A stretch of DNA of 64,000 nucleotides from Promethearchaeota archaeon (GCA_048940925.1 JBHLOC010000009.1:32001-96000); one strand, 5' to 3'; positions 1-64,000 are shown, counted from the stretch's first letter. Numbers and translations are program-made. Notes: generated by a model from the letters alone, not told the origin.

Positions 1-509
1 GTTAATTCCTTTTTTACATTTACTAATCTTTGAGCACGGCATACGCAACCCAGTGGTTCGATAAATACCCCTTCTTCATATGATACAGTGTCATCTAAGA
101 CTATTACACCTTTTTTTTCAATATTAATTTTAGGAATTCGAACATATTCAGCAAAACCCCCAGGGTCATAATTTGTATTATGAAGTAAATCACAGGCCGT
201 ATGATGCCCTTGTTCGCAATAATGACATTCAAAACATGGAACGTGATGAGAAACAAATACTCGATCCCCAACTTTAAGGTGTCTTACATTTTCACCTACT
301 TCAACTATATCCCCAGCTATTTCATGACCCAAGATTAGAGAATTAACACCTAATTTTTTCATTTTTGCTTTTCGATAATATTCTAAGATATCAGAACCGC
401 ATATTCCTGACATTTTGATCCTAATTAAAATTTCTCCTGGACCAATTAGGGGTTTTTGCATTTCTGCTTCTCTTACATCATCATTACTAAAATATCGCGC
501 AACTTTCAT
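1..509 (-). CDS. Zn-dependent alcohol/sugar dehydrogenase (MDR family), runs off the window start
   Basis: Not in the ORF track. Hand translation from the ATG at 509 gives MKVARYFSND...GICGSD...LGHEIAG...VGDRV...CFECHYC...C, i.e. the catalytic and structural Zn motifs. Confidence 0.9.
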   Translation of the reverse strand, partial: MKVARYFSNDDVREAEMQKPLIGPGEILIRIKMSGICGSDILEYYRKAKMKKLGVNSLILGHEIAGDIVEVGENVRHLKVGDRVFVSHHVPCFECHYCEQGHHTACDLLHNTNYDPGGFAEYVRIPKINIEKKGVIVLDDTVSYEEGVFIEPLGCVCRAQRLVNVKKEL

Positions 510-605
510 AGTTCTATATAGAAAAATTTAATAATTTCACTATAACCTACTTCAATAAAATAATTTAAAGAGTTACTTAAGTTTTTCTGATATTGATAAG
601 GACTA

Positions 606-1544
606 TTAAAGAGATAGGATTTTCTCTAATTCTTCTTTTTTTACATTTAGTTGATCTGTTTCAGGTAATCTCTTTGTTAATATTCGCCAATTATTATCCT
701 TTTTAAAGATTTCTTTGAATAAAGGTAAAGCTTCATCAAGTTTTTGATGATTAGCTAATGTTACTGCTGTCCAATATTTCATCTCAAGATCATTGGGAAA
801 CATTTTTCTCGCAGTATTATATTCTTCAAAAGCTTTATTTATATTTCCCTTTTCAAATTCTTGGTCGCCTTTATCCAGATGATTATATGCTCTCCAAAGT
901 TTCAATAATCTATCCAATTCTTTTAAAGGTTCATTATGATCCTCCACTCTGATATCAATCAGTGGATCATCCCATTTGTTTTCTACTGGTTCACCTCTTA
1001 CTATTAGGATTGCAGCAGACTGCTTTCCTCTTATATCTCCCCCCACTGTCTCTGCAGCTTCCATAGATCTAATAATTCGTTCAGGTAACTGAAGATTTTT
1101 ATATTTTTGAAAAGCTTCTGCCATTTTTGGCCAAACTTTATCCGAAAGCATAAGATTTGCTTGAACTGAAAAATTATCTCCTATGTAATGCCCTGCATAT
1201 TTGATACACTTTGAACCAGTATGAGTAGCTACTCTCCCTTTAGCATCTAAAATAGCTAGTTGTCTTACATCTCTTCCATCATCATCTGAAAGCAAAATAT
1301 CTACTGCTTCTTGAGGTGTATTACCTTGCTTTAATAGTTCAAGTCCTCGTAAACCGAAAGATTTATTTACAAAAGATTGGGTAGCGACTACTCCTAGGCC
1401 AGATTCCCCCCACGACACAACTGAACCAACAGAAAAATAATGACTTTGAACACCTACCCCCATTTCTCCTGTAATGGGATCTCTTGCTACAATAGAATAG
1501 GTATGAACAAATCGAGATGTAATATTAAACTTTGTAATTTGCAT
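606..1544 (-). CDS. DUF1028 (Ntn-hydrolase-like) protein with C-terminal TPR
   Basis: TYSIVARD...GVGVQS...VATQS...GGDIRGKQSAA...IRVEDH motifs followed by TPR-like helices. Confidence 0.85.
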   Translation of the reverse strand: MQITKFNITSRFVHTYSIVARDPITGEMGVGVQSHYFSVGSVVSWGESGLGVVATQSFVNKSFGLRGLELLKQGNTPQEAVDILLSDDDGRDVRQLAILDAKGRVATHTGSKCIKYAGHYIGDNFSVQANLMLSDKVWPKMAEAFQKYKNLQLPERIIRSMEAAETVGGDIRGKQSAAILIVRGEPVENKWDDPLIDIRVEDHNEPLKELDRLLKLWRAYNHLDKGDQEFEKGNINKAFEEYNTARKMFPNDLEMKYWTAVTLANHQKLDEALPLFKEIFKKDNNWRILTKRLPETDQLNVKKEELEKILSL

Positions 1545-1656
1545 AATTCTATCCTTACAAGCATTCTTATTAAATTATTCTTAAGTACTATTTTTTTCGC
1601 TTAATAAAAAAGATATCAAAAATAAAAAGGATAAAAATATTATAAATTAGTTTTTT

Positions 1657-2310
1657 TCATTTGGTTATCCTGCGTCTTAACAGCTTAAACGCTATATCGG
1701 TACCCATCCCCTGTTTATAAGCTAATTCAATCCAAAGCATTGCAAGAGGTTCAGTAAGCCTTGCATTTGAGAGTGGTCCAACATCGATAACTTCAAAACC
1801 GAGATCGACTCCTAATTGTTTCACTTTTGATTTTGCTACGAAATCATCTCCACAAATAAACAAACTTGCTTGTTGTGAACCAAATTGCAATTTATTTAAA
1901 CTTTCTACTCCAATAGTATGAACAGTTTTTATTACCTTAGCTCCTACTGCCCATTTTGCAACTTTTTCAGCGGCAGATGGAGTAGGTCGTATTAAAGGAC
2001 CTCCTAAATGGGGAACAGCAGTAGTAGTAGAATCTACTAAAATTTTACCATCTAAATTACCCGCTTCTATGATTGATTCCTTTGCCCCTGACCATGGAAC
2101 TGCTAGGATAATAACAGCACCAAATTTTACAGCATCTTCGTATTTTCCACCACTTGCATTAGATCCTATGGAATTAGCTAACTTTTTAGCTTTCTCAGGA
2201 TCCCGAGAACCAAACATAATCGTATGGCCTTTCTCTGCCCAAATTTTTCCTAATGTACTACCCAATCTTCCAGTCCCAATTATCCCAATTCTCATTAATT
2301 CTTCCACCAT
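1657..2310 (-). CDS. NADPH-dependent F420 reductase / F420 oxidoreductase family
   Basis: IGIIGTGRLG Rossmann motif, GSRDP, ILAVPW, ICGDD, IDVGPL. Confidence 0.8.
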   Translation of the reverse strand: MVEELMRIGIIGTGRLGSTLGKIWAEKGHTIMFGSRDPEKAKKLANSIGSNASGGKYEDAVKFGAVIILAVPWSGAKESIIEAGNLDGKILVDSTTTAVPHLGGPLIRPTPSAAEKVAKWAVGAKVIKTVHTIGVESLNKLQFGSQQASLFICGDDFVAKSKVKQLGVDLGFEVIDVGPLSNARLTEPLAMLWIELAYKQGMGTDIAFKLLRRRITK

Positions 2311-2421
2311 GGATTACTTTATTTAAATATATAAAATTCTAATTCGCTCAATTTTAATTGAAAATATAATAGTTATATATTTATATCTTGAGCTGTAATG
2401 CAATTTTTATAAAAATTAAAA

Positions 2422-3015
2422 TTATATATTAATTAAAGCAGTTAGGATTTTTTTTGCTCTAACAGTATTAAAAATACCACATACGCATGGCCTTGCTAAC
2501 TTTTGTGCTGCTTTTTCAATAGTAATCTTTCGTTGTTTTATTAATTTTACATAATGGGAAATTGATTGTGGAGATATTGTGTGATGGCCACACATGGTAG
2601 TAATTTCTAAAATGGTTTCATCTGGTAATAGTTCTTTCTTACCAAATACTCCTAAGGAATAATGGATTGTATGGAGGGATAAACCAACTTCTTTAACTAC
2701 TTTTTCGATTTCAGATATTAAACCACTTACTACTATTGATATCCCAAAATCTTCTTTCTTGAGAATTTTTAAGACTTCTTTTACTGTTTCTATATCAGTA
2801 AATGTTGCAGTTATAGTAGGAGAGACTTTCCACCCAACTTCGGGCATAATATTTGTCGGATTATATTGCTTTAAGATTTCAGCAATCTTTATTAATTTTT
2901 GGCGCGAATCTGGATACTTATCATTAATACCAGATGCAAGCATGGCTAGAATTACAAAATCTCCCCTTAAATCTTCAATATTTCCTTTTCTATGTAAAGA
3001 GTGAGTCAATCGCAT
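2422..3015 (-). CDS. Conserved Cys-containing hypothetical protein, partner of the upstream ferredoxin-domain gene
   Basis: TMCGH and CVCGIFN motifs. GGAGGT ribosome-binding site 10 nt after the upstream stop. Confidence 0.65.
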   Translation of the reverse strand: MRLTHSLHRKGNIEDLRGDFVILAMLASGINDKYPDSRQKLIKIAEILKQYNPTNIMPEVGWKVSPTITATFTDIETVKEVLKILKKEDFGISIVVSGLISEIEKVVKEVGLSLHTIHYSLGVFGKKELLPDETILEITTMCGHHTISPQSISHYVKLIKQRKITIEKAAQKLARPCVCGIFNTVRAKKILTALINI

Positions 3016-3025
3016 TACCTCCTTT

Positions 3026-3727
3026 TTATGGTCTTCCTAACCCAATATTTACTTTGGCATTTGGTCTAACATTAAAGCCCTCTTGCTTTAATAAATTAAT
3101 AATCTGGACTTTTTCACTTTCGATAATTCTTGAAACAATACCAACTGAAAAAACTGTGTCAATTCTTTTATCTATATCTTTTATTAGATCAAGAACTTTA
3201 CGAACTTTATTTTTAGGGACTTTAAATTCTATAATCGTAGAAAGGACTTTTTCATTTTTTATTTCTTCTTTAATATTTCCTTGGTTATTAATTAAAAGTG
3301 CAGTAACTGGACTTTCAGGTTCAAATTCCACACCTATTTTTGCTAATTGGGTTGTAAATAATTCAATATTTCTAAGATAAGTTCCTACTCCTGGTCGACC
3401 CAATTCAATGGAAAATCCAATTTCTCCGATATTAAATCTATCTGTAACGTCGTTTGTTTTCATTTCTTCTGTACCTCGTCCAGCAATGCCAGTAATCTTA
3501 TGTGTGGCAATCACATTGCTAAACGGACTTCTAATTATTCTTGGCCATTTTAATCGTGTGGTTCTGATTGCATTAACCGGACACTCAACACTTCTATAAC
3601 AGACACCGCATTCAACACATACTTCATAATCTATAGAAGCTCTCTTATCAACTAATTTAATAGCCTGAACAGGGCATACAATAACACATTGCCCACAACC
3701 TGTGCAAATTTCTCTATTTATATCCAT
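3026..3727 (-). CDS. 4Fe-4S dicluster domain protein
   Basis: CTGCGQCVIVCP and CVECGVC...CP. Confidence 0.85.
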   Translation of the reverse strand: MDINREICTGCGQCVIVCPVQAIKLVDKRASIDYEVCVECGVCYRSVECPVNAIRTTRLKWPRIIRSPFSNVIATHKITGIAGRGTEEMKTNDVTDRFNIGEIGFSIELGRPGVGTYLRNIELFTTQLAKIGVEFEPESPVTALLINNQGNIKEEIKNEKVLSTIIEFKVPKNKVRKVLDLIKDIDKRIDTVFSVGIVSRIIESEKVQIINLLKQEGFNVRPNAKVNIGLGRP

Positions 3728-3767
3728 AATTATTGCATTTTTTGATAGATTAGTTTTAATATTAGAT

Positions 3768-5024
3768 TTAGTTAGATTTAATGTTTTCTATATCTTTAGG
3801 TAATGTCCTAAAAATAGGTATAATCAAAAGTGTACACATTAATGCCATTATTGATAAAATTAAATAACCTGGACTATAGAGATTGTTGAATCTTATAAAG
3901 AATTGTCCAAGTAATAATAAACTTATACTCCTACCAAATGTATATGATAAATAATTAAGTGAGTATATTGTAGTTCTAATCTGAGGGGGATTAATTCCGA
4001 GTGTAGCCTGAGTTAACGGGTCAATACCACCAAATAGAAAGGCTCCTCCCAATGCGAGAATAATAAATAGAATAAGAATTGGAAATTCATATGATATGAA
4101 AAACAATAAAAATGCTATAATATAGAGGATTGACCCGCTTGAAAGACATATAAAAACAATTTTCATCCTACCTTTTTTATCGGTTTCATATTTTTTGTCC
4201 CCTAATTTTCCAAATATGGGCCCTGCTGGAATTTGTGAACCAAAAATTATGATTAAGAAAATTGTTGCAAGAGTAGAGTTAACTCCATAATCATTTTTTA
4301 GCATTGAGATGAAAAAAGAGGATATTGCACCTATCGATATGAACATCGCAAAATTCAATAATAATATCCAAATTGTTGATTTCACTTCCCAGATTCGCTT
4401 TAGATCTTTGAATTTTATCTCATATCCTATTCCAATAGCACTCTCATCAATAGCTTTATAAAACTCATCTTTTTCACCTCTTAATGGCTCATCGATTAAA
4501 AATAATAATACTGTACACACAAATCCGCATAAAGAGACAATTAATATCGGTATTTGCCATGTATAATAATCAATTAAGAATCCAGAAAGTATTTGACCTA
4601 GACCATTTCCTAAAACATAAATAGCACTTAAATCCCCGAATTTTTTACCACGACTTTCTGAATCCACTAGATCAGTGATTAATGAGAAAATTAAAGGTAA
4701 AGCCGCTCCAAATCCGATAGCTGTGATTAGTTGATATATTAGAAGACTAAGAAAATTGGTTGAGAATATTGTTAATAAAGTTAGAATTGACCATTCCAAT
4801 GTACTTATAATTAGCAAAATTTTCCTTGGAAATTTATCCCCTAATAATGCCCAAAAAAGAGAACTTATAGCACCAACCATTAAAAACATTGCATTAATAA
4901 AAGCAACCTGACTTTCATTAAAACCTAATGCGGAAGAAATTTCAAAAGCCATTGGTGTAATTATACTAAACAGAGTTGATGAAAAAAGGGTCAAGATAGC
5001 TAAAATTTGTGTATTTTTTACCAT
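3768..5024 (-). CDS. MFS transporter
   Basis: About 12 hydrophobic segments and motif A-like LGDKFPRK. Confidence 0.9.
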   Translation of the reverse strand: MVKNTQILAILTLFSSTLFSIITPMAFEISSALGFNESQVAFINAMFLMVGAISSLFWALLGDKFPRKILLIISTLEWSILTLLTIFSTNFLSLLIYQLITAIGFGAALPLIFSLITDLVDSESRGKKFGDLSAIYVLGNGLGQILSGFLIDYYTWQIPILIVSLCGFVCTVLLFLIDEPLRGEKDEFYKAIDESAIGIGYEIKFKDLKRIWEVKSTIWILLLNFAMFISIGAISSFFISMLKNDYGVNSTLATIFLIIIFGSQIPAGPIFGKLGDKKYETDKKGRMKIVFICLSSGSILYIIAFLLFFISYEFPILILFIILALGGAFLFGGIDPLTQATLGINPPQIRTTIYSLNYLSYTFGRSISLLLLGQFFIRFNNLYSPGYLILSIMALMCTLLIIPIFRTLPKDIENIKSN

Positions 5025-5177
5025 AATAACTCTCTTTTTATTTTTTTTCTGATTCCTATTGTGTTATCTATATATTTAATATTTGAATTATTCTTATACG
5101 GTAATTTTTAATTTCTTAATCAAATACACTTTAAATAAGAAAACTTTAATTGAAAAAGAGTAAAAAAAAAAGTAGGA

Positions 5178-5381
5178 TTAATTATGTTTATTCGATTTAC
5201 TTCTTATCAGCATTTTAAAATTCTCATCATCTAAATCCTTATACATTTTCAATTCATTTGTTAAAAAATCATTCAAGGCAATTCTTATCGCCTCACTTCT
5301 AGAAGGATAAATTCCCATATCGTTTAGAATTTGAATAGCCTGCAAATATTTTTCTGGTAAATTGATTGTTATTATCTTCAT
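5178..5381 (-). CDS. Ribbon-helix-helix (CopG-like) regulator
   Basis: MKIITINLP...YPSRSEAIRIAL. Confidence 0.85.
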   Translation of the reverse strand: MKIITINLPEKYLQAIQILNDMGIYPSRSEAIRIALNDFLTNELKMYKDLDDENFKMLIRSKSNKHN

Positions 5382-5631
5382 TTAACACAACCCCTTTGTT
5401 CAAAAACTTGAAATAATTCTTAAAATTAAATGCTATACTTGATATATTTTGTCGGGTTGTTTATAAATTGAATATATTAATCCTTTAATTATATTAATTG
5501 TTTAATGGCTAACGAATATGTCTTTTTTAGATTTCTAATAAAGATTAATATGTAAAAGCAATAATATATAATACTTTTAGCTTTTTTTTTAGAATAAAAT
5601 AAAAAATTTAAAAGAATATATTATTACAGAT

Positions 5632-6390
5632 TTATGGTCGATTAAAAGATTTAATATGAAGTAATAGCGAAAATGCTGATTTGTATAAATCAGAATGGCT
5701 TACTTCTTTTATATCTTTCAAATATGTAATACTGTAATCTTCTTCTCGTTTTAAGTAAGTAATATTCTTAGTTTTGTGTTCATTATCCAAAACTACATCG
5801 ATTTTTAATATTTTTTTATTCAATTGAGTAGGTAATTGGGGCATCATATTGAAACTATATATTATATCTGAATCCTCGTCATTTTTGGCATCAATAACAA
5901 AAAGTAAATTTGGTTCAGCAACTGCTAGGAAACTTTCTAAAGAATGATAGAGATCATCCACTCTTACCGTTAATTTAGAATTATTTTCAACATCAAATAT
6001 ACTACAATCACTAATCATAGGGAAAATGAATTTTTCTTTTCCTCGAAATGCTAGACTCATTTCATTAGGATTTAGAAATTCCTTTATAGTAGGAGCATCT
6101 TTTTCTAATAAAAATTCACTAGATATTGGTTCACTTTTTACATAAACTATTAGCGAACCAGTAGATATCATATTTATTTTTTGGTAATAAATCTTAAAAA
6201 TAGGGTTGTATGGTAAATTTATTATCTCTTTATTACCCCCCAATCCAAATTGCGCTAAAATGTTTGTAGGCACTTGGCTAGTTAGTGTAAATAACAAAAA
6301 CGACCGAAAAGTTTGGAGTTCAATAAAATTGGTAAAATTCTTGAAATTTTCATGAATTTCATCTATTTTTTGCTTTAATTCATCTGACAT
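5632..6390 (-). CDS. Hypothetical protein
   Basis: 252-aa ORF with no recognised motif. Confidence 0.7.
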   Translation of the reverse strand: MSDELKQKIDEIHENFKNFTNFIELQTFRSFLLFTLTSQVPTNILAQFGLGGNKEIINLPYNPIFKIYYQKINMISTGSLIVYVKSEPISSEFLLEKDAPTIKEFLNPNEMSLAFRGKEKFIFPMISDCSIFDVENNSKLTVRVDDLYHSLESFLAVAEPNLLFVIDAKNDEDSDIIYSFNMMPQLPTQLNKKILKIDVVLDNEHKTKNITYLKREEDYSITYLKDIKEVSHSDLYKSAFSLLLHIKSFNRP

Positions 6391-6455
6391 TTTTACATGT
6401 TCTAAGATAATTTTTTTAAAAGGTTATGTCAATGAATTAAGAATAATAATTAAAT

Positions 6456-6878
6456 CTAACCATTCAAATATTTTGAGAGGAATTCTTCTAAAGAATCTTT
6501 AACATCTGGTGTAATATGATGCTCAATTTCACAAGATAACTCATCTATCACTTCTTTATTTTGTATTTTCAAAACCTTTGCAAAAAATTTATATAACAAA
6601 GAATGTATTTCGCTTAATTGCATAGCAATTTCTTTTCCTTTATCAGTTAATCTTATAGCTTTTCTTGGTTCCCATTTGATTAAACCTTTATTTTTTAATT
6701 TCTCCAGCATCCCGGTTACAGAGGGAGGTTCAATCTGAAGTCTTTCAGCGATTTCTTTATTGGTTACCCAACCACCCTTTTTTTTATGTGAAATATTATG
6801 AATCTCATCTAAATATCTTTGATAACTCTCAGGAATGTCTGAAAACTCGGTAGTTTTTTTATTACTTTTTTTTGTCAT
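6456..6878 (-). CDS. DtxR/MntR-family metal-dependent repressor
   Basis: IAERLQIEPPSVTGMLEKL helix-turn-helix, LTDKG, CEIEHHI. Confidence 0.9.
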   Translation of the reverse strand: MTKKSNKKTTEFSDIPESYQRYLDEIHNISHKKKGGWVTNKEIAERLQIEPPSVTGMLEKLKNKGLIKWEPRKAIRLTDKGKEIAMQLSEIHSLLYKFFAKVLKIQNKEVIDELSCEIEHHITPDVKDSLEEFLSKYLNG

Positions 6879-7099
6879 ATCTAAATGAAAATTTTAAATA
6901 TTTGATAAAAATTTAAGCTTGCTTACAAGAATGATAACATCAATCATACTTTAATTTTCTTTCTTTTAATAAAAGTGATTTTATGAATTTTATTTTTAGC
7001 ATTTAAGAAAAATAAATACTGTTCAAATTATTAAAGAATTTATATCTAAATTGAACTTTATAAGAATATAGAATATTAAAATATTAGTTCAAGAAGTAA

Positions 7100-7672
7100 A
7101 TGGCAAAAGATTTTCCTGGTATTTTATTTTTGGTAGTTGGAAATTCTGGAGCGGGTAAAGATTCTATTATTTCTGGTTTAATTAATCAATATCCTTCAAA
7201 TTTAAAAAAAATTTATGCTCCTAAAAGATATATAACTAGACCTCCATCTGAAACTGAAAAAAATTTCTCCATTTCAACATTAGATTTCAAACAAATGGAA
7301 AAAAGGGGAAAATTTGCTTTTAAGTGGCATATTTATAGTTTAGATTATGGAATACCCATAGATATTGAAAATTGGCTTAAGAAAGGGCATCCAGTTATTA
7401 TTAATGTGAGTCGTACTATTGTAAAAGAAGCTAAAGAAAAATATAAAAACGTCAAGGTTATATTTATTTATGTTCCTTTTGATTTAACTTATATAAGAAT
7501 TAAAGATCGAAAAAGAGAAAGTAAGAAATTATTAAATGAAAGAATTGAACGAGCTAGAAATAATCAAACGTTTCCAGAAGCAGACTTCATAGTAGATAAT
7601 TCCGGAAAGCTTTATGATGCTATTAATCAACTTTTAGATTATATAATTAAAATAGTACAAAATACTTCTTAA
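7100..7672 (+). CDS. phnN: Ribose 1,5-bisphosphokinase (guanylate kinase-like)
   Basis: VVGNSGAGKDS, RYITRP, WHIYSLDYGIP, INVSR. Confidence 0.8.
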   Translation: MAKDFPGILFLVVGNSGAGKDSIISGLINQYPSNLKKIYAPKRYITRPPSETEKNFSISTLDFKQMEKRGKFAFKWHIYSLDYGIPIDIENWLKKGHPVIINVSRTIVKEAKEKYKNVKVIFIYVPFDLTYIRIKDRKRESKKLLNERIERARNNQTFPEADFIVDNSGKLYDAINQLLDYIIKIVQNTS

Positions 7673-7770
7673 TCAAAAATAGATAAAATTTTTTTTTAAA
7701 GAATAATTACTTTTAGTAATTTTCAGATAAATCTTATGGCCCGGTTTGTATAGTGGTTAGTATTGGGGAC

Positions 7771-7796
7771 ATTTCTAGTTGTTATAGAAACCCTAA
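7771..7796 (+). other. tRNA intron 1, 26 nt, position 32/33
   Basis: Central helix GGGG/CCCT, bulges AC^A and AA^T, inner stem TTTCTA/TAGAAA. Outer helix is weak (relaxed BHB). Confidence 0.88.
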
Positions 7797-7821
7797 TGTG
7801 AATCCCTAGAGACGGGTTCAA

Positions 7822-7851
7822 ATAATGAGAATTTTCTTCTCATTGGAACAA
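7822..7851 (+). other. tRNA intron 2, 30 nt, T-loop position 58/59
   Basis: Central helix GTTC/GAAC, bulges AA^A and AA^T, inner stem TAATGAGAA/TTCTCATTG. Confidence 0.9.
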
Positions 7852-7867
7852 TTCCCGTACCGGGCCC

Positions 7868-7880
7868 TTTTTTTCTCTTT
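7868..7880 (+). terminator. Oligo-T archaeal terminator after the tRNA
   Basis: TTTTTTTCTCTTT directly after the tRNA 3' end. Confidence 0.55.
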
Positions 7881-7970
7881 AGAAATGTAGTCTCTTATCT
7901 TAAAAATGGTAAAATAATAATACATTAAAGAGTTTTATTTACAATAATAGACTTAGTTCTTAAAATAAGT

Positions 7971-8426
7971 ATGATAAAGTTAGATCAAGATAAACTTCGC
8001 GATTTATTAGGTTGGGAAAAAAATGCCCCAGTTCCAATCTGTATGGGTGGTGATTATCGAGCCTTAACTTTTTGCTGTAAACCAGGATATTCACTAACAT
8101 TTGGGTTTAAATGTAAAAGAGATGAGACATTACGAGAAATTGGTTTATCCTCTGAAGATTTTATAAAAATAAAAGAGGATTTTTCTAAAGAAAATAATTG
8201 GGATTCAGAAATAGTGTGCTTTGGATCTATTTCTTATTGTTGTATGAGACGGAATGGATGTCCAAGGAGAGATACTGCTCTATTAGAACGATATCCAAAT
8301 ATGACAATGGAAAAAATAATGGTACTATATTTTAAAAAGAAAAAGGAACTTTCAAAAAAAATTTTACAATTTGTTAAAGATACGAGCGGAAAAAAGAAGG
8401 TAAAACCATATTTAGATTTATTCTAA
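7971..8426 (+). CDS. Cys-rich protein resembling the methanogenesis marker 9 domain
   Basis: W..APVPICMGGDYRALTFCCKP...C...CFGSISYCC...CPRRD. Confidence 0.7.
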   Translation: MIKLDQDKLRDLLGWEKNAPVPICMGGDYRALTFCCKPGYSLTFGFKCKRDETLREIGLSSEDFIKIKEDFSKENNWDSEIVCFGSISYCCMRRNGCPRRDTALLERYPNMTMEKIMVLYFKKKKELSKKILQFVKDTSGKKKVKPYLDLF

Positions 8427-8500
8427 GATTTTGACTTAAGTTCCTTTTTTTCAGATTATTAATAGGAAATTTTATAAATTACAAATTTTTCACTTAATGA

Positions 8501-8662
8501 ATGATGCTTGAACAAGTTATGCCCCATCCAAGTAGACCAGAACTTTATATAAACGAGGTTATTACCCCTCATAATGAGGTTAAGGAAAGCGACAAAATGG
8601 AAGTAAATCGTATTCTTTTAGAAGAAGTCGCTAAGAGAAGAAGTGTAAAAATGGTTCATTAA
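8501..8662 (+). CDS. Small hypothetical protein, 53 aa
   Basis: Below the ORF-track cutoff: MMLEQVMPHPSRPELYINEVITPHNEVKESDKMEVNRILLEEVAKRRSVKMVH. Coding-like composition filling an AT-rich gap. Confidence 0.55.
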   Translation: MMLEQVMPHPSRPELYINEVITPHNEVKESDKMEVNRILLEEVAKRRSVKMVH

Positions 8663-8706
8663 ACTACTAATATTATGAGTGAAATACTAATTAGAAAAAA
8701 ATAGAA

Positions 8707-9732
8707 TTATAATTTTAGATCTATTTTTGTGCAAATTAACGGAACCAAGTATATAGCTATAAAACCTACAATAGCATATCTCACAAATCTATAAATAACA
8801 CTATCTATCTTTAATAAGTAATCAAGGGGCAAGAATACAGCGAATATAATTATTATACCGATGACAATATTTATTATTTTGATTTTATTATTCAGTTCTG
8901 ACGGATTATATTGAACAAATTCCTGTTCTAAGAGATATCCAATACCCAATCCTAATAATGCCCCACTAGTTTGGGCGAAAGCCCCTTCATCTCTATAAAG
9001 GAGGGGAGGATCAACTAAATTTAATCCTGCTGACGGAAACATTAATGTTCCAAAGAGAAATAGCCCCATACACACTCCAACAACTAGAATTATTTTTATG
9101 ACAAAAGATAGTTTATTGAATTGTTTAGAAAAAATCGGTTCTAGATAAATAAAAGCTAAAATAAAACCAATTCCAAATAATAGCCCTCCAATCACATCTT
9201 GAAGGTCATGGACTCCAATAATTAGTCTTGATATCGCAACAAGAAAGATTAGAGCAGAAAGGATGAGAGGCACAATAGAAATTGCTTTGTATTTATACTT
9301 ATCCTTAAATTCATAAGATATATATCCCCAAAAAGTTACAGCATTTTGAGAATGGGTTGAAGGAAATCCATATGATGTCTCTATTAACCCATAATCTTCT
9401 GTTGAATCTTCATTTGTAGTTGGTCGTGGATCTTTAAATATTTCTTTGATTAATCCACCTAAATAATATGAAAATAGTAGACTTAAACCCAGATTCTTAG
9501 CAAAAGACTTATTATAAGCTAAAAATAAGACCAATATGATGATAATGAATACAGTAGGATCGCCTAGATAAGTAATAATTCCAAATATAGTTCGAATTGT
9601 AGAATTTGAACTATAAAATTCTTCATTGAATCCAGTATAATACAAGATGATTCCAACAATCAGAATTGCTAATGCTGTAGCTCCAATGATCAATAATGCT
9701 CGTTTAGACAAAAAATTTTCTTTTTCAGACAT
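8707..9732 (-). CDS. PAP2-family membrane phosphatase
   Basis: K..FKDPRP, GFPSTHS and SRLIIGVH motifs C1-C3. Confidence 0.9.
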   Translation of the reverse strand: MSEKENFLSKRALLIIGATALAILIVGIILYYTGFNEEFYSSNSTIRTIFGIITYLGDPTVFIIIILVLFLAYNKSFAKNLGLSLLFSYYLGGLIKEIFKDPRPTTNEDSTEDYGLIETSYGFPSTHSQNAVTFWGYISYEFKDKYKYKAISIVPLILSALIFLVAISRLIIGVHDLQDVIGGLLFGIGFILAFIYLEPIFSKQFNKLSFVIKIILVVGVCMGLFLFGTLMFPSAGLNLVDPPLLYRDEGAFAQTSGALLGLGIGYLLEQEFVQYNPSELNNKIKIINIVIGIIIIFAVFLPLDYLLKIDSVIYRFVRYAIVGFIAIYLVPLICTKIDLKL

Positions 9733-9887
9733 TTTTGCTTTAAATAGAGAATTAAGTTAAAAATTTATACATCATAAAAATTAATAAATGTTTTGATTAC
9801 TGCATAATATCAACTAAGTTATGGATTACAAAATTTAGGAAAAAATTCACTAAAGTTATATTAACTGAAAACAACTAAGAAGATTAG

Positions 9888-10547
9888 TTAATCAATCCTG
9901 ATATTTGTGTGCTTTTCATCAATCTTTTTCAAGCGAACTTCTAAAATACCATTAGTATACCGAGCTTTGGCGACATCTGAGTTAATTGCAGATGATAATT
10001 CAATTTCTTTGTAATAGTGTCTATTAGCATTCTCTCCTGTTGATATAATTAAACTATGGGTAGTTGCTTTTAATTCAATATCATTTCTATCTACACCTGG
10101 CATTTCAGCGATAATTAATATATGATCCTTTTCTTCATCAACTTCAATCAAGGGTTCTCTTTTTGATTTGACAACAGGTTCACCAGAATAAGGTTTTGGC
10201 TCAATATTACCAAAAGAATCTATTCTTGGTTTTCCATCTTTGCCAATATTTATATTAAATCCATACATTATTGGAAAACCAAATTTTGATTGATTCTTCC
10301 TGAATTCTTTCATAAGATCTTCGGGGGATAACTTTTGAAAATCAGGAGGTAAATTTTTTGAAATTTTGTCAAAAATCTCTTTAAATAATCGTCTGAATTC
10401 CTTAGATCCAAATAGCTTATTTGGATCTATCACAAATTTATTTGGATCAGAAAAAAATTTCGCGGGATCCTCAAAATATTTGAAAAAATCAAAAGGATCT
10501 TTTGTTTCATCATCTTCATCGTCTTTGTTTTCACTATTTTTAGGCAT
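9888..10547 (-). CDS. hsp20: Small heat shock protein (archaeal Hsp20)
   Basis: REPLIEV...IIAEMPGV...AKARYTNGILEV alpha-crystallin domain. Confidence 0.9.
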   Translation of the reverse strand: MPKNSENKDDEDDETKDPFDFFKYFEDPAKFFSDPNKFVIDPNKLFGSKEFRRLFKEIFDKISKNLPPDFQKLSPEDLMKEFRKNQSKFGFPIMYGFNINIGKDGKPRIDSFGNIEPKPYSGEPVVKSKREPLIEVDEEKDHILIIAEMPGVDRNDIELKATTHSLIISTGENANRHYYKEIELSSAINSDVAKARYTNGILEVRLKKIDEKHTNIRID

Positions 10548-10769
10548 AGAATCAGTCTTAACAAAATATTTGATTTATTTAATTTCAATTAAATTTAATA
10601 ACTTAAATTTTTAATTTAATATTATAATAGCTAAAAATTAAATAGCTTATATACTAGAAAAAATTGTTTAGATTAATAAATTTATTCTACATAAAGAGTT
10701 AATTATCAAAAATTAAAAGTTATTGAGGAGATTAAAATATACTCAGAGCTTAGTGATGACGATAAGAAT

Positions 10770-12539
10770 ATGTATCTTGATGTGCTACGTGAAGCACCAA
10801 TAATGCCCTTTTCTAATTTTGTATCTCGTGGAGATCTCCCCGATAAGATAGATGTGGCGAGACCAAGAGCTTTCATAGATCGTGAAGTTTATAGGTTAGC
10901 ACGTCAAACTTATAAAGACCGAAGTGCGAGACTTATTCCAATATTAGGATCTGCTGGTTCAGGTAAAACTCATGCATACCATTCTTTTAAAGATAAAGAA
11001 AGAGAGAATAGAATGAAATTAGCAGAATCTACAGAAGCACAAGAAATAGATGTAAGCAAATTGGAACCCATAGATTGGAGTATCATTTATGTTCCCAGCC
11101 CACCTGCAAGTATTCGTGTTTTACTTCATGTATATACCTGTATCATTGAGGAACTTGGTGCTGAATTACTCGATATTGTGTCAGAAAAGTTAGTTAAAAA
11201 ATGGGCTGGAGAAAAGAAGGGAATATTCCAAAAAGCAAAAGCTGAAGAAGTAATCCAGATGGGAATAAGAGAATTTCCAGGTGTATTTGCTGATTGTGTA
11301 AAAGCATTGGTAACTTATCAGTTAGATAAAAATAAGAAAGCATTAGCAGAAAGATGGCTTCTTGGAGAAGATTTAGAAGATGTTGAATTAGAAGAGCTAG
11401 GAATTAATTCAGTCCTCGAAGATGATGATGTATGCTTAGCATTAATTAAAATTATTACTGAGAATTTAGATCGAGTTCTAATTCTTTATTTTGACGAATT
11501 AGAATCTCCATACAGATACTTGGGAGAAGCAGCAGAAAGAAAATTCTTAGAAATCTTAAAACGATTGTATAATGAAGTCAAAGGGCTTGTAATTACGATT
11601 GCAGTTTTAAAAGAGATTTGGCCAAGAATCATTGAGATTGCTGATGCCCCTCTAAGATCAAGAATGGAACCTGAGCAAGAATTAAAACCTTTTAGTTTAA
11701 ATGATCTAAAAATATTTTTCTCAAAATCTATGGAATCCTTCTGGGATGATAATAATTTGAATCCTCCACTTTACCCACTATTTCCGTTAAATGAAAAGCT
11801 TATTGAAATGATTTTTGAAAAGACTAAAGGAAATCCAAGAAATTCAATTAAACTATGTAGAAGGTTTATTGATAAAGTTGTAATGGAAGAGATGACTATT
11901 GATCAACTTATGGAAGTTGGTTCTGAAATTGTCGCAACAGCTAAACCAGCATCTGAAATTGAAGAAGAAGTTATAGATTTCTCAAAACCTAGGGAAGTTA
12001 TTAAAAAGACTATTGAAGATATCCTAGCTGAAGAAGAATATTCAATTGAAGTCAATCCTCAGTCCGTAGCAGGAGCTACTTTAAAATGTATTAGTATGGT
12101 AGGGGAGGAGAAAAAGAAAAAGTTCAAAACTCAAATGGAATTCAAATTCAAGCTTGGTAAAAGATCTCAAACTTTAGCTGCATTAATAGAAGCTGAAGGA
12201 AAAAAATGGGGTTTAGAGATCCCATCTATAAAAACTTTCGATCGGAGTGCTGGTGTTGCTGGATATTATGCAGCAAAACGTTTGAAAGATGCTCTCGATC
12301 AACAAGCAATAGATAAAGCATTATTAATTGTTCCTGAGGGTAGTAAAGGTGCGAAATTTGAAAGTATTTTGAAGAATAACCCAAATATTCATAAAATAGA
12401 GCTTAATAATGACACGGGAGAAAAATTGATAGAAAATGCATTAAAACATCCAACGAAGGAAGGTTGGGAAATCACTCGGGTTATTTTCCCTGATATTGGA
12501 GACTATATAGAACCTATCGTTGAAGAAACTAAAGATTAA
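10770..12539 (+). CDS. AAA+-type P-loop ATPase with an extra C-terminal alpha/beta domain
   Basis: Walker A GSAGSGKT, Walker B LYFDELE, LRSR arginine finger, GNPRNSI sensor 2. Confidence 0.75.
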   Translation: MYLDVLREAPIMPFSNFVSRGDLPDKIDVARPRAFIDREVYRLARQTYKDRSARLIPILGSAGSGKTHAYHSFKDKERENRMKLAESTEAQEIDVSKLEPIDWSIIYVPSPPASIRVLLHVYTCIIEELGAELLDIVSEKLVKKWAGEKKGIFQKAKAEEVIQMGIREFPGVFADCVKALVTYQLDKNKKALAERWLLGEDLEDVELEELGINSVLEDDDVCLALIKIITENLDRVLILYFDELESPYRYLGEAAERKFLEILKRLYNEVKGLVITIAVLKEIWPRIIEIADAPLRSRMEPEQELKPFSLNDLKIFFSKSMESFWDDNNLNPPLYPLFPLNEKLIEMIFEKTKGNPRNSIKLCRRFIDKVVMEEMTIDQLMEVGSEIVATAKPASEIEEEVIDFSKPREVIKKTIEDILAEEEYSIEVNPQSVAGATLKCISMVGEEKKKKFKTQMEFKFKLGKRSQTLAALIEAEGKKWGLEIPSIKTFDRSAGVAGYYAAKRLKDALDQQAIDKALLIVPEGSKGAKFESILKNNPNIHKIELNNDTGEKLIENALKHPTKEGWEITRVIFPDIGDYIEPIVEETKD

Positions 12540-12555
12540 GAATTATAAAATTAAA

Positions 12556-13479
12556 TTAGATATTTTCAAAAAATTCTTTTATTTTATTTTCTAATCCAAA
12601 AAGATCTTTTCCTAAGCGAGAAGCTCTGTGTATATTGTTTTTTATTTTTGTCAAATCCTCAATTAATTCAGGCTCTTCAAAATTGTCTGAAATTTCTATT
12701 AATCTATCGAATGGTTCAATTAATTGAGTATATATATCTAATTTTTCACCAAAAAATTCATTAAATAATTTTGCAATTTCTTTATAAAGACTCTCTCGTT
12801 CTTTTAATAATTCAGGGAACCTTCCAACTTGTTCTCCCTTATTTTGTAAAAATGAAGCAATTTCTTCTTCTTGAATAAGCAGTGCTAATTCTGCAGCCTT
12901 TTGGAAGCTCTTTTTTGCTTTTCTATAAAAGGTATCTTTCAGAAATTGATCTGCGATCTTTACTTCAGCTGCAAGTTTTAGAGGAATATCTTCTCCTAAG
13001 TCTATCAATTCTCTTGCTTCTTGAAGCTGTCCATCGTCAAGCATCTTTTTAGTTCTCTCATTCAAAATATCCTTTATAATTTCTGGCTCTTGTAATTTTT
13101 GAATTAAACTTAATATTGTATTCAAGCTATTTTTTAAAATATCATTCATTTTTTTTTTATCAGTAGAAAAACCTTGAATAACCTTTTCTTCAACATTTTC
13201 AAAGATACTTTTTAATGAGATAAGGTCTTCTTCCTCCTGTAGTATAAAACTTATATAAAGATTTTCTTTATCAATAGGTTCAGCATTAAGTTTACTCGAA
13301 TAATAACGATTATTATCTTTACGAATGGTTACAGTTAAAGAATCTTTTTTTACATGTTTTTCAGAAAATTCCTTTAAAATAGCAGGTGGTATTTTTTCAT
13401 CTTGTTTTAAATAATACTCAGCTAATATATTGGGCCCAAATGATTGATCAATTTCATATAGAATTATTGCACGTGGCAT
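12556..13479 (-). CDS. Longin/uDENN-like N-terminal domain plus helical repeat region
   Basis: AIILYEIDQSFGPNILAEY start followed by TPR-like helices. Confidence 0.55.
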   Translation of the reverse strand: MPRAIILYEIDQSFGPNILAEYYLKQDEKIPPAILKEFSEKHVKKDSLTVTIRKDNNRYYSSKLNAEPIDKENLYISFILQEEEDLISLKSIFENVEEKVIQGFSTDKKKMNDILKNSLNTILSLIQKLQEPEIIKDILNERTKKMLDDGQLQEARELIDLGEDIPLKLAAEVKIADQFLKDTFYRKAKKSFQKAAELALLIQEEEIASFLQNKGEQVGRFPELLKERESLYKEIAKLFNEFFGEKLDIYTQLIEPFDRLIEISDNFEEPELIEDLTKIKNNIHRASRLGKDLFGLENKIKEFFENI

Positions 13480-13633
13480 TTTATTATAGCTCTGTTAATA
13501 AATTTTTAGTGATTAATTTATATATTATAGAGTTAATAAGGTTTTGATTTTAAATTTTTATTCCATCTAGATGATTAAGGTCACATATATATAAATAAAG
13601 TAGAAATTAAGTAAAAAAGTAAGGGAGGACCTT

Positions 13634-14551
13634 ATGGTTATTATAGAGGATACATTTTGCGAAGCTTTTGAAGGTCTTTGTTGCCAATTGATGGTAACTG
13701 CTCAAGATAGCGAATTGTTGAATAGAGCAGCTAATGCATTTACTGCTTTACCCTCAACTGTGTTTGGAGATGCTGAAGGAGGTATTGTTAGATGGCTAAC
13801 TGAAAAAGAAACATTCGATGGAAGATTAGGGGCAATAGTTCAATTATGGGTCACAGGAACAGGAAAGAAATCCACATTAAAATTATATGATCAATTAGGT
13901 AAACGGATAAGGCAAGGTATCCTTGTCGTTCCTACGACAGCTGTTTTTAACTACTATCCATATAAATCTGAAATGAATTTTAACATGATGAATAATGTCG
14001 GCCATTGTGGAGATGGTTATGAAGAGATTGTTGAAAAATTTCAAAAAAAAATGATTTCAGTACCTATTATGATGGGATATGATTTTTTAATAGAAGAAGA
14101 AATTTCCTATGCTAAGGGTGTGATGGGGGGGAACTTATGGTTGTATTGTGATTCTGTGAAATCTGGAATTAAAGTAGGCAGAGAAACTGTTAAAATTATT
14201 GCTGAAATTGATGATGTTTGCACACCTTTCGAAGTATGTTCAGCAGGTTCCAAACCGGAAACAAAATTTCCTGAAATAGGTCCATCGACCAATCATCCAT
14301 TCTGTCCTACATTGAAATCTAAACTCGCACCAGAAGATTTTAAAGTCCCTGAAGGTGTTTTATCTATTCCAGAAATAGTATTCAATGCTTTAGATCTTAA
14401 AACAATTGAAAAAACGATGTTAAGAGTAATTGAGAGAATTATTGATTTAGAGGGTTTAATCAAAATATCCTCTGGAAATTATGGAGGAAAATTAGGTAAA
14501 TATAAAATATATTTGCGAGAACTAGGTTTAAAAGAAAATTATTTTTCTTAA
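13634..14551 (+). CDS. ftr: Formylmethanofuran:tetrahydromethanopterin formyltransferase
   Basis: IEDTFCEAF, T.DGR.G, PTTAVF, GVMGGN, STNHPFCPTL, SGNYGGKLG. Confidence 0.92.
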   Translation: MVIIEDTFCEAFEGLCCQLMVTAQDSELLNRAANAFTALPSTVFGDAEGGIVRWLTEKETFDGRLGAIVQLWVTGTGKKSTLKLYDQLGKRIRQGILVVPTTAVFNYYPYKSEMNFNMMNNVGHCGDGYEEIVEKFQKKMISVPIMMGYDFLIEEEISYAKGVMGGNLWLYCDSVKSGIKVGRETVKIIAEIDDVCTPFEVCSAGSKPETKFPEIGPSTNHPFCPTLKSKLAPEDFKVPEGVLSIPEIVFNALDLKTIEKTMLRVIERIIDLEGLIKISSGNYGGKLGKYKIYLRELGLKENYFS

Positions 14552-14564
14552 AATTAAATTTTTA

Positions 14565-15224
14565 TTACCTTTTTAATTTCTCTAGCTTTTGAAGTTGTTC
14601 TTTAGAATAGATTTTCCCATAATTTTTTGAAAAGATCTTTCTAATTTTTTCTAATGGTACGTCAGTATAGATACCCCAATCTTTAGCATACTCCACGAAT
14701 AAATTCCCTTCATTATCATAAGGAGCTAAAAGGGCATCATTTTCTCCATCATATTCTACTAACGGAACATAACCTGCTTTAATTGCTGTTTCTTTATCAA
14801 AAACAGGAGTTAGCTTTTTCCATTTACCCTCAATATATAATTCACTATAACCATGACAATGAAATGTTCTAGTCCCCATTAATTCTTCGATCCAACTAGG
14901 AATTTTATGATTTATAATATCTATCATGTGGATTCTTGCAGGAATGCCAACTGCTCTAGAAAAAGTAGCTAATAATACAGCTTTTGACATACAGAAGCCA
15001 TTACTTCTGCGTAAGGTAACAGAAGCTTTAAGATTTGCCCTATTACTTGGATTATATGTATACATATTATACTTTATATTATCTCTAACCCAGTAAAAGA
15101 GTGCAATTGCTTTTTCTTTATCAGATTTCAATCCATTGATTATCTCCAAGGCTTTGTCTCTAACTGTTTTTTTATCAAAATCAAGGAATTCAGTTGGTTG
15201 GAGATATTCCTTCATTGAGTCCAT
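14565..15224 (-). CDS. Transglutaminase-like cysteine protease
   Basis: GFCMSKA...RAVGIPAR...HGYSELY. Confidence 0.85.
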   Translation of the reverse strand: MDSMKEYLQPTEFLDFDKKTVRDKALEIINGLKSDKEKAIALFYWVRDNIKYNMYTYNPSNRANLKASVTLRRSNGFCMSKAVLLATFSRAVGIPARIHMIDIINHKIPSWIEELMGTRTFHCHGYSELYIEGKWKKLTPVFDKETAIKAGYVPLVEYDGENDALLAPYDNEGNLFVEYAKDWGIYTDVPLEKIRKIFSKNYGKIYSKEQLQKLEKLKR

Positions 15225-15374
15225 AACTAAAAAAAAAATAGATCATTTTATAATATTTCTCTTAAAAAAAATTATTCAGATCTCTATTTTATTGTTTATA
15301 ACATAAATATAAATTTTAATAATTCAATTATACCTTAAAATTGAGATTTAAATTATAATAAATCTGAGAATACT

Positions 15375-17033
15375 TTGGAAGCTTTAATACTTAGTCGATT
15401 TGACCCATTTTATGGTCCAAAAATCTTTTTGAAAGCACCTAAGTCATTAGAGGATGAAATTATAAATGAAATCCCTTCATTAATGGAACTCCAAACAAAA
15501 GGAATTTTTATTCATATATTTAAAAAAATTAAGGCAGCAAATTTATTCTTTAAATTACCTAATGAGCATGCAAGGGGTGGAAATGAAAGTTTAATGATAA
15601 GTATTATAACTGACCTTAAAAGTAATATATCATTGATGTTAGCTCATGACCTTCTTGAAAGTTTTGCGCGAAATCTAACAAATTTAGAAGGAATTTATTT
15701 AGCTTTTGATAATAAAGTTAAAGATGTCCAGAGTGATCCTATAAAATTGAAAGAAATCGAAAAATACTTCTTCTCATATTTTGAATCTATTAAACCTGCT
15801 CTTAGAACTATAAGAATGGCTGAAAATCGTTATCAAGCTCTATTTAAAGCTGCTAAAGATGCAATTGTTATTATAAATCGTAAAAATGGAATGATTGTTG
15901 ATGCTAACTTAGAAACTGAAAAATTAATCGAACAATCTAGAGAAGAAATAATTGGACTCCATGCGCTTAAACTTGAATTATTTGATGAAGGTTTAATTGA
16001 TCCATCTATGATTGATTATTTGATTGATAATCCACCTCCAATAATTTCAAGGATAAAAAAGTCAACTGGTAAGAAGTTATATTTAGAAGTTAGTGTTAAT
16101 GAAATTAAATTAGGAGATGAGCATTTTATTCAGTATATGTTTCATGATATTACTGATCTTCAAGTAATAGAGGAGAAACTTAAGGATCAAGTTAAAAAAA
16201 TGGATATATTAAATACAATCATCAGTATTGCGAACCATGCTAATAATTTACGAGAGTTATTAACTGATATCCTTGATAATTCTATAGAATTATTTGATCT
16301 TAAAGGATGTTGTATATATTTGGTCGAAAAAGCTGGAAAGCTCGCTAGAGTAAAAGTTCACAAGGGATTTCCTCCCTATTTTATCCAACAAAATAATAGA
16401 TTAGATATAACAAAAAATCCTTATGAAATAGTCTTTAATAAAGGTGTTGTACTTAATAATAAAAATTTTCCGGAATTATTAGACCAATTCTTTGAAGGAA
16501 TTGAGTTTAGTTCGGCTGCTGTACTCCCTCTATTTTCAAAATTCGAAATTATTGGTGCTGTATTTATGATTTTTAATGGTAACAAAATACTTAGCTCTGA
16601 AGAGATGGAATTAATTATTTCTTTGGGTATGGAATTAGGTACAGCGATAGAACGTATCCAAAATAAAGAAGAATTACGACGAAGTGAAATAAGGAATAAT
16701 ATTCTTCTTAATCATATTCCATTTTCGATTTTTAAAATTTCGAAAAATGGAATCTTTTTAGATATTAAATTAGATAAAAATATCAAACAAATTATTGAAC
16801 AGACATTTACAACCACAGAATTTATAGGGAAAAATATAAATGATTTCCTACCAAAAGAAACCGCGGAGGAGACCCAAAACAATATTGAAAAAGCACTTAA
16901 AATAAATAAATCAATCGAAATGAAGTTTGTTTTGCCGATAAATGACAATCAAATTATTTTTAAATCTAATATCGTTCCCTTAGAAAATAAAGAAGTTTTG
17001 GTATTTCTACAAAATTTAACAAGAACCTGGTAA
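15375..17033 (+). CDS. Longin/uDENN-like - PAS - GAF - PAS sensory protein without a kinase domain
   Basis: FDPFYGP and ARGGNESLM N-terminus, PAS (DAIVII...IVDAN), GAF (PLFSK..IIG), C-terminal PAS. TTG start. Confidence 0.75.
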   Translation: MEALILSRFDPFYGPKIFLKAPKSLEDEIINEIPSLMELQTKGIFIHIFKKIKAANLFFKLPNEHARGGNESLMISIITDLKSNISLMLAHDLLESFARNLTNLEGIYLAFDNKVKDVQSDPIKLKEIEKYFFSYFESIKPALRTIRMAENRYQALFKAAKDAIVIINRKNGMIVDANLETEKLIEQSREEIIGLHALKLELFDEGLIDPSMIDYLIDNPPPIISRIKKSTGKKLYLEVSVNEIKLGDEHFIQYMFHDITDLQVIEEKLKDQVKKMDILNTIISIANHANNLRELLTDILDNSIELFDLKGCCIYLVEKAGKLARVKVHKGFPPYFIQQNNRLDITKNPYEIVFNKGVVLNNKNFPELLDQFFEGIEFSSAAVLPLFSKFEIIGAVFMIFNGNKILSSEEMELIISLGMELGTAIERIQNKEELRRSEIRNNILLNHIPFSIFKISKNGIFLDIKLDKNIKQIIEQTFTTTEFIGKNINDFLPKETAEETQNNIEKALKINKSIEMKFVLPINDNQIIFKSNIVPLENKEVLVFLQNLTRTW

Positions 17034-17054
17034 GGTTACAAAGACATACTATTA

Positions 17055-18104
17055 CTAGTCACTAAGTTTTGTTAACATTTCCTGAATTTTTTTACTCTTA
17101 TTTTGAAATTCAAACGCAAGAGAATCATCACCTAAATGAAGACACAAATTACTTATTTTTTCAAATATTTCAATAGTACTTTCAAAATCTCCTTGCTGTA
17201 ATGCGTCTTCAAGTTTATCCATTAAAATATCTCTTTCAAATATAGGTTGTAATAATGGTGATACTCCAGCATCCATATCTAGGAGATCAGCTATAATACG
17301 TATCATTTTAGGGCGATTATTTGGATCAATAGCCACAAAAGAATATGTCTTATGCCCCAATAATCTTTCAATATCTTCAACTTTCATTGCATTAGGTAAA
17401 TCTTGTTTATTCCCAATGACTGCTAAACGAGCAGTAGGAACAACTTTATTAACTAATTCAAAAAAATACCTACTCTTCTCAAGATTTCCTAAAGAGGAAT
17501 CTGTTATTAGTAATACAGCATCACTTCCTCTGATAAATTTCTCCCAGAGAAAATCGAATTGGTCTTGACCTGCGAAATCCCATAAAAAGAAGAAAAGTTT
17601 ACCAATTTTAATAGTTGCAACCTCACCCGTTATTGTAGGAATATGTTGCATAGGAATTTCTTCAGACTTTATTAATTTAGTGGTGGTGGTTTTTCCTACT
17701 CCTGAAAAGCCTACTAATGAAATTTTAGGTTTTAAATTTCTGTGAACGTTATCAACAATTGGATCCAATATATCACTTAATATTTCGAAATTATCATCTT
17801 TAATATTATCTCCATAAAACTCTAAAAATTCAGTTTTAAATTTTTTTAATTGTGGTTTTATATCATCAAAATTGTCACCTAGGCCTGAAACAAAGAGTAA
17901 AATCATGTTTAAATTCTGATCAGCAATATATGAAAGCTTATATTTAAAAAACTCGTATGAGCCTGCCTCTTCTCCAAATTTCGAAAATGCTGCTTTTTTG
18001 ATTATTTGATACACATTTGAAAAAAGATTACTGTCTAAACCCTTAGCATAACTCCTTTGATATGCTATTGAATCATTTATAACTATAAAAATTTGTCGCA
18101 ACAT
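17055..18104 (-). CDS. Longin-fused Ras-superfamily (Arf/Rab-like) small GTPase
   Basis: N-terminal longin-like region, GFSGVGKTT, WDFAGQ, NKQD. Confidence 0.88.
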   Translation of the reverse strand: MLRQIFIVINDSIAYQRSYAKGLDSNLFSNVYQIIKKAAFSKFGEEAGSYEFFKYKLSYIADQNLNMILLFVSGLGDNFDDIKPQLKKFKTEFLEFYGDNIKDDNFEILSDILDPIVDNVHRNLKPKISLVGFSGVGKTTTTKLIKSEEIPMQHIPTITGEVATIKIGKLFFFLWDFAGQDQFDFLWEKFIRGSDAVLLITDSSLGNLEKSRYFFELVNKVVPTARLAVIGNKQDLPNAMKVEDIERLLGHKTYSFVAIDPNNRPKMIRIIADLLDMDAGVSPLLQPIFERDILMDKLEDALQQGDFESTIEIFEKISNLCLHLGDDSLAFEFQNKSKKIQEMLTKLSD

Positions 18105-18131
18105 TTTGAATAATTTGTTATCATTTTAGTC

Positions 18132-19046
18132 TTATTGATAGTATTGACTTAATTCATTCTTTAATTTATCTAATATCTCTGTCATAACTTCTTGGTCTAA
18201 ATTTTCAGATAATAAAATTAAATATTTAAAATTATTATGATATTTATTTATATCTTCTATTAACATATTTAAAATTTTAGAACCTGGGCTTATTATACTA
18301 GTTTTTGTTGTAGTAAACCCAGACGATTTGCTTAAATGATATACTTTTTCATATAAATAGAAAAGAATACTAGTATCAAAATCGTTTGACATCTCTTGAA
18401 TAATCAGATTATTTTCTTGATTAGAAACAAAACAACTTGTCTTAGACAAATTTTTGACAATGTTTTTGATAATTTCTTTTAGATTGGAAGTATCTTTTGA
18501 GAAACCACTTATAGTGGCTGACAATGCATTGTAAGTGGTATATATTAAATTTGGATGCAAACTTGTGAAATAAATTTGTATTTCTTCAGGAAGTTTTAAT
18601 TGGGTAATTATTTGCCTTCGTATTAAAGCGAGCATACTTCCAATTTTCTTAGTGATTAATAGATCAATTTTATGCAGAAATAAAACAATTTTAGCATCAA
18701 ATCCCAGCTTTTTTCTAATTTCATAAATTTTCTTCACATCATCAATAATATCTTGTGAATCTTTGATCCAGGTTGGATAATCAAAAAGATAAATGATTGC
18801 ATTGGTATCTCCGAACGCTAATATTTGTTTCTGTTCATCTTCCAATATAATGGATAATGATTGACCAGGTGCATCAATTAGGCTAACTTTTGTATTCATA
18901 AAATCATGGACAGAATATTGCATTTTAATAGTTGCTTCAAGTGGAAAAAGTACTAATTCATTTGGATCTTCTCCTTCGAAGATTACCTTTTGAATTGTGG
19001 TTTTTCCCATTTCTGGTTTTCCAATAAATGTGATTTTTGTAGCCAT
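18132..19046 (-). CDS. Rag/Gtr-like GTPase with C-terminal roadblock-like domain
   Basis: GKPEMGKTT, LEAT, DAPGQ, HKIDL, FTSL. Confidence 0.8.
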   Translation of the reverse strand: MATKITFIGKPEMGKTTIQKVIFEGEDPNELVLFPLEATIKMQYSVHDFMNTKVSLIDAPGQSLSIILEDEQKQILAFGDTNAIIYLFDYPTWIKDSQDIIDDVKKIYEIRKKLGFDAKIVLFLHKIDLLITKKIGSMLALIRRQIITQLKLPEEIQIYFTSLHPNLIYTTYNALSATISGFSKDTSNLKEIIKNIVKNLSKTSCFVSNQENNLIIQEMSNDFDTSILFYLYEKVYHLSKSSGFTTTKTSIISPGSKILNMLIEDINKYHNNFKYLILLSENLDQEVMTEILDKLKNELSQYYQ

Positions 19047-19228
19047 GTTTTTACCTCATATTCTTATCTAAAAGTTTATGATTTGCAAGAATTATTCAAG
19101 CTACTTTATAATCAAATAAAAGTAAATATATTTAAAGTTGATTAAATCTATAAAATCAATTTTTTTATCTAATTGAGTTATATTTCTAGTGGAATTAAAT
19201 AAGAAATAAATCAAATAAACATGATATA

Positions 19229-20464
19229 TTAAATTTTCGAAGCTATGAAATCGATAATATCTAGTAATTTTATTTTTTCTTTAATCTCCGGTTCCACTTC
19301 TTCATATGCATCACTTAAATTTCCAATACAAAACGGGCAGCTGGTTGTTAATATATCTGCTCCTGATTCTACGGCTTCTCTAATTCTCTCTTTTGAAATA
19401 TCTTTTGCTAAATTCGGAAATTGACTCTTCATACCTCCACCTGCTCCACAACACCATGCATGTTTACGATTTCTTTTCATTTCAAGCAATTCAACTCCTG
19501 GAATTTTTACAATCAGTTCTCTTGGGATCTCATATAAGTTCATATGACGCCCTAGGTGACAAGGATCATGATATGTTACTTTTATCTGTTCCTCTTTAGC
19601 AGGATCGAAAGGAATTTTGTTATTGTTAATCAAATCAATTAAAACTTCAGTAATATGTTTCACTTCAAATGGTAATTCTTCTCCTAATAAATCTGGATAA
19701 TCTTTCTTTAAAGTTCTATAACATCCTGCACAAGCAGTAAATATTGTTTTTGCTCCCATATTCTTAAAAGTTTCGATATTATGCTTTAAAAGTTCGTCTA
19801 CCGATTTATAATCACCTATACGAGCTCCAATAGAGCCACAACACCATTCATTTTTCGATAATGCAATCTCTATCTCAGATACTGATAATATTTTCATCAT
19901 ACTCTTCAATGTATCAGCTTGTCTTAAAGGCATCGTACACCCTGCAAAAAATACAAGTTCTCCTTTATCTTTAATAGCTGGAAATTCTTGAGCCCACTCA
20001 AATTTTTTGGCTATATCTTCGCCATAAGGATTTTTAGTATTATCATTGTTCATATATTGAATCAATTCTGCGTGTCTATCAAGTGGAGCAAAACCAGCTT
20101 CTACTAAGTCTTTCCTCAAGGCATCCCAAACCTTCACATGATCGATCCATTTACTTGTTGGTAATATGATATTTTCATTATGTGTCATATGGCAAACTTC
20201 TGTACAGTTTCCACATTCAGAACATTTATATATCCACTCCGCGAGTTCTTTACTCAGTGGAATTTGTCCTTTCAAAATACTCTTTAGTACATTCATTCGA
20301 CCTCGAGAAAAGTATATTTCAAAACCCTCTTCATCTTTTGCTTCTTTCACAGGACAAGTTAAATATCTCCCAACAAAAGGTCTAATGGAAAATCCACAAT
20401 CTCCGCAATTCATACAGGTAAATATAGCATCCCATTCTTTTTTCAAATTTTTTAATTCACTCAT
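19229..20464 (-). CDS. Fe-S oxidoreductase with CCG domains (GlpC/HdrD-like)
   Basis: CMNCGDC, CSECGNCTEVC, CCGS, TACAGC, YHDPCH, CCGAGGG. Confidence 0.9.
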   Translation of the reverse strand: MSELKNLKKEWDAIFTCMNCGDCGFSIRPFVGRYLTCPVKEAKDEEGFEIYFSRGRMNVLKSILKGQIPLSKELAEWIYKCSECGNCTEVCHMTHNENIILPTSKWIDHVKVWDALRKDLVEAGFAPLDRHAELIQYMNNDNTKNPYGEDIAKKFEWAQEFPAIKDKGELVFFAGCTMPLRQADTLKSMMKILSVSEIEIALSKNEWCCGSIGARIGDYKSVDELLKHNIETFKNMGAKTIFTACAGCYRTLKKDYPDLLGEELPFEVKHITEVLIDLINNNKIPFDPAKEEQIKVTYHDPCHLGRHMNLYEIPRELIVKIPGVELLEMKRNRKHAWCCGAGGGMKSQFPNLAKDISKERIREAVESGADILTTSCPFCIGNLSDAYEEVEPEIKEKIKLLDIIDFIASKI

Positions 20465-20468
20465 ATTA

Positions 20469-21983
20469 TTAATCCCCCCAAAAATTAAATTTTCCTCTAC
20501 TCAGAATCATATTAGGATCTAGTATTTTCTTGATTGACTTCATTAGATTATAATATTCCTCAGTGTATGCACCAATATCAACCATTAAACGAGACATAAA
20601 ATCTCCCATCATATACCATTGAACACCATGTTTTGTAACTCTTTCTAAAAGTGATTTCCATAATTTTAAATTCGTTTCTTGAATGACATCATAGTTCTCA
20701 CCATTAAAATAACTCCAGAAGCTTGTAAAACCACATGTAATTTCTACATTATTACCATCTATTAATAATATAGGACCACTTCCAGAAATAGGTCTCATTT
20801 TAGTAATATTAAAAATTTTTTGCATATTCTCATTATTTTCCATATCCCATTGATCAATATCGTTCAGAATTTCTGGATATTTATTTACTGGACAAAAAGA
20901 TTCAGCTGTTAATGGTTGATTGGATGGTACCAATCCCCATAAATTGTGATAGAATTGCCAATGTCCTTGTTCAACATAATGCCACTTAGCAATATTACCA
21001 TCCGAAATTTCTGAACCTACGTTTTCTGCTTTATTACTTATCATGATTTCATCTAATTGTTTTGCTTTCTCTTCCAATTCTCCTTCAGAATTGGCTTCTA
21101 TAGTATAAAAAATTAAACCTCTTTTCCTTTTTAAATTCTCATACATGGGCATTAAGCCTTGATCAACTCCAATTCTAACAAGTAAATCCATAATATACAT
21201 TGCATCATAGACATCAATTCCTTTATGTCTAATTTCTGACAAAATTTTTGCTGATACCTCTCTTTCTTTTCGAGGTAATAAGAATGTTTTATACTCGGCA
21301 TATTCTGGTTTAGGAAACACTTGTAAAGATACTTTAGTTTTAACACCAAAAATCCCATTATCCCCACAGAATAGTCCTGCTAAGTCTGGACCATTACCAA
21401 ATCGGTTGAATGGGAATTTTGAATATTTATTTGCTTGAGAACCTGTTTCTATAATATCTCCAGTCGGCAAGACTACTTCTAAAGATACTAATTGATTTGT
21501 ACAGGCACCATATTTAGCACATCCTCCTCCACCAACTGAATGATGTGAAATACCCCCTCCTATTGATGCGGACATGCCTGATCCTGGGCCCATACATCCA
21601 GTATAAAGATTAAAATGGCAAAGATATTCATTTAATTTTCCCCAAGATATTCCTGCTTCAACAGTCACGATAAGATTTTCCTCATCCAAATTTAGAATAT
21701 TATTCATTCTTTTCATATCTAATACAATTCCGTTATCTCCAATAGGTTTACTTCCCCCAAACTCACATATTCCTGCTCCACGAGGAATTACAGCAATATT
21801 TTCTTCATTAGCAATTTTAAGAATTTCTGAGATTTCTTGTGCATCTTTTGGTCGTATTACTATATCAGGTATTCCTTGTAAGACTATATCTACATTTCGC
21901 GAATAAGCATGACGAACATAAAGGTCATTCGAAAGATACTTTTTCGAGACAATTTTCTCTAATTTTTGATATAAATCAGACAT
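20469..21983 (-). CDS. FAD-binding oxidoreductase (GlcD/VAO superfamily)
   Basis: PDIVIRP, PRGAG, SIGGGIS, LEVVLPTG, GPDL, KKILDPNMIL. Confidence 0.9.
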   Translation of the reverse strand: MSDLYQKLEKIVSKKYLSNDLYVRHAYSRNVDIVLQGIPDIVIRPKDAQEISEILKIANEENIAVIPRGAGICEFGGSKPIGDNGIVLDMKRMNNILNLDEENLIVTVEAGISWGKLNEYLCHFNLYTGCMGPGSGMSASIGGGISHHSVGGGGCAKYGACTNQLVSLEVVLPTGDIIETGSQANKYSKFPFNRFGNGPDLAGLFCGDNGIFGVKTKVSLQVFPKPEYAEYKTFLLPRKEREVSAKILSEIRHKGIDVYDAMYIMDLLVRIGVDQGLMPMYENLKRKRGLIFYTIEANSEGELEEKAKQLDEIMISNKAENVGSEISDGNIAKWHYVEQGHWQFYHNLWGLVPSNQPLTAESFCPVNKYPEILNDIDQWDMENNENMQKIFNITKMRPISGSGPILLIDGNNVEITCGFTSFWSYFNGENYDVIQETNLKLWKSLLERVTKHGVQWYMMGDFMSRLMVDIGAYTEEYYNLMKSIKKILDPNMILSRGKFNFWGD

Positions 21984-22123
21984 TTCTATATTAACTCATT
22001 AAATTTATATAAAGCAATTTATAATAGAAACATTAAATTACTTAAATATATTCCAAATTAAATTTAAGTTAAATCGAGATAGAGAAAGCAACCTAAACGA
22101 TTAGGGAATCAAGGGTGTAATAA

Positions 22124-22408
22124 ATTTATTATCGAGGATATATATTAATACGTTTAAAAGCAATTGGTACTGAATGGAAGGTTGTTGAAAAATTGATTAA
22201 TTTAAAATCTACTGATCTAGACGAAGATTGGAAAATCACATATGCAACTCCTATTTATGGGGGTTGGGATATAATGGTAGAATGTTCATTTACTAAAATG
22301 AGAGATTTAGATAAAATATCTACTTTTTGCAAGGTAGATAAAGATTTATCGCAGTGGATAGAAGAAACAACCACATTAATAGGTTCAAAAAAAGATTATC
22401 CTAGATAA
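22124..22408 (+). CDS. Lrp/AsnC ligand-binding (RAM)-like small protein
   Basis: The frame stays open upstream of the track start at 22193 (YYRGYILIRLKAIGTEWKVVEKL). IYGGWDIMVEC...IEETTT fits a RAM fold. Start is uncertain (ATT at 22124 after GGGTG). Confidence 0.65.
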   Translation: MYYRGYILIRLKAIGTEWKVVEKLINLKSTDLDEDWKITYATPIYGGWDIMVECSFTKMRDLDKISTFCKVDKDLSQWIEETTTLIGSKKDYPR

Positions 22409-22465
22409 TATAAGGTTGTAATATTTTGAATTAACTCATATTAGTAATTTAGATTTACTGTTATT

Positions 22466-23089
22466 TTGGGTTGGAAAACCTTGTATAAGATTAGAAAATA
22501 TTCTATTATAACTATAATTTTTATTTTACTAACTATTCCTCTGTTTTTCGGAGTTTTTATAAAATTTTTCTTAATATTTAATATAAATCTAAAGGTGATT
22601 TTAGTTTTAATAACAGGATTTTGTGTCCTTATGATATTGAGTAAATTGACCGAAATATATGGTTATAGCGATAGACACATTGAAATTATGAAAGATCATG
22701 ATATTATAGAGGTGTTTATTAATAACCACAATCAGATAATTGTATGGGTTTTTTTTCCAATAATAATGATAATTGAAGAATTAATCTTTAGATATTATTT
22801 GATTGGTTTCTTATTTTTTATTTTGGGATTAGAATCTTTTCTACTAATACTATCATCCAGCTTAATTTTCTCGCTATATCATATACATACGTGGTTTGTT
22901 ATTAAAAATCTAAGACTTAGGTTGATTAATCTTAGTAATCCCTTTTTATTAGGTTTATTCAATGGGTATTTATTTCTAAAATTAGGGATTATACCATGTA
23001 TTTTGGTTCATTATTTTCTAGCTCTATTTTTATATTACAATTTATATAGAAGATATTTTAAAAGAGAAAATGAAGAAAATAAAAATTAA
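22466..23089 (+). CDS. CPBP (CAAX/Rce1/Abi-like) intramembrane protease
   Basis: EELIFR, FSLYH, ILVH motifs and hydrophobic segments. Confidence 0.85.
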   Translation: MGWKTLYKIRKYSIITIIFILLTIPLFFGVFIKFFLIFNINLKVILVLITGFCVLMILSKLTEIYGYSDRHIEIMKDHDIIEVFINNHNQIIVWVFFPIIMIIEELIFRYYLIGFLFFILGLESFLLILSSSLIFSLYHIHTWFVIKNLRLRLINLSNPFLLGLFNGYLFLKLGIIPCILVHYFLALFLYYNLYRRYFKRENEENKN

Positions 23090-23108
23090 AAAAGAAAAGT
23101 GCTAAAAA

Positions 23109-24839
23109 TCATTTTTCTCTCAATAATTTCTTATCTACTTTACCTATGGTAGTAAGAGGCATTTCTTCAATAAATTCAATGATTTTTGGAACTTTATATT
23201 TAGCTAAATTATCTTTTGCATGTTTTAGAATATCATTTTTCGTTTCTTCTGTAGCTTCATATCCTTTCTTTAGTAATACAAATAATTTGACAACCTCAGA
23301 GCCAGGACGCTCTGGATCGGGAATTCCAACAGATGAACAGAGTTCAATTGCTGGATGTTCATTCATTTTATCATCAACTTCTACAGAAAATACTTTAAAA
23401 CCACTTACATTTATCATGTCTTTCGTTCGGTCAACAATAGTAATATAACCTTCCTCATCCATGACCCCTATATCACCACTATAGAAAAATCCATTTTGAA
23501 GAGCATTATCTGTTTCTTTAGGTTTATTCCAATATCCTTTAAATATTTGGGGACCTCTAATAGCTATCTCTCCAGGTTCTCCTAAAGGAACTTCTTTTTC
23601 GTGATCTGCAACATCTACAATTTTTACTTCAGTATTAGGGAAAGGAATACCAACAGTTCCTATTTTCTTCTTCCCTAAATAGGGATTCATTGTAACACCT
23701 GGAGATGCTTCAGTCATACCATAAGCTTCTACAACTTTTTCTTTACCAACAACATCTTCAAATTCATATATACTTTCAGTTGGAAATGGGGCTGCACCAG
23801 AAATATATCCTATTACTGAGCTAAGATCTAGCTTTTTAAACCTTCGATTCTTTACGAGCATCATATAAAGTGTTGGAACATTATACATTAGTGAAACTTT
23901 CCCTTCATAATCTTTCATTTTCCCCACCATATAGTTCGTATCTCTTGGATCTGGAACTAAAATTTGCATACACCCTTGTGCAACTGTTTGTAGACAAAAT
24001 TGCAGACCAGCTAAGTGAAAAAAAGGAAAACCTGAGATGTAAACATCTTTTCCTGGTTTAAGGGCAGGTTCAAACCAATGATTTACTATTTGAATTATAG
24101 ATATTAAATTTTGGTGGGTTAAAATAGCTCCTTTAGGAGGACCAGTTGTTCCACCAGTATATTGAAGTAATAAGACATCTTCTGGTTCAATTTTTATATC
24201 TGGAATTGTTTCACTTGGAGATTTTTCTAATATCTCTTTAAAGTTAGCAAATTCAATTCCTTCTATAGGCTCTACTTTTCCAAATGGGACTTTTCCTATT
24301 TTAATTAATTGTTCTTTCATTTTAGGTTCTATATCTAAAAAATCAGCAACATTAGTTGTAATAACAATCTTCACATCAGTTTCTCCACTTATAATTGCTT
24401 GTCTAACCTTTTCTTCATAAAAAGAATCAAGTGTTAAAATTGCAACTGCGCCAGAATCTTTTAATTGATATATTATTTCATTAGGTTGTAATAGGAAATT
24501 CATACCTGACGCTGCGCATCCAGCATAGAATATTCCAAACAATGATATAATAAACTGAGGAATATTTGGCAAGTTAATAATGACTCGATCTCCTTTTTTA
24601 ACTCCATTATCAATAAGAAAGTTGGCAAAACTTATAATATAGTTCTCAGTTTCTTGATAAGTTGCACGAGTTCCCTGAAAATCATAACAAAGGCTATCAG
24701 GGTATTTTTGAACCGTTCTTCTCATCATTTCTACTAAAGAATAGATTTTGATGTCGATTTCAGGTTTTACATGCCTGTCATATGATTTTAGCCATATTTT
24801 TTCAGAGTATGGGCTGCTCTTCATCATTTTTTCTGTCAT
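23109..24839 (-). CDS. Long-chain fatty acid--CoA ligase
   Basis: YTGGTTGPPKG, YGMTE, SGDIG, DRTKD, GKVDK. Confidence 0.92.
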   Translation of the reverse strand: MTEKMMKSSPYSEKIWLKSYDRHVKPEIDIKIYSLVEMMRRTVQKYPDSLCYDFQGTRATYQETENYIISFANFLIDNGVKKGDRVIINLPNIPQFIISLFGIFYAGCAASGMNFLLQPNEIIYQLKDSGAVAILTLDSFYEEKVRQAIISGETDVKIVITTNVADFLDIEPKMKEQLIKIGKVPFGKVEPIEGIEFANFKEILEKSPSETIPDIKIEPEDVLLLQYTGGTTGPPKGAILTHQNLISIIQIVNHWFEPALKPGKDVYISGFPFFHLAGLQFCLQTVAQGCMQILVPDPRDTNYMVGKMKDYEGKVSLMYNVPTLYMMLVKNRRFKKLDLSSVIGYISGAAPFPTESIYEFEDVVGKEKVVEAYGMTEASPGVTMNPYLGKKKIGTVGIPFPNTEVKIVDVADHEKEVPLGEPGEIAIRGPQIFKGYWNKPKETDNALQNGFFYSGDIGVMDEEGYITIVDRTKDMINVSGFKVFSVEVDDKMNEHPAIELCSSVGIPDPERPGSEVVKLFVLLKKGYEATEETKNDILKHAKDNLAKYKVPKIIEFIEEMPLTTIGKVDKKLLREK

Positions 24840-24927
24840 TTTTGATCAAGATTAAAAATTTTTTTAATTAGATTTAACTTTTTTTATTAGTATTTTTATT
24901 GTCAGATATATATTTAAACCTATTTAT

Positions 24928-25809
24928 ATGATTAAAATGGATATTTACTTTAGAAAATTAGAATTTGAGGATATTCCCGCTATTAAAGATATTAGCAAAG
25001 ATATTTGGGAAGGTTGGGATTATATTCCTGGGATCATTGAACAATGGCTTAAAGATGAAAATTGTTTAAACTATGGAGCATTTATAGATGAAAACAGATC
25101 TATGATGGTCGGTTTTGGACGTATAAAAATTATTAATAATTATTTAGCTTGGTTAGAAGGAGGAAGAGTAAAGTTAGAATATCAGCGACAAGGGATTGGA
25201 AGAGAGATGATAAAATATGCATTAGATTATGCTTATAAAGTAAATGCGAAAGTGGCTCAGTTTGATACCTCATCAACAAACTTAGGATCGCAATCATTAG
25301 CAAAACATTTTGGATTTAAAAGAAAAAAATCTATGAATGTCTTAAATGCTGAGAAAAAAGATATTCAAATAACAGATGATTCAAACCCTGAATTTACCAA
25401 AATCTCAGCTCATAGAGCTAAATCTTTTTATAAATCATTTGATATAAGCCTTGGAGATGAGATTTGTTTTGGGTGGTCTTATACACCATTAAATTATATA
25501 ACAGATAATGATGGTGAATGGTATATACATGATTCTGATGCAATAGTACAAACAATTAAATATAAAAGAACTGTTCTTCAAGAATTTCCAGGAGAAAATG
25601 AAATTTGGTTAATTGCATATGGTACTCCAAAAATAGCATTTGGACTTCTTAAAGCTGTACTTCAAAAAGAACTTCAAAATGAAGGGAGTAATTATTTTGA
25701 AGTTTTTTGTCATCCCGATATTGCAAACCTCATTGAAACAATAGGTTTTTATTATTATGAGGGAAAACCATTCGGAGTTGTATTATTTGAAAAAGATTTA
25801 AATAAATAA
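24928..25809 (+). CDS. GNAT N-acetyltransferase
   Basis: RVKLEYQRQGIG acetyl-CoA motif, N..S..L..HFGF. Confidence 0.85.
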   Translation: MIKMDIYFRKLEFEDIPAIKDISKDIWEGWDYIPGIIEQWLKDENCLNYGAFIDENRSMMVGFGRIKIINNYLAWLEGGRVKLEYQRQGIGREMIKYALDYAYKVNAKVAQFDTSSTNLGSQSLAKHFGFKRKKSMNVLNAEKKDIQITDDSNPEFTKISAHRAKSFYKSFDISLGDEICFGWSYTPLNYITDNDGEWYIHDSDAIVQTIKYKRTVLQEFPGENEIWLIAYGTPKIAFGLLKAVLQKELQNEGSNYFEVFCHPDIANLIETIGFYYYEGKPFGVVLFEKDLNK

Positions 25810-25845
25810 ATCATATTTACATTTATAAAAAACTATACATAGGAG

Positions 25846-26916
25846 ATGTTAATGTCTGACGATGCCTATTTGAAACTGAGAGAATTCTTAAATCAATTTC
25901 CTCTAGGGTTTCCTGAAACACCTTCTCAAGTTGAGTTAAAAATCTTAAAAAGACTATTTACTAAAGAAGAGGCTAAAATTACTGTATTATTAACCCCAAC
26001 ACCTAATACTGTTTCTCAGATTGCTAAAAAGTCTGAATTAGACGAAAAACAATTAGAGGAAAGACTAGAAATTATGGCTAAAAAAGGATTAATATTTCGC
26101 ATTCGACGAGATAATAAAACGTTCTTCAATGCTATTCCTTTCATGATTGGATTATATGAATATTCTGTCAAAAAAATAGATAAAGAACTTGCTAAATATT
26201 ATAAAGAATATTATGACACTGCATATCAAGAAGAAATGGGCTTAAGCAATGTTCCAGGATTTAAAGTGGTTCCAATTGAGGAGGCAATTGAATATAATAC
26301 TGTTCTTTTCCCATATCATAAATTGAAAGAAAGTATAAAGAATGCGAGAGTAATTTCAGTAACAGAATGTATCTGTCGTAAAGAAGCAGAATTAAACGGG
26401 GAGGGATGTGATAATCCAATAGAAACATGTCTCAGTTTTGGAGTAGCAGCAGAATATTATATTGAAAATGGTATAGGGCGTGAAATTTCTGCGGAAGAAG
26501 CAATTAAAATTATCAAACAAGCTGATAAAGCTGGTCTAGTTCATGCTGGTGCTAACTCTAAACACCTTTCTAATATATGTAATTGTTGTCCATGTTGTTG
26601 TGCATCAATGAAAGGAATAACACAGAAGGGGCTTGATAAACATAAGTTTATGAATGCTCTGTTCGAATCTATCGTGAATGAAGAACTATGCACATCTTGT
26701 GGAACATGCGTCGACCGATGCCCTGTTGGAGCCATAATATTAGAAGATACTGCTGTAGTTTCAAGAGAAAAATGTCTTGGATGTGGTTTATGTGCTACCA
26801 CTTGCCCTGAAGAAGCTATTGTTTTACATTTAAGGGAAGACCGTGAGGAACCTTTTAATAGAGTAATGGAGATGTCAATGGCTATGTTAGAAGGCAAAAA
26901 AAGTCATACAAAATAA
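25846..26916 (+). CDS. 4Fe-4S binding protein with N-terminal HTH-like region
   Basis: CICR, ICNCCPCCC, two CxxCxxCxxxCP motifs. Confidence 0.85.
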   Translation: MLMSDDAYLKLREFLNQFPLGFPETPSQVELKILKRLFTKEEAKITVLLTPTPNTVSQIAKKSELDEKQLEERLEIMAKKGLIFRIRRDNKTFFNAIPFMIGLYEYSVKKIDKELAKYYKEYYDTAYQEEMGLSNVPGFKVVPIEEAIEYNTVLFPYHKLKESIKNARVISVTECICRKEAELNGEGCDNPIETCLSFGVAAEYYIENGIGREISAEEAIKIIKQADKAGLVHAGANSKHLSNICNCCPCCCASMKGITQKGLDKHKFMNALFESIVNEELCTSCGTCVDRCPVGAIILEDTAVVSREKCLGCGLCATTCPEEAIVLHLREDREEPFNRVMEMSMAMLEGKKSHTK

Positions 26917-27108
26917 AAAATTGTTTAATAAATAAACTTCTCTGATACTCGTTTAATATTTGATCTGAAGTATTAAATTGAATCAATTCAGGTTCAAAAT
27001 TAATCAAAATAAGTACATTATTTATCAATTTTACTTTGTATTTTATATTTCCAAAAGCTGCAAAACAAATTTTAGGAATTTTAATTTTGAAAGAAAGAAA
27101 TTGAAGTT

Positions 27109-28440
27109 TTATTTAAAGTTAGGTAAATATTTTTTTTGAAGTTGACTCATTTCTTTAAAAATAATTTCTGCCATCTCAAAATTTTTGCAGTTAACATCCA
27201 TAGCAAGACAAGCGATAGCGAGATCTTTTGATTCGTTTAAAATAGCTTCTACACACACGTCTTGAATAGAGGCTTCAATCCGTAATAATGCAGCAACGCT
27301 TTTAGAGATATTTCCTAATTTAACTCCATGGATACCCTCTCTATTAACATATCCTGAACATTCTATTACGAGATCTTGAGGAAGATTATCAATAATACCT
27401 TTGTTAGAAATATTAACTGCCATTTCATATGAATTACTATCCGTAATAATTGCCTTGATAATTGGTATCCCTCTTTCTTCTGAATGAGCGTTTAGTATTA
27501 TGCCTTTTTTGGGATATCTTCCCTTTTCAAGTCTTTTATGATATTTTTTTAACCATGTGTTTACTGCTTTGTTTTCAGATTCCATTTTATCCAACCAGTC
27601 TAAGATATCTTCGATTTTAGTATATTGAGATCCAATTTGTAAATACTCACAGACATGATTATCTCCAGCATAACAAAAACAACCAGTTCTATTATAGAGC
27701 TCAAATGTTAGATCAGCAAAATGAAATCTATCCCATTTATCTTGAAAATACTCCATACACTTTGCATTAAACTCGGGCATTAAATTTTTTCCAGTTAATA
27801 AATCTTCTAATCTGAATAGAAACCCAAAGTGGTTTAAACCACCGAGAGTTAATTTCATTTCAGTTATTTCCTTATTTAGCATATCCGATAGATGATATTT
27901 TGTTAATAATTCAATTTGATGACAAAGCCCAACAAATTTTAATCCCGGAATGGATCTTTTAAGTGCTAAACAAATTCTTGACACGGGATTTGAATACACG
28001 ATTAGAAATGCATTAGGACAATAAGTCATAATATCTTGTCCAATTCTAATATGTTCAGGAATTTGACGAGCCGAATGGAAAAATCCTCCAGGACCCCCAT
28101 TTTCTGCCATCATCTCTGTTGAACCGTGTGTCCGAGGAATTAAATTGTCTTGCCGTCGTAATAAGAACCTATCCCCATTTTCAATTGAACAAATGATAAA
28201 ATCAGCATCTTTTAAAGCACTTTTTCGATCCAGAGTTTGTTCAATATTAAATCTATATTTACTGATTTCATTTTCTTTAAGGACAATATCATAGACTCTC
28301 TCTAACTTTTCCTTATTAATGTCATGGAGAACTATCGTAGATCCAAATAATATTTCACTCGAAAATATATCCATTAAAGTGACTGGTCCAAATGCAGCAC
28401 TTCCAGCACCAATCAATACTATTCTTTTAGTTCTTACCAT
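27109..28440 (-). CDS. Family 4 glycoside hydrolase (NAD-dependent alpha-galactosidase/glucosidase)
   Basis: IGAGS, GPGG, YSNP, GLCH, GLNH. Confidence 0.9.
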   Translation of the reverse strand: MVRTKRIVLIGAGSAAFGPVTLMDIFSSEILFGSTIVLHDINKEKLERVYDIVLKENEISKYRFNIEQTLDRKSALKDADFIICSIENGDRFLLRRQDNLIPRTHGSTEMMAENGGPGGFFHSARQIPEHIRIGQDIMTYCPNAFLIVYSNPVSRICLALKRSIPGLKFVGLCHQIELLTKYHLSDMLNKEITEMKLTLGGLNHFGFLFRLEDLLTGKNLMPEFNAKCMEYFQDKWDRFHFADLTFELYNRTGCFCYAGDNHVCEYLQIGSQYTKIEDILDWLDKMESENKAVNTWLKKYHKRLEKGRYPKKGIILNAHSEERGIPIIKAIITDSNSYEMAVNISNKGIIDNLPQDLVIECSGYVNREGIHGVKLGNISKSVAALLRIEASIQDVCVEAILNESKDLAIACLAMDVNCKNFEMAEIIFKEMSQLQKKYLPNFK

Positions 28441-28550
28441 CTACTTGACCTACAAAAAAATACTGAAAAAATTAATAATCCAATGGTATCATTCATTTTA
28501 ATACATAATATTAGATTATTTTTAATAGCTTAATGAATTTTGGATGAAGT

Positions 28551-29687
28551 TTGATGAGTAAAGTTGGTATTGCGACACTCCCATTACACAGTTCTAAAGC
28601 CCCCATGTGGTTATTAAAGCGAATGGCACTTCTCGGAAAGCCAATTTTCAAAATCTTATATGACATGGAAGGTTCAGATGGTATATTAAGAAGATTATCT
28701 GACACATATTGGTTTCAAGGTTTGGGATGTATTTTAGGCTTCGATTGGCATTCGTCGGGAGTTACAACAGTCTTAGGTGGTGTTCTAAAACAAATTATCA
28801 ATCCTCGGGATCATGGCTTAATAATCGCTGGCGGAAAAGGTAAAAATTCTACAAAAGTAAAGGAACATCTTCAAGACAATGCAAGGGCTCTAAGTTTTAA
28901 TGATAATGATATTGAAAAATTCTGTGATATTAGTCGATTGGTAGCTAAAATTGATAATGCTGCTGTCCAAGATGGCTTTAATTTATATCATCATTTAATG
29001 ATTGTCTCTGAAAAAAATTGGGGGATAATCCAGCAAGGACTTGATGTAAATATTAGAAAAGCAAGGAGGTACCACTGGTTTTCTGAAAGCTTGACTAATT
29101 TTTTAGAAAATCCTCATAAAGATATTAGTACAGAAGTAGTGAAAGATAAAACCTTAAATATGGTATCGAGTGAAAGTAGAAAGTGTAGGAAAGTATCAAT
29201 TGATTTGATTGAAGAAGGATCGAATCGAATAAAGCAATATCTTAGTAAATTGAAAAATAGAAATCAAACATCTTTAGATGACTTTATTGAAACTGAACAG
29301 AAAATTAAGAAAAGACCGATTTCTCATTTAAATATGCCTATTCCTTTTTCACTTAAATGGGAAAGTATTGATATTGCTAAAGAATTAACCGTGAAAGATT
29401 ATACAGATTTATTGAGAATTCATGGTTTAGGATCTGGGATGATTAGGGCTTTAGCACTTATATCAGAATTTATTTGGGGAGAACCCCCAAGTTGGAGGGA
29501 TCCTGCCAAATACTCTTATGCTGTTGGAGGTAAGGATGGAATTCCATACTCAGTGAACCTTAAAAGGATGGAAAGATGTGCAACGATACTGGAACAAGCA
29601 ATTGATCAAGCCCGTTTAAATAATAAAGAAAAATTGGATGCATTTAAAAGATTATATAAATTTAAGAATATTCAGAAGATTTTTTAA
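28551..29687 (+). CDS. DUF763 family protein
   Basis: LPLH...GFDWHSSGVTT...LQ/VQDGF.LYHH...DPAKYSYAVGGKDG.P. Confidence 0.85.
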   Translation: MMSKVGIATLPLHSSKAPMWLLKRMALLGKPIFKILYDMEGSDGILRRLSDTYWFQGLGCILGFDWHSSGVTTVLGGVLKQIINPRDHGLIIAGGKGKNSTKVKEHLQDNARALSFNDNDIEKFCDISRLVAKIDNAAVQDGFNLYHHLMIVSEKNWGIIQQGLDVNIRKARRYHWFSESLTNFLENPHKDISTEVVKDKTLNMVSSESRKCRKVSIDLIEEGSNRIKQYLSKLKNRNQTSLDDFIETEQKIKKRPISHLNMPIPFSLKWESIDIAKELTVKDYTDLLRIHGLGSGMIRALALISEFIWGEPPSWRDPAKYSYAVGGKDGIPYSVNLKRMERCATILEQAIDQARLNNKEKLDAFKRLYKFKNIQKIF

Positions 29688-29794
29688 ACTTTACTTGTTA
29701 ATTCATCGCTTCCTGTTTATTCAATGAGAACTAATTTTAGTTTTCCTTTTGTTAAAGTTTAAAAGTGCTCAGTTAATTAAGGATTTGTAAGAAT

Positions 29795-30424
29795 ATGATT
29801 AATTCAGATCAGACGATATCAGTGAATTTCATTTGTCCTTATTGCAAAGAAAGTTTTAAAAAGCAAATAGAGTATGAGAAGAAGTCTGGTCTTTTTAATT
29901 TATTAATAAAAAATCATCCTAAAGGAGAAAATTGTCCTCCCTTTATAGCGTTTATAGATAATAATGGAAGACATAGAGGATCTCAAAAGATTGATAATGT
30001 TGAGGTAGATAATTCACAAAATGAACAATTGCTCGAAGATGCTCAAAGTAAAATTGATGAATTAGATAAGACTGTAAGATTTTACCATTTGAAGGTACCG
30101 AGGAGAGGAGGAAGAGGATTTGAACACAAAGTTTCAAACGTGCAGGATAGAGCATTCATGAGTTCAAAATTTTATTCTCAACTTATAGAATTTTTAACTG
30201 AAACTGAGAGTATCAATACTTTTGGAACAATTAACGTTAATACTGATACTTACTTTGAAGATGGTGTATTAATTTATGGAAAGTATCTCGGAATGGCTTA
30301 CACTATCTATTGGAAAGATCAAAAAACGATACAAAGCAAAAATCTTGAAGAACTAAAGGCTCATGCTAATCTAACTGTAGAAAAATTGTTAGATATTTAT
30401 GATTTAATAGATTTCTTTTTTTAA
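29795..30424 (+). CDS. Hypothetical protein with N-terminal Zn-finger-like domain
   Basis: CPYC...H....C..F..FIDNNG..RG, similar to 42226..42765. Confidence 0.65.
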   Translation: MINSDQTISVNFICPYCKESFKKQIEYEKKSGLFNLLIKNHPKGENCPPFIAFIDNNGRHRGSQKIDNVEVDNSQNEQLLEDAQSKIDELDKTVRFYHLKVPRRGGRGFEHKVSNVQDRAFMSSKFYSQLIEFLTETESINTFGTINVNTDTYFEDGVLIYGKYLGMAYTIYWKDQKTIQSKNLEELKAHANLTVEKLLDIYDLIDFFF

Positions 30425-30605
30425 GAAATTTTAATAAGCAAATAAATTCCCTTAAAAATCATAAAAAATAGAAAAAAAGAATTAGTCATTTATTTTAAGA
30501 TTTCCCGATGAAATTCCTTAATAAATATTTTAAAAATAAATGGAAGAATAAAGAAGAAATAAAATAATTATTTTAAAATTATAAAAAAAAGAGAATTGAA
30601 ACAAA

Positions 30606-31124
30606 TTATTGACTTTCGACACTAACTTGGTATTCTTGAGTTTTTTTGTGTCCACAATGAATACAATAGGCAACTCCTTTCTCTGATAAGCTTTCAAGCA
30701 TCGAATTAGAAAATTTATTTCCACATTCACTACAATAGCTTACGTCAGGTTGTATAATTTGTACTGTCTTTTGAATGGGAATAATTGGTTCTTCTTCTTT
30801 TTGAACTATTATAACTTGAGGTGGTTCTTGTTGTAGAGCATCTTGATTTTTATTGGGTTTAGGTTTTCCTGAAATAGCATAATATAGTGCTTCAAAAATC
30901 TTATAAAAGAGAAGACCTAATCCTTTTAAAAGATAATAAACACCTTTTAGAACATAATATATTAAGTAAGCGACTCCTTTCAAAACGTAATAGACAATTA
31001 CCACAGCTAACGCTAATAACGCGAAAATACCAATTAATATAAAAATCTGACCGTATACTGGTTGAGCTAAATACCAATCAAGAATTTCTTGCCAAGGGAC
31101 ACCAAACACATACACATTATCCAT
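30606..31124 (-). CDS. Membrane protein with C-terminal zinc ribbon
   Basis: TM helix, YYVLKG repeats, CSECG...CIHCG. GGAGTGA ribosome-binding site. Confidence 0.75.
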   Translation of the reverse strand: MDNVYVFGVPWQEILDWYLAQPVYGQIFILIGIFALLALAVVIVYYVLKGVAYLIYYVLKGVYYLLKGLGLLFYKIFEALYYAISGKPKPNKNQDALQQEPPQVIIVQKEEEPIIPIQKTVQIIQPDVSYCSECGNKFSNSMLESLSEKGVAYCIHCGHKKTQEYQVSVESQ

Positions 31125-31282
31125 TTGTAATCACTCCAAATTTAATTTTTTTACTTAATTAAAAGGAGATTTTAATAGAATTAAAAAAATTTGGAGTCCA
31201 ATTTTTAAAGTTTAAAGATTAGAGAGTTATATTAAAATCAAAAAAATCAAAGGTGAATAGATCGAAATAATTATAATTTAAT

Positions 31283-32704
31283 TTATAAGGATAAACCATA
31301 TTCATACATAAATTTGAAGGCTTTTATTGCTTGGTTTATGGTAGTCATGATGGGAATAATTAGTTTTGATTCAGATTGTGCGGCTGCTTTACTTATAAAA
31401 TCAAAAACCCATCTTGAACCAAAACAAATAATAATACAAGGTTTATTAAATTTCTCAGCAATTTGTTTTAGTGCAGTAAATTGTTCTTTAATTCCCTCTA
31501 ATGAATATGAAGCCATTCTTTGGAGTGGTACTCTTGGAACCGAAAAGATGTACAATATTCCGTCGGTATTACTATCTTGGAAAATTGCCTTAATAGAGGG
31601 GATAAGTGTCTGAAACATCGAAGGACCTAAATCAATGGTTCCACCAATTGATACCCAGTTTGGGATAACGGATTTTATTTTTTCAATCGTGCTGGTCTCT
31701 AAATCTGCAAGTTGCAAACCATGCTTTTTAATTTCATCGCACGCTAAAGCCCCTAAACTTCCTGAGCCAGTAATAATAGTAATATTTTTTCCTCGTAATA
31801 AAGGTTGTGTAGCAAAAACATGGGCAATATTAAATAATTCATAAAAGTTATCAACTCTAAAGACATAGGGATACTGGTTAAAAAGAGCATCATAAATTCT
31901 ATCATTTCCAGCAATTGAACCGGTATGGCTATTTACTGCTCTTGTTCCGATATCACTTCTCCCGTTCTTAAGTATTAATATCGGTTTGGTCATTTTCCTA
32001 AGTGTTTCTTTAAGTGCCTTACCTCTTTTTGTTCCTTCCAAATAAAGGGTTATTATTTTTGTTTGAGGATCATCATTTAAATATTCTAAAAGATCAACCT
32101 CATCAACATCAACTTTATTTCCAATTGTTATTGCTTTTGAAAACCCAATCCCTTGACTATTAGCCCAATCAATAAATACATTTCCTAATACTCCCGATTG
32201 GGCAATAACAGCAATGTTACCCTTTATTGCTTGTTCAAAATCCATGTCTGATGTTGTAAATTCATTATGAAAATTAGTTACTCCAATACAATTCGGACCT
32301 ATAATTCGAATTTTTGATTCTTTAGCAATTTTTTCGATTTCACTTTGCATTTTAACATATTTTACTGTACCTGTTTCCGCAAATCCAGCTGATTCTATAA
32401 TTATTCCTTTTACCTTTTTTTCAACACAATCTTTTATGGATTGAAGTACAAATTCATTGCTAACGATTATTATGGCTAAATCAATGCTGTCTGGTATATC
32501 TTTAACATTTTTATAAGCTTTATGATTAAAAATTGTCTCACTGTTTATATTGACTGGGTAAGTCTTAAATTTAGAATTTAGAAGGTAGGTGGTTGTGCCA
32601 GTACCAAATTTTGGTTTTTCTGATGCTCCTATTATCGCTACTGTTTTAGGATTGAAAAATATTTCCATATCTGACGTAAATGTCAACTTCTTTCCAGATT
32701 CCAT
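31283..32704 (-). CDS. ADP-forming acyl-CoA synthetase, alpha subunit
   Basis: AIIGAS, AGFAE, GPNCIG, AQSG, SHTG phospho-His. Start moved to the internal Met at 32704. Confidence 0.85.
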   Translation of the reverse strand: MESGKKLTFTSDMEIFFNPKTVAIIGASEKPKFGTGTTTYLLNSKFKTYPVNINSETIFNHKAYKNVKDIPDSIDLAIIIVSNEFVLQSIKDCVEKKVKGIIIESAGFAETGTVKYVKMQSEIEKIAKESKIRIIGPNCIGVTNFHNEFTTSDMDFEQAIKGNIAVIAQSGVLGNVFIDWANSQGIGFSKAITIGNKVDVDEVDLLEYLNDDPQTKIITLYLEGTKRGKALKETLRKMTKPILILKNGRSDIGTRAVNSHTGSIAGNDRIYDALFNQYPYVFRVDNFYELFNIAHVFATQPLLRGKNITIITGSGSLGALACDEIKKHGLQLADLETSTIEKIKSVIPNWVSIGGTIDLGPSMFQTLIPSIKAIFQDSNTDGILYIFSVPRVPLQRMASYSLEGIKEQFTALKQIAEKFNKPCIIICFGSRWVFDFISKAAAQSESKLIIPIMTTINQAIKAFKFMYEYGLSL

Positions 32705-32908
32705 TGAATAAGATATAATAATTAAAAAAATAATCGGCATAACTTAAAGATTTAGATTAATTAGCTAGGAGCGAGCAATTGATTTGAAAAAAATTAACTT
32801 TTTAAAAAAAAATAATGTAAATTGGATAATTTTGACGATAAATGTTTTTTATTAGAGCATCTTATTAACTTTTAAGATTAACAATATAGTTAATTTCAGC
32901 CTTATATA

Positions 32909-34063
32909 ATGTATCTAACTGGATTAATCAGAAAAGAATTTGGCAGAATCAAATCAGATAAAAGGACGTTAATTCTATTATTCATTATCCCTGTAATTTT
33001 GATTCTTGTTTTCGGTTTAACTACAGGAGGGGGACCAACAAAATTTTTTGTAGGAGCTATTATAACTCGTGATTCCATGCCAACTTATGATGATTTTCCA
33101 TCTAATTCTTCTAAATACGATAGTACCTTCATTTCAATAATGCAAAATCAAACTTCAACATGGGATCTATATACGTATTATAATTCAACTTCTTTAGAAG
33201 AATATAATACTGCATATCACAATTGTTATGAAATTTTAAGAAGGGGTGATATTGATGTAATCATTATTTTACCAGAAAATTTCTCAGAATCAGTCGAAAA
33301 TAAAACGAATCCCGTTTTAATTTATCATATCGATGGATCTGATTTCCAAGCTATATCAGCATTTGAAATAGCTATTCAAGAACCGATCGCTTTATTTAGA
33401 ACTCAAACAGATATGATAGCTAATTTTACGATTATGGTTCCTTATTTAGAATTTGATGTACCTTTTTGGGAGTCAGCTATTCTGAATTATGCAATCCCGA
33501 TCATCTTACCTATAATAATTATAGGAACTACTATGAATTTAACTTCACTCTCAATAGTTTCTGAAGCACCACTCCCTCGGATGCTAATAACTCCAACTGC
33601 TAAAAGAGAGATAATTTTAAGTAAATTAATTGCAAATTCGATAATTATGTTGCTTCAATCAACTGAAATTTTTGTAATGACCGCTTTTTTTGGATTATAC
33701 AGTTTAGGTTCATTGTTTTATTTCTTTTTAGTATTAATTATGATAGGGTTTAGTGGTGTTTGCATTGGATTATTTATTTCAGCCTTAAGTCCTACAGAAC
33801 AAAGTGCAAATCAAATGTATTTAATTATGTTCTTAGTAATACTTCTCTTTTCAGGAAGTCTCCTTCCATTGGGTAATCCTCAGGGAGCATTACTAATTTT
33901 TATGAATCTACTCCCATTATCTAATGCTATACCAATGATAACAGATATAACTCTAAAAGGATTATCACCAAATTTGATAAGCCTGTTTTGGCTTAACTTT
34001 AGTTCTTTGATGTATGTCACCTTAGCTTATATTATCTATATGTTTAAGAAATTGGAGGTGTGA
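32909..34063 (+). CDS. ABC-2 type permease
   Basis: N-terminal TM, extracellular domain, RMLITP...IILSK, five C-terminal TMs. Confidence 0.88.
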   Translation: MYLTGLIRKEFGRIKSDKRTLILLFIIPVILILVFGLTTGGGPTKFFVGAIITRDSMPTYDDFPSNSSKYDSTFISIMQNQTSTWDLYTYYNSTSLEEYNTAYHNCYEILRRGDIDVIIILPENFSESVENKTNPVLIYHIDGSDFQAISAFEIAIQEPIALFRTQTDMIANFTIMVPYLEFDVPFWESAILNYAIPIILPIIIIGTTMNLTSLSIVSEAPLPRMLITPTAKREIILSKLIANSIIMLLQSTEIFVMTAFFGLYSLGSLFYFFLVLIMIGFSGVCIGLFISALSPTEQSANQMYLIMFLVILLFSGSLLPLGNPQGALLIFMNLLPLSNAIPMITDITLKGLSPNLISLFWLNFSSLMYVTLAYIIYMFKKLEV

Positions 34064-34064
34064 C

Positions 34065-35342
34065 ATGAAAAAATCGCAGAAAAGATCTTTAAAGCCTAAT
34101 TTAAAAAAATTCAAAAATAAAATTCCAAGATTAAAACCTGATTCTAAAAAAATAGTTAGCAAAATATCAGGCTTAAAAAATAATACTTATAGAATCTTAA
34201 AACAAATTAAGAAAGAGTTTAGGCTTTTATGGACAGATAAATTCAATTTATTTCTAGCAATTGTGATGCCTCCTTTAATAATTATATTGTTAGGTTTTAC
34301 AATGACAGATGTCCCTCAAGAAGCACATGCACTTCCCTGTATAGTAATATCTTATGATTCTAATACATTTATCAATCAAAATGACTTTACAGAATCAAAA
34401 TTAGATAATTATACTATGCCTTACGTGGAAGCTGTGAATAAGTCAAAAATGCTTGATTTAGTTCGATTTTATAATGCAACAGAAGAGATTTATGCTATGG
34501 AAGAGGCTAGAAATGAATTATTAGCAGGAACTATCAATGTTATCATATCATTACCTATTGATTTTACTGAGTTCCTAGAATGGGGGTTACCTGGTTTGAT
34601 TGATTGTGTTCCTGATTCCTCAAATATTCAATATATTCAACAAAACCTTAATTCAGTCTATGACTCAATCAAAATATTCATACATGACAATAATCTTACT
34701 CCACAATTTATAGTTCGAGGTTTTGAAGAATTTACCATACCTAAGAGATATAGCAGAAATTTCAACACTAGTATGATTATGGCTCTCTCTTTTATGGTTT
34801 TTGGTATTGCTTTAGTTTTATCTATTTTAGTAATTGTCCAAGAGAAACCAATAGCACGACTCTTACTTACACCTATAAAGAGAACAGATATTTTGCTTTC
34901 TAAATATATAACTTATACTCTTGTATTGTTATTTCAGGTTACTCTTTTAATAATCAGTAGCTTATCTATGGGCTTATATATAGCTGGTACTGTTGCAGAC
35001 TTATTTCTGGCTTTATTTATGATAGGATTTTCTGGATTAACTATGGGTGTCTTTATTAGTTCACAGAGTAAAACAAAAACTCAGGCTAACCAATTATTTC
35101 TTGCGATTTTTCTTGTTGCTGTTTTATTAAGTGGTATATTCATTCCTATTGAAAATATGCCTCCATATTTACAGGTTATTGCATACATTCTGCCATTATC
35201 TCATGGAGATCCGTTAATTCGTGGAATACTTCAAAAAGGTCAGTCTATATTAGGACTCCACTTCTTTTGGTTATTAGCAATTAGTGTAGTGTTAATAGGG
35301 TTTACATTTATAATATTTAAAAGAAGAAAATATGAGGTGTAG
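34065..35342 (+). CDS. ABC-2 type permease
   Basis: RLLLTP, LSGIFIPIENMP..LQ...LPLSH. Confidence 0.88.
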   Translation: MKKSQKRSLKPNLKKFKNKIPRLKPDSKKIVSKISGLKNNTYRILKQIKKEFRLLWTDKFNLFLAIVMPPLIIILLGFTMTDVPQEAHALPCIVISYDSNTFINQNDFTESKLDNYTMPYVEAVNKSKMLDLVRFYNATEEIYAMEEARNELLAGTINVIISLPIDFTEFLEWGLPGLIDCVPDSSNIQYIQQNLNSVYDSIKIFIHDNNLTPQFIVRGFEEFTIPKRYSRNFNTSMIMALSFMVFGIALVLSILVIVQEKPIARLLLTPIKRTDILLSKYITYTLVLLFQVTLLIISSLSMGLYIAGTVADLFLALFMIGFSGLTMGVFISSQSKTKTQANQLFLAIFLVAVLLSGIFIPIENMPPYLQVIAYILPLSHGDPLIRGILQKGQSILGLHFFWLLAISVVLIGFTFIIFKRRKYEV

Positions 35343-35375
35343 AAAAAAATAAGTAAAATAAAATCAAAGAAAAGA

Positions 35376-36368
35376 ATGGTTGACGTAAATAATTTAAATG
35401 TAAAATTTGGTGAAAAACATGTTGTTCATGATGTTTCCTTTGTTGTCAATGAGGGAGAGATAATCGGACTTTTTGGAATCTCAGGAGCTGGAAAAACAAC
35501 TATAGTAAGAGTCATGACTTGTCAAATCGAAAAAAAGAATTGGAATGGAATGGTTAAGGTAACCGGGTTATCTCCTGAAAAGAAAAGAAACCATGCTCAG
35601 ATTCTTAGCAATATTGGATATGTTCCCCAACTCGAATTATTGAATTTATATTTTGAATTAGATCCAATGGTAAATGTAGAAGTCTTTACCTCTACATATG
35701 GAATGAATAAACAAAAAGCAAAAGAAACTGCAGAAAGGTTATTTAAAATTCTTGACATCCCTGAAGACACTTGGAATAAGAGTGTTAAACGGATGAGTGG
35801 GGGAGAAAAAAAGCGGTTATCAATGGCTATCGGACTAATTCATAACCCCGATGTTCTATTTCTTGATGAGCCAACAACGGGGGTTGATGCTTCAAAACGC
35901 TATGACATTTTAAGTTATTTAAAGAAATTAAACCAGAAATTGAATACAACAATGTTTATAATTACTCATGATTTGGAAGCCGCTTTAATATGTGATAAAG
36001 CTGCTATTTTAAGGGAAGGAAGACTATTAGAGTTTGATACTCCCCAAAACTTAATTTCATCTTTGCCAAGTGAAGGATTAATAGCAAGATTTACTATTGA
36101 AAATTTAAATGAAAGGATAATCGAATTTATTAGAAACTTTCCACCGATTAGAAGAATTATTAGGGTTGGAAATGAAGCAATTGAAGTTCTTATGGGGGAT
36201 TTTGAAGAAAATCTTCCAAAATTAATTCAATATATGATTGAAAATAATATAATAGTTAAATCAATGAGTAAAGATACTGCTACTTTTCGAAGATATTTTC
36301 AAATACGGATTCAGCAGGAAGAAGAAAAAGAAGAAAATGCGGAAAAAGTAAGGGTGATTAAAAAATAA
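35376..36368 (+). CDS. ABC transporter ATP-binding protein (DrrA-like)
   Basis: GISGAGKTT, MSGGE, LFLDEPT, ITH. Confidence 0.92.
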   Translation: MVDVNNLNVKFGEKHVVHDVSFVVNEGEIIGLFGISGAGKTTIVRVMTCQIEKKNWNGMVKVTGLSPEKKRNHAQILSNIGYVPQLELLNLYFELDPMVNVEVFTSTYGMNKQKAKETAERLFKILDIPEDTWNKSVKRMSGGEKKRLSMAIGLIHNPDVLFLDEPTTGVDASKRYDILSYLKKLNQKLNTTMFIITHDLEAALICDKAAILREGRLLEFDTPQNLISSLPSEGLIARFTIENLNERIIEFIRNFPPIRRIIRVGNEAIEVLMGDFEENLPKLIQYMIENNIIVKSMSKDTATFRRYFQIRIQQEEEKEENAEKVRVIKK

Positions 36369-36394
36369 TAACACTGAGCCGTAAAAACAAACGA

Positions 36395-39300
36395 TTGCTG
36401 AAAATCATTTTAGTGCTGGTTATTATAGTTGGCATTCCTAGCCTTGCTTTAATTTTAGTGAATATTCGCTATATATCATATATAGATGAAGATGAGGTTC
36501 ATTCTATAAAAGATAATGCTGCATTTTTTGCATGGAGCCATCAAAATGACGAGGGGTTATTTATTGAGCCTAAATTAGAACAAAATTTTAGAGCAATTGA
36601 CTCGATAAACTTCTCTATTGCTGTGGAATATTTTTCCAATTTGGTAAATCCTAACAATATTTCAAATGAATATGTAAGGAAATTAAGACCAAATATCTTT
36701 TTTGATTATATATTTGAAAAGCAAAACTATGATGGATCATATTCTGATTTTGGAGGACTTGGTAGTATGATCTCTACGCATCAAGCAATAAAAACTATTG
36801 AAATTGCCAATAAATCATATTTGAATCGTAAGATTCAACAAAATAAAACAGAGAATATTGTAAATTATTTAAATAATTCCTTGAAAGAAAATGGAGAAGG
36901 ATTCAAGTCAATATCCTACTTGAATGAGTCTGATATAATTTCTACTTCTTGTGCAATTGAGTTAGCAAATACTTTGAATGCGGGTTTTGTTCTCAAGAAT
37001 CCAAACATTTCTAAATATATTAATGCTACTTGGCTTAGTGGTAGCTATAAATTGACGGATGATGATTTGAGTATAGCTACAACAGAAACCACATATTATG
37101 GAATAAAGGCATTCTTAGGTATGAATATGACATATACAACTTTAGAGCGAACAGCAATTCAGATATATTTTAGCTCACTTTATAACATTATAGAAGGGGG
37201 ATTTTCGAATATTCCTGGTGGGAGTTCTACAGTAGAATCAACATATTATGTATTATCCTCATTAAACTCATTAAATCTATCATTTCCTTTCTTTGATGAA
37301 AATAAAACCTTAGAATTTATTATTAATTGTTCTAACTCAGATGGAGGTTTTGGTTCACGTCCGGGATCAGAATATGCTTCAGATTTTACGCCTGGATGGG
37401 CTGCAATAAAATCAATTGAGATCCTTAATAAAGAAAACTTAATAAATAATTTTGACACAATTAAGAAGATATTAAGATATTATGAATGGCTTCATATGTT
37501 TCAAGGGAAAAATGCTTTATTTGGTCGTACTACAATTGAAGCTAATTTTTATGGAGTATCAGCTCTTTACAAGTATAATAAGGTATATATTGACGAAGAT
37601 TTTATTACAAAAGATACCTTAGAGCATATTTTGCTCTTTGTTGACCAATGTTATAATCAATATGAAGGTGGTTTTGCATCCACTCCAGGAGAAAACGCAA
37701 CTCTATATGCAACCTATTGTGGGGTGAATATTTACAATATGCTTTATCCCTCTACTAACAAAATGTTGGATGAATTTAAAATTGGGAATATAACAAATTA
37801 TTTGGTTGAGCTCCAGAATTCTGATGGTGGTTTTAAGATCGGGGGTGACGTGGATGTATTATTATCAATGTATGGTCCATTTCATCAAGTTTTCTTGTAT
37901 TTTATTAATTCCAACATTTCTACTATGGAAAGCACATATTGGGGGTTATATTCTCTTAATATTCTTGATGGATTAGCTTTAATTGATAATGTTAATCTGA
38001 CTCATTGGTTGAGATCATGTCAGAATCCTGATGGAGGATTTTCGATATTTGTGGGATTTCATAGTGATGTGATTTCAACTTATTTTGCATTAGAGATATT
38101 TTCAAAATTATTAAATTCTGAACCAATGTCAAAAATAGATTCAATCAAATTTCTGAAAAACGCACAGACTTCTGATGGCTCATTTTCAGTTTTACCTGCC
38201 CTTGGAGCCTATTTAGGATTGCCCTCAACATTTTTAGTAACTTATTTTGGTTCAAAAGGTCTTTATGATTATAGATTTCAACCAGAAAATATTAGAAATA
38301 CTTTGAATTGGTTTACTGAATGTATAAGTTCAAATACAGGAGGGGTTGGAGACAATCCAGGATTTGGAGGAGATCTAAGAAATACTGCTAACGGCATTAT
38401 TATCATAGATGAATTACAATATGATCGGAGTTTTGATTCTAAACCATGGACTCAGTTATTAATCTATATTTTATTTATAGAAGCTGCGGGAATTGCTTTA
38501 TTTATCATCTTCAAATTGTACCAAAGACTTTCAATTCCTCAGAGAATTAAATTTTTATTAGGAATTGGTGGAAAACTTAATAGAGCTTATTTAGAAAAAT
38601 ATCCAGCTATTAATTGTGAAAATCTAAGTGTCTTTGCAGGGGGGAAATTAATAGTGGATTCAGTTTCTATGAATGTAGAGCATGGAAAAATATTAGGAAT
38701 TTTAGGAGAGAGTGGAGCTGGTAAATCCACTTTCATTAAAGGTTTACTGGGTATGAGAAAAATTATAGGTTTTTGTCAAATTTATGGAATGGATATGAAT
38801 AGAAGAATATCAAGAAGAATCAGACCTATCTATGGTTACGTTCCTCAGGATTTAGGTAAAATATATCACAATTTTACTACGCTGGAAAACTTATTATACT
38901 TTGGAAATCAATATGGGCTTACCGAGAAAGAAATAATAAGTAAATCTAAAAGAATTTTGCGTAGCTTAGAAATTGAAGATAAAATGAATGAATTAGTCAA
39001 AAATTTATCAGGAGGACAAAAAAGACGTGTTAGTATCGCTATTGGGTTAATTCATTCACCAATGTTCTTGATATGTGACGAGCCGACCTCGGGTCTTGAT
39101 CCTGTGGTCAGGGAACATCTATGGCTAGTATTAACAAAGATTAATGAACAGTTTAACACCACATTAGTAGTTATAACACATTATCCGGAAGAATCAAGAT
39201 TTTGTAATCTTGTTGCAATATTTGGTCGAAAACGCGGAATGATAGATTTTGGAGAGCCCAAAATGCTTTTAGGTAATTTACCAGGAAAAGGCAGATCAAT

Positions 39301-39556
39301 TGAAATAGTATTTACCGATATACAAGAGAATATGATAGAAAGACTTGAGGCGATTGATGGAATCGATAAAGTTTTAGAAAACAAAGCAGGTACAGATTTT
39401 TCAATATTTACTAATTTAAATATTGATAATCTGGTTGATAAAATTGAAGAAGAGATAGGGAAAGGTTTAATTAAAGAAATAAATCAAATTGATTCTAAAA
39501 TGGAACAATATTTCCGCTATAAAGCAATGGAGGTGCCTAAAGTTGAAGAACTCTAG
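36395..39556 (+). CDS. Prenyltransferase/squalene-cyclase-like repeat domain - TM - ABC ATPase fusion
   Basis: N-terminal TM, repeats QNYDGSY/SNSDGGF/QNSDGGF/CQNPDGGF/QTSDGSF, second TM, then GESGAGKS, LSGGQ, ICDEPT, ITH. Confidence 0.85.
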   Translation: MLKIILVLVIIVGIPSLALILVNIRYISYIDEDEVHSIKDNAAFFAWSHQNDEGLFIEPKLEQNFRAIDSINFSIAVEYFSNLVNPNNISNEYVRKLRPNIFFDYIFEKQNYDGSYSDFGGLGSMISTHQAIKTIEIANKSYLNRKIQQNKTENIVNYLNNSLKENGEGFKSISYLNESDIISTSCAIELANTLNAGFVLKNPNISKYINATWLSGSYKLTDDDLSIATTETTYYGIKAFLGMNMTYTTLERTAIQIYFSSLYNIIEGGFSNIPGGSSTVESTYYVLSSLNSLNLSFPFFDENKTLEFIINCSNSDGGFGSRPGSEYASDFTPGWAAIKSIEILNKENLINNFDTIKKILRYYEWLHMFQGKNALFGRTTIEANFYGVSALYKYNKVYIDEDFITKDTLEHILLFVDQCYNQYEGGFASTPGENATLYATYCGVNIYNMLYPSTNKMLDEFKIGNITNYLVELQNSDGGFKIGGDVDVLLSMYGPFHQVFLYFINSNISTMESTYWGLYSLNILDGLALIDNVNLTHWLRSCQNPDGGFSIFVGFHSDVISTYFALEIFSKLLNSEPMSKIDSIKFLKNAQTSDGSFSVLPALGAYLGLPSTFLVTYFGSKGLYDYRFQPENIRNTLNWFTECISSNTGGVGDNPGFGGDLRNTANGIIIIDELQYDRSFDSKPWTQLLIYILFIEAAGIALFIIFKLYQRLSIPQRIKFLLGIGGKLNRAYLEKYPAINCENLSVFAGGKLIVDSVSMNVEHGKILGILGESGAGKSTFIKGLLGMRKIIGFCQIYGMDMNRRISRRIRPIYGYVPQDLGKIYHNFTTLENLLYFGNQYGLTEKEIISKSKRILRSLEIEDKMNELVKNLSGGQKRRVSIAIGLIHSPMFLICDEPTSGLDPVVREHLWLVLTKINEQFNTTLVVITHYPEESRFCNLVAIFGRKRGMIDFGEPKMLLGNLPGKGRSIEIVFTDIQENMIERLEAIDGIDKVLENKAGTDFSIFTNLNIDNLVDKIEEEIGKGLIKEINQIDSKMEQYFRYKAMEVPKVEEL

Positions 39557-41288
39557 TGCTTTAAAAAGAGCTAAATTATTAAAAGAACATCGCAATATTG
39601 AATTGGAGCGCCTAAGATTAAAAATTTTAGACGCGATTAGGTTTTCCAGACGTTTTTGGATGACGTATAGAGAAAATACTTTTGGTATCGCATCAATTTT
39701 GAACTTGATTTATAAAAAATCATTTTTTGAAGTATTATTTTTTACCAATAAAGATGTTATGGAAAAAGGGGTGCCACTATTAAAAATCTATACCCCAATA
39801 GAAGATGAAATTGATTTTAATGAACTTATTGTAGAACCTGATTTTGATGATGATGGTCTCGTTAGTCCAAGTAAAATTATCGGCCGTATGAGGAAATTAA
39901 TTCGAAGAGAATTTCAAAAACATCTAGCTCTTCTAGACAATGAGGCGAATTTAATTGATGAAAGATTTGAAAATTATATTATCGATAATAATCCCTATCA
40001 TAGAGAGATAAGAATATCTTATCCCTATTTTGTTATAGAACTAAAGGTAAATTTTGAAAATTATCCCCTTGTCCCGTCATTGACATTTTCAAAAACCCTT
40101 TTAAAAGTTTTAAAAGAAAGAGAATTAAACGAAGAAGAAATTATTAAAAGTTGGAATGAAGTAAATCCACCCCATATTTATCAATTAATCGAAAAATTAT
40201 GTGAACTTGTATCAAGACGTCTTAAAATTGATCAACTAAATGAAGATTCTCAATATTTAGTCATAAACAACCTATCTATTGATGAAAGTATTAAGAATGT
40301 TTCATTTAAAATCCATAAAGGCAAATCAATAGGGATCATTTTTGAAGATGAACACTTGAAGAATGTCAGTCATGATTATGATATTTTAAATTTGTTTCAA
40401 GTTATTTCTGGTAGTTATTCTGATTTCTCTGGAACTGTTGAAATATTTGGAATACCTATTCAATCATTAGGTAAAAAGGAAAAAAAGAGTATTTTTATTT
40501 TACCTCAAGCATATGAATCGAAAATCCTAAATATGAAAATTAAGAAGGCAATCCATTATGGTATAGATATTAAAGAAATTATTAAACAGAAAAAATCTAT
40601 TATAAACCAAATTTTAAAACAAGCAGGAATTACACCTAAATTAGATGAAGTTATGAGTGATTTATTTGCAAAAGCAGTGATGAGAATGATTTTCAAAAAA
40701 AGAGCTTTTATTAATAGTGCTTTAGAAGATACAGGATTATTAAATAAAAAAAATAAAAAATTTTCAAGAGTAACACAATTAGAATTTCTCTTATTTTCAA
40801 TTGGAAGAGCTTTACTTCAATCACCCTCCATAATTATGTTTTTAATACCATTAATAATTTTAGATCGACTTGAATATGAAAAATTTAATAATTATATAGA
40901 GAAAATTAAAAAAGAATTCCGTGTGATCCTATTATTTCATGGTCCTGAAGGAATAGTATCCAATTGTGATCAGATATTGACTATTAGGAAAGATGAATCT
41001 AAAATTGGAACATATAATAGATTAATAGAAGAATTACCTCAATCAGGAGAGATAATAACAATTGAATTGAATAACCCTGATCGAAATTTGATAAAAAAAC
41101 TTTTTAAATTTGAGGAAATAGCTAAAATCAAAGAAGAAAGAAAGAATGAAAAATATAAATTATTTTTAAAGTCTGACCCAAATAAGATGGTAATTCGAAT
41201 AATAGAATTATTTGGGCAATATCTCTATAGTTTTAAAAGACATAAAGCCTCTTTGGGGGATTATTTGGAATTTTTTGAAGGTACATAA
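39543..41288 (+). CDS. RWD/UBC-like domain fused to a degenerate ABC ATPase
   Basis: TTG at 39543 after GGAGGTG. ELKVNFENYPLVP..WNE...I..LI is UBC/RWD-like. The ABC fold has lost its Walker A, Walker B and signature motifs. Confidence 0.6.
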   Translation: MKNSSALKRAKLLKEHRNIELERLRLKILDAIRFSRRFWMTYRENTFGIASILNLIYKKSFFEVLFFTNKDVMEKGVPLLKIYTPIEDEIDFNELIVEPDFDDDGLVSPSKIIGRMRKLIRREFQKHLALLDNEANLIDERFENYIIDNNPYHREIRISYPYFVIELKVNFENYPLVPSLTFSKTLLKVLKERELNEEEIIKSWNEVNPPHIYQLIEKLCELVSRRLKIDQLNEDSQYLVINNLSIDESIKNVSFKIHKGKSIGIIFEDEHLKNVSHDYDILNLFQVISGSYSDFSGTVEIFGIPIQSLGKKEKKSIFILPQAYESKILNMKIKKAIHYGIDIKEIIKQKKSIINQILKQAGITPKLDEVMSDLFAKAVMRMIFKKRAFINSALEDTGLLNKKNKKFSRVTQLEFLLFSIGRALLQSPSIIMFLIPLIILDRLEYEKFNNYIEKIKKEFRVILLFHGPEGIVSNCDQILTIRKDESKIGTYNRLIEELPQSGEIITIELNNPDRNLIKKLFKFEEIAKIKEERKNEKYKLFLKSDPNKMVIRIIELFGQYLYSFKRHKASLGDYLEFFEGT

Positions 41289-41325
41289 AAATTAAATAGA
41301 AATTATATAAAAAAAGTTATGAATT

Positions 41326-42129
41326 ATGATAAAAAGTTTATATATCTTGGATGAGAATGGAATCTTACTATATTCCAAAAATTACATGGAAAAAAATTAT
41401 GATCAAAATATATTAATTGGTTTTTTCTCATCAATATCTAATTTTAGTAGAGAAGCATTGGGGACTATAGTAAGAAATGTTGATCTAGGGGAGAATAATA
41501 AACTTATTTTAGTACCAAATATAGAAGAGAGAATTCTGGGAGCCGCTATAGTAAGTGCTAATGATAATAACGCACTTGTTAGACTCATACTTACTAATAT
41601 TTTGCAAGATTTTATCGATACATTTTCACCTGATTATGATCCGGATCTAATTTTCCCTGAAGATATGGATACGATTATTAATAATAATTTGAAAAGGAAA
41701 ACCATGCTATCCCCAAGGATAAGATTAATATTATCTTGGTCGATCGCAGGGCCTTTATCTTACTTTTTGATTTTATTAAGTATAAATGTAACCTATTTTA
41801 TTTACGATCTTTTTCGATTAAATAGATTCATTAATCCTGACCAATTGTTTACAAGATTTATGCCCTATTTAATATTATTATCTACAGCAAATATAATTAT
41901 TTTATTTTTGCTACCAAATTTAATTTTAGGATTTTTAGCTTCAACTTGGAGAATTGCTCTTTTAAACTCTTTCATCTACTTTGCTATAACTATTACGCTA
42001 TATTTTTATTCAGTAGCACCTAATTTCGCATACATTATTGTTGGGCATTTACCACTAACCTTAATATTTTCCCTGTTTTTTCTTTTTGTTGGTATGAGGT
42101 ATTCATCGAAGAAATTCTTAAAGGACTAA
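41326..42129 (+). CDS. Longin-like domain plus four TM helices
   Basis: IKSLYILDENGILLYSK...GFFSSI..F N-terminus with a hydrophobic C-terminal half. Confidence 0.7.
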   Translation: MIKSLYILDENGILLYSKNYMEKNYDQNILIGFFSSISNFSREALGTIVRNVDLGENNKLILVPNIEERILGAAIVSANDNNALVRLILTNILQDFIDTFSPDYDPDLIFPEDMDTIINNNLKRKTMLSPRIRLILSWSIAGPLSYFLILLSINVTYFIYDLFRLNRFINPDQLFTRFMPYLILLSTANIIILFLLPNLILGFLASTWRIALLNSFIYFAITITLYFYSVAPNFAYIIVGHLPLTLIFSLFFLFVGMRYSSKKFLKD

Positions 42130-42225
42130 TTGTTTAATAGTTCTTTTTATTTTATTATAAGTTTAAATAATACAATTTAGAAGTACTACTAATACTTAAT
42201 TTAAGCCTATTAATTCAGAATTATA

Positions 42226-42765
42226 ATGGTTGTTTATTGTAAAACCAATAAAGTCCAGATAGTTTGTCCAATCTGCAATACAAGAGATATTATTGGTATT
42301 CCAGAAAGAGAAATAAAAAAGAATAACCATTTAACCACGGTTTCAATCCATAAAGGATTATTATGTCCTCATCATTTTCAAGTCTTTGTAGATAAGAATT
42401 TTCAAATTCGTGGATACCAAAAAGTAGATTTTGAACTAAATCAAGAAAATTCAATAAAATTAAGAAATGGCGTAAAAGCTTTCAATAATAAAGAAAAAGA
42501 TAATTCAAATTCATTTGAAGAAATATCTCTTGAAGGTAATAATATTAACTATTATCCCCTAAATAACATTAATAGTAGAGAGGATAATGATTTAGACCAA
42601 AAAACTAAAAATAGCAATAAGCAAATGAGTTTAAGAGAAATTTATGAAGAATTCTGGGAATTTATTGATGATGATAATAAAATATTTCGAAAGTTTATTA
42701 TAAAAGATAAAAAACGAAGAGAAACTTCAAAATATCTTGATTTCCACAAATTATTAATCGCTTAG
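42226..42765 (+). CDS. Hypothetical protein with Zn-finger-like N-terminus
   Basis: CPIC...CPHHFQVFVDKNF.IRGYQ. Confidence 0.7.
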   Translation: MVVYCKTNKVQIVCPICNTRDIIGIPEREIKKNNHLTTVSIHKGLLCPHHFQVFVDKNFQIRGYQKVDFELNQENSIKLRNGVKAFNNKEKDNSNSFEEISLEGNNINYYPLNNINSREDNDLDQKTKNSNKQMSLREIYEEFWEFIDDDNKIFRKFIIKDKKRRETSKYLDFHKLLIA

Positions 42766-42940
42766 AAATAAAGCAATAAATTTGATTTAATATATATTAA
42801 ATCTGCTTCTTTTAGCTGAGTCGTTATTGTAAAAATTTAGTCCTAAACCTTTTAAATATGATCTATAATTATAGTTTTATTGAGTATTTATGTATATTTT
42901 GCATAAATAAAAAGAAATCTATAAAAATGAGTGAAACTGT

Positions 42941-44302
42941 ATGAAAAAGATAATTAAAACAGAAAATATAACTTTAACAACTATTCTTCTTCTTTGTATA
43001 TGTTTATTTACACTAAATAGATTTATTAAGGTTAATCCTACTGAAACTTCAATTCAAGAGGATAGATTAAAGATTAGCGCTTTGCCTTTAGAAAATTATA
43101 GTATGACTCCAGGAACTCCATATAATTGGATAGACGCTTCGGGTGGAACAGAGTTAGTTTTAGCTGATGATGGTTATGCTACAATATTATTACCCTTTAC
43201 TTTTACTTTTTATAATCAAACGTTTTCAACAGTATATTTAAGTGCAAATGGATATCTTAGTTTTACAGATACTACACCTGATTATTTTGATAATATTCCA
43301 TTTCCCACAGATTATCCATACTTTACATATATGGTTGCCCCATTTTGGGATGATATATACCCCCCAGATGGAGGTCATATCTATGTTCAATCATTTGGTA
43401 CTTATTGGGTGGCTGAATGGTTAGATATTTATCATATTGACGGACCCATACTAGGATCATTTGAAGTAGTTTTATATGAAACAGGTCAAATCCAGTTTAA
43501 CTATGATTATATTGATTATATTGAACCCTATAGTGGTTATACATGTGGTTTAAATTTAGGAGAGAACATAGATTATTATAATACATATCTTGGTTTAGAC
43601 AATTCAACTGATGATTTTTCAATTCTTTTCAATCCTGAAAGTATAAACGTTATTACTCCTGATAAATCTAGTGTATGGGAAGTCTTCACTGTAGAGCAAA
43701 TCATTTGGAGCTCAACAAGCAATGTTTCAAATGTAAAAATTGAACTTTATAAAAAAGGTGTATTTGAAAGGGAAATTGCTGCAAATATAGCTAGTATTGG
43801 TGTATATTCTTGGAATATATCCTCCGGTTTGAATGATTCTGACCAATATCAAATAAAAATCTCTGACGCTTCTAACCCTTTAACTTATGATTATTCCCCA
43901 AATTTCGAAATATTCAATCCAACTTTCACAATTATTACTCCTAACAGTTCCAGTCTTTGGGTAACCGATAAACCTCAAGAGATTAATTGGACATCAAGAG
44001 GTACTATTCCAAAAGTAAAAATCGAGCTTTATAAAGAAGATATTTTTGAAATGGAAATAGCTCGAGGTCTAACTAACAACGGTAAGCTTATTTGGGTAGT
44101 TCCTAAAGGGCTTCAAACATCTGAAAAATATCAGGTAAAAATCATAGATGATTCCAATCCTTCTGTTTTCAGTTTTAGTGATTATTTCAAGATAAAGAAA
44201 GCTACAAGTGCAATTCCAGGATACTCAGTGTTTGTATTGATAGGCTTAGTTGGCATAATCTCAGTAATACTGTTTAAAAAAAGATTAAAATTAATAAAAT
44301 AA
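42941..44302 (+). CDS. Secreted cell-surface protein with two Ig-like repeats and an IPGY C-terminal sorting/anchor signal
   Basis: Signal peptide, APFWDD domain, two ITP...W..VKIELYK...YQ.KI repeats, IPGY-TM-basic tail. Confidence 0.8.
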   Translation: MKKIIKTENITLTTILLLCICLFTLNRFIKVNPTETSIQEDRLKISALPLENYSMTPGTPYNWIDASGGTELVLADDGYATILLPFTFTFYNQTFSTVYLSANGYLSFTDTTPDYFDNIPFPTDYPYFTYMVAPFWDDIYPPDGGHIYVQSFGTYWVAEWLDIYHIDGPILGSFEVVLYETGQIQFNYDYIDYIEPYSGYTCGLNLGENIDYYNTYLGLDNSTDDFSILFNPESINVITPDKSSVWEVFTVEQIIWSSTSNVSNVKIELYKKGVFEREIAANIASIGVYSWNISSGLNDSDQYQIKISDASNPLTYDYSPNFEIFNPTFTIITPNSSSLWVTDKPQEINWTSRGTIPKVKIELYKEDIFEMEIARGLTNNGKLIWVVPKGLQTSEKYQVKIIDDSNPSVFSFSDYFKIKKATSAIPGYSVFVLIGLVGIISVILFKKRLKLIK

Positions 44303-44589
44303 ATCCCTTTTTTTTTTATTTCTATATATAATATACCTATTTCAGAAGTAGAGTTCCTTTATATTGATATTTTGAGAAAAACTAAAGTTATATTTTTATA
44401 TTGCAGTATTTTTCAAAATTGTTTTAACTCTTATCTTTTATTCAGTAACCACATATTTGTTATAAGAAAAATTCATCTCACGTTTGAATAAAATATGAGA
44501 AAATTTAATATTCTGTACTTAATTTTCCCAAATATCAAATATTTTATATAAAATCAAACATAGAAAGATAAACTAAAAGGTTGGAAATA

Positions 44590-46106
44590 ATGAGCTATAA
44601 ATTACCGGATGAAAAAGATCTGGAAGCCATGATAGGCATTGTTGGTAAGGAATACGCTTCAAATAACAAAGCAATTACAGCATCGTACCTGGCGAAATCA
44701 GTGATGGGTTTAGAAATCAATTATCCCAAAGCGGGTAATGACTAAATAGCCAAATCCCTGATATCGTCGTTCGACCAAAATACGTTGAAGAAATTCGTAA
44801 AATTCTTGTATACTGTTCTCAAGAAAAAATAGCAGTAAGCCCTGTTTCTGGTGGATTATCTGGCGGATTCTCGTGCCCAACAATAAAACCTGGTGGAGTT
44901 CTTCTTGATTTAGGAAGAATGAAAAGAATAATTGAAATTGATGAAGAAAATCGATTTGCAATTGTAGAACCTGGAGTAACTATTGGAGAACTGTGGGCAT
45001 ATATGCATAAGAATACTCCTGACTGGGCACCACCAATACCAGATGGAGCTCCACCAGCATCTACAGTTATGGGAGATGCCATTGATAGGGGGTTTTCATT
45101 ATACACATCTAGTGTAGGGCCCCAGGGAGACAACTTTATGTGCGCTGAAGTTGTGTTTGCAAATGGTGACGTTTTAAGGACTGGCTCATGGGCATTACCA
45201 ACTGCGAAACCATTCTATAAATATGGACTTGGTCCTGATTTATGGTCTTTTTTGATGGGTAGTCAAGGAACTATGGGCGTAATCACAAAAGTAGCTGTAA
45301 AGATTTATCCACATCCCGAATTTAAAACAGTAGTTGTGTGGGGCATGTCAAATCCTTATGATATGCAGAATCTAACATTGGAAATCCAAAAACAGGAATT
45401 TGGAATAGCACATAATGCAGTTATGGTACAAGGCGGGAATTATCCTTTAGTAATGACTCGATGGCCAAAGGATAAGGTTCCTCATGATTATAAGTTTTAT
45501 GAAGAGATGGGAATCAGCCAATGGTGGATGAATTTTGAATGCTGGGCTCAAACACAAGAAGAATTAGACTATGTAATAAAAAGAATTGATGAGATGGGAA
45601 ATGATTATAAAAAGAATAGAGCTAAAGACCCTGACTCAATAGTACCTCAGAAACTTCATCCAAAACAAATAGCAAGCAGATTAAAAAAGCCAAATAAAAT
45701 TGCTGTTCCGTATGGTCTATGGGATGCGGGATTTTTATTTATTACATGGTATACTCCCTGGCCAGAATGTGCCCATTTTTGTGAAATGTATTGTGCCGCA
45801 ATGGAGAAATATGGTTTTCCTCCTACGATGTGGGTTGCTTCAATTGAACGTGGTCGACAAGCAATTTGTATGCCGATTGTGTGTTTCGATAGCACAAAGC
45901 CTGAAGAATTAGAAAGAGTTCAAGAATTGAATAGAGAAACTACTGAATATGGTCTAAAGCAAGGATGGCTTAACTACAGACCTGATCCATACATTCATAT
46001 TAAAGCCTATTACCAATCAGGAATGTATTGGAAATACTTGCGAGCAATTAAAAAAATATTAGATCCAAATGGAATATTGCATCCAGGAAGACTTGCTCTT
46101 CCATAA
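44590..46106 (+). CDS. FAD-binding oxidoreductase (GlcD/VAO family), split gene join(44590..44715,44748..46106), 494 aa
   Basis: Exon 1 is 42 codons (MSYKLP...VMGLE). Exon 2 begins SQIPDIVVRP and is in frame with the track ORF at 44919. The joined sequence aligns with the paralog at 20469..21983 with a one-residue gap. Confidence 0.88.
44716..44747 (+). other. 32-nt BHB intron in mRNA
   Basis: Outer helix GGT/GCC, central helix TTAG/CTAA, 3-nt bulges AA^A and AT^A, inner stem TC(A)ATTATCC/GGGTAATGA. Canonical cuts restore the reading frame. Confidence 0.87.
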
Positions 46107-46126
46107 TTAAAGGAGGTTGATAAATA

Positions 46127-47548
46127 TTGGCTAAAACAGGAATGGAAAGATTGGAAGAATTAAAAAAAGATATATTTAAATGTATCCATTGTAAAGCTTG
46201 TAAATTTGCCTATTCCAATGAACCTAACAGGGAAGGTATTGGAGAATATACTGGAAAGCAAGGTACAGTTCTTTATGAAGGGATGGTAGACGCATGTCCA
46301 GCAGGAATTGAATATGGTTGGGAAGCCTTCTGGAATGCGGGTAAAATGTGGATTGCACGTTCGATTTTAAATGGAGATTTAGAATTTAGTGAAGAAGTTC
46401 GAGATGTCATTTTACCATGTATTACATGTGGTCAATGTTCCGCTCAATGTGAAAATAAAGTTCGTACCGTTGATATAATTGAATCTTTAAGAGCAGCGTG
46501 TATAGAATCTGGGGTACCTATGATTGAGAAGCATCAATTAGTAGATAGATTGGTTAAAGAATTGAACAATCCCTATGGAGGAAAAGCCGAGGAACGATTT
46601 AAATGGGCTAAAGATGCAGGTTTAGAAAAATACATTGATAACAAAGATGCAAAAATTGCTTATTATGTAGGCTGTACTGCCAGTTATCGTCAAGTAGAAG
46701 TTGCTATTGCAACTGCTAAACTTTTTGAGCAATTAGGAATGAATTTTACTATTATAACTGATGAGGTATGTTGTGGAAGTCCTTTTTTTAGAATAGGGGC
46801 GGTTGAAACTGCACAGGAATTAATGAAGAAAAATCTTGAATCATTTAAAAATATAAAAATGATATATTTTTCTTGTGCTGGGTGTTATCGAACGTTTACC
46901 ATCGATTACCCTAAATGGATGGTTGAAGGAGAAAAGCTTCCTTTTAAAACACAGCACGCATTTGAACTTGTTGCGAGACTAATCCAGCAAGAAAAAATAA
47001 AATTCAAACCAAACAAGGAATTGAAAGGAAAGGTCGTTACATATCATGATCCTTGTCACACTGGAAGACATTTCGCAGTGGACATGGAACAAGATATAAT
47101 CGAAAAATCGGAGAATCTTTTGATGGACCATCGAAAAATAAGGGAGGCAATTGAAGCTTGGTATGAAGTTCCACGGATTATTCTTAGAAAACTTGAAGAA
47201 GATGTAGGAATTATTTTCAAAGAGATGTATCGTATAAAATTGGATAGTATGTGTTGTGGAGCTGGTGGAGGTGTTCGCGCGGGATATCCCGATTTTTCAC
47301 TACGCACCGCAAGTCTTCGGTGCGATGAAGCAAATGCGGTTGGTGCGGATATCTTAACGACTGAGTGCCCATTTTGTTGGAGAAATTTATCAGATGCGAA
47401 TGATCTGTATAATCACGGCATGATTGTTATGGGAGTTCTTCAGATGATTACAGAATATAATCTGTTGGATATTGTAGTAAAGCCTACAGAAAAAGATTTT
47501 ATGATTCCATCTATTCGAGAAGAGATGGAAGAAAAACCAAAAAAATGA
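46127..47548 (+). CDS. Fe-S oxidoreductase with CCG domains (GlpC/HdrD-like)
   Basis: CIHCKAC, CITCGQCSAQC, CCGS, CAGC, YHDPCH, CCGAGGG. TTG start after GGAGG. Confidence 0.9.
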   Translation: MAKTGMERLEELKKDIFKCIHCKACKFAYSNEPNREGIGEYTGKQGTVLYEGMVDACPAGIEYGWEAFWNAGKMWIARSILNGDLEFSEEVRDVILPCITCGQCSAQCENKVRTVDIIESLRAACIESGVPMIEKHQLVDRLVKELNNPYGGKAEERFKWAKDAGLEKYIDNKDAKIAYYVGCTASYRQVEVAIATAKLFEQLGMNFTIITDEVCCGSPFFRIGAVETAQELMKKNLESFKNIKMIYFSCAGCYRTFTIDYPKWMVEGEKLPFKTQHAFELVARLIQQEKIKFKPNKELKGKVVTYHDPCHTGRHFAVDMEQDIIEKSENLLMDHRKIREAIEAWYEVPRIILRKLEEDVGIIFKEMYRIKLDSMCCGAGGGVRAGYPDFSLRTASLRCDEANAVGADILTTECPFCWRNLSDANDLYNHGMIVMGVLQMITEYNLLDIVVKPTEKDFMIPSIREEMEEKPKK

Positions 47549-47779
47549 GTGAACAGCTCATCTAATTTTTATTTCTTTTTTTATATTTATATTTTTACAT
47601 ATACATTAATTTATTGACTAAATTGTTACAATAAATTAAGTTAATTTAGTAGCATTTATGAAACTTTATTAAAAATTTAATTTTTTATTAAATTCCTTTT
47701 AATTATAATTGATATTTTTAAAAATTTGATTACCTTAAATAAAATTTAGTTTAAAAATTTTCTACTTTAATGTGATTTT

Positions 47780-49276
47780 ATGAAAAAAAAAAAAGTAATT
47801 CCAATTATAGCGTTAGTGATTATTGCTGCCTTAGTTATTACTTTAGTCATACTTTTTATTCCATTTGGAGGACCCCCTACACCAAGTGCTAGAAAAGCAA
47901 TTATAGTCAGTAGTGCGAACGATTTTCAAAAAAGTGAGGGGGAAGATGATTTCAATGATAGTGATGATGCAAATTTTAGTGCTGAATCAGGAAGATGGAT
48001 TGAGAATGCCACTAATGGATATATAGGACAGGATAATGATCTTGGTCCTGATGGTAATCCAGGTATTGTAAAATTAATTGCTAATGTTTTCCCAGATCCA
48101 ACTGGTTATACCCACATTGAATATGTATATAATTGGACAAAATATTATCCAATTTACACATATGCTATATACAATCTTTCTGCTTGGGTGAAAATATTAA
48201 ATCAAACGGGAAATGCAACCTATATAGGTTCACCAGGAGCTAGAATAGGATTACGATGGTTAAATTCCAATAATAGTATAATAAGAACGGATTGGTCTAA
48301 AGGAATAATTGATACGGAAGGAACATGGGTATATTTAAATATTACAGGTATATGTGATGGTTCTACTATCAATAAAATAACTCAGCTGCATTTAGTTTTA
48401 GCTTTTGAGGGTAATGTAAGTCAAGGTGATATGGTGTGGTATGATGATGTGAGAGTTGAGCGATGGATTTCGGTTAATGTAACAAATCCTATAAATCCGA
48501 TTCCTCCTCCAGGTAGCATAGATTCAGATGGATTTCCTGCACAAGCCCTCCAAGTTTATTGGATCTTGAAGCATCACGGGTATTCCGATAAGAATATATT
48601 TTTAATGTTGTATCATAAAAATGATAATATAATTGATATAAATGCGAAAGATGGTATAACAAACGATTTAACAGGGGCTATTATTGATGTGGAGAATGAC
48701 GATGTTAAAGCTAGTAGATTCAAACAAGAATTAAATGTTTCAATCAAGGGGTCATTTGCTTCCAGTATCAAGGCAAAAGATCAATTGATAATTTATGTGG
48801 TAGATCATGGATCGAATAAGATAGCTGGTGAGGGTAATGCTACCTTTCATTTTGAAGCAGATGATAGTTACATCACTGAAACAGAATTTTATAATTTAGT
48901 CAAAGAAATTGATTGTGAACGTATGCTGATTAATATTGATATCTGTTTCAGTGGTAATTTTTTAAATATAAATTCAAACATAGGACAAAGTTGGTATGAT
49001 ATACCTAATTCAATTCTCATCACTTCAACTACAGATATTTTCTCTTGGTATTGGCGTGATAATAGTAATCCTGATGGTTTTGCAGGTTCTTGGTTCTTTC
49101 ATACATTTTGGGATCAATTAAATCAGAGTGAATCGATACAGGAGGCATTTGATTATGCTAAGAATTATATTCCCGCAAGACAAAAGATTCCTATTATTCA
49201 AATACAAAGCCCTTTAATAAAAGATAATTTAGGAATTAAAGACTCTTGGAGTTTTAGTAGCATTCCTCAATTGTAG
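47780..49276 (+). CDS. Membrane-anchored clan CD protease (C13/caspase-like) with an inserted beta-sandwich domain
   Basis: N-terminal TM, YVVDHGS and IDICFSG His/Cys dyad, GSWF. Confidence 0.7.
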   Translation: MKKKKVIPIIALVIIAALVITLVILFIPFGGPPTPSARKAIIVSSANDFQKSEGEDDFNDSDDANFSAESGRWIENATNGYIGQDNDLGPDGNPGIVKLIANVFPDPTGYTHIEYVYNWTKYYPIYTYAIYNLSAWVKILNQTGNATYIGSPGARIGLRWLNSNNSIIRTDWSKGIIDTEGTWVYLNITGICDGSTINKITQLHLVLAFEGNVSQGDMVWYDDVRVERWISVNVTNPINPIPPPGSIDSDGFPAQALQVYWILKHHGYSDKNIFLMLYHKNDNIIDINAKDGITNDLTGAIIDVENDDVKASRFKQELNVSIKGSFASSIKAKDQLIIYVVDHGSNKIAGEGNATFHFEADDSYITETEFYNLVKEIDCERMLINIDICFSGNFLNINSNIGQSWYDIPNSILITSTTDIFSWYWRDNSNPDGFAGSWFFHTFWDQLNQSESIQEAFDYAKNYIPARQKIPIIQIQSPLIKDNLGIKDSWSFSSIPQL

Positions 49277-49455
49277 ATCTAAATTTCATAATTATATATA
49301 TTTATTATATATTTTTTATGAGATCTGAGAGATCAACGGGAAAATCAAATTAGATATTTTTTTGGTTTTTTAATAATTCTCATTTTTCTGTAACTTAAGT
49401 TTAAATTATACTTAGAATTAATTTTTAATTAAGTCTATACGATTAACGGATAAAA

Positions 49456-50073
49456 TTGAAGATAGTGCTTGAAAAGAATAAATTCTTCATATTTTCATTA
49501 ATTTTCTTTTTAATAGCTCTTAATAGCTTATTTCTAATAGAGCAAAAACCATTTATATCAATTTCAAACACTAAAATCGAACATAAAAATATTCAAAAAA
49601 TAAAAAATTCTGCTAATAATGATTCAGTTGCCCCTGTAATTACATTTATTCAACCTTCAGAAAATGAGTCGATAATTAAGAAAAATTTCATCGAGATCGT
49701 CGTCAATATATCCGATGACAATCCACCTGAATCTGGTAATGTTATTGTTCAAATTTCGAACATAACTACCCCATTATTTAATGCAACTATGGCTATAGAA
49801 GGAGACGGAATTTGGTTTTTTAATTGGAATAATATTTCTTCTTATCCTAATTACGAGGTCTACAAAATAGAAGTTTGGGCTAAGGATTCATCACTTAATA
49901 GTAATACTAATTGGACTAAAGCATATTATGTTATTATGAATCGACCCGAAAAATTAACTCCAAATATATTAAGTGTAGCAATCTATATTTTTTTTGTTTG
50001 CATAATTTTCGCTCTCATTTTTGTTTACTTTAGAAGAAAAAGTGCCTTTATCAGAACTACAGAAAAAAAATAA
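49456..50073 (+). CDS. Ig-like domain membrane protein
   Basis: Signal/TM, D..APVI, Y.I.V.A.D..LN, C-terminal TM and basic tail. Confidence 0.7.
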   Translation: MKIVLEKNKFFIFSLIFFLIALNSLFLIEQKPFISISNTKIEHKNIQKIKNSANNDSVAPVITFIQPSENESIIKKNFIEIVVNISDDNPPESGNVIVQISNITTPLFNATMAIEGDGIWFFNWNNISSYPNYEVYKIEVWAKDSSLNSNTNWTKAYYVIMNRPEKLTPNILSVAIYIFFVCIIFALIFVYFRRKSAFIRTTEKK

Positions 50074-50284
50074 TTCTTTAACTCATACTTTTATTGAAGA
50101 AATTGAATCTTAATTTAAAAGATAATGTTCATAAAGAGATTTAAAAGTTAAGTAGAAAATAAAGAAATTTTAATTTCGACAAAATAGTTTGATCTTTTTA
50201 TTTTTTATCCAAAAAAAATATATGTTAAAATTTTCATTATTTACAAAATAATAAAAAATCACTGCTTCTGGGGTTTAGAATAGA

Positions 50285-53200
50285 TTGGCTAATGTGCAAC
50301 AGAAATCTGCTTATCCATATATTACTGAATTCAAAAAAGAACCTTTCATTTCTTTTATTTTTATCAAACAAAAAGATATTGGGAACATTTATTTAAGTAA
50401 CTATAATGAACTAATTAAGTTCTACGAATTTTTTAAGGATAACTTATTAAGTGCTTCAAATTTAACACTAGAAAATATTTTTTGGTTTTTATTATTAAAA
50501 AAATATCTCAAAAATAAAAAGAAGATAAAGAAGGATGCAATTTTTAATTTCATTAAGAAATGCGAAATTCATCAAAATGAAAGATTAGGCTTTAAACTAT
50601 CTTCTAATATACAAAAAATCCCTGATATCTACTCAACATATTTAGCATTAGCGTGTTTGAAAAATTTGGGATTTTTAGAAGAGTATTTGTCCTCTGAAAA
50701 TATTAAGTCAGATATTAAAAACTTTATTTTATCACATGAAAAGAAAAATGCTTTTAAGCACTGTCATAATGAGCAATGTGCTATATGTAAAAAAATCTCG
50801 CCTGCAAGAACCTTATTTTTTGTACTTGAAATTTTCACACTTATAGGAATTGATGTGCGTTTAAAAAGAGATCAATTTATGGCGTTTTTTAATGATAATA
50901 GTAAAAAAGGTTATGGTTTGATTTTTAAATTACTTTGCCAAAAATATTTAGATTTAGATTCTGAGGTTAAGGAAAAGGAAGTCCAATATCTTTATCAATT
51001 TCAAAATGAAAGTGGTGGTTTTAGTTTAAATCATCTTGGAGTTATTAATGACACTTTTTGGATTGTATATGTTCTTAACTTATATTCATGGTTTTTGGAT
51101 TATAATCCTGCTGGAATATTTCCCTTTATCAATAATAAATTAAATGAGATTCTGATGAGTCAACCAAATTGGAATGCTTTCAAATTAAATGATGTATCAA
51201 AGTTAATAATTCTTTTATCATTTATTTGGAAAAAGTTTATTGACTCCGTAGAAAGAACATTATTTAAGCAAATTGAGAAGGATAAATATATTGATTTAAT
51301 TCAATTAAAAACTACTTTTGGTTTATTTAACGATGTTGAAGATATTTTATCATATATTAATCTTAACTATAATTTTAAATTAAGAATTTTAGATAATAAA
51401 ATCGAATTTAATAATTTTCTAAGAAATTTAAGTCAAGGAAGACAAGAATTCATTAAAGAATTTTATGATCAAATTAATAAAAATAGTGTTGTTTCTCTTT
51501 CTGCGCTTCATAAGAAATATAAAACTTTAAACTATGAACCATTAAAACTGAGAGAAAATATCTTTCCTATTATTAAAGAAATGGTCAGGAGAAATTTTTT
51601 CAAAGGAAATATTAAAGCTAAGAAAAAATTTTTATCAAAAACAAGATTTCTTTTTTATTTGGATTATATGTTAAAAAAAATAATCGTTTGTGACTCTGAG
51701 ATTAATACTGAGAGAATTTTAGATGAAAAAGAGAAATTAACTGATATTAAGAATGATATCTACAATATGACTTTAAAATTGAAAAAAATTGATCTTCAAA
51801 TAAAAGAAGAAATTGAGAGTTATCTTTTGATTAATGAATTTGACTACTCTAAACAAAGATTAAAATTTATTATAAGAGATGCTTTAATGGAAGCTGATTT
51901 TTTAAATGAAAATATTGAAAATTCTTTTAATGAAATTTTATATTATATCAACTTTCAAGCAGTATTAAAGTCAGAGATTGCAGAATGGGAGCAGATTTAT
52001 TCTATCTTACCAAAGAAGTTAGGAGAAATTGAAGCATATCTAAAAGGGAAAATACAAGAAAAAGAAGAGCTAAGAAATTTAAGTGTTGTTTTAGATAACT
52101 TAAAGGAAAAAATTATAATATTAGAAGAAGATTTAAATAAAAAGTTTGATATTTTTAGAAACATCTTTAGGGAAGTCTTAGAAAAAGAGTATAGTGATAA
52201 GAATTTTAATCTTATTATTAAAGAATTAGAAATATTAACTCAAAAAGTTAGAAAATATGATAGCTTAATTTATAAAGTCTCTCAACAAATAAAATCAAAA
52301 GAAAGGAAAATTGTTAAAAAACATAAGAAAGTAATTAATAACTGGATAAAAGTTAAAGAAAAATTCGAAAATGAGTTCAATTTTTACACAGATGGTTTTC
52401 AATTTTTTAATAAAAAATTAAATGAAATTAAAGATATAAAAGAAAGAGTTAATACTCATATTTCTGAAATTGGTGAAAATGCTAAAGTTAAAATTGATTC
52501 AAATCAATTTCAAGAAGCGTTTGGTTTTATTAAAAAAGAATCTGATTTATTATTAACTGAAAAAATAAATGAAATTAAAGATCTTCATGGTATAATTAAA
52601 AATGAGATAAAGCAAAATCAAAAGCTCTTTATATTATATAAGCATTTACATGAAAAACTCAATGATTTAGAGTCTTATATAATTGATTTGATTGCAAAAC
52701 AGGTTCAAACCCTTAAGAATAAAGTCATAGAGGAGAGAAATAGAACTAAAATAGAGGTTTTTGATAATTTAGCAAAACAAGAAATTCTCAAATTTAAATC
52801 CAAATTGACAGAGATCAGAAATTATTTTAACCAAATAGATGATTTAAAGATTGAGATTGTAATAAAAGAATGTGACTCTTTAAATTCAGATTTTGAAAAA
52901 GCTAGTAAATTATATTTGAAAAAATTAAGTGAATGTCAAAAAGAAATCGAAGATTTTGACGAGAAATCAAAATTAACTATTATGCAATGGGAAAAATTTA
53001 CTATTTTTTTTAATAATGAAATTTTGGTCTTGAAAGAAGATTTTATAAATAATATCATTGCAAACAAAGTTAGTTCCATGGTAATTGAGAAAAAAACGGA
53101 TTGTATTGATCTTCTTGACCTTAAGAAGGAGTTAAAACTTTCATGTAAAGTATTGATTAATAAATTAAAAGATATTATTGATATTTCAAAAATAAATGCA

Positions 53201-54685
53201 AAACTTGATGAAGACGATAAATCACTCTTGGTTTTTACTGATTTCTATTACTCAAATAAAGAACTTAGGAATTACATTGATAATAATTTATTGAAGTTAA
53301 ATAGAGAAAGAATTGGGAAGATTTTAGCGCTTTATGATTCAAGTATTAGAAATAGAACATTAAATACAAACATGCTTGAACTTCAAAATCGAATTAAAGA
53401 TTTACAGATATTTAAAGAAATTATTCCGAAACAATTTTATGATAAATTGGAAGAATTAGGAATAGATAAAGAAAGAAAAGAATTTATTGATACAAAAAAA
53501 TACTTTGATTTTACTTTAGAAAATGATGAATTAGCGATTAAATCCATAAAAAACAACTTAGATCTTTTTAATAATATGCAAAATTACATCGAAAAAAAAT
53601 ATAATTCGCTTAGAGTTGAATTAAAAGAATTCTTAAACAAATTTCAAAAGGAATCTGAAAGAACAGATTCCTTTTTTGAGGTGGAAAAGAAACTTAAAAA
53701 TAGGAAAGAATATTTTAAAGAGAAATTAAACCAATCAAAAGGTGTTATTGAGGAGGAAATTAAAAAGTTATCCAATAAGACTAATGAATCAGAAAAATTA
53801 ATTCCTGAAATTAGAGAATTTTTTGTTAAAAGAAAAAACACTTTCTTAAATGAATATAACAATAAAATTGAAAATGTTAATGAGCAATTTGAGCTTTTAA
53901 GAAATGAATCTTTCCGTGAGAAATTATTAGTATTTATTAATAATAAAAAAATTCATTTAAGCCAATTACTCGGTAATTTAGAAAGAAAAGTTGAAGATAA
54001 CATCGAAATTAAGGAATTTAAAAAAATCAATGTGATAATTCAAAATAGAGCAAAAAACATTGAAATGGAGATAAAAGAAATAAATAGATCTGCGAAGGAT
54101 AAGATTAAAGAATTTAACAGACAATCTAAAAACTTTAGTCAAATCTCTAAATTTATTTTAGAAGATTTTGATAAATTTGTAAATGAATATACAGAAATTC
54201 TAAATGAAAAAGTTAAATCATTGGAAAGATTGTTTCTAAAAGCCTATATTGAAATGGCAATCAAAGCAGTAGCAAATGAATACTTAACTATTGGATTTCT
54301 AAATAATGAATTAAAGATTAAGAAGCAAAATATCCAAGATCATTTATTGTATTTAATAAGTGAAGGAGATTTGAATGGAAAATATGATCCTCGATTTGGG
54401 ATTTATTATGAAAATCCAGAAGTTCTAAGTGATTTAGATGAAAAAGAACTTGAAGTGATTAAAAATACCAATTTTAAAGTCTATATGGCTCTTAATCGCT
54501 TAAAGAACTTCACCAGCCAATATTACACCATAATTGCATTTTTCACTTCTATAATAACAATAGCATATTATCTATTCCTTTTAAGTGGAGGAAATCCTGC
54601 TGTACTTGCCTTTCCAATAATATTGACAATTTTTGTAGTAGGTTATTACTTATTTAAAAAAAGAAAAGAAGAGAAAGTAAAGTAA
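50285..54685 (+). CDS. Large protein: degenerate prenyltransferase-like repeats, coiled coil, PCI/winged-helix-like domains, two C-terminal TMs
   Basis: PDIYSTYLAL, QNESGGF, long heptad regions, INAKLD and LNGKYD winged-helix-like motifs, hydrophobic tail. Confidence 0.7.
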   Translation: MANVQQKSAYPYITEFKKEPFISFIFIKQKDIGNIYLSNYNELIKFYEFFKDNLLSASNLTLENIFWFLLLKKYLKNKKKIKKDAIFNFIKKCEIHQNERLGFKLSSNIQKIPDIYSTYLALACLKNLGFLEEYLSSENIKSDIKNFILSHEKKNAFKHCHNEQCAICKKISPARTLFFVLEIFTLIGIDVRLKRDQFMAFFNDNSKKGYGLIFKLLCQKYLDLDSEVKEKEVQYLYQFQNESGGFSLNHLGVINDTFWIVYVLNLYSWFLDYNPAGIFPFINNKLNEILMSQPNWNAFKLNDVSKLIILLSFIWKKFIDSVERTLFKQIEKDKYIDLIQLKTTFGLFNDVEDILSYINLNYNFKLRILDNKIEFNNFLRNLSQGRQEFIKEFYDQINKNSVVSLSALHKKYKTLNYEPLKLRENIFPIIKEMVRRNFFKGNIKAKKKFLSKTRFLFYLDYMLKKIIVCDSEINTERILDEKEKLTDIKNDIYNMTLKLKKIDLQIKEEIESYLLINEFDYSKQRLKFIIRDALMEADFLNENIENSFNEILYYINFQAVLKSEIAEWEQIYSILPKKLGEIEAYLKGKIQEKEELRNLSVVLDNLKEKIIILEEDLNKKFDIFRNIFREVLEKEYSDKNFNLIIKELEILTQKVRKYDSLIYKVSQQIKSKERKIVKKHKKVINNWIKVKEKFENEFNFYTDGFQFFNKKLNEIKDIKERVNTHISEIGENAKVKIDSNQFQEAFGFIKKESDLLLTEKINEIKDLHGIIKNEIKQNQKLFILYKHLHEKLNDLESYIIDLIAKQVQTLKNKVIEERNRTKIEVFDNLAKQEILKFKSKLTEIRNYFNQIDDLKIEIVIKECDSLNSDFEKASKLYLKKLSECQKEIEDFDEKSKLTIMQWEKFTIFFNNEILVLKEDFINNIIANKVSSMVIEKKTDCIDLLDLKKELKLSCKVLINKLKDIIDISKINAKLDEDDKSLLVFTDFYYSNKELRNYIDNNLLKLNRERIGKILALYDSSIRNRTLNTNMLELQNRIKDLQIFKEIIPKQFYDKLEELGIDKERKEFIDTKKYFDFTLENDELAIKSIKNNLDLFNNMQNYIEKKYNSLRVELKEFLNKFQKESERTDSFFEVEKKLKNRKEYFKEKLNQSKGVIEEEIKKLSNKTNESEKLIPEIREFFVKRKNTFLNEYNNKIENVNEQFELLRNESFREKLLVFINNKKIHLSQLLGNLERKVEDNIEIKEFKKINVIIQNRAKNIEMEIKEINRSAKDKIKEFNRQSKNFSQISKFILEDFDKFVNEYTEILNEKVKSLERLFLKAYIEMAIKAVANEYLTIGFLNNELKIKKQNIQDHLLYLISEGDLNGKYDPRFGIYYENPEVLSDLDEKELEVIKNTNFKVYMALNRLKNFTSQYYTIIAFFTSIITIAYYLFLLSGGNPAVLAFPIILTIFVVGYYLFKKRKEEKVK

Positions 54686-54692
54686 ACTCATA

Positions 54693-56846
54693 TTATTCAT
54701 AATCCATGAGAAAATATACTAAATTATCTTGCTTTTTAAGATAACCTAAATTACATGCTTGATTAAAATGAACATAAAACTTACGATCGATTATTTCTTC
54801 TATACATGCAAGATCTTGGAATTTTTTAAACTCTAATTTTCCATTTTCACTATAAGTTTTAGCGATTTTTATTAAAGTTCTTAAATTTTTATTTAAATAA
54901 GTCTTTTTAATTTGATGTAATTTAGATTTTTTACTTTTTAATTTAAGTACTTTATCTTTTAATGAGGGTAATTCCATTTTTATCAAATCTGAATAAAAAG
55001 TCACACCACATTTTTTAAGATTTTGAAATTCTTTGCTATTACAAAATTTATCTAATTGAGTAATTATATCCTCAATTGAACGATTTGCTAAAAATTCCTT
55101 TTCCTTTTCTTTTCTATCTTTAAAATTAGTAATAATATCTAATTCTGAACTTTCAGAGTGTAGTTTAGGAAAAGTAATTCTTTTGCGATCAAGATTTTCT
55201 ATTAGATTAATTTGTTCAGGAGAGGATAATACTGATTTCATAAATCCTTCTTTTCTTCTTGCAACAATATGAAACGGAACATCAACCGTGTTTTCAGTTA
55301 CAAGTATATAACATCTTCCTGGAGCAAATCTTCCAGTCCTTCCTCTTCTTTGAATTAACCGGATTTCAGAGGGAACAGGTTCATAAAAAATTATTGCATC
55401 TACATTAGGTATATCCAAACCCTCTTCTGCTACACTTGTAGCAATCAGGATATTAATTTTTCCCTCTCTGAATTTTTTTAGAATTTCAATTTGTTTATGT
55501 TGAGAAAATCCATTATCATCAATCTTATTTGTCTGGCCTATGAATTTTTCAACTTTTAATTGATTATTAAATACATTGGCTAGTTTTCTTTTTAAATATT
55601 TAGCCATATCTCGATATTGAGTAAAAATTAAAAGTTTTTTATTATTAAATTCATTTTTTTCTTCTTTTATAATTGAAATTATCTTATTCATTTTAGGATG
55701 AGTTAATTTTGTTTGATCTTCCTTTTCTAATTCTGCTTTTATATGTTTAAAATGTTCTGAATTTATAATTCTTTTAGCAGATAAGAAATTATCACTAGCC
55801 TTATCTTCAATTTTCTCTATAAATAATTTAAATACTGAAATATCTTGAGTTTCTAGTAAATCTTTAGCATGGAGGAGAGAAATACAGCTTGAACAATATG
55901 AGAAAATTGATTCTACATTAAGGTTTTTTTTTTTGACAACATCAATAATTTTTGGAGATTTATAATAAAGATATTCCAAGAATTCTTCATCAGAAATTTC
56001 TAAGTTGTCACCTTTTTCATATCGCAGTGATAATGTTAAATCACGACTTATTCCTAGGAAATCTAATTTTGAGTAGTATGGTTTATTAGGAGGTAATAAT
56101 TTGCTCTTAATGAAAAATCTTAAGAATTTCTCAAAGAGATTTTGCCAAATTTCACTTAATTCCACTATTTTTATAGGAAGGCTAATAAAATTTATATAAG
56201 TATCAATCTCGTATATATAATTTTTTACATCTTCATCTTCATAGTTTTTAAAGATAATATTTTCAATATATAAATTATCACATATTTCTTGTATACGTTC
56301 ATAATTCTTACCGGGTGAAGCAGTTAAACCGAGAATCAATGGATCATTACAAGTATCAATGTATTCTTTTGATAGGAAATTATATGCATAATTACCTTTA
56401 GTTTTATGAGCCTCATCAAAAACTATTAAGGATACTTGAGTTAAATCATATCGTCCTCTCATCAAATCATTTTTTATGACTTGTGGAGTAGAAATAATAA
56501 TTTTTGAATTTTTAAATTGAATAATTCGTTTTTCAGGAGTAATTTTTCCTGTAAGTAATGCGATTTCTTTTAAGTTAATATTAAGGAATTGTTCACAAGA
56601 ATCCTTATGTTGTGAAACTAAGGGTCTTGTAGGTGCAAGAATTATTACTTTTGAATGTAAATATTTTTTAAGAGTATAATTAATTAATAGAATAGCGATT
56701 ATTGTTTTACCTAAACCCGTTGGTAAGACTACCAATGAATTTTTATTCTTACAGGTACTTACAATATTATTTTGATATTGTCGATAAAGAATGCGATTTT
56801 TTTTTAAAAATGGTCCATTGAAATAGTTCTGATGTTCTTTTTGCAT
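54693..56846 (-). CDS. Hef/FANCM/Mph1-type SF2 helicase
   Basis: LPTGLGKT, APTRPLV, DEAH, TASPG, VAEEGLD, QRRGRTGR. Confidence 0.9.
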   Translation of the reverse strand: MQKEHQNYFNGPFLKKNRILYRQYQNNIVSTCKNKNSLVVLPTGLGKTIIAILLINYTLKKYLHSKVIILAPTRPLVSQHKDSCEQFLNINLKEIALLTGKITPEKRIIQFKNSKIIISTPQVIKNDLMRGRYDLTQVSLIVFDEAHKTKGNYAYNFLSKEYIDTCNDPLILGLTASPGKNYERIQEICDNLYIENIIFKNYEDEDVKNYIYEIDTYINFISLPIKIVELSEIWQNLFEKFLRFFIKSKLLPPNKPYYSKLDFLGISRDLTLSLRYEKGDNLEISDEEFLEYLYYKSPKIIDVVKKKNLNVESIFSYCSSCISLLHAKDLLETQDISVFKLFIEKIEDKASDNFLSAKRIINSEHFKHIKAELEKEDQTKLTHPKMNKIISIIKEEKNEFNNKKLLIFTQYRDMAKYLKRKLANVFNNQLKVEKFIGQTNKIDDNGFSQHKQIEILKKFREGKINILIATSVAEEGLDIPNVDAIIFYEPVPSEIRLIQRRGRTGRFAPGRCYILVTENTVDVPFHIVARRKEGFMKSVLSSPEQINLIENLDRKRITFPKLHSESSELDIITNFKDRKEKEKEFLANRSIEDIITQLDKFCNSKEFQNLKKCGVTFYSDLIKMELPSLKDKVLKLKSKKSKLHQIKKTYLNKNLRTLIKIAKTYSENGKLEFKKFQDLACIEEIIDRKFYVHFNQACNLGYLKKQDNLVYFLMDYE

Positions 56847-57024
56847 ATTTAAAATACATTGAGATTAATTCTTTATAAAAATGATGTCGCTATAAGATTT
56901 TTATTATATTAATTCGAAGATTAACTTATAGAATTTGTTTATTAATTTAGAAATAATTTAATAAATTCCAAGTAAAATGAGGATGATTTATTCCATCAGG
57001 AGTTATTCTTAAATTTAAGTTTAT

Positions 57025-58020
57025 TTAAAAGGGAAAAAACAATATTTTCTTTTTTAAGACTTTTCTTTTAATTTTATTTTGTTTTTCTAACATTTTTAGT
57101 ATTAAAACCACCCAACTACGTGCTATCATTCGTTTAATTTTATTTTCAGAAAAATAAATAATTTTAACGATATCATCTGGTGATAATCCTTTTTGTGGGT
57201 GTTTATAAATTACATTTAATACTTGTTTTTCTCTATCATGCATGCGTTCTAATATTGCAGTTAGAATATCTTTTGGATTTTTAATAATTTCACCATGTGC
57301 CGGCAGAATTAATTTTAAATTTGGTAAATTTTTTAAATTTCGAATAGTTTCTAAGTATTCAGCTATATTTGATTCTGGTGGACCTAACCACGTTGATCTC
57401 ATATTCAAAACGTTATCTCCCGAAAAGAGAATTCCTTTTTCTTTATTATAAAGGGAAATATGGTCTGGGCAATGACCTGGAGAAGAAAAAATTTTCCATA
57501 TCTCACCATTAATCGAAATATCAGCATTTTCATTAATAATTTCGTCTGGATTATCAAAATAAGAAAGTCCAAATATCTTTTTATAAAATGTCTTCTCTCC
57601 GAAATTACGAAGATAATTCCGGATTTTACTCATGTATTTTTTTCTAATTTTTAAATAATCTTCATAGTCATCAGCTTGATAGCTATTATTGAAACTAATT
57701 CTATCCTTTATTACTCTAGCTATTTTTTCGGTTAATACAACTTTTATGTTTAATCTAGTACTTATCGCTTTTAAACCACTAAAATGGTCTGAATGCGCGT
57801 GAGACACGATTATACGAGTTATTTGGAACTCTATGTGTCGATCTTTATAATGAGTCTCAATTTCTTCAAAAGATTTAAAGAATTGTTTTAATGCTTTTTT
57901 ATCTCCATACCCTGCATCATAGATTATACCGTCATTCCCTGCTAAAATATAGATATTATCTGAAGGTCTGAATCTACCCTTTTCCTCAATTAAAAAAATT
58001 CCAGGATATACTTCGTTCAT
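57025..58020 (-). CDS. Metallo-beta-lactamase-fold hydrolase with C-terminal winged helix
   Basis: HAHSDH, PGHCPDH, SGD, PAHG. Confidence 0.88.
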   Translation of the reverse strand: MNEVYPGIFLIEEKGRFRPSDNIYILAGNDGIIYDAGYGDKKALKQFFKSFEEIETHYKDRHIEFQITRIIVSHAHSDHFSGLKAISTRLNIKVVLTEKIARVIKDRISFNNSYQADDYEDYLKIRKKYMSKIRNYLRNFGEKTFYKKIFGLSYFDNPDEIINENADISINGEIWKIFSSPGHCPDHISLYNKEKGILFSGDNVLNMRSTWLGPPESNIAEYLETIRNLKNLPNLKLILPAHGEIIKNPKDILTAILERMHDREKQVLNVIYKHPQKGLSPDDIVKIIYFSENKIKRMIARSWVVLILKMLEKQNKIKRKVLKKKILFFPF

Positions 58021-58074
58021 AATCTCATAAAGGAAAAAAAGTGAAATTGTTAAATTTTTATTTAATATTAATAA

Positions 58075-59280
58075 TTAAAAAAAGGTAGGCTCTCCTTCAA
58101 ACTCTATTTTTTTTGGCTGCATTTCAGCTGTTTCTTCAGGAGATAAAATCTCAATCAATTCATAATTGGAGTTTCCTACACCCATTTTCTCTAGAAATCT
58201 TACACTCTCATATGGATCCTTATATGGACCATGTAATCTCGTAAATGGATGGATATCATCTTTAGGATCAAGATTAACATCTTTAAAATAGGGAGGTATG
58301 TTTTTTTCAATTATTCCCTCCTTTTTTATTAAATCAAGCGTTGCGGTTTCAATTGCAATAATATCTTTTGAACCTAATAGTCCTATATCATTGATAATAG
58401 AAGGTTGCCCCATACCCATACAATCACAGAAAGTTGTTATTTGAATTAAGAAATTTAAGTAAAATACTTTTTCGGGTTTAAAGGTTTCAAGCACTTTTTG
58501 TGTAGAGATAGCCATCATTTCTTGAAATGCTGTATAGCTTTCTCTTGGAAGTCTAACCGCTCCTATGTCGTGATCAATTTCTAAACATGTTAAACATTGG
58601 CGACAATTATGATAATTGCGTATCAAATCACCCTTTCCTTCGTTATATGTAAGAGCTCCATACGGACAAGCATCAACAAGTTTTTTTGCATGTTCAGGTG
58701 ATCCTTTCTCTTTATCCCAATATTTATCAATTTGTGCCACACCATGAATTTTCCTCCATCGTGTCGGTCCTGAATATCCTCCAAGAGCTAAATTCTTAAT
58801 AGCTCCCCCATAACCAGAAGCACCATGTCCTTTAGCATGAGATAAATCAACCAATACATCTGCATCCTTTAACACACCTCCCATTTCGAGAGAATCAAAC
58901 CCTCTAAAGCTGATTTCTACAGGAGTTGTATAACCGTCTTTCACGCCAGCAATTGGAATCAGTGGACATCCGCAAGTTTCTTGAGTGTAGCCCCTATTTA
59001 CTGCATTATATACCGCAGTTGGATTATCTGTAATGAAAGGATACCCTCCTGTTTTTTTCAAGGCTTCAACAATACGCCGTACAAAGAAAACAGGAATAGT
59101 TTGATACCCATCATAATAACCTAAATGCATTTTTACGGCTATTTTATCTTTCTCTTCAATTTCAATCTGATTTATTAGCATTTCAGTGATCTTGTCTACT
59201 TTTGCTGCAAATGAAGCAAATAATGCGATTTTACCATGTTGGACTGAGCCAAAATAGACTTTAGATTTTTCAGCATGCAT
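58075..59280 (-). CDS. DUF362 family Fe-S protein
   Basis: VKMHLG, SHAKGH...GGAIKNL, CRQCLTC, CDC, D..AIE.A. Confidence 0.85.
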   Translation of the reverse strand: MHAEKSKVYFGSVQHGKIALFASFAAKVDKITEMLINQIEIEEKDKIAVKMHLGYYDGYQTIPVFFVRRIVEALKKTGGYPFITDNPTAVYNAVNRGYTQETCGCPLIPIAGVKDGYTTPVEISFRGFDSLEMGGVLKDADVLVDLSHAKGHGASGYGGAIKNLALGGYSGPTRWRKIHGVAQIDKYWDKEKGSPEHAKKLVDACPYGALTYNEGKGDLIRNYHNCRQCLTCLEIDHDIGAVRLPRESYTAFQEMMAISTQKVLETFKPEKVFYLNFLIQITTFCDCMGMGQPSIINDIGLLGSKDIIAIETATLDLIKKEGIIEKNIPPYFKDVNLDPKDDIHPFTRLHGPYKDPYESVRFLEKMGVGNSNYELIEILSPEETAEMQPKKIEFEGEPTFF

Positions 59281-59355
59281 TATAATCTAATTTAATTCTA
59301 TCTGCTATTTTTATTACTTAAGACTATAAGAAAAGGATAAAAAAAGTTTATGATT

Positions 59356-59700
59356 CTAAATTTTAAGTATTTGTTTTGCATTTTCATAAAAGATTTGCTT
59401 CTTAAATCCTTCTGAAATCGGTAAATCGTTTACCGCAGGAAGAGTTTCATTCCAATTTAGCAATGGATGGTTACTTGCATATAATACCTTATGTTCAAGG
59501 TTATTAACAATAATGGCATCCCATGGAAAATATTTATAAACAAAGGGTCTATTAGAAACATCTATATAAACATTGGGATGTCTAGAAATTACTGAAAAAG
59601 CTTCCCAAAACTAGGAAAACCCAGGTGATCCGTTATTATTTTTAATTCATGATGCCTTGTTGCCATATCATTTACTAATAAGGGGTGACCGAATTTCGTT
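59356..59700 (-). pseudogene. Truncated, frameshifted amidohydrolase_2 remnant
   Basis: KFGHPLLVNDMATRHHELKII..HLGFP, then a frameshift near 59612, then FWEAFSVISRHPNVYIDVS...FPWDA...YENAKQILKI*. Paralogous to the C-terminal part of 59777..60634, with no N-terminus. Confidence 0.85.
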
Positions 59701-59776
59701 TGAGCTAGAATTACTGATTTTTGATCAGCGATATGAATTTATAAAAGTACATTTAAATCAATCATTTTCTTCCAAA

Positions 59777-60634
59777 TTAGATAAGTTTTAATAATTTAGT
59801 AGCATTTTTCTCTAAAATTGCGTTTTTCAAGGAATCAGAAATTTGAATTTTATCAAAAGCATTGAAAATTTCACTATAGTGTTTTAAAGGATAATCTGAA
59901 GCAAAAAGTATTTTATGCGATAGATTTTCTGTAATAAATGCATCCCAAGGGAACCAATTGTAAAGGTTAGGATAAGCAGATATGTCAATATAAACGTTTT
60001 CATGTCTCATTACTACAGACCAAGCATCCCACATCCATGGAACCCCCATATGACCTATAATAATTTTCAATTCTTTGTGTCTTAGAGCAATGTCATCTAT
60101 TAATAAAGGATGACCGTATCGAGCAATAGATCCATAAAATGAACCCTGATGACCTCCATGAGTCCATAATGGAATATCTAGGTCAACCATTTTCTTCCAC
60201 AATATATCATATTTTCTTTCAGAAATGTCAAATTTTTGAGCTGGTGGAACTAACTTAATACCTTTAAGGTTTAGAGAATTAATAGCATATTCAAGTTGCT
60301 CTAATGCATCTGCTGCAGGAACATCAATACAAGCAAATCCAATAAATTTATCAGGAAATCTTTTTACAAAATCTGCTACATCTTCATTTGATACCATGAT
60401 AAATCCGTAAGCAGAAGAAACATTGAGTGATACGATGACTGCTTTTTTGATATTAAATTTATCCATTATTGCTACATAATCTTCTAATGTATAAACTTCC
60501 ATTATAGCTTTTAACATACGATTTATTCTTTTTAACTTAATAGGATTGAGACCGCTCATCGCATCAGCAATCTTTCTCTTATCACCATAGTGAGCTTCTT
60601 TGCAGAAGGGGTGAACATGCATATCTATAACCAT
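59777..60634 (-). CDS. Amidohydrolase family 2 protein
   Basis: IDMHVH, GIKL, GHMG, YIDIS, FASDYP, NA..LL. Confidence 0.9.
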   Translation of the reverse strand: MVIDMHVHPFCKEAHYGDKRKIADAMSGLNPIKLKRINRMLKAIMEVYTLEDYVAIMDKFNIKKAVIVSLNVSSAYGFIMVSNEDVADFVKRFPDKFIGFACIDVPAADALEQLEYAINSLNLKGIKLVPPAQKFDISERKYDILWKKMVDLDIPLWTHGGHQGSFYGSIARYGHPLLIDDIALRHKELKIIIGHMGVPWMWDAWSVVMRHENVYIDISAYPNLYNWFPWDAFITENLSHKILFASDYPLKHYSEIFNAFDKIQISDSLKNAILEKNATKLLKLI

Positions 60635-60789
60635 AATAAATTCACTCCCAAATATTTACTCAAGAATAATCAATAATTATCTAAAAAAGTAAGAGAACAT
60701 ATAAAAAAATTGATATCCAATAGTTATATATAATATTTGCATCCTCTATTTCCTATTTACATACAAATTCTAATCCATAGAAAAAAAAA

Positions 60790-61530
60790 ATGAAACTTGT
60801 TAATATAAAGAAAATTGCTGTTATAGCAGATATCCATGCAAATAAATATGCTTTAACAACATTTATTAATTATATTGAGAGTGAATTAAAGGTTGATTAC
60901 ATATTAAATTTAGGAGATTTTCTTCAGATTGGTCCTCATCCTAAAGTTATAACAGAGGTTATCCTTTCAGATGATAGATTTATTAATATTTTAGGAAATA
61001 ATGAAATTGTCATAACTGAAAAGGCGAATATTGAAACACGTGAAGAAGAATTGAAGCATCGAAAATGGATTGAAAACCTATTGAATTCTGATTTATTAGA
61101 GAAGGTTCGAAACTTACCAACATCAAGAAATCTGGAAATTAATAATATGAAGTTGTTTATGGTTCATTCCAGAAAAATTGATAATCAATTTCAAAATACA
61201 TGGAAGTTACCCCTATTATATCAAGGGAAATCTTTAGATGATTTTATAAAAGATTATCCAGATAAAGCTGAAATAATCTTATTCGGACATACTCACGAAC
61301 AACTTTTTTTAAATAGAAAGAATAAAATTTTTGTCAATCCTGGTTCTTTATGATGTTCAGTATTTCCCTCTACGATATCCTTTTGTATAATTGAGCCAAA
61401 TATAAATGGATGGAATTTTCTCTTTAAGAACTTAAAATATGATGAATCTAAATTAAAAAGTGATTATATCAGACTTAAAGTTCCAGATAGAAAGTTTATT
61501 CTGAAAAATTTTTACGGAATTGATATTTAA
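60790..61530 (+). pseudogene. Metallophosphoesterase with an internal TGA at 61351
   Basis: DIHAN, GD, GNNE, GHTH, NPGSL* then an open frame CSVFP...GIDI* to 61530. The TGA replaces the conserved Gly of NPGSxG. Confidence 0.75.
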
Positions 61531-61640
61531 TAATATATTTCTCCTTTTTTCCTAATGTTTGTTAATTATTTAAATTGGATAGTTACTTCTTTTACCTTAT
61601 AATATTAAAATGAAATACAATAAAAAAATCATGATTTAAA

Positions 61641-62090
61641 ATGTATTGCCCTAATTGTGGTTCAGAAAATCCTGATAATGCTCAATTTTGTACATATTGT
61701 GGATCAAAATTGGATCAACCAGTAACTCCACAGAGTCAACCAACACAACCTATGCCGCCAACACAACCATATCAAGGAACTCCCGTGACTCAACCAGCAC
61801 CATCAAGACCGACAGGCGGCGCAATAGCTGCTGTTATTATTGTAGTAATAGTTGGAATTGTACTAATATATTTTGGAGCATCCTACCTTTATATCTTCCC
61901 TACTTTTGGAATTTCAATGCTTGTAATAGCCTCTATTATTATTCTTTGTATATTATGTAGTTGTTGTAGTATGGGGGGTCGTCGTCGTCGTAGAGGTATT
62001 GGATATTATGGTGGTGGTTGTGATGGTGGTGGTGGTGATTGTGATGGAGGTTGTTGTGATTGTGGTGACTGTGATTGTGCTGGTTCCTAA
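61641..62090 (+). CDS. Zinc-ribbon membrane protein with Pro/Gln linker and Cys/Gly/Asp-rich tail
   Basis: CPNCG...CTYCG, PQ-rich linker, two TMs, GGGCDGG...CDCAGS. Confidence 0.8.
   Translation: MYCPNCGSENPDNAQFCTYCGSKLDQPVTPQSQPTQPMPPTQPYQGTPVTQPAPSRPTGGAIAAVIIVVIVGIVLIYFGASYLYIFPTFGISMLVIASIIILCILCSCCSMGGRRRRRGIGYYGGGCDGGGGDCDGGCCDCGDCDCAGS
61978..62082 (+). repeat. Coding trinucleotide-like repeats (CGT)n, (GGT)n, TGTGAT
   Basis: gtcgtcgtcgtcgt, ggtggtggtggt and tgtgat units visible in the sequence. Confidence 0.6.
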
Positions 62091-62154
62091 ATAAATATAA
62101 AGATTCAACACTCTCAAATAAACATTTAAATAACCAAATTTTCTATTTTATGTT

Positions 62155-62646
62155 TTGAACAGGAAGATGAATCCTTTGAAAGATGACCTTCGAAAAGACA
62201 AAAGAATTATTATCAAATGGCTAGCACATCATAATCCAAACCGTGATGATTTCAATGACCATGTTTTTTATATATTCAACTATGCTGTATGCATAGGTTG
62301 TTTTTCTTTTTTTTTGGGCGTCATTATAGCATTACTTTTAGGTAATATTTTTTATTATTATATCATAAATTTTGTTAACTTTCCAATAGCTCTTACTTTT
62401 TTCATCTTCTGCTGGCTTCCTTCAATTTCTCAATACTCAATTCAAATAATAAAAAACAAGCCACTTAAAAATCGAAAATTGAAATTTCTTTTTCGGTTTT
62501 TGTATCCAGTTGGAAGCATCCTATTTATATTTAAATCCCCACTATGGGGTTTTACCCTTTCGATTCCCGCAGGATTATTAATAGTAGTAGTTCGAAAGAA
62601 ATATTATAAAATTAAAATAAAAAAAAGAAAAGAAATGAATGTTTAA
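62155..62646 (+). CDS. Membrane protein with His/Cys motif (DUF2085-like)
   Basis: LAHH...H......VCIGC followed by TMs. Confidence 0.6.
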   Translation: MNRKMNPLKDDLRKDKRIIIKWLAHHNPNRDDFNDHVFYIFNYAVCIGCFSFFLGVIIALLLGNIFYYYIINFVNFPIALTFFIFCWLPSISQYSIQIIKNKPLKNRKLKFLFRFLYPVGSILFIFKSPLWGFTLSIPAGLLIVVVRKKYYKIKIKKRKEMNV

Positions 62647-62671
62647 TTATATGAATAATAAGATTCTTTTC

Positions 62672-64000
62672 TCAAAATTGATATTTTCCTGCAGTTATTC
62701 CTTGAAAAATATCTTCTGTTAGAGGAATATACTCAGAACTGTTTGGTAAAAGTACATATAATGGATCATTTATCTCTTTAATATTATATCCTTCTTTTTT
62801 TAGTGTAATTTTCTTAATCTTAAAAGTAGCAGTGAAACTAAATTCATTAACAATTCGTACAAACTTAGGAATAGCATAATGTGGTATATTTTTTTGTAAA
62901 AAGTTCAATAATGCATTCAAATCAATTTCCCTATCAGTGCTTTTATGTACAGATACCATACCTGCACGACCCTCAGTATGTGGAATTATGACTCCATACA
63001 CAGAGCACATATCAATTTGTTCAAAAGTGTTAATTATCGATTCAACTTCTTCCGTAGATACATTTTCACCCTTCCATCTAAATGTATCACCTAATCGGTC
63101 TACGAATTGAACATGGCGATACCCAATATCTCTTAAAATATCTCCTGTATTGATATACATATCCCCATTTCTAAATACATTGCGAAATACTTTTTTCTCA
63201 GTTGCTTTTTCATCTTTATACATATAAAAATTATCGGGGTCTCTTATTTGACCAAGTAATAATCCAATCTCACCTATTTTTATTCTTTTCATGCGTCCTT
63301 TCTCATTTCTGATTGGCTTATCTGATTTAAAATCATATTTTACTATCGCATAAGGGGTTAAACATACTCCACAAGTCATATCAATATTATGCATATTAGC
63401 AAAATTCGGAGTAAAATCTTCTGTTGCTCCATAAAACTCTCTTATTTCTTCAATATTAAATCTTTTTTTAAAATTTAACCAAATATCGGATTTAAGCCCA
63501 TTCCCAACTATCTTTACAACAGGATTGTCCGCATCATTTGATTTTGGAGGTTGGTTATACAAATACCTACATATTTCTCCTACATAATTAAAACATGTAG
63601 CATTGTATTTTCGAATTTCATCCCAAAATTTACTTACACTAAATTTTCTGGCTAAAACCATTGCAGATCCATTATAAAGCGCTGCAGCAAAAGCTACTTT
63701 TATCCCATGACTATGAAATAATGGTGTTGTGATGTATATTATATCATCAGTATCCATTCCAATTATCATTCCTCCAAACCACCTCATTGCAGTTAAAATC
63801 GATCTATTTTTTAATATCGCAGCCTTTGGAAGTCCTGTCGTTCCTGATGTAAAAATATAAACAAATGGATCTGTCATTAAAATCTCTGAGGTTGTAGGAG
63901 GATTATTAGTATTAGAATTTTTAATACAATCTTTAAGATTGATGTATCCTTTTGGTATGTTATATTCACCTTTATCAGGCAGAAAAAAGAGATTTTTTCT
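62672..64000 (-). CDS. FATP-like very-long-chain acyl-CoA synthetase, 5' end outside the window
   Basis: YIFTSGTTGLPKA, FYGATE, DRLGDTFRWKGENVST. The frame is open to 64000. Confidence 0.92.
   Translation of the reverse strand, partial: RKNLFFLPDKGEYNIPKGYINLKDCIKNSNTNNPPTTSEILMTDPFVYIFTSGTTGLPKAAILKNRSILTAMRWFGGMIIGMDTDDIIYITTPLFHSHGIKVAFAAALYNGSAMVLARKFSVSKFWDEIRKYNATCFNYVGEICRYLYNQPPKSNDADNPVVKIVGNGLKSDIWLNFKKRFNIEEIREFYGATEDFTPNFANMHNIDMTCGVCLTPYAIVKYDFKSDKPIRNEKGRMKRIKIGEIGLLLGQIRDPDNFYMYKDEKATEKKVFRNVFRNGDMYINTGDILRDIGYRHVQFVDRLGDTFRWKGENVSTEEVESIINTFEQIDMCSVYGVIIPHTEGRAGMVSVHKSTDREIDLNALLNFLQKNIPHYAIPKFVRIVNEFSFTATFKIKKITLKKEGYNIKEINDPLYVLLPNSSEYIPLTEDIFQGITAGKYQF

What the first reader, a model, noticed from the sequence alone, without database searches (positions are those of the whole stretch)
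44590..46106. tRNA-type BHB intron in a protein-coding gene of a probable Asgard archaeon
Seen: the ATG at 44590 opens 42 codons, then a 32-nt insert (ATCAATTATCCCAAAGCGGGTAATGACTAAAT) adds a TAA stop at 44743 and shifts the frame. Its borders fold into a complete hBHBh' motif: GGT-TTAG-AAA-[stem-loop]-CTAA-ATA-GCC. Cutting after the second base of each bulge gives GGT TTA GAA|AGC CAA ATC (GLE|SQIP), an uninterrupted 494-aa protein. It matches the intron-less paralog at 20469..21983 (AYSRNVDIVLQGIPDIVIRP versus SYLAKSVMGLESQIPDIVVRP). The ORF-track start at 44919 would lose part of the FAD-binding domain. Known: archaeal EndA cuts BHB motifs at these positions and RtcB ligates them. The well-established archaeal mRNA intron is in crenarchaeal cbf5. 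Inference: this lineage splices a metabolic mRNA with the tRNA machinery, and such genes would be annotated as truncated. I know of no description of this in Asgard archaea but cannot check the literature.
Basis: partly seen in the sequence, partly recalled or inferred. Interest (0 to 1): 0.95.

Follow-up and report, generated by a model that had tools for sequence, protein, structure and literature searches.

The report
tRNA-type mini-intron in Asgard enzyme gene
A 32-base insert that seems to break an FAD-oxidoreductase gene of a Loki-type Asgard archaeon is almost certainly a true intron, cut out of the messenger RNA by the enzymes that splice tRNAs; the papers I could search confirm this inside an archaeal coding sequence for only one gene (cbf5).

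Summary
Bases 44716-44747 interrupt a GlcD-like FAD-oxidoreductase gene. The flanks fold into a complete hBHBh' motif, and cutting after the second base of each bulge joins 42 + 452 codons in frame.

- **Same insert elsewhere:** it sits at the same site in 9 other Promethearchaeota species genomes and 10 metagenome contigs.
- **Precise absence:** about 55 orthologs lack exactly these bases.
- **Structure conserved:** 96% of pair cells stay paired, against 21-46% in slid controls. Five pairs show compensatory changes, some at synonymous sites of the two exons.
- **Gene still functional:** both exons are under purifying selection (pN/pS 0.14 and 0.08). The 57 codons after the insert have no start codon of their own.
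- **Machinery present:** the genome encodes EndA alpha and beta subunits and RtcB.
- **Missing evidence:** no RNA data exist, so splicing is inferred, not seen.

Three further results go beyond the finding:
- The intron spreads and is lost through homologous recombination that carries the flanking exon sequence with it.
- The same gene family has BHB-type inserts of 28-34 nt at about 8 other positions in relatives.
- This genome has at least 3 more interrupted protein genes.

This scan found the same intron, and similar ones, before on other Asgard DNA. I found no publication describing them. The closest known case is the crenarchaeal cbf5 intron.

The parts
44543..44550 (+). TATA-box-like TTTATATA about 40 nt upstream of the start codon (possible archaeal promoter)
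   Evidence: Read from the sequence. Inference only, not tested.
44590..44715 (+). Exon 1: 42 codons, MSYKLPDEKDLEAM...SVMGLE
   Evidence: Translation. The frame is intact and the peptide conserved in all intron-bearing relatives, with pN/pS 0.14.
44697..44713 (+). 5' strand of the exon-exon helices (44697-701, 44703-05, 44707-09) and of the 4-bp central helix (44710-13)
   Evidence: Folds. Pair counts show 97.6% and 100% of cells paired, with compensatory changes at synonymous sites.
44714..44716 (+). 5' bulge AAA; predicted cut between 44715 and 44716
   Evidence: Geometry. The cut rule, between bulge nucleotides 2 and 3, is from PMC2738675.
44716..44747 (+). 32-nt BHB intron, with an in-frame TAA at 44743
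   Evidence: Present in 9 other species genomes and in metagenome contigs; precisely absent from about 55 orthologs. Single copy in this genome.
44717..44741 (+). Intron hairpin (h'): 2-3 bp, one bulged base, 6-7 bp, 6-nt loop
   Evidence: Folds. The loop and the bulged base vary freely while stem changes keep pairing (U-G to U-A, C-G to U-G). The 29- and 31-nt variants have different stem sequences but the same architecture.
44742..44748 (+). 3' strand of the central helix (44742-45) and 3' bulge AUA (44746-48); predicted cut between 44747 and 44748
   Evidence: In L089 the central helix pair A-U becomes G-C.
44748..46106 (+). Exon 2: 452 codons plus stop; FAD_binding_4 domain starts at residue 4
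   Evidence: Translation. Pfam PF01565 scores 83 bits at residues 4-146. The first 57 codons have no start codon and pN/pS 0.084.
44749..44762 (+). 3' strand of the exon-exon helices (44749-51, 44754-56, 44758-62)
   Evidence: 96.5% of these pairs form in intron-bearing genes against 76.7% in intron-less orthologs.
46127..47548 (+). Downstream partner gene: Fe-S protein with two CCG domains (GlcF/HdrD-like), 20 nt after exon 2, with its own GGAGG ribosome-binding site
   Evidence: Pfam CCG and Fer4_8; sequence.
20469..21983 (-). Intron-less paralog of the FAD subunit (30% identity)
19229..20464 (-). CCG/Fe-S partner gene of the paralog

Best explanation
Bases 44716-44747 are a bulge-helix-bulge (BHB) intron in the pre-mRNA of a GlcD-like FAD-binding oxidoreductase.

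**Proposed mechanism**
1. The transcript folds so that exon 1 pairs with exon 2 (outer helix), four exon-1 bases pair with four bases at the intron's 3' end (central helix), and the rest of the intron forms a hairpin.
2. This presents two 3-nt bulges on opposite strands.
3. The organism's two-subunit splicing endonuclease (EndA alpha/beta) cuts after the second base of each bulge.
4. RtcB joins the exons.
5. Only the joined mRNA encodes the 494-aa enzyme, with its N-terminus and complete FAD-binding domain.

**Shown here:** the motif, its exact agreement with the ortholog-defined boundaries, its conservation through covariation, purifying selection on both exons, and the presence of the enzymes.

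**Inferred:** cleavage and ligation in vivo.

**Evolution:** the intron behaves as a heritable element that moves between related lineages, and is removed from them, by homologous recombination that carries 100-250 nt of flanking exon sequence.
For: 1. **Geometry.** The fold is a complete hBHBh'. It scores -17.3 kcal/mol against an MFE of -18.0. The chance rate of even a minimal motif at a given place and length is 2.6e-4.
2. **Boundaries.** The predicted cuts restore the frame and give G-L-E|S-Q-I-P.
   - About 55 orthologs in Promethearchaeota MAGs, and three diverged metagenome contigs, lack exactly 32 nt there.
3. **The insert is real DNA.** It is identical in a Logan contig of another run (X2). 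It is also present in 9 other species-level MAGs from different studies and in 10 JGI/ENA metagenome contigs.
4. **Covariation.**
   - 96.3% of pair cells form, against 21-46% when partners are slid.
   - Five pairs change on both sides (0 of 500 shuffles reach this).
   - These include A-U to G-C in the central helix, and two exon-exon pairs whose partners are synonymous third positions of codons in different exons.
   - Variants of 29 and 31 nt keep the architecture with different hairpin sequences.
5. **The gene is alive.**
   - Among 12 distinct intron-bearing alleles, with pS about 0.5, pN/pS is 0.14 in exon 1 and 0.084 in the first 57 codons of exon 2.
   - No ATG/GTG/TTG exists in that frame before 44919.
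6. **Flanks adapted to the motif.** All intron-bearing genes use AGY for the Ser after the junction, against 21 of 48 intron-less ones. They form 96.5% of the exon-exon pairs, against 76.7%.
7. **Machinery.**
   - The genome encodes one EndA homolog with the catalytic-type sequence and one without the His, each with both endonuclease domains.
   - RtcB is present.
   - Asgard archaea are reported to have the broad-specificity (alpha-beta)2 EndA (PMC5829648).
8. **Not an isolated case.**
   - BHB inserts of 28-34 nt that restore the conserved protein occur at about 8 other positions of this gene family in relatives.
   - Three more genes of this genome are interrupted in the same way, with family profiles continuing across the junction.
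Against: - No RNA has been seen. No spliced junction, circular intron or peptide is available.
- The structure predictor's MFE does not itself draw the 4-bp central helix. The BHB fold is 0.7 kcal/mol higher.
- Most intron-bearing sequences are closely related around the intron, so part of the pair conservation reflects shared ancestry. The informative covariation comes mainly from three divergent contigs (L089, L093, L097).
- Comparative data leave two equivalent cut placements (after 44715 or after 44716), because 44716 and 44748 are both A.
Confidence: 0.88

Rival explanations
1. The gene is a pseudogene. A 32-nt insertion, a small mobile element or a repair scar, inactivated it, and the hairpin-like shape is incidental.
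For: The insert shifts the frame and brings in a stop. Public annotation treats such genes as truncated (395-aa products).
Against: - Exon 1 and the start-less first 57 codons of exon 2 stay open in 12 diverged alleles and are under strong purifying selection.
- The structure co-varies.
- The insert is single copy in the genome, so it is not a repeat family.
- The predicted cuts coincide exactly with the ortholog-defined boundaries.
Confidence: 0.03
2. The ribosome bypasses the 32 nt (translational hopping, as in T4 gene 60) or otherwise recodes. No RNA splicing takes place.
For: A hairpin and a stop lie in the gap. Early cbf5 cases were confused with frameshifting (PMC2738675).
Against: - There is no matching take-off and landing codon: GAA at 44713-15 against AAT at 44745-47.
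- The stop is nine codons after the take-off site, not adjacent to it.
- What is conserved and co-varies is precisely the BHB geometry, including helices between the two exons. Bypassing does not require these.
- Similar inserts at about 8 other sites in the family share only the BHB.
Confidence: 0.02
3. EndA cuts the BHB but the exons are not rejoined. The motif is a cleavage-based off-switch or processing site, and the functional product is the shorter protein or two pieces.
For: BHB motifs serve for processing without exon ligation in rRNA precursors. Earlier notes of this scan proposed a switch. No data on ligation exist.
Against: - Exon 2's first 57 codons, including the start of the FAD-binding domain, have no start codon yet are under the strongest constraint.
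- Exon 1 is conserved in frame.
- Intron-less orthologs make the joined protein directly.
- RtcB is present.
- Regulation of splicing efficiency is not excluded, and it is compatible with the main explanation.
Confidence: 0.05
4. The insert is an assembly or sequencing artefact of this MAG.
For: The genome is a 90-contig metagenome assembly with 8% estimated contamination.
Against: The same insert occurs in 9 other species MAGs, 10 metagenome contigs and independent Logan contigs. They carry natural sequence variation, including compensatory changes.
Confidence: 0.01

Closest known systems
BHB intron in the cbf5 (aCBF5 pseudouridine synthase) pre-mRNA of Crenarchaeota (Watanabe 2002; Yoshinari 2006; Yokobori 2009, PMC2738675)
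   Same: - A short intron inside an archaeal protein-coding sequence, with a BHB at the exon-intron borders.
- Predicted cuts between bulge nucleotides 2 and 3.
- An organism with a hetero-oligomeric EndA.
- Patchy distribution, with gains and losses among relatives.
- Genes mis-annotated as truncated or frameshifted.
   Different: - Different gene (a metabolic FAD oxidoreductase) and different phylum (Loki-type Asgard).
- The motif here is a strict hBHBh', whereas most cbf5 motifs are described as unconventional.
- Here the same gene family carries such introns at about 9 positions, up to 5 in one gene copy.
- Loss and gain can be traced to recombination tracts rather than the reverse-transcription route suggested for cbf5.
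- cbf5 splicing was shown by cDNA. This one is not yet shown in RNA.
Archaeal tRNA and rRNA BHB introns, including the very intron-rich tRNA genes of Asgard archaea (PMC11291895; bioRxiv 10.64898/2026.10.13.758758)
   Same: The same recognition motif and presumably the same enzymes. Similar size range. This genome's tRNA genes are also heavily interrupted.
   Different: The host is an mRNA, so excision must be exact to the nucleotide to keep the reading frame. The exon arms of the helix are built from codons and co-vary at synonymous sites. Neither Asgard paper mentions protein-coding introns.
BHB intron in a 5' UTR of a Haloferax volcanii mRNA (Schwarz et al. 2020, PMC7714728)
   Same: An mRNA substrate of the archaeal splicing endonuclease.
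   Different: That intron lies in the untranslated leader and does not interrupt the coding sequence.
Non-conventional splicing of HAC1/XBP1 mRNA in eukaryotes (Ire1 cleavage, tRNA-ligase/RtcB joining)
   Same: A short intron is removed from a coding mRNA by an endonuclease that recognises stem-loops, then joined by the tRNA ligase. Removal changes the reading frame. (From general knowledge.)
   Different: The nuclease is Ire1, not the tRNA-splicing endonuclease, and the event is a regulated stress response. No homology is implied.

Membership tests
Archaeal BHB (splicing-endonuclease) intron | Two 3-nt bulges on opposite strands, separated by a 4-bp helix | tested here: met
   Central helix 44710-13/44742-45, bulges 44714-16 and 44746-48. 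The helix is paired in 100% of cells across 15 sequences, with one compensatory change.
Archaeal BHB (splicing-endonuclease) intron | Flanking helices h (exon-exon) and h' (intron hairpin), giving the strict hBHBh' form | tested here: met
   The outer helix has 3 bp plus 3 and 5 further pairs. The inner hairpin has 9 bp with one bulged base. Cells paired: 97.6% and 93.1%.
Archaeal BHB (splicing-endonuclease) intron | Cutting between bulge nucleotides 2 and 3 yields the functional, in-frame product | tested here: met
   Joins 42 + 452 codons as GLE|SQIP. The cut rule is from PMC2738675. The product is collinear with 494-497-aa orthologs.
Archaeal BHB (splicing-endonuclease) intron | Precisely absent from intron-less homologs | tested here: met
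   About 55 species-level orthologs and three diverged Logan contigs lack exactly 32 nt.
Archaeal BHB (splicing-endonuclease) intron | Host encodes the splicing endonuclease and the RtcB ligase | tested here: met
   Two PF01974/PF02778 proteins, 198 and 200 aa. RtcB scores 556 bits.
Archaeal BHB (splicing-endonuclease) intron | Spliced RNA, circular intron, or in vitro cleavage observed | not testable with these tools
   No run on record as RNA holds the stretch. Only DNA contigs could be laid.
cbf5 intron family of Crenarchaeota | Located in the cbf5 gene, at the catalytic Asp codon | tested here: not met
   The host gene is a FAD_binding_4 oxidoreductase. This is the same kind of element but not a member of that family.
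FAD-binding PCMH-type oxidoreductases (Pfam FAD_binding_4) | Match to PF01565 above its gathering score | tested here: met
   83 bits against a cut-off of 26.4, at exon-2 residues 4-146 covering profile positions 1-139.
Glycolate oxidase subunit GlcD (NCBIfam TIGR00387 equivalog) | Score above the equivalog cut-off | tested here: not met
   99 bits against a cut-off of 568. It is GlcD-like only; the substrate is unknown. The partner is a CCG Fe-S protein.

The most novel reading that the evidence does not exclude
Loki-type Asgard archaea routinely splice messenger RNAs with the tRNA-splicing machinery.
- Their protein genes carry a population of 28-34-nt BHB mini-introns. There are about 9 positions in this one gene family, up to 5 in a single gene copy, and at least 4 interrupted genes in this genome.
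- These introns are gained and lost between lineages by homologous recombination that co-transfers flanking exon sequence.
- Their exon arms are maintained by selection on synonymous sites.

This would make intron-interrupted protein genes, and obligatory mRNA splicing, an ordinary feature of the closest prokaryotic relatives of eukaryotes.
Probability: 0.65. Interest if true: 0.9.

Novelty: new member of a known kind. Interest (0 to 1): 0.85.

Why it matters
- **Extends a near-unique case.** In the papers I could search, endonuclease-dependent splicing of an archaeal coding sequence is confirmed for one gene, cbf5, in Crenarchaeota. Here the same mechanism is very probably needed to express an ordinary metabolic enzyme in an Asgard archaeon. 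The surrounding evidence shows it is not a one-off, because there are many positions in this gene family and several genes in this genome.
- **Annotation.** Such genes are called truncated, frameshifted or pseudogenes, which distorts metabolic reconstructions of Asgard MAGs.
- **RNA biology.** The exon arms of the splice motif are made of codons and co-vary at synonymous sites.
- **Evolution.** Intron gain and loss by recombination, in the lineage closest to eukaryotes, becomes directly testable.
- **Experiments.** The case gives concrete substrates for in vitro EndA/RtcB assays and junction sequences to look for in metatranscriptomes and proteomes.

Tried and rejected
- **RNA evidence:** no RNA holder is listed for the stretch. 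Only DNA contigs could be laid, so expression and splicing could not be examined.
- **Rfam and ARAGORN:** both found nothing in the window.
- **Genome-wide census from structure plus open frames:**
  - With first and second exons of at least 35 codons, there was no excess of frame-restoring BHB hits over cuts shifted by 1-2 nt (about 3000 each).
  - A relaxed version allowing short first exons gave about 8000 per shift and was useless.
  - Only for lengths up to 40 nt and constrained energy of -10 kcal/mol or lower was there a small excess (4 against about 1). This yielded the real cases.
- **Paralog-supported junction test:** it ranked this intron first but showed no clear excess otherwise.
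- **False positives from the scan:** candidates in an AMP-ligase gene (C54), katG (C7), valS (C63) and others were rejected. Their 'exon 1' is out-of-frame sequence of an intact gene.
- **Earlier notes not relocated:** I could not find the purA and rnhB introns named in earlier notes using guessed patterns.
- **Unconvincing inserts in relatives:** those in L034 (23 nt), L054 (26 nt) and L055 (4065-4095) gave no convincing BHB. One L066 discontinuity is an N-run.
- **Repeat-family idea:** rejected, because the intron is single copy in this genome.
- **DNA-level excision:** no same-strain contig lacks the insert.

Full report
**What is there.** The window lies in a 4.8-Mb, 90-contig assembly with 29.7% G+C and heavily interrupted tRNA genes.
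- At 44590 an ATG opens 42 codons that end GGT TTA GAA at 44715.
- The next 32 nt (44716-44747) shift the frame and bring a TAA at 44743 into frame.
- From 44748 a second frame runs 452 codons to the stop at 46104-46106.
- That frame has no ATG, GTG or TTG before 44919, yet the FAD_binding_4 domain already starts at its fourth residue.
- Twenty bases downstream lies a gene for an Fe-S protein with two CCG domains.
- An intron-less paralogous pair, FAD subunit plus CCG subunit, lies on the minus strand at 19229-21983.

**The motif.** The flanks and the insert form a complete hBHBh'.
- The exon-exon helix is 44707-09/44749-51, extended by 44703-05/44754-56 and 44697-701/44758-62.
- The 4-bp central helix is 44710-13/44742-45.
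- The two 3-nt bulges are 44714-16 and 44746-48.
- The intron hairpin is 44717-41.
- Evaluated as written, this fold scores -17.3 kcal/mol, against -18.0 for the MFE. The MFE keeps every helix except the central one.
- The published rule puts the cuts between the second and third bulge nucleotides (PMC2738675). Cutting there removes exactly 44716-44747 and joins GAA|AGC, giving a 494-aa protein.
- In this genome a minimal version of the motif occurs at 2.6e-4 of all position-and-length combinations.

**Comparative test of the boundaries.** A scan of one genome per prokaryotic species returned 67 Promethearchaeota loci with the ortholog.
- Nine of them (L004, L005, L006, L008, L009, L010, L016, L020, L069) carry a 32-nt insert at the same place.
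- About 55 read straight through as ...ATG GGN YTN GAR | AGY or TCN CAR AT..., so exactly these 32 nt are missing.
- Logan contigs from four public DNA runs show the same picture.
  - One contig is identical to the window across the insert.
  - Contigs in two runs carry the insert with G44735A.
  - Contigs of three diverged forms lack exactly 32 nt.
- A pattern scan of metagenome contigs added ten more intron-bearing sequences. These include variants of 31 nt (L089) and 29 nt (L093, L097) at the same site.
- An assembly artefact is therefore excluded.

**Structure is under selection.** I counted pairs on an alignment of 15 distinct intron-bearing sequences.
- 96.3% of pair cells form a standard pair, against 21-46% when the 3' partners are slid by 1-3 columns.
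- Five pairs have changes on both sides, which none of 500 shuffles reaches.
- The central helix changes from A-U to G-C in L089.
- Two pairs of the exon-exon helix change from A-U to G-C and from G-C to U-A in L093 and L097. Their partners are third codon positions in different exons (TCA/TCG Ser with CCT/CCC Pro; GTG/GTT Val with ATC/ATA Ile).
- The loop and the bulged base of the hairpin vary freely.
- The 29- and 31-nt variants have different stem sequences but the same architecture.
- Intron-bearing genes form 96.5% of the eleven exon-exon pairs and always use AGY for the serine after the junction. Intron-less orthologs form 76.7% and use TCN in 26 of 48.
- Caveat: the 32-nt alleles are close relatives around the intron, so the informative covariation rests mainly on three divergent contigs.

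**The gene is functional.** Twelve distinct intron-bearing alleles differ by about 0.5 synonymous changes per site.
- pN/pS is 0.14 in exon 1.
- pN/pS is 0.084 in the 57 start-less codons at the beginning of exon 2.
- All alleles keep ATG and the same N-terminal peptide.
- A pseudogene, or a protein starting at 44919, would not show this.
- Translational bypassing is unlikely. There are no matched take-off and landing codons, and what is conserved is the BHB, including exon-exon pairing.

**Machinery.**
- The genome encodes two endonuclease homologs of 198 and 200 aa, each with both EndA domains.
- One has the catalytic-type Tyr/His/Lys context. The other lacks the His, judging from my reading of the sequences.
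- This fits the (alpha-beta)2 enzyme with broad specificity reported for Asgard archaea (PMC5829648).
- RtcB is present at 556 bits.

**How the intron moves.** On a protein tree of exon 2, the intron needs at least 6 changes, of which at least 4 are forced by well-supported branches.
- Sliding comparisons show mosaics.
  - L020 is 92-100% identical to its intron-less sisters over most of the gene. It drops to 73-85% over nt 43-168 around the intron, where it is 88-97% identical to L009 and L016.
  - L016 shows the same over nt 43-294.
  - The intron-less L003 and L007 are otherwise 95-100% identical to intron-bearing L004. They carry a foreign tract over about nt 85-210.
- A DNA tree of exon 2 nt 301-1340 rejects monophyly of the 32-nt-intron alleles (delta lnL 506, p-AU 4e-13).
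- The flanks, with the helix-forming positions removed, do not reject it (p-AU 0.17).
- The simplest reading is one origin of this intron, followed by spread and removal through homologous recombination that co-transfers flanking exon sequence.
- The intron is single copy in the genome, so it is not a repeat family.

**Not an isolated case.** Aligning relatives to an intron-less coding sequence revealed further 28-34-nt inserts in the same gene family.
- They lie near codons 13-14 (L068, L093, L097), 47 (L068), 205 (L068), 233 (L068, L066), 370 (L062), 402 (L047, L051), 453 (L051) and 487-489 (L051, L055).
- At most of these sites there is a 4-bp helix flanked by 3-nt bulges, perfect or with one mismatch. 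Its predicted cuts restore the conserved protein sequence.
- L068 carries five such inserts in one gene.
- In the window's own genome, a strict scan plus family searches confirmed three more interrupted genes.
  - An AIR-synthase-related gene at C30:66095-66124 has a 30-nt insert. Its hBHBh' is the MFE itself, with z = -6.4. The AIRS profile resumes at position 43 at the start of exon 2.
  - An aEF-2-type GTPase at C32:27895-27924 (minus strand) has a 30-nt insert. The GTP_EFTU profile covers 3-35 in exon 1 and 49-187 in exon 2, and the aEF-2 profile covers 62-720 in exon 2.
  - A gamma-carbonic-anhydrase-like gene at C18 has a 31-nt insert near 48862-48893 (minus strand). The profile covers 6-82 in exon 1 and 87-170 in exon 2.
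- My ORF-based census cannot see short first exons or relaxed motifs, so these are minimum numbers.

**Literature and earlier notes.**
- Full-text searches found protein-coding BHB introns confirmed only for crenarchaeal cbf5, plus a 5'-UTR intron in Haloferax.
- The 2009 cbf5 paper states that introns in other protein genes had only been predicted.
- Papers on Asgard introns deal with tRNA genes.
- Earlier notes of this scan describe the same intron in other genomes, and other mRNA mini-introns in this and other Asgard genomes.
- I used those notes as leads only and verified one of them, the gamma-CA gene.

**Verdict.** The missing piece is RNA. The element works like the cbf5 intron and is a new member of that kind. 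It sits in a new phylum and gene, within what looks like a lineage-wide population of mRNA mini-introns.

Noticed in passing
G000 C30:66095-66124 (+); locus L083:1596-1625: A 30-nt insert in an AIR-synthase-related (ThiL/HypE/SelD-like) gene. The MFE itself is a perfect hBHBh' (11-bp outer helix, 9-bp hairpin, z -6.4). Excision joins 168 + 301 codons, and the AIRS N-domain profile resumes at position 43 at the start of exon 2.
   Followed up: partly
G000 C32:27895-27924 (-); locus L084:2896-2925: A 30-nt BHB insert with an in-frame TAA splits the G domain of an aEF-2-type GTPase between ...QMTDSD and DEEQERGITI. The GTP_EFTU profile covers 3-35 in exon 1 and 49-187 in exon 2.
   Followed up: partly
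G000 C18, about 48862-48893 (-); locus L099 about 1064-1094: A 31-nt BHB insert (central helix with one mismatch) lies in a gamma-carbonic-anhydrase-like gene, between ...IGHHAM and VHGPC. The NCBIfam profile covers 6-82 in exon 1 and 87-170 in exon 2.
   Followed up: partly
L068:2840-3619; L051:2659-3010; L055:4065-4433; L062:3986-4019; L047:4080-4109; L066:3573-3601; L093, L097: Orthologs of the same FAD-oxidoreductase gene in other Promethearchaeota carry BHB-type inserts of 28-34 nt at about 8 other positions. L068 has up to five in one gene. The central helices co-vary between species at the codon 13-14 site (CATG/CGTG, TATG/CGTG, GATG/CATT).
   Followed up: partly
L020, L016, L003, L007 (exon 1 plus the first 300 nt of exon 2): These are mosaic alleles. 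The 100-250 nt around the intron site have a different history from the rest of the gene. This applies both to lineages that carry the intron and to close relatives that lack it.
   Followed up: yes
Loci L003, L014, L017, L019, L028, L029, L031, L035, L037, L041, L043, L065: The record titles call these MAGs Thor-, Hod-, Hermod- or Odinarchaeota. Their orthologs nest among Promethearchaeota (Loki-type) sequences at 80-94% identity. The labels of this MAG series may be unreliable, or the gene may be exchanged widely.
   Followed up: no
window 19229-21983 (-) and 44590-47548 (+): There are two diverged pairs of FAD_binding_4 subunit plus CCG/Fe-S subunit within 25 kb. Only one pair is intron-interrupted. 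The substrate is unknown: the GlcD equivalog score is far below its cut-off.
   Followed up: partly
G000 C3:50049-50141: ARAGORN calls a tRNA-SeC, and most tRNA genes of the genome are called with introns. The ARAGORN intron coordinates look unreliable.
   Followed up: no
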